From NCBI GenBank assembly GCA_900234795.1, contig LT962688.1:1080001-1112000 (forward strand): a stretch of 32,000 bases of DNA. Direction: 5' to 3'. The notes under the pieces are model-generated. The model saw only the letters and a list, made by a program, of their open reading frames with translations. It was not told the DNA's origin and did not search any database. This document shows positions 1 to 32,000 of the stretch, one piece after another (within the stretch, counting starts at the first letter, position 1; each line of letters begins with the position of its first letter). This DNA comes from Methylorubrum extorquens. Its GTDB lineage: Bacteria > Pseudomonadota > Alphaproteobacteria > Rhizobiales > Beijerinckiaceae. A program made the translations under genes and the position numbers.

Positions 1-7249: not shown

Positions 7250-8235
7250 TCCGGCTCAACCGCATCACCGACATCTCGGGAATCCGCGTCGGCCACGCCG
7301 AGGACGAAAGAATCGCGAGCGGCGTCACCGCGCTCGTGTTCGAACAACCCTTCGTCTGCGCGGTGGACGTGCGCGGCGGCGGCCCCGGCACCCGCGAGAC
7401 CGACCTGCTCGATCCCGCCGCTACGGTGCAGGCGGTCGACGCCCTCGTGCTGGCGGGTGGCTCGGCCTTCGGGCTCGACGCCGCCGCCGGCGTCGTCGCC
7501 CATCTGCGGGAGGTGGGGCGCGGCTTCGCGGTCGGCGACGTGCGCGTGCCGATCGTGCCCGGCGCCATCCTGTTCGACCTGCTCAACGGGGGCGACAAGG
7601 CGTGGGGCCGGTTCCCGCCGTACCGCGAGCTCGGCTACGCGGCGGCGCTCGCCGCGCAGGACGGCGCCTTTGCCCTCGGCTCGGTCGGAGCGGGGCTCGG
7701 AGCGCGCACCGCCAACCTCAAGGGTGGCCTCGGCTCGGCTTCGAGCGCGGTGCCGGGGCTGTCCGCGCAGGTCGGCGCGCTGGTGGCGGTCAATGCCTTC
7801 GGCCGGGTGACGATGGGGCAGGGGGCGCATTTCTGGGCCGCACCGTTCGAGCGCGACGGGGAGTTCGGCGGCCTCGGCCTGCCGCAGCAGGTGCCCGACG
7901 ACGCCCTCTCGTGGCCGCGCGAGCCGCTCCCCGGCGCCAACACCACGCTGGCGGTCGTCGCCACCGATGCGGCGCTCACCAAGGCGCAGGCCAAGCGCCT
8001 CGCCATCGCCGCGCAGGACGGCCTCGCCCGGGCGATCCACCCGGCCCACACGCCGCTCGACGGCGACGTGGTGTTCGCGGTTGCCACCGGCGCGGTGCCG
8101 CTCGGGGATGAGGTGGCCGACCTCGCCCGCCTCGGCGCAGCGGCGGCCGAGACGCTGGCGCGGGCGGTCGCCATCGGCGTCCACGCGGCGACCCGGCTGC
8201 CATGCCTGGACCTACCGGCCTGGCGAGAGCTTTAG
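7246..8235 (+). CDS. P1/S58 family peptidase (DmpA-type aminopeptidase)
   Basis: 329 aa reading ITDISGIRVGHAEDERIASGVTALVF...VDVRGGGPGTRETDLL...DALVLAGGSAFGLDAA...NTTLAVVATDAALTKAQ, the DmpA/ornithine acetyltransferase-fold pattern. Confidence 0.8.
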   Translation: MIRLNRITDISGIRVGHAEDERIASGVTALVFEQPFVCAVDVRGGGPGTRETDLLDPAATVQAVDALVLAGGSAFGLDAAAGVVAHLREVGRGFAVGDVRVPIVPGAILFDLLNGGDKAWGRFPPYRELGYAAALAAQDGAFALGSVGAGLGARTANLKGGLGSASSAVPGLSAQVGALVAVNAFGRVTMGQGAHFWAAPFERDGEFGGLGLPQQVPDDALSWPREPLPGANTTLAVVATDAALTKAQAKRLAIAAQDGLARAIHPAHTPLDGDVVFAVATGAVPLGDEVADLARLGAAAAETLARAVAIGVHAATRLPCLDLPAWREL

Positions 8236-8328
8236 CCGTTCGAGATCCCAAAGGGATCATCCCTTTGGCGGGGCGGCGGGGCAGGGCCCCGCCTTCCCTT
8301 CACCGGGGCTCTGCCCTGGCCCCCCGGA

Positions 8329-10002
8329 TTACAGGTTGGTGTAGTTCGGCCCGCCCGGGCCCTCCGGGGTGACCCAGTTGATGTTCTGGTTCGGGTCCTT
8401 GATGTCGCACGTCTTGCAGTGGACGCAGTTCTGCGCATTGATCTGGAAGCGCACGCCATCGCTGGCGGAGGCATCCTCCACCCACTCGTAGACGCCGGCC
8501 GGGCAGTAGCGGCTCGACGGGCCGCCGTAGACGTCGTGCTCGGACCGCTTCTGCAGCTCCATGTCCTTCACCTTGAGGTGGGGCGGCTGATCCTCCTCGT
8601 GGTTGGTGTTCGACAGATACACCGAGGAGAGCCGATCGAAGGTGAGCTTGCCGTCGGGCTTCGGGTAGGTGATCGGCGTCACCTCGGAGAGGGGTTTGAG
8701 GCAGGCATGGTCCGGCTTGCCGTGGCCCAGCGTCCCGAACAGCGAGGCGTTGGCGATCGTGTTCATCCACATGTCGAGCCCACCGAGCCCCACGCCGACG
8801 AGCGTGCCGTATTTCGACCAGAGCGGCTTGACGTTGCGCACCGGCTTGAGGTCGCGCCCGATCGGGCTGTCGCGCCAGCCCTCCTCGTAGGCGGTCAGCT
8901 CATCGCCCTGACGGCCGGCGACGAGCGCGTCGAAGATCGCGTCCGCCGCCTGGATGCCGGACAGGATCGCGTTGTGCGAGCCCTTGATGCGCGGCACGTT
9001 CACGAAGCCGGCGGAATCGCCGACGAGGCAGCCGCCGGGGAAGACGAGCTTCGGCACCGATTGCCAGCCGCCCTCCATGATCGCGCGGGCGCCGTAGCCG
9101 ATGCGCTTGGCCCCCTCGAAGGTCTCGGCGATCATCGGGTGGGTCTTGAAGCGCTGGAACTCCTCGAACGGCGACAGGGTCGGGTTCTCGTAATTCAGGT
9201 GCGTCACGAAGCCGACCGAGAGCAGATGGTCGTCGAAATGGTAGAGCCACGAGCCGCCGCCCGCCTTGTTCGGCAGCGGCCAGCCCATCGTGTGCTGCAC
9301 CAATCCCGGCTCGAACTTGTTCGGCGCGAGCTGCCACAGCTCCTTGACGCCCAGTCCGTATTTCTGGTGGTCGCTGTTGCGGTTGAGCCCGAACCGCTCG
9401 ATCAGCGTCTTGGTGAGCGAGCCGCGCGCGCCCTCGCCGAACACCGTGTACTTGGCGCGCAGCTCCATACCGCGGGTGAAGTCGTCGCGCGCCTCGCCGG
9501 TGCGGGAGATGCCGAGATCACCCGTGGCGATGCCGGTGACGATGCCGCGCTCGTCGTAGAGCACTTCGGAAGCCGGGAAGCCGGGATAGATCTCGACGCC
9601 GAGACCTTCCGCCTTGGCGCCGAGCCACTTCACGGTGTTCGAGAGCGAACCGACGAAATTACCGTGGTTCGACAGCAGCTTGGGGAAGAACACGTTCGGC
9701 ATGGTGACGCCGCTGTTCTTCGTGAGGAACAGGAACTCGTCGCGCTCCACCGCCGTCTTGAGTGGCCGGTCGGGATCGTCGCGCCACTCGGGCAGCAGCG
9801 TGTCGAGGCCGAGCGGATCGACCACGGCGCCGGAGAGGATGTGCGCGCCGACCTCGCCGCCCTTCTCGACGACGACGACCGAGAGTTCCTCACCCTTCTC
9901 CGCGGAGAGCTGCTTGAGGCGGATCGCGGCGGCGAGGCCGGCGGGTCCCGCGCCGACGATCACCACGTCGAAATCCATGCCTTCGCGTTCGGGCAGCGCC
10001 AT
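8329..10002 (-). CDS. Electron-transfer flavoprotein-ubiquinone oxidoreductase (ETF-QO)
   Basis: The track ORF extends to 10389, but homology starts at MALPEREGMDFDVVIVGAGPAGLAAAIRLKQL (ATG at 10002, AGGAGG 7 nt upstream). The C-terminal 4Fe-4S motif is CPAGVYEW...NAQNCVHCKTCDIKDP. Length is about 557 aa. Confidence 0.9.
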   Translation of the reverse strand: MALPEREGMDFDVVIVGAGPAGLAAAIRLKQLSAEKGEELSVVVVEKGGEVGAHILSGAVVDPLGLDTLLPEWRDDPDRPLKTAVERDEFLFLTKNSGVTMPNVFFPKLLSNHGNFVGSLSNTVKWLGAKAEGLGVEIYPGFPASEVLYDERGIVTGIATGDLGISRTGEARDDFTRGMELRAKYTVFGEGARGSLTKTLIERFGLNRNSDHQKYGLGVKELWQLAPNKFEPGLVQHTMGWPLPNKAGGGSWLYHFDDHLLSVGFVTHLNYENPTLSPFEEFQRFKTHPMIAETFEGAKRIGYGARAIMEGGWQSVPKLVFPGGCLVGDSAGFVNVPRIKGSHNAILSGIQAADAIFDALVAGRQGDELTAYEEGWRDSPIGRDLKPVRNVKPLWSKYGTLVGVGLGGLDMWMNTIANASLFGTLGHGKPDHACLKPLSEVTPITYPKPDGKLTFDRLSSVYLSNTNHEEDQPPHLKVKDMELQKRSEHDVYGGPSSRYCPAGVYEWVEDASASDGVRFQINAQNCVHCKTCDIKDPNQNINWVTPEGPGGPNYTNL

Positions 10003-10213
10003 CCTCATTCCTCCTGCGGCCGTTCGGGCATCGGGCGCCGCTCCGGCTCGATTCATTGTCAAGATGTCTCTCAAGCGATTCCAAGGTAAGAAGGCAAGGC
10101 CGTTCGGGTAGCGGCAGGCAGGCGCAGGGGGATGCCAGGGGCATGCGGAGGGCACACGTGCGACGATCCGCAGGACGCATCCGGGCGTTGTCCACAGGTC
10201 GCTCCCACGCCAC

Positions 10214-11227
10214 ATGGAAACGATGACGGCAAACCACGCGGATACCGACGCCAGAGGCGACCTGATCTCCTTCCTCGACTTCCATGTCGCGGCAGGCGTC
10301 GACGCGGTCCTCGACGAGCAGCCCCACGACCGCTTCGCCGAGGCCGAGTCCGTTCGAGCTGACGCCGCCTCGCAGGCCGAGCCGGCCACGCGCCGCGAGC
10401 CCCTTGAACCGCGCCGCGAGCCCCTTGAACCACGCCGTGAGCCGCTCGAAGCGCGCCGCGAGCCCCTTCCACCGCGCAGCGAGCCGGCGCAGCGTGACGC
10501 CCCCTCCGCGGAAGAGCCGCCCCTGGCGTTCCGGCGTGAGCTGCCGAGCCGCGACGCGCCCGCGCGCGAGCCCCCCCGTACCTATGGCAACGCGGCCGGC
10601 GCCAAGCCCGGCGAGGCGGCGGACGATGCGCGGGCACGGGCCGCGCAGATGAAGACCCTCGACGAACTGGAAGAGCTGCTGCGCGGCTTCGAGGGCTGCG
10701 GCCTGCGCTTCACTGCCAAGAACCTCGTCTTCGCCGACGGCAATCCGCAAGCGCGGGTGATGTTCGTCGGCGAGGCACCGGGGGCCGACGAGGACCGGAT
10801 CGGCAAGCCGTTCATGGGACGCTCCGGCCAGCTCCTCGACCGGATGATGGCGGCGATCGGTCTCGACCGGACGAGCGCCTACATCTCCAACGTCGTGCCC
10901 TGGCGCCCGCCGGGCAACCGCAACCCGACCCCGCAGGAGATCTCGATCTGCCGCCCCTTCGTCGAGCGCCAGATCGAACTCGCCAACCCCGACATCCTCG
11001 TCTGTCTCGGCGCGCCCGCGACGCAGACGCTGACCGGCACCAAGGACGGCATCCTCAAGGCGCGCGGACGCTTCTACCCGTATCGCCTCGGCGACGGCCG
11101 CGAGATCCGGGCGCTCGCCACCCTCCATCCGGCCTACCTGCTGCGCCAGCCGGTGCAGAAGCGCCTCGCCTGGCGCGACTTCCGCATGCTGAAGAGCGCC
11201 CTCGACGGGAGCGCCGCGGGCAAGTAG
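10214..11227 (+). CDS. Family-4 uracil-DNA glycosylase with long N-terminal extension
   Basis: C-terminal domain VMFVGEAPGADEDRIGKPFMGRSGQLLDRMM...NVVPWRPPGNRNPT...ILVCLGAPATQ...HPAYLLRQP is typical family-4 UDG. The N-terminal ~150 aa are low complexity and include a heptad repeat. Confidence 0.85.
   Translation: METMTANHADTDARGDLISFLDFHVAAGVDAVLDEQPHDRFAEAESVRADAASQAEPATRREPLEPRREPLEPRREPLEARREPLPPRSEPAQRDAPSAEEPPLAFRRELPSRDAPAREPPRTYGNAAGAKPGEAADDARARAAQMKTLDELEELLRGFEGCGLRFTAKNLVFADGNPQARVMFVGEAPGADEDRIGKPFMGRSGQLLDRMMAAIGLDRTSAYISNVVPWRPPGNRNPTPQEISICRPFVERQIELANPDILVCLGAPATQTLTGTKDGILKARGRFYPYRLGDGREIRALATLHPAYLLRQPVQKRLAWRDFRMLKSALDGSAAGK
10391..10495 (+). repeat. 21-bp tandem repeat (about 5 units) inside the UDG gene, encoding RREPLEP heptads
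   Basis: Units cgccgcgagccccttgaaccg at 10391, 10412, 10433 (diverged), 10454 and 10475 (diverged). Translation: REPLEPRREPLEPRREPLEARREPLPPRSEP. Confidence 0.85.
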
Positions 11228-11332
11228 GCGGGGGGCGGCTCAAGCGGAACCGTATCCTCCGCCTCGCCATTCTAGAAATCAGGTCCGGAATCCCGATGAG
11301 GCCGGGCGAGACGCGGGGCGGCGGGAGACTTT

Positions 11333-12238
11333 ATGCGCTGGGACGATTTTCGCGCCTCTGAGAACGTCGAAGACCGGCGCGGCGAGGGCGGCGGCGGGGG
11401 CGGCTTCCCCGGCGGCGGCATGGGCGGCCTCGGCATCGGCACGATCGTCGTCGTGCTGCTGATCTCCTGGGTCACCGGCATCAACCCGGCGATTCTGCTC
11501 GGCGGCGCGCAGCAGATGACCGGCGGCGGGCAGCAGCGCGAGCAGCGGGTCGATCCCGAGACGCAGGCCCGGCGCGGCGAGGCGCCGACCGATCGCGCCG
11601 GCCAGTTCGCCTCGAAGATCCTCGGCAACACCGAAGATGTGTGGAACGAGATTCTGCCGAACCAGACCGGGCGGCCATACAAGCCGACGACGATGGTGCT
11701 CTACCAGGGCGGCACCCGTTCGGGATGCGGCATGGCCCAGGCCGCGATGGGGCCGTTCTACTGCCCGCTCGACAAGAAGGTCTATATCGACCTCGGCTTC
11801 TTCAAGGAGATGCAGACCAAGTTCGGCGTGAAGGGCGATTTCGCCTATGCCTACGTCATCGCCCACGAGGTCGGCCACCACGTGCAGGACGTGCTCGGCA
11901 TCCTCGGCAAGGTGCAGAGCCGCCAGCAGAACGCGAGCAGCAAGACGGAAGCGAACCAGCTCTCCGTGCGCGTCGAGCTGATGGCCGACTGCCTCGCCGG
12001 CGTCTGGGCCAAGAACTCGAACGACCGCTGGAACGCCCTCGACCAGAACGACATCAAGGAGGCGCTCAACGCCGCCAGCGCCATCGGCGACGACAAGCTG
12101 CAGGAAAAGTCGCAAGGCTACGCCGTGCCGGATTCCTTCACCCACGGCTCCTCCGAGCAGCGGATGCGCTGGTTCATGACCGGCTACAAGAGCGGCCAGA
12201 CCAAGTCCTGCGACACCTTCCGCGCCAGCCGCGGCTGA
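11333..12238 (+). CDS. ypfJ: Neutral zinc metallopeptidase, YpfJ family
   Basis: 301 aa. Family-typical N-terminus MRWDDFRASENVEDRRG, then a Gly-rich linker, a TM helix, and the HEVGHHVQ zinc motif. Confidence 0.85.
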   Translation: MRWDDFRASENVEDRRGEGGGGGGFPGGGMGGLGIGTIVVVLLISWVTGINPAILLGGAQQMTGGGQQREQRVDPETQARRGEAPTDRAGQFASKILGNTEDVWNEILPNQTGRPYKPTTMVLYQGGTRSGCGMAQAAMGPFYCPLDKKVYIDLGFFKEMQTKFGVKGDFAYAYVIAHEVGHHVQDVLGILGKVQSRQQNASSKTEANQLSVRVELMADCLAGVWAKNSNDRWNALDQNDIKEALNAASAIGDDKLQEKSQGYAVPDSFTHGSSEQRMRWFMTGYKSGQTKSCDTFRASRG

Positions 12239-12265
12239 TCTTTTTTGGAACTTGGGAAGGCGGAT

Positions 12266-12829
12266 ATGGCCGAGACCGCGCGCGAGCTGATGCTCGCCGG
12301 AAAGCCCTATCGCGGCGACGATCCGGAACTGATCGCGCTTCGCAACGCCGCCAAGCGGCGGCTCCTGCGGCTCAACGCCATGGAGCCCGAGGATGCGGCC
12401 GGCCGCGAGGCGGTGATCCGCGAGCTTCTCGGATCGGCGGGACGCAACCCGACGATCTGCCCCGGATTCGCCTGCGACTACGGCGGCAACATCACGGTCG
12501 GCGACGACTTCTTCTGCAACTTCAACTGCGTCTTCCTCGACTGCGCCCCGATCACCATCGGCCACCGCGCGCAGATCGCCCCGATGGTGCAGCTCTACAC
12601 CGCCGAGCACCCGCTCGACCGCGCCGCGCGGGCCGCGTTCTGGGAGTCGGCCCGGCCCATCACCATCGGCGACGACGTATGGATCGGCGGCGGCGCGATC
12701 GTGCTGCCCGGCATCACCGTCGGCGACGGGGCGGTGATCGGCGCGGGCGCGGTGGTGACCCGCGACGTGGCGCCCTACGCGGTCGTGGCGGGAAACCCGG
12801 CAAAGGTCGTGAAGTGGACGAAGGAGTGA
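12266..12829 (+). CDS. Sugar (maltose/galactoside-type) O-acetyltransferase, hexapeptide-repeat family
   Basis: [26 protein letters not shown]... N-terminal Mac domain, then left-handed beta-helix repeats ([37 protein letters not shown]). ATG at 12266 with GGGAAGG upstream is preferred over the track start at 12245. Confidence 0.8.
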
Positions 12830-12863
12830 CCTCAACGGACAGCGGAGACAGCGGTGCTGCGCG

Positions 12864-13610
12864 CTACTCCACCCGTACCCAGCCCTGAGGCATCAGCCGC
12901 TCCTGCGGCTTGAACTTGGCCTTGTAGTCCATCTTGCGGGAGCCATCGACCCAGTAGCCGAGATACAGATACGGCAGGCCGAGGGCGCGGGCCCGGCGGA
13001 TGTGGTCGAGGATCATGTAGGTACCGAGGCTGCGGCTCGCCTCGTCGGGATCGTAGAACGAGTAGACCATCGACAGGCCGTCGGCGAGAACGTCGGTGAG
13101 GCAGACTGCGACGGGCGCGCCGACGCCGCGGCCGTGGATCGCGCTGTCGGGGCCGCGCTCGCGGTAGACCACGAGATGCGTGTCGACGTGGCTGTCCTCG
13201 ATCATCATCGCGTAGTCGAGCACCGTCATGTCGACCATGCCGCCATCGCCGTGGCGGGCATCGAGATAGCGGCGGAACAGGGCGTATTGCTCGGAGGCCG
13301 GACGGTTGGGCTCCGGCGTGCCGATGAGTTCGGCATTGCGCTGGAGGATGCGCCGCTGGCTCCCGGTGATGGCGAAATCCTCCACCACCACCCGCACCGA
13401 GACGCAGGCGCGGCAGGTCTCGCAGGCCGGGCGGTAGGCGATGGTCTGCGAACGGCGGAAGCCGCCCTGGGTCAGGATCTCGTTGAGGTCCCGGGCCCGC
13501 CGCCCCACGAGGTGGGTGAACACCTTCCGCTCCTCCTGGCCCGGCAGGTAGGGGCAAGGGGAGGGCGCCGTCAGGTAGAACTGCGGTGTGTCGCGCGGAT
13601 GGCTCGTCAC
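12864..13610 (-). CDS. bpt: Arginyl/aspartyl-glutamyl leucyl-tRNA--protein transferase (Bpt, ATE family)
   Basis: [23 protein letters not shown]...[25 protein letters not shown]...[10 protein letters not shown] are hallmark Bpt motifs. The start is placed at GTG 13610 ([12 protein letters not shown]) by family N-terminus. The track ORF runs on to 13736. Confidence 0.8.
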
Positions 13611-13748
13611 GCTGGGTAGGCTCGCCCTCGGGGCCACGGCATCGAACGCTGGCCCCGCAGCCAATGTAACGGGATCGTCGCGGGGCTCAACCGGATTGAT
13701 GGGTATGACGCCGGCTTTCCGCCGCCATCCCCTCACCCGAACGGGGGA

Positions 13749-14243
13749 TCAGTCGCGCACGACGGCCAGACCGAGCAGCAGGTCGTGGCCGAGACGCCGG
13801 TCGGAGCGGACGAGGCCGAACACCACGTCGATGCACCAGAGCAGGAAGGTCGAGATCGCCACGTAGAACAGCAGCGCGTGGATGCCCGCGGTCAGGAAAT
13901 CCACCGGACGCCCGCTCTCGGGCGCCACCACGCGCAGGCCGAGCATGCGCATCCCGAGGGTGCTCTGCTTGGGACCGCCCACCGTGATCGCGCTGTAGAG
14001 GATGCCGCTGACGCCGAGGATCGGGAACAGCATCCAGGCGAAGCCGAAGGTCAGCACGCCGAGGATCGCGATCGCCGTGGCGAGCACGGCCGTGAACACG
14101 AAGATGAAGGCGAGATCGAGCAGGTAGGCGACCGTACGCCCGCCGAGGCTCGCCCGCACATACGGCACGGGGAACCCACCCTGGCCCGGCATGCCCGTCG
14201 GGTTGGTGTAGCCGGGGTGATAACCGGGCTGAAAATCCGTCAT
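13749..14243 (-). CDS. RDD-family membrane protein
   Basis: MTDFQPGYHPGYTNPTG... then RTVAYLLDLAFIFVF and several TM helices, ending ...RSDRRLGHDLLLGLAVV, consistent with an RDD domain. The ATG is at 14243. Confidence 0.7.
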   Translation of the reverse strand: MTDFQPGYHPGYTNPTGMPGQGGFPVPYVRASLGGRTVAYLLDLAFIFVFTAVLATAIAILGVLTFGFAWMLFPILGVSGILYSAITVGGPKQSTLGMRMLGLRVVAPESGRPVDFLTAGIHALLFYVAISTFLLWCIDVVFGLVRSDRRLGHDLLLGLAVVRD

Positions 14244-14356
14244 GGCCGCCGCTTCCTCGACCGTTGCGTGCACGTTCGAACAAGTGGGGAGACGGTGGGG
14301 CGCTGCCAAGAGCCGTGCCGCGAGGCCCAGCGACGCCTCGATGTCCGACCTCGCCC

Positions 14357-14758
14357 TCACCGGGCCCCCGGATCGGCGGCCTCGGCCTCGGGCGTCGTCA
14401 GGTAGTAGCGCCTGAGCAGGTAGAGCGAGGCGCCGTTCACCGGCCCTTGCTCGGTCGTCACCGCGCTGAGGTCGTCGCCGGCATCGAAATGGCAGACGAG
14501 GAAGCGGGGCCGGGTCGCCTCGGCCTTGGCGAGCGCGCCGGTGCCGCCCACGAGGCGGTAATCGACCCGCACGCTGCCGCGGCTCGCGCCCGATCCCACC
14601 CGCAACAGGTCGATCTCGGCGCCGGGCGGGGCGAGCGCCGGCACCGCCCGGCGGCAGAGCGTCGCCCGGCGCGCGTCGAGCGCCGTGTCGCAGCCGAACC
14701 CGGCCGCGAGCCAGAGGATGACGGCGCCCGCCAGCGCCGCCCGCTCAATGCGGACCAC
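14357..14758 (-). CDS. Hypothetical lipoprotein (133 aa)
   Basis: GTG start. Signal peptide with a lipobox-like LAAGFGC. It lies immediately downstream of hemB on the same strand. No family was recognised. Confidence 0.5.
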   Translation of the reverse strand: MVRIERAALAGAVILWLAAGFGCDTALDARRATLCRRAVPALAPPGAEIDLLRVGSGASRGSVRVDYRLVGGTGALAKAEATRPRFLVCHFDAGDDLSAVTTEQGPVNGASLYLLRRYYLTTPEAEAADPGAR

Positions 14759-14783
14759 GGTCGTCGCGCCTGGGATCGGCCCG

Positions 14784-15926
<1,143 letters not shown>

Positions 15927-16499
15927 TCAAAGCCAGGCTCGACCGCAAGCCCGGCGGCGATGGCTCGGGGCGGGCATTCCGGATTCGCATCCCCGGCAAC
16001 CCTCCCGCGGCCGGGGGTTTGCCCCAAGACGAAGGGGTGAGGAAAGCGCCCCGGAACGCGCGGCCACCGACGATGCTCGAGCCTCTCGCCCTTGCATCGT
16101 CTACGCGGACAGGCCGGTTTCCACCTTTTCGGGCCGTGCCCTAGCACATCCGAATTCGGGCTCGAAAGGTGCCGTTGCCGCAGGCCGCCGAATGCGACCG
16201 GCTCCGTCCCGAGGCCCACCTGCCGGACGACGGAGCGCGCCCGAACGGCGCCGGGAGAGAAGCCCCCGCGCGTGCGGATCCTGTCGAAGGGCCCGTTTCC
16301 CGAGGAGCCTCGTGAGGCGGTCGATACGGTGCGGCGCCGTCGGCACGCCCCGCGTTGACGCCCCACCCGGGACTTCGTCTAAGAGGGCCGCGCCATGTCC
16401 CTGGGCGCAAAGCCTCCGGGCATAGGGCCCGGCTTCGAAACGGCGGGCATCCGCTCGGGTGACGATGCGGCGGAGGGGAGCGCGGCGGTGGAGCGCGGA

Positions 16500-17660
16500 A
16501 TGTCGGGTGGGCAACAGGCCTTGAAGCAAGGGGCATTGCAACGGGACGTGCGCGAGCCGTCGGCCGAACCCGAGATCGTGTTCGAGACCCGCGGCGAAGC
16601 CGGGCTGATCACCCTGACACGGCCGAAGGCGCTCAACGCCCTCACCCTGCCGATGGTGGAGGCGATGCACCGGCAGCTCCGGGCCTGGGCAGGGGATGCG
16701 CGGGTCAGCCGGATCGTGGTGCGCGGCGCGGGCGGGCGCGCCTTCTGCGCGGGCGGCGACATCCGCCAGATCCACGCCCTCGGCAAGGCCGGGCGCCATG
16801 CCGACGTGATGGCGTTCTGGCGCGGGGAATACTGGCTCGACGCCGCCGTGAAGTCCTACCCGAAGCCCTACATCGCCCTGATCGAAGGGATCGTGATGGG
16901 CGGCGGCGTCGGCATCTCGCTGCACGGCGACGTACGGGTGGCGGCCGAGAACTACAGCTTCGCCATGCCCGAGACCGGCATCGGCTTCTTCCCCGATGTC
17001 GGCGCGACCTACGCCCTGCCGCGCCTGCCCGGCTGCACCGGGCGCTACCTCGCGCTGACGGGCGCACGGATCGGCGCGGGCGACGCGCTCGCCGTCGGCC
17101 TCGCGACCCACGCGGCGCGGGCGGAGGATTTCGAGACCCTCATCGAGCGGCTGGCGGGGGGAAGGGCGATCGCCCGCGCCTTCGACGGCCTCGATGCGCC
17201 GGGGACGGAGACCGGGCCCCTCGTCGCCGAGCGGGCGCTGATCGACGCGTGCTTCTCCGCCGACACCGTCACGGAGGTGCTCGCCCGGCTCGACGCGGCG
17301 GCGCGGGACGGTTCCGCCTTTGCCGGCGCGACCGCGGCGACGATCCGCACCCGCTCGCCCACCAGCCTGACCATCGCCCTGGCGCAGATGCGCCGCGGGG
17401 CCGACTTGAGCTTTGCCGAAGCGATGCTCGCCGAGTATCGGCTGTGCGAGCGGGTGATGCGCGGGCACGATTTCTACGAGGGTGTGCGGGCAGTGATCAT
17501 CGACAAGGACAACCGGCCGGCCTGGCAGCCCGCGACCCTGGATGCGGTCGATGCCGGGGCGATCGAGGCCGCCTTCGGCCCGCTCGACGGCCCCGAGCCG
17601 CGCTTCGACGGCAGCCAGGGCCCGCCTGAGGCGGCGCCCGCCGCAGAGGCCCGGCCGTGA
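16500..17660 (+). CDS. Enoyl-CoA hydratase/isomerase family protein, 3-hydroxyisobutyryl-CoA hydrolase-like
   Basis: LITLTRPKALNALTLPMVEAM...RAFCAGGDIRQI...YIALIEGIVMGGGVGIS...MPETGIGFFPDVGATY, with an ECH_2-type C-terminal domain. The start is uncertain: ATG 16500 is preferred, and 16395 is possible. Confidence 0.8.
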   Translation: MSGGQQALKQGALQRDVREPSAEPEIVFETRGEAGLITLTRPKALNALTLPMVEAMHRQLRAWAGDARVSRIVVRGAGGRAFCAGGDIRQIHALGKAGRHADVMAFWRGEYWLDAAVKSYPKPYIALIEGIVMGGGVGISLHGDVRVAAENYSFAMPETGIGFFPDVGATYALPRLPGCTGRYLALTGARIGAGDALAVGLATHAARAEDFETLIERLAGGRAIARAFDGLDAPGTETGPLVAERALIDACFSADTVTEVLARLDAAARDGSAFAGATAATIRTRSPTSLTIALAQMRRGADLSFAEAMLAEYRLCERVMRGHDFYEGVRAVIIDKDNRPAWQPATLDAVDAGAIEAAFGPLDGPEPRFDGSQGPPEAAPAAEARP

Positions 17661-18124
17661 GGGCGCTCGCCAAGGTCGGCTCGACCCTCGACGGGCGCGG
17701 ACGCCCGAGCGCCGGAGCCGGCGACCGCATCGAGGGCACCGCGCCGCGGGCGCAGACCCGCTGGGACGTGGTGCTGGTCTGGTTCATGCGCATCACCGCG
17801 CTGGTCTGGCTGGTCAAGGGCCTCGCGACCTGGGGCGAGATCCTCGACCTGATTCCCGACCGGACGCCGTTCGCCGAACTGCCGATGGGACGCCAATCGG
17901 CGATCGTCTACTTCGCGGTGATCGACTTCGTGGCCGCGGTCGGCCTGTGGCTGACGAGCGCCTGGGGCGGCGTGGTCTGGCTGCTCGCCGCGACCTCGGC
18001 CCTGACGCTGGCGCTGCTGACGCCGCAGCTCCTGCCGATGCCGGTGCCGGTGATCGCAGTGCAGGCAAGCATTGTCGCCATTTACTTCGTGTTATCCTGG
18101 CTGGCGGCGCGCGATGTAGGCTGA
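17657..18124 (+). CDS. Conserved hypothetical integral membrane protein (about 4 TM helices)
   Basis: The GTG start overlaps the upstream stop codon (GTGA). Hydrophobic segments include VLVWFMRITALVWLVKGL, AIVYFAVIDFVAAVGLWL and VVWLLAATSALTLALL. No family name is assigned with confidence. Confidence 0.55.
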   Translation: MRALAKVGSTLDGRGRPSAGAGDRIEGTAPRAQTRWDVVLVWFMRITALVWLVKGLATWGEILDLIPDRTPFAELPMGRQSAIVYFAVIDFVAAVGLWLTSAWGGVVWLLAATSALTLALLTPQLLPMPVPVIAVQASIVAIYFVLSWLAARDVG

Positions 18125-18155
18125 ACAAGAGGTCGACATTATCGTTTCATTTTGC

Positions 18156-18175
18156 ATTTACCGACAGAAGTAAAT
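18156..18175. promoter_or_regulatory. Candidate operator palindrome ATTTAC-N8-GTAAAT upstream of the MarR-family gene
   Basis: 6-bp inverted arms at 18156-18161 and 18170-18175 lie in an unusually AT-rich 160-bp intergenic region. MarR regulators commonly autoregulate through palindromes. This is inference only. Confidence 0.3.
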
Positions 18176-18285
18176 CGCGAGTTCATCCTGTCGCTTAAAT
18201 CGGCTTTCATCGGTGCGGCTTAGGTTCACCTCATAAGCGATGCCGGCCAGCAAGAGCCGGACCGAACCGACAGGAAGGCACCACG

Positions 18286-18804
18286 ATGAGCACGAAGGCC
18301 GCCAACACCGCCCTCAAGACCACCGACGCCGCCCCGGAGCTTCAGGGTGCCGCCGGCTCCTACCTCGAGGCGCTGCACCTCGTGGAGCGGCTGCACCGCC
18401 GCCTCCTCGACGTCATCAAGGACGAGTTCGACCGGCGCGGCCGCGAGGACGTCAACAGCGTCCAGGCGCTGCTGCTCTACAACATCGGTGACAAGGAGCT
18501 GACCGCGAGCGAGCTGCGCTCGAAGGGCTACTATCTCGGCTCGAACGTGTCCTACAACGTCAAGAAGCTCGTCGAGGCCGGCTTCCTGCACCACGCCCGC
18601 TCCAAGACCGACCGGCGCTCGGTGCGCATCAGCCTGACGCCGAAGGGTCGCGAAATCCACGACCTGATCCAGGGCCTCTACGACAAGCATGCCCGCACGA
18701 TCCAGCCGATCGGCGGCATCTCCGAGGACGATTTCGGCCGCCTCAACCAGGCGCTCTCCCGCCTGGAGCGCTTCTGGACCGACCAGATCCGCTACCGTCT
18801 CTGA
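18286..18804 (+). CDS. MarR-family winged-helix transcriptional regulator (possibly LdtR-like, from memory)
   Basis: 172 aa reading LHLVERLHRRLLDVIKDEFDRRGREDVNSVQALLLYNIGDKELTASELRSKGYYLGSNVSYNVKKLVEAGFLHHARSKTDRRSVRISLTPKG. AGGAAGG SD upstream of the ATG. Confidence 0.85.
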   Translation: MSTKAANTALKTTDAAPELQGAAGSYLEALHLVERLHRRLLDVIKDEFDRRGREDVNSVQALLLYNIGDKELTASELRSKGYYLGSNVSYNVKKLVEAGFLHHARSKTDRRSVRISLTPKGREIHDLIQGLYDKHARTIQPIGGISEDDFGRLNQALSRLERFWTDQIRYRL

Positions 18805-18824
18805 GCGCGGCGCCGGGACATCGA

Positions 18825-18878
18825 AAGCAGGAAGGCCGGAGGGTTCTGTCGCGAACCCTCCGGCCTTCCTGCTTTTCG
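18825..18878. terminator. Strong bidirectional rho-independent terminator (22-bp stem)
   Basis: aagcaggaaggccggagggttc (18825-18846), loop tgtcgc, then gaaccctccggccttcctgctt (18853-18874) followed by tt. T-runs follow the stem on both strands. It sits between the convergent MarR gene and pqqA genes. Confidence 0.8.
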
Positions 18879-18961
18879 CCGCGTCAGAAGCAAACGAAAA
18901 AGGGCGCCGCCCTCTCAGGCCGCGCCCCCGTTCTCACCGGATCGAGTCCGGCGACGCCTTC

Positions 18962-19051
18962 TTAGTTGAAGGTGTCGATCTCAGCGGACTCGTAGGAGGT
19001 GACTTCCATGCCGACACAGATCTCGGCAACGACGGGAGCGGACCACTTCAT
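18962..19051 (-). CDS. pqqA: PQQ precursor peptide PqqA (29 aa), distal copy
   Basis: Translates to MKWSAPVVAEICVGMEVTSYESAEIDTFN with the conserved E-x3-Y (EVTSY) cross-link residues. SD AGGAGA lies 6 nt upstream of the ATG. The copy is hidden inside spurious track ORF 18962-19480. Confidence 0.9.
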   Translation of the reverse strand: MKWSAPVVAEICVGMEVTSYESAEIDTFN

Positions 19052-19113
19052 GACGTTTCTCCTGATAGACAAAATTGGTGAAACCGAACCAGCCTGGGGC
19101 TGGCGACGCCTTC

Positions 19114-19203
19114 TTAGTTGAAGGTGTCGATCTCGGCGGACTCGTAGGAGGTGACTTCCATGCCGACGCAGATCTCGGCAACGATGGGGGCAGACCACTT
19201 CAT
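19114..19203 (-). CDS. pqqA: PQQ precursor peptide PqqA (29 aa), promoter-proximal copy
   Basis: Translates to MKWSAPIVAEICVGMEVTSYESAEIDTFN. SD AGGAGA lies 6 nt upstream. It is followed on the minus strand by a short hairpin (ccagc-cccag-gctgg) and a T-rich tract. Confidence 0.9.
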   Translation of the reverse strand: MKWSAPIVAEICVGMEVTSYESAEIDTFN

Positions 19204-19313
19204 GGCGTGTCTCCTGGTAAAATTTTGAATACGAAGATCGGTCTTCCGACCGGCTCGACCTCGAACTGAGGTGGGCCGCTCGTTCACCGGGTCCCTCGTG
19301 TTCGACGCCCTTG

Positions 19314-19342
19314 ATATAGACAATCCGTTGGGCGCAATTCAA
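19314..19342 (-). promoter_or_regulatory. Candidate sigma70-type promoter for the pqqA pair (TTGAAT-N17-CTATAT)
   Basis: On the minus strand, TTGAAT (19342-19337), a 17-nt spacer, then CTATAT (19319-19314), about 110 nt upstream of the first pqqA ATG. Pattern match only. Confidence 0.35.
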
Positions 19343-19682
19343 GCGGACCCTACACTTATATTTCTCATAGATTGCTCTCAGAAACGCCCAAGCTGACGCC
19401 AAAGAGCGGCATCTTTCTGCCGAATGCGCGGAAAAGTGCTGGTCTTTCAGGGACATGGTGCCGATCGCCGCGATCCACAAGCGCAGCCGGCCGAACGGCG
19501 CGCACGCGCTTTTGCCGGTTTCTCCCAGTCATTTTTATCGGAAGTCCGACGCTCCGGGCAGGGGCCGGCGCGCAAAGGGCCAGCCTCGGCCCGAGCGCCT
19601 GCCGAAGCGCCTGCTCTTGTGATGCCGAGGGCGATGCGGCAAAGCGGGGCCCTCGCGCGCACAAGACCTCAAGAGCCCCGAA

Positions 19683-21143
19683 ATGCACGACATCCGCGCC
19701 ATCCGCGAGAACCCGGAGGCCTTCGACCGCGATCTGGAGCGGCGTGGCCTCGCGCCCCTCAGCGCCGAGCTGATCGCCCTCGACGACGCGCGCAAGGCTG
19801 CGGTCTCGGCCGCACAGGCGGCCCAGGAGCGGCGCAACGCGCTGTCCAAGGAGATCGGCGCCGCCAAGAAGGCCAAGGACGAGGCCCGTGCGACCGAGCT
19901 GATGGCCGAGGTCGCCCGGCTGAAGGAAGAGGCACCGGGCCTCGAAGCCGCGCAGGGGGAGGCAGCCAAGGCCCTCGACGAGCGTCTCGCCGCGATCCCG
20001 AACCGTCCGAAGGACGACGTGCCTCCCGGCGCCGACGAGCACGGCAATGTCGAGTACCGCCGCTTCGATTCCTCCCGTGAGCGCCTGGCGCAGGGCCGCC
20101 AGCATTTCGAGCTCGGCGAGGCCACCGGCCTGATGGATTTCGAGGCGGCCGCGAAACTCTCCGGCTCGCGCTTCGTCGTGCTGAAGGGCCAGCTCGCCCG
20201 GCTGGAGCGGGCGCTCGGCCAGTTCATGCTCGACCTGCACACGGGCGAGCACGGCTATACCGAGGTGGTGCCGCCGGTCCTCGTGCGCGACGAGGCGATG
20301 TTCGGCACGGCACAATTGCCGAAATTCCGCGACGATCAGTTCGCTACTAGTTTCAGCGACAAACAAATTTTAGATCTTTTCGACGGAATGGTTTCCCAAG
20401 CTTACCTTGACGCTGAAAAGATGGCCTCAGAAGATGGGAAGTACCAGATCGAAGGCCTGAAAGAAATATTCGAGCAGCAGCGACCTATTTGGCGAGCACG
20501 ATTTGACTCCGAAAAAGATGCTCAGTTGCGCCGCTGGCTGATCCCCACGGCGGAAGTCCCGCTCACCAACCTCGTGCGCGAAAGCATCCTCGCGGAGGAC
20601 GAGCTTCCCTTGCGCTTCACCGCGCTCACCCCCTGCTTCCGCGCGGAGGCCGGGGCGGCGGGGCGCGACACCCGCGGCATGCTGCGCCAGCACCAGTTCA
20701 ACAAGGTCGAGCTGGTCTCGATCACCGCTCCGGAAAAATCGGCCGAGGAGCACGAGCGGATGCTCGCCTGCGCCGAGGCCGTGCTGCAGAAGCTCGATCT
20801 CACCTATCGCGTCATGACGCTGTGTACCGGTGACATGGGCTTTGCCTCCCAGAAAACCTACGACATCGAGGTCTGGGTGCCGGGCCAACAGACATACCGC
20901 GAGATTTCGTCCTGCTCGGTCTGCGGCGAGTTCCAGGCGCGGCGGATGAATGCGCGCTACCGGGCCAAGGAGGGCAGGGGGGTCGGCTTCGTCCACACCC
21001 TGAACGGCTCGGGCGTCGCGGTCGGCCGCGCGCTGATCGCCGTGATGGAAAACTACCAGAACCCCGACGGCAGCGTCACGATCCCGTCGGCGCTCCAGCC
21101 CTACATGGGCGGCCTCACCCGGATCGAGGGACCGAAGAACTGA
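19683..21143 (+). CDS. serS: Serine--tRNA ligase (SerRS) carrying a ~62-codon insertion
   Basis: N-terminal coiled coil, motif 1 ([11 protein letters not shown]), [11 protein letters not shown], motif 2 ([25 protein letters not shown]) and motif 3 ([17 protein letters not shown]) are all present. At 486 aa it is longer than the ~420-430 aa usual for bacterial SerRS (E. coli is 430). Confidence 0.95.
20342..20527 (+). other. Low-GC, in-frame insertion block within serS (codons ~220-281)
   Basis: Hand count gives 81/180 G+C (45%) over 20341-20520, against 60-72% in adjacent 50-60-nt serS segments. Codons rare for this genome are used (TTA, ATA, AAA, GAA, GAT, CAA, ACT, AGT). TCAGTT occurs at 20336-20341 and 20522-20527, exactly 186 bp apart. 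Confidence 0.8.
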
Positions 21144-21907
21144 TGCGCATCCTGGTCACCAACGACGACGGCATCCACGCGCCGGGCCTGGAGACGCTGG
21201 AAGGCATCGCCCGCGTGCTCAGCGACGATGTCTGGGTGGTCGCGCCCGAGACCGATCAATCGGGCGTGTCGCACTCGCTCTCGCTCAACGATCCGCTGCG
21301 CCTGCGCCAGATTGGGGAAAAGCGCTTCGCGGTGAAGGGCACGCCCTCGGACTGCATTATCATGGGGGTGGCCCACATCCTCAAGGACCACAAACCCGAC
21401 CTCGTGCTCTCGGGGGTCAACCGCGGCCAGAACGTGGCCGAGGACGTGACCTATTCCGGCACCATCGCCGGGGCGATGGAGGGCACGATCCTCGGCATCC
21501 GCTCGATCGCGCTGAGCCAGGCCTACGGCGCGGGCGGGCGGGCCAACCTGAAATGGGCCTGCGCCGCCACGCATGGGCCGCGGGTGATCGAGAAGATCCT
21601 CGAGATCGGCATCGAGCCCGGCATCCTCGTCAACGTCAACTTCCCCGATTGCGAGCCGGAGGACGTGCAGGGCGTGGCGGTCTCGGCGCAGGGCCAGCGC
21701 AATCAGGCGCTCCTGCAGATCGATGCCCGCCACGACGGGCGCGGCAATCCCTATTTCTGGCTCGCCTTCGCCAAGGCGCGGTTCGAGCCCGGCAACGGCA
21801 CCGATCTCAAGGCGATCGCCGAGAACCGAATCTCGGTGACGCCGCTGCGGCTCGACCTCACCGACGAGCCGGAACTGACCCGCTTCGCCGCGGCGTTCCG
21901 GGCGTGA
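21143..21907 (+). CDS. surE: 5'/3'-nucleotidase SurE
   Basis: [16 protein letters not shown]...VVAPETDQSGVSHSLS...SGVNRGQNVAEDVTYSGTIAGAMEG. The ATG overlaps the serS stop codon (TGATG). Confidence 0.95.
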   Translation: MRILVTNDDGIHAPGLETLEGIARVLSDDVWVVAPETDQSGVSHSLSLNDPLRLRQIGEKRFAVKGTPSDCIIMGVAHILKDHKPDLVLSGVNRGQNVAEDVTYSGTIAGAMEGTILGIRSIALSQAYGAGGRANLKWACAATHGPRVIEKILEIGIEPGILVNVNFPDCEPEDVQGVAVSAQGQRNQALLQIDARHDGRGNPYFWLAFAKARFEPGNGTDLKAIAENRISVTPLRLDLTDEPELTRFAAAFRA

Positions 21908-21931
21908 GCGGGGGCGGCCGTCCGGGCCCTC

Positions 21932-22630
21932 ATGCCGCCTGAGGCCGGAGAGCCCGACGAACGGGCCGAACGGCTGTCCGCGGGGCTGGCGGAGGCGACC
22001 GGCAACGCCGCCTTCGTGCTGGCCCTGCGCGAGCGGGGCGTGCGCGACACCGCCGTGCTGCGGGCGATGGAACAGGTCCCGCGCGAGCGCTTCGCGCCGC
22101 CGGCTCTGCGCCCGCATGCGCGGCGCGACATCGCCCTGCCGCTCGCCTGCGGTCAGACCATGACCGCGCCGAGCGTCGTCGCGCAAATGCTCGGTGCCCT
22201 CGACCTCGCCCCCGGCCAGCGCGTGCTGGAGGTCGGCACCGGCACGGGCTACGTCACCGCCCTGCTGGTGCGGCTCGGGGCCGCTCATGTGCGCAGCCTG
22301 GAGCGCTACGAGGGGCTCGCCCGCGCGGCACGGGCGCATCTGGGGCGCGACCTTTCCGACGTCACCGTCGAGACCAATGACGGGCTCGCGCCCGAAGTCG
22401 TGCGGGGCGGAAGCTACGACCGCATCCTCGTCAACGGCAGCCTCGCCGCGCTGCCACCGCACCTCCCCGCCGCGCTCAAATCCGGCGGCCGGCTGGTGGT
22501 GGGCCATTGGACCGGGCGGGGGAGCCGGCTCGTGACGCTGACCCGCGACAGCGCGGCCGCCTACGCCCGGACGGAGGGGGCGGCCCTGCGCCTCGGCCCT
22601 CTGACGCCGGGGCGTGCGCTGGCGCCGTAG
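21932..22630 (+). CDS. pcm: Protein-L-isoaspartate O-methyltransferase
   Basis: VLRAMEQVPRERF...GQTMTAPSVVAQMLGALDLAPGQRVLEVGTGTGYVTALL contains the SAM-binding motif I. The position after surE is the conserved one. Confidence 0.9.
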   Translation: MPPEAGEPDERAERLSAGLAEATGNAAFVLALRERGVRDTAVLRAMEQVPRERFAPPALRPHARRDIALPLACGQTMTAPSVVAQMLGALDLAPGQRVLEVGTGTGYVTALLVRLGAAHVRSLERYEGLARAARAHLGRDLSDVTVETNDGLAPEVVRGGSYDRILVNGSLAALPPHLPAALKSGGRLVVGHWTGRGSRLVTLTRDSAAAYARTEGAALRLGPLTPGRALAP

Positions 22631-22833
22631 CGGCTCGACGACGGTTCGGCGTGTCCCCGTCAAGCGGAGGTCTCGCCCGCTCGGACTTGCGATCGGCCCC
22701 GTTGCCAGACTCCCTCAACCTTTACGGAACCCGCGTGAATCCGATCCCCGCGACGATCTCGGGAACGGTTGCTTAACCTGAATCCCGTTTGAATAGCTCA
22801 TCACGTTGCGTCAGTGTTTAAGCGGGTGCGTCG

Positions 22834-24189
22834 ATGCGGGTTCGGGGGAAAATACTGGGCTTGAGGACGCTGTCGCGCTTCGCCCTCATCGGTATGATCG
22901 GCGGTGGCACCGCTGCTTGTTCGTCGGACGCCTCGCGTCTCGGCGATCCCTTCACCAACCCGTTCGCGTCGCTGACGGGTGAGCCCTCGGCCACCGGCAG
23001 CCTGCCGAATGACGGCGTCGAGAGTGAGATGGCGCCGGCGCCTGCGATCCGCACGCCGCGCATCCAGTCTCAGGCGCTGCCCGCTCCCGGCCCGGCCCTG
23101 TCGCCGCGCCCCGGCGCGGTCAGCGCCGCCCCGGCCGCGCCCCGGACTGTGACCCGCGTCGCGACGGCCGAGCCGATCTCCGGCGGCATGGCGAGCAACG
23201 TGGCTGGCCTGAACCCCGATGCGGGCCGCGCGATGACGCCGCGTGCCTCCGCCCCGGCGCCGCAGCCCAAGCTCCAGTTCGGCAAGCCCGTCGATAAGGC
23301 GGCTGAGAAAGCGGCTGAGAAGCGCGCCGCCGAAGCCGCTGCCGCGAAGGCGGCCGAGGCCCGCCGCGACGCCGAGCGGCAGGTTGCCGCCGCCAAGGTC
23401 GCCGAGGCCAAGGCGGCCGAAGCCAAGGCCGCGGAAAAGGCGGCGCAGTCGAAGAAGCTCGCCGACGCCAAGGCGGCTGAGGCGAAGAAGGCGGCGGAGG
23501 CGGCCAAGCATCCGCGTCCGGGCCAGAAGGGTGCCGAGAAGGTCGCCAAGGCCGAGCCGAAGGTCGATCCGAAGGATGCGGCCAAGGAGGCGGCGAAGGC
23601 TGAGGCCGCCCGCAAGGCCGAAGCCGACGCCAAGCAGGCCAAGGCGGACGCCGCCAAGAAGCTTGCCGAGGCTCGCGCCGCGGAAACGGCCGCGAAGGCC
23701 GCCGCCAAGGAGAGCAAGGAGGCCGCCAAGGCGTCCGCGAAGGAAGCGGCACCGGCTGCCCCCGTGAAGGTCGCCAGCGCCGACGCCTCCGCCCCGATCC
23801 CGGCTGCCGCCCCGCAGGCCGCGGCCGAGTCGTTCCGCTGGCCGGCCAAGGGCCGCATCATCAATGCCTACGGCTCGTCCGGCAACGAGGGCATCAACAT
23901 CGCCGTGCCCGAGGGTACGCCGGTCAAGGCCGCCGAGGACGGCACCGTGGCTTATGCCGGCTCCGACGTGAAGGGCTACGGCAAGCTGGTGCTGGTGCGG
24001 CACAACAACGGCTACGTCTCGGCCTACGCCCATAACGGCGAGCTGGACGTGCGCCCCGGCGAGAAGGTGAAGCGCGGCCAGACCATCGCCAAGTCGGGCG
24101 CCACCGGCAACGTCACCTCGCCCCAGCTCCACTTCGAGCTGCGCAAGGGCGCGACCCCGGTCGATCCGATGCCCCATCTCGGCGGCTGA
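22834..24189 (+). CDS. M23-family peptidoglycan metalloendopeptidase lipoprotein (NlpD-like)
   Basis: Lipobox GGTAAC. C-terminal M23/LytM domain (GINIAVPEGTPVKAAEDGTVAYAG...LVLVRHNNGYVSAYAHN...GATGNVTSPQLHFELR). A long Ala/Lys/Glu-rich central region is present. The position is the surE-pcm-nlpD one. Confidence 0.85.
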   Translation: MRVRGKILGLRTLSRFALIGMIGGGTAACSSDASRLGDPFTNPFASLTGEPSATGSLPNDGVESEMAPAPAIRTPRIQSQALPAPGPALSPRPGAVSAAPAAPRTVTRVATAEPISGGMASNVAGLNPDAGRAMTPRASAPAPQPKLQFGKPVDKAAEKAAEKRAAEAAAAKAAEARRDAERQVAAAKVAEAKAAEAKAAEKAAQSKKLADAKAAEAKKAAEAAKHPRPGQKGAEKVAKAEPKVDPKDAAKEAAKAEAARKAEADAKQAKADAAKKLAEARAAETAAKAAAKESKEAAKASAKEAAPAAPVKVASADASAPIPAAAPQAAAESFRWPAKGRIINAYGSSGNEGINIAVPEGTPVKAAEDGTVAYAGSDVKGYGKLVLVRHNNGYVSAYAHNGELDVRPGEKVKRGQTIAKSGATGNVTSPQLHFELRKGATPVDPMPHLGG

Positions 24190-24213
24190 TTGTTTCCGAT
24201 CCCCACAGACGAA

Positions 24214-24245
24214 GGGCGGCTCCTCACGGAGCCGCCCTTTTTCGT
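24214..24245 (+). terminator. Rho-independent terminator of the serS-surE-pcm-nlpD cluster
   Basis: gggcggctcc (24214-24223), loop tcac, ggagccgccc (24228-24237), followed by TTTTTCGTTTT. Confidence 0.75.
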
Positions 24246-24268
24246 TTTGGGTCTCGTCAGCGCGGCCG

Positions 24269-24306
24269 GCATGCCCCTCTCCCCGCGTGCGGGGAGAGGG
24301 GCATGC
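24269..24306. repeat. Near-perfect 18-bp-arm palindrome (REP-like / terminator hairpin) after the DUF815 gene
   Basis: gcatgcccctctccccgc-gt-gcggggagaggggcatgc. No T-run follows. It shares the core CTCCCCGCG...GGGGAG with the hairpin at 30305-30331. Confidence 0.5.
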
Positions 24307-24313
24307 GGAAAGA

Positions 24314-25204
24314 CTACCCGTCGAGCCGCTGACCCAACCGCCCGGCGAGATCCTGGATGAACTGGAACGCGGTGCGCCCGGAGCGTGAGCCGCGGGTCGT
24401 GGCCCATTCGAGCGCCTCGGCCCGCACCCGGTCCGGCTCCACATCGAGCGCGTAGCGCTCCACATAGGCGCGGATCATCGCCAGATATTCGTCCTGGCTG
24501 CATTTGTGGAAGCCGAGCCAGAGGCCGAAGCGGTCGGAGAGCGAGACCTTCTCCTCCACCGCCTCACCGGGATTGATCGCGGTGGAGCGCTCGTTCTCGA
24601 CCATCTCGCGGGCCAGCAGGTGGCGCCGGTTCGAGGTGGCGTAGAACAGCACGTTGCCCGGCCGCCCCTCGATGCCGCCGTCGAGCGCGGTCTTGAGCGA
24701 CTTGTAGGAGGTGTCGTCGGCATCGAACGAGAGGTCGTCGCAGAACACCAGCCAGGGGTGCGGGTCGTTCCGGAGCAGGCTCATCAGCTCGGGCAAAGCC
24801 TCGATGTCCTCGCGGTGGATCTCCACGAGCTTCATCGGCCGCGCGCCCTCCGGCCGGCGGGCGTTGATCTCGGCATGGGCCGCCTTGACCAGCGAGGACT
24901 TGCCCATGCCGCGCGCGCCCCAGAGCAGGGCGTTGTTGGCCGGCAATCCACGGGCGAAGCGCTCGGTGTTCTCCACCAGGGTGTCGCGGGCCCGGTCGAT
25001 GCCGGTGAGGAGGCCGATCTCGACGCGGTTGACCCGCGGCACCGGGATCAGCCGCCGCTCGGGCCCCCACAGGAAGGCGTCGGCGGCGCTCGTATCCACC
25101 TTCGGGACGGTGGACGGGGCGGCGCGCTCCAGGGCTGCGGCGATCCGCTCCAGAAGCGGCAGGAGATTCGGAATGGGGTCGGCAGGCGTCGGCTCTGAAG
25201 CCAT
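24314..25204 (-). CDS. DUF815-family AAA-type ATPase
   Basis: 296 aa with a Walker A motif in LLWGARGMGKSSLVKA and the characteristic ...FYATSNRRHL... segment. This is the conserved ATP-binding protein family DUF815. Confidence 0.8.
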   Translation of the reverse strand: MASEPTPADPIPNLLPLLERIAAALERAAPSTVPKVDTSAADAFLWGPERRLIPVPRVNRVEIGLLTGIDRARDTLVENTERFARGLPANNALLWGARGMGKSSLVKAAHAEINARRPEGARPMKLVEIHREDIEALPELMSLLRNDPHPWLVFCDDLSFDADDTSYKSLKTALDGGIEGRPGNVLFYATSNRRHLLAREMVENERSTAINPGEAVEEKVSLSDRFGLWLGFHKCSQDEYLAMIRAYVERYALDVEPDRVRAEALEWATTRGSRSGRTAFQFIQDLAGRLGQRLDG

Positions 25205-25312
25205 GATCTCGGGTCCGGTTGCGGGGGAGGGCGGCCGCCCTCGCTGAGGTGGCGCCTTGTAGGCGAAGGTCGAAAGAAAGGGGAACCGCGGTGGCGGCGG
25301 CCCGGATGCATC

Positions 25313-25335
25313 CCAGGGCTTCGCCCTGGTTTTAC
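25313..25335 (+). terminator. Orphan terminator-like hairpin in the DUF815/yajC intergenic region
   Basis: ccaggg (25313-25318), loop cttcg, ccctgg (25324-25329), followed by TTTTACT. No plus-strand gene lies upstream of it. Confidence 0.35.
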
Positions 25336-25570
25336 TACGGCCTCAAGCGCCGGCGGCCGCCTCCGCGGCCTCAGGCTGTCGCTCCGCTCGATGCTGTCCG
25401 GGGCTCACGCCCCGAAAAGCCCGCTCCGCGCGGCGCTCTTCGCGCCGCGAAGCCGCCCGAGCGGCTTCGAAGCGATTGCCCTGCGGATGCATCACCCGCC
25501 GTTGCTTTCGAATCGCCCGTCGCTATAGTCCGCGCGCTTTCCGGCAGGTCAGATCTGGCCCGCCGGTCCT

Positions 25571-25633
25571 GGCAAGTCTCTTTTTGGCAAGTCGCTTTCG
25601 GCAAGCCGGTTTTGACAAGCCCGTCGTCGCAAG
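25571..25633 (+). repeat. Array of 4-5 direct GGCAAG-type repeats with 14-15-bp period upstream of yajC
   Basis: GGCAAG at 25571, 25586 and 25600, GACAAG at 25614, and GCAAG at 25629. Units read ggcaagtctcttttt / ggcaagtcgctttc / ggcaagccggtttt / gacaagcccgtcgtc / gcaagg. Confidence 0.6.
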
Positions 25634-25689
25634 GCACCGGTCCCGCCGGGCCTCACGGGCCGTCTGCCCTCGATCAGGAGTTTCTCGCG

Positions 25690-32000: not shown

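Follow-up and report, generated by a model that had tools for sequence, protein, structure and literature searches.

A strain-variable insertion cassette between class II motifs 1 and 2 of seryl-tRNA synthetase in Methylorubrum extorquens and its relatives

Insertions in aminoacyl-tRNA synthetases are usually regarded as ancient modules that define clades. Low-GC or variable cassettes that are exchanged through conserved flanks are familiar from other loci, such as the target-recognition domains of HsdS, pherotype loci, and O-antigen loci, and the Rickettsia palindromic elements (RPEs) represent yet another kind of insertion, in which one repeated palindromic family is scattered over many genes. 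In class II synthetases, insertions nested in the loop downstream of motif 1, known as the small interface, arose on separate occasions in PheRS-A, SepRS, and archaeal SerRS-A (PMC10810186). The insertion of SerRS-A is a helix-turn-helix of 36 amino acids, which is linked to dimerisation (PMC10810186). At the locus described here, serS of Methylorubrum extorquens, strains with serS flanks that are 95–99% identical differ in one loop of an essential enzyme, in which at least 69 unrelated, protein-conserved sequences occur. Full-text literature searches found no prior description of a strain-variable insert in seryl-tRNA synthetase (SerRS).

The window, that is, the whole 32-kb stretch of DNA analysed, contains a serS gene whose 486-aa product is 100% identical to the SerRS of M. 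extorquens / M. zatmanii (P0001). Pfam assigns Seryl_tRNA_N to residues 1–109 (7e-25) and tRNA-synt_2b to residues 280–458 (2e-39), and judged by its sequence the protein has the N-terminal coiled-coil arm and the class II core with motifs 1–3 that characterise a bacterial-type class IIa SerRS. The solved bacterial SerRS structures align with it in two pieces, residues 3–223 and 283–480 (E 1e-126), and every one of those aligned skirts the insert segment. The gene order pqqA-pqqA-serS-surE-pcm is common to the Methylorubrum alleles L083 and L085–L089, whatever the insert or in its absence, and surE lies 3′ of serS in every allele fetched, including L081 and L082, where the order serS-surE-pcm is seen, and L091, in which a pqqA fragment lies 5′ of serS. 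This conserved gene order indicates that serS is probably the orthologous chromosomal locus and not a paralogue or a resistance copy.

The limits of the insert are set by the insert-free alleles, which read DDQF-AAGDGY-WLIP and place it at residues 221–284. An in-frame insert of 64 codons takes the place of the ancestral six-residue turn AAGDGY, after VVPPVLV...LPKFRDDQF and before LIPTAEV...FRAEAG (Table 1). The initial annotation had described a low-GC block, open in the serS frame with stops in the other frames, within an unusually long SerRS and at a variable loop between class II motif 1 and LIPTAEV. The alignment with relatives agrees with this placement, the protein is indeed long (486 aa, compared to 427/428 aa in the insert-free relatives), the peptide given for the block is correct, and the serS frame is the only open one of six; the start of the block at 20342 and its extent of 62 codons bounded by a repeat needed correction, to a start at 20343 and 64 codons ending at 20534. 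The GC content of 20342–20527 is 0.452 as described, compared to 0.686 for the whole window, and windows of 120 nt give 0.45–0.50 within the block and 0.69–0.74 on either side. The GC content at third codon positions (GC3) is 0.47 in the insert, 0.895 upstream, and 0.911 downstream, and codons ending in A or T make up 34 of its 64 codons but 37 of the 411 elsewhere in serS (Fisher p = 2.4e-15). Among all genes in the window, this is the sole strong dip in GC3. When the block is shuffled, it stays open in just 2.3% of shuffles. No Pfam domain was found in the insert of the window.

Table 1. Coordinates of the features in and around the serS insert (positions within the window)
Feature	Position	Strand	Basis
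serS (seryl-tRNA synthetase, 486 aa)	19683..21143	+	Open reading frame; Pfam; 100% identity to P0001
Left edge of the cassette, 12 codons with AT-shifted usage	20307..20342	+	pN = 0 together with pS; alignment of 12 alleles
TCAGTT, left copy of the direct repeat, judged coincidental	20336..20341	+	Chance expectation; homologous inserts
Insert proper, family F1, codons 221–284 (ATSFSDKQ...DAQLRR)	20343..20534	+	Comparison with 52 insert-free relatives; GC3; codon usage; pN/pS
Insert helix 1, predicted, residues 226–251	20358..20435	+	AlphaFold2 model m61ddfbf2f964
Insert helix 2, predicted, residues 256–281	20448..20525	+	AlphaFold2; blastp; alignment
TCAGTT, right copy of the direct repeat, judged coincidental	20522..20527	+	Chance expectation; homologous inserts
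Right boundary WLIPTAEV, host-like codons straight after the insert	20535..20558	+	Nucleotide alignment; GC3 profile

The AT-rich tract is lopsided around the insert, extending over 12 codons to its left and about none to its right, where the GC3 profile is back at 0.9 from 20523 onward. The 12 codons of the left edge have conserved amino acids, and their synonymous divergence keeps pace with that of the insert (pN = 0 within families, with pS from 0.43 to above 0.8). In three other alleles (L090–L092), the GC3 of the left flank is 0.58–0.75, and a nucleotide alignment of 12 alleles shows that residues 216–217, RD in the window, co-vary with the insert family.

The site is hypervariable. Among the 120 closest SerRS sequences, 52 have a six-residue turn of the AAGDGY type (427/428 aa) and 68 have inserts, all between DDQF and WL[IV]PTAEV, which form 29 families unrelated by blastp. 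Fragments from other Hyphomicrobiales bring these numbers to 69 families and 135 insert-bearing sequences, where the families are split at blastp E < 1e-3 with short peptides and some ‘unrelated’ ones may be very distant relatives. The inserts, 12–100 residues long across families, share one position, and none was found elsewhere in the SerRS protein. Close relatives do not all carry the same segment with host-like composition; they carry dozens of unrelated segments or none, and insert-free enzymes are found in the same genus (P0027, P0028, and L085). Four length classes coexist within each of two named species, 457, 476, 488, and 518 aa in M. populi and 457, 476, 489, and 500 aa in M. thiocyanatum. 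Among the matches listed, the site is also occupied in Bosea, Bauldia, Ancylobacter, Devosia, Fulvimarina, Rhizobium, Xanthobacteraceae, Hyphomicrobiaceae, a Rhodospirillales MAG, and Hellea, and about 45 loci of other phyla lack an insert, which limits the inserts to one bacterial order and a few neighbours within that set. When the ten longest inserts were compared to Pfam, no match rose above noise. Taken at the level of sequence, these comparisons show that, in Methylobacterium/Methylorubrum and other Hyphomicrobiales, the loop contains either the ancestral six-residue turn or an insert from one of many families with no relation to each other.

Different inserts are found in nearly the same gene. 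Three alleles, L086, L087, and L088, have DNA identities of 95–97% upstream and 98–99% downstream of the site, yet contain three unrelated inserts, and L081 carries F1, the family of the window, in the same background; the flanks of the window are 93–94% identical to those of L081. Conversely, one insert family sits in flanks that are just 82–94% identical. Similarity between the flanks continues to within about 35 nt of the insert on its left side and to within about 6 nt on its right side. The locus shows the features of an allelic cassette, with unrelated sequences at a fixed position between flanks that hardly differ, and with single alleles that recur where the flanks have diverged. Because at least 69 unrelated inserts occur at exactly the same site, the insert is a strain-variable cassette and not a one-off mobile element.

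Within families, synonymous sites are at 60–94% of saturation and pN/pS is 0.09–0.28. This combination of near-saturated synonymous sites and conserved amino acids implies that the segment is translated and constrained. The inserts of the window and L081 differ with a pS of 0.675 and a pN of 0.059, for which the ratio of about 0.09 is as low as that of the catalytic core, and the F2 and F3 pairs have an insert pS of 0.71–0.86 and a pN of 0.20. The three F1 copies (window, L081, and L082) are 60–85% of the way to saturation at synonymous sites and have a GC3 of 0.47–0.50. Their amino-acid divergence in the insert tracks that of the flanks (0.059, 0.188, and 0.218, compared to 0.015, 0.08–0.12, and 0.08–0.12, respectively), and the flanks are 40–68% saturated at synonymous sites between lineages holding the same families. 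The synonymous distance of the cassette, corrected for composition, is 1.6–2.5 times that of the flanks; a Jukes-Cantor estimate, with a dS of 1.73 compared to 0.22–0.30 in the flanks and an insert six times older, was rejected because pS saturates much lower at GC3 = 0.9.

The low GC3 is shared by all seven members of the three families (0.39–0.57) and by 19 of the 28 insert-bearing loci (0.29–0.57), for 18 of which the host value is 0.71–0.95; the exception is a Hellea host, L029, itself at 0.47. Some widely shared families are near the GC3 of their hosts, such as the five TRT..EDFWL loci (0.62–0.92, compared to 0.73–0.91), the AVLDGEALRG family (0.89), and the SVFNGLDY family, which has 0.86 in L089 and 0.73 in L004, where the host has 0.93. 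Low GC3 is shown by these sequence comparisons to be a stationary property of most insert families, and since it stays near 0.5 across diverged copies, the segment does not appear to be recent.

An AlphaFold2 model of the window protein (m61ddfbf2f964), a check proposed in the initial annotation, predicts that the insert is a two-helix hairpin. The model is of moderate to mediocre quality overall, with a mean pLDDT of 65.7 and values of 60, 76, 76, and 69 in ten-residue blocks over residues 221–260. The motif of helix 2, L.E[IV]F.QQ.P.WR.RFD.E..QL[RK].WL, also occurs in two distant relatives from other genera, P0210 and P0179, which blastp with the P0001 insert detects at 8.7e-08 and 7.2e-05, respectively. 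The tie of F1 to these two proteins runs through helix 2 only. In a second AlphaFold model, that of P0088 with its beta-looking insert, the insert is predicted with low confidence to be mixed alpha/beta (mean pLDDT of the model 66.6). A difference in fold among the insert families is at most suggested by the two models, because the P0088 insert has a pLDDT of 34–59. When the mediocre window model was compared to the PDB with Foldseek, ordinary SerRS alone was retrieved, with a TM of about 0.5, a result that mirrors the model quality and carries no information on the insert. A test for internal duplication detected no similarity between the insert and the N-terminal coiled-coil arm of SerRS. 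By sequence position, and not by superposition, the insert lies in the surface hairpin between motifs 1 and 2 where nested insertions are found, from which we infer that the insert-bearing loop probably corresponds to the ‘small interface’ of class II enzymes. The insert is not a conserved element of most family members, given the 52 insert-free enzymes and the 29 unrelated families among the 120 close relatives.

The initial annotation had proposed a foreign, recently acquired module, arising either from a mobile element or from recombination. The composition is indeed foreign to the gene and the segment is an in-frame extra missing from the baseline of about 428 aa, whereas its supposed recency is at odds with the near-saturated F1 copies and their constant GC3; a recombination product is the best fit, and a mobile element is not. 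A selfish in-frame element of the RPE or MITE type with a 6-bp target-site duplication would explain an AT-rich block in the frame of an essential gene and the TCAGTT at both of its ends, 186 nt apart, which is present exactly as described. It is very improbable and already largely refuted. Random pairs of positions 186 nt apart in the window have a 6-mer in common within 8 nt of both positions at a rate of 5.9%, L081 and L082, whose inserts are homologous, lack the repeat, and excision through the repeat would leave a loop that falls four residues short of the loops in all insert-free alleles. Terminal inverted repeats are missing (arms near the ends reach 7 nt at best), the RNA fold of the block is unremarkable and forms no stable hairpin (z = 0.17), and the insert is single-copy in the window. 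A search for further copies, also suggested at the outset, gave none in the phage and plasmid collections (tblastn with the insert and its edges) or in scans of the JGI metagenomes and IMG/VR for F1 peptide patterns, and phmmer with the insert alone against 1.84 billion representative proteins matched two proteins only, the repeat proteins P0121 and P0122, which were judged to be chance matches because their E-values are inflated by 4–6 repeated stretches. The multiple copies (in the window and the libraries searched), inverted repeats or palindrome, and target-site duplication that mark RPEs and MITEs are therefore lacking, and strains differ in the sequence at the same site rather than carrying the same element at different sites. 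A diversity-generating retroelement is likewise not indicated, as the window contains no template-like copy and the variation within families is overwhelmingly synonymous. It is still harder to believe that the enzyme is produced without the segment, lost as an intron, by translational bypass, or as an intein, or that the segment is the assembly artefact or engineered sequence considered in the initial annotation. The odd composition is the one point in favour of such readings, and against them stand the strong conservation of the protein despite diverged synonymous sites, the identical SerRS on 20 contigs from three independent accessions, and the diverged copies of the insert in unrelated, independent metagenomes (L081 and L082). 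Rfam gave no match within 20300–20560 even at E <= 1, promoter and terminator scans found nothing, and the freedom of synonymous sites to vary within a family speaks against a structured RNA. The first residue of the insert is Ala and its C-terminal end reads LRR|W, with no N-terminal Cys/Ser/Thr and no C-terminal His-Asn at its junctions, and its 64 aa, compared to at least about 130 aa for a Hint fold, give no Hint-domain match.

Two further explanations deserve more weight, although neither is favoured. One is the repeated recent import from a hidden reservoir of lower GC, such as the serS of other Alphaproteobacteria or mobile elements, without a mobile-element vehicle. It would account for a GC3 of about 0.5 in almost all variable families regardless of host GC3 (among the matches listed), for the AT-shifted codons that reach into the conserved left flank like a donor tract, and for the relatives of F1 helix 2 in the SerRS of other genera. 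We regard it as quite improbable, since the three F1, two F2, and two F3 copies all sit in GC-rich Methylobacterium-type flanks and the divergence of the F1 insert scales with that of the flanks. Donor tracts would also need to be shorter than about 35 nt to the left and about 6 nt to the right, no copy came from the phage, plasmid, IMG/VR, and JGI metagenome searches, SerRS genes on viral contigs are without an insert, and hosts of moderate GC3 are still above their inserts (0.42 in the insert compared to 0.71 in L022, and 0.45 compared to 0.74 in L008). The other explanation is a permissive loop filled by independent illegitimate insertions of random DNA that drift neutrally, where purifying selection keeps only solubility and foldability, and no selection maintains the diversity. 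The insert-free enzymes that function in the same genus, the lack of Pfam domains in the inserts, the possibly different folds of the window and P0088 inserts (the latter at low confidence), and the known receptiveness of class II loops to insertions (PMC10810186) all fit this explanation, and we consider it unlikely rather than implausible. Against it, at least 69 unrelated families occupy a single position, the inserts are confined to one order and a few neighbours among the matches listed, and several families coexist in named species. Moreover, the pN/pS between the F1 inserts of the window and L081 equals that of the catalytic core, families persist across lineages with substantially saturated flanks, and random AT-rich DNA is seldom open, as seen in the shuffled block.

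The reading that we consider probable is that the block is the F1 allele of a hypervariable, long-lived insertion-module cassette between class II motifs 1 and 2, which is exchanged by recombination. Alleles would be swapped among strains by homologous recombination through the near-identical serS flanks and would persist across species. Since some enzymes of the same genus do without an insert, the module may decorate the surface with no part in catalysis. Frequency-dependent selection imposed by a partner docking on the insert-bearing face of SerRS could maintain the many families, and neutrality seems the less likely alternative. The GC3 near 0.5 could arise if the segment, which would find no homologous counterpart in the majority of recombination events, escapes a force tied to recombination that keeps GC3 at 0.9 in other regions. 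Escape from recombination alone does not predict the asymmetry of the AT-rich tract, with 12 codons on the left and about none on the right. In a bolder form, which is possible but on balance doubtful, the insert would be a surface ‘specificity’ cassette whose diversity is maintained by frequency-dependent selection from an antagonist docking on SerRS, for instance a delivered toxin, an inhibitory protein, or a phage protein; the loop would then be an arms-race interface, and the stationary GC3 would point to a recombination-dependent GC force rather than to translational selection.

If the cassette reading is true, the locus would provide a test bed for the birth, tolerance, and exchange of new peptide modules in an essential protein, and would point to an unknown interaction on the insert-bearing face of SerRS. 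It would also bear on the high GC content of bacterial genomes, with a non-recombining island at GC3 0.5 within one gene; the cassette would be a natural experiment on GC3 in which transcript, expression level, and genome are identical to those of the flanks. Finally, it would be a warning for phylogenetics and annotation, in that serS alignments, clustering at 90% identity, and gene calls break at the insert site.

Compared to the known systems, the insert resembles RPEs in being an in-frame, translated insertion at a tolerated surface position of a conserved gene, but many unrelated, non-palindromic sequences are found here at one site of one gene, with no further copies in the libraries searched. 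As with inteins and homing elements, the site is bracketed by extremely conserved sequences, LPKF.DDQF and WLIPTAEV, that could act as homology arms across species; unlike inteins, the insert has no splicing residues, Hint domain, or endonuclease, is far too short, and judged by purifying selection would stay in the mature protein. With the HsdS target-recognition domains, pherotype, and O-antigen loci it shares unrelated sequences at a fixed position between conserved flanks, the occurrence of one allele in divergent backgrounds and of different alleles in near-identical ones, and a GC content below that of the host, whereas those loci encode specificity towards an external partner (DNA targets, signals, phages, or immunity) and the insert here lies inside an essential cytoplasmic housekeeping enzyme. 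Like the modules of SerRS-A, PheRS-A, and SepRS, it follows motif 1 and precedes motif 2 and is a small, translated add-on of tens of residues, here predicted to be helical, although a relationship in sequence to the archaeal helix-turn-helix would not be expected. Those modules are fixed and define families, whereas the SerRS insert described here is polymorphic among strains, takes dozens of unrelated sequences, coexists with an insert-free allele within the genus, and shows atypical codon usage.

The window comes from Methylorubrum extorquens, and the protein encoded by its serS shows 100% identity to the SerRS protein P0001 (accessions ARO53243.1, KQQ14913.1, and SOR27807.1), which is found on 20 contigs, the longest of 5.7 Mb. 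In Pfam, residues 1-109 match the SerRS N-terminal arm and the class II core is matched no earlier than residue 280; every solved bacterial SerRS structure aligns in two pieces (query 3-223 and 283-480), so that the enzyme carries ~60 residues more than all known structures. The low-GC block and its open serS frame, both reported in the initial annotation, were confirmed: GC is 0.452 in 20342-20527 compared to 0.686 for the window, and GC3, in the correct codon phase, is 0.47 in the insert versus 0.895 and 0.911 in the two flanks. Codons ending in A or T account for 34 of 64 in the insert and 37 of 411 elsewhere in serS (p = 2.4e-15), and no comparable drop in GC3 occurs in the other genes of the 32-kb window. 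The sense frame is the sole open frame of the insert, and just 2.3% of shuffled versions stay open. The extent first assigned, 62 codons bounded by TCAGTT, has to be revised; judged against the insert-free allele, the insert replaces the turn AAGDGY.

Features of the serS neighbourhood
Feature	Position	Strand	Remark
MarR-family gene	18286-18804	+	
GC-rich hairpin	18822-18929		directly after MarR-family gene
pqqA, two tandem copies	18962-19051 and 19114-19203	-	29 residues, MKWSAP[VI]VAEICVGMEVTSYESAEIDTFN; PQQ precursor peptide
serS	19683-21143	+	486 aa
Insert	20343-20534	+	codons 221-284
surE	21143-21907		start codon shares one base with the serS stop codon at 21143
pcm	21932-22630		after surE

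Every related locus that was retrieved shares the serS-surE-pcm order. The pqqA pair sits between the MarR-family gene and serS, and a matching pair, annotated PF08042:PqqA, is present in the fetched loci L083 and L085-L089. Several miRNA families and the alphaproteobacterial sRNA ar35 give Rfam matches below threshold, all of them on the hairpin, which is most simply explained as the terminator of the MarR-family gene, not an RNA gene.

The best 120 SerRS homologues, all from Methylobacterium or Methylorubrum, range from 427 to 518 aa, and their length differences lie entirely between the invariant LPKF.DDQF and WL[IV]PTAEV. The close relatives do not all carry the same segment: 52 of the 120 have a short turn of 5 or 6 residues, mostly AAGDGY, and the other 68 have inserts of 12-96 residues that fall into 29 families without mutual blastp similarity (no match at E < 1e-3). 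Searching proteins with the 117-residue segment brought up fragments of SerRS from many further metagenomes of other Hyphomicrobiales, whose inserts were once more new; taken together, the 135 insert-bearing sequences comprise 69 unrelated families. Among the matches listed, the same site is occupied in species-representative genomes of Bosea, Bauldia, Ancylobacter, Devosia, Fulvimarina, Rhizobium, Xanthobacteraceae, Hyphomicrobiaceae, one Rhodospirillales MAG, and Hellea; the ~45 listed loci of other phyla have no inserts and a short spacing of 17-18 residues. With many unrelated inserts at one site, the window insert is therefore one family (F1) within a far broader phenomenon.

One family, ..TRT.TREELL..AL......RAP.KEDFWL, occurs in Bauldia, Hyphomicrobiaceae, Fulvimarina, Rhizobium, one Methylobacterium, and several metagenome fragments (loci L009, L014, L031, L015, and L023; proteins P0090, P0142, P0156, and P0157), and possibly represents the site's oldest occupant, largely fixed by now. 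In addition, many SerRS gene calls near the site (P0123-P0242, e.g., P0125, P0214, and P0225) are just 80-200 aa, on contigs as long as 769 kb, 1.05 Mb, and 1.75 Mb; serS is split in public annotations either by frameshift errors or because gene callers break off at the AT-rich insert. The IMG/VR contig IMGVR_UViG_3300047307_000055 (L101, locus 3001-3663) ends 32 nt past SerRS residue 221, the insertion site, which may reflect an assembly break from strain-level insert heterogeneity in that metagenome.

The DNA of twelve serS alleles was compared, with within-family pairs from three families. Insert pS and pN are 0.675 and 0.059 for the window and L081, 0.86 and 0.19 for the window and L082 (both F1), 0.86 and 0.20 for L086 and L090 (F2), and 0.71 and 0.20 for L091 and L092 (F3). 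The pattern is the same throughout, with synonymous sites far diverged and amino acids conserved, which excludes a DNA- or RNA-level function of the insert sequence; as judged from codon evolution, it shows a peptide that is made and matters. The protein sequence of the insert evolves 2-5 times faster than the catalytic flanks, a rate in keeping with a peripheral module. The initial interpretation is partly right, in that the block is translated, is inserted in frame into a tolerant loop, and is best explained as a recombination product.

Three loci of the M. populi / M. thiocyanatum group (L086, L087, and L088), 95-97% identical upstream and 98-99% downstream, carry three unrelated inserts in near-identical flanks. 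F1 in L081 stands in this same flank background; to the L081 flanks, those of the window are just 93-94% and those of L082 just 82-88% identical. Insert polymorphism is found within named species. Flank similarity reaches to within ~35 nt of the insert on the left and ~6 nt on the right. The 12 codons on the left (TAQLPKFxDDQF) were counted into the cassette because, with amino acids kept, they are AT-shifted and show insert-like synonymous divergence, and because residues 216-217 (20328-20333) co-vary with insert family. Insert-free alleles have R-D or R-E immediately before DQF, and these two residues vary by insert family (E-D, E-E, E-N, A-D, K-N, and W-E), which suggests a structural coupling of this conserved strand with the insert.

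A naive Jukes-Cantor dS made the insert look 6 times older than its flanks; the figure was rejected as artefactual, since at GC3 0.9 pS reaches saturation at a lower level. After normalisation to composition-specific saturation, the cassette exceeds the flanks in synonymous distance by a factor of 1.6-2.5, and insert pN scales with flank pN within F1, indicating that the insert has been in this gene pool about as long as the lineages have been diverging; the supposed recent acquisition is not sustained. Collectively, the allele distribution is decoupled from the flanks, and residence is long.

The initial annotation had also considered a mobile element and noted TCAGTT at both junctions. Chance alone gives a shared 6-mer near both ends in 5.9% of random position pairs, L081 and L082 lack TCAGTT in their homologous F1 inserts, and its use for excision would leave the loop 4 residues short of the shortest natural allele; all three points argue against a target duplication. 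The insert has no terminal inverted repeats, no second or template-like copy within the window, and no match in phage or plasmid records, IMG/VR, or JGI metagenomes, and the mobile element is likewise not supported. SerRS genes on viral contigs are without inserts. No credible homologue was found among 1.84 billion representative proteins, the sole two matches being repeat proteins. The insert lacks an Rfam match, promoter- or terminator-like sites, intein junction residues, a Hint domain, and similarity to the SerRS coiled-coil arm; its RNA fold gives z = 0.17, and the ten longest inserts of other families contain no Pfam domains. On these results, a transposable or spliced element is very improbable.

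GC3 is 0.39-0.57 in all seven sequenced F1, F2, and F3 members, despite their synonymous divergence, and 0.29-0.57 in 19 of 28 insert-bearing loci, with hosts at 0.71-0.95 for 18 of the 19; in the exception, Hellea (L029), insert (0.52) and host (0.47) match. Widely shared or fixed-looking families have GC3 near the host value: 0.62-0.92 versus 0.73-0.91 in the hosts for TRT..EDFWL in five genera, 0.89 for AVLDGEALRG (13 protein clusters), and, for SVFNGLDY, 0.86 in L089 but 0.73 versus 0.93 for the host in L004. The low insert GC3 is stationary. It could be explained if, in most recombination, the partner facing the insert is non-homologous and the insert thereby escapes the recombination-linked force holding GC3 at 0.9; whether this force is biased gene conversion or more effective selection is debated (PMC11879095). 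The rival explanation is a hidden low-GC reservoir, of which the phage, plasmid, IMG/VR, and JGI searches gave no trace.

The module is translated and constrained, and occupies a fixed loop with many unrelated alleles. Inserts would be replaced by homologous recombination through the conserved flanks, with putative gene transfer among related strains plausible in this group. Their role is probably non-catalytic, because insert-free enzymes exist in the genus. Diversity might be kept by frequency-dependent selection from a putative binder of this SerRS face; the main rival is neutral permissiveness of the loop. The block is one visible part of a larger cassette system, hypervariable and housed in an essential enzyme, and for this reason the finding exceeds the initial expectation in interest. 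Full-text literature searches gave no prior description of this serS locus.

AlphaFold2 with a 40-sequence alignment predicts two insert helices (226-251 and 256-281) with ten-residue pLDDT blocks of 60-79; with a mean pLDDT of 65.7 the model as a whole is mediocre, so the hairpin orientation is not trustworthy. A low-confidence model of P0088, a SerRS from a family with beta-like sequence, gives a mixed alpha/beta insert, and different families may therefore lack a common fold. The insertion site lies 3' of motif 1 and 5' of motif 2. The loop after motif 1 is the 'small interface' in a survey of synthetase insertion modules, which describes it as acting with the active site and dimer interface. 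According to the same survey, PheRS-A, SepRS, and archaeal SerRS-A independently acquired insertions nested in this loop; in SerRS-A this is a helix-turn-helix of 36 residues that is linked to dimerisation (PMC10810186). The locus was rated as related to synthetase insertion modules and to allelic variable-region cassettes. The small-interface insertions are the closest known analogue in architecture; however, those modules are fixed in enzyme families, whereas the serS insert is an allelic polymorphism.
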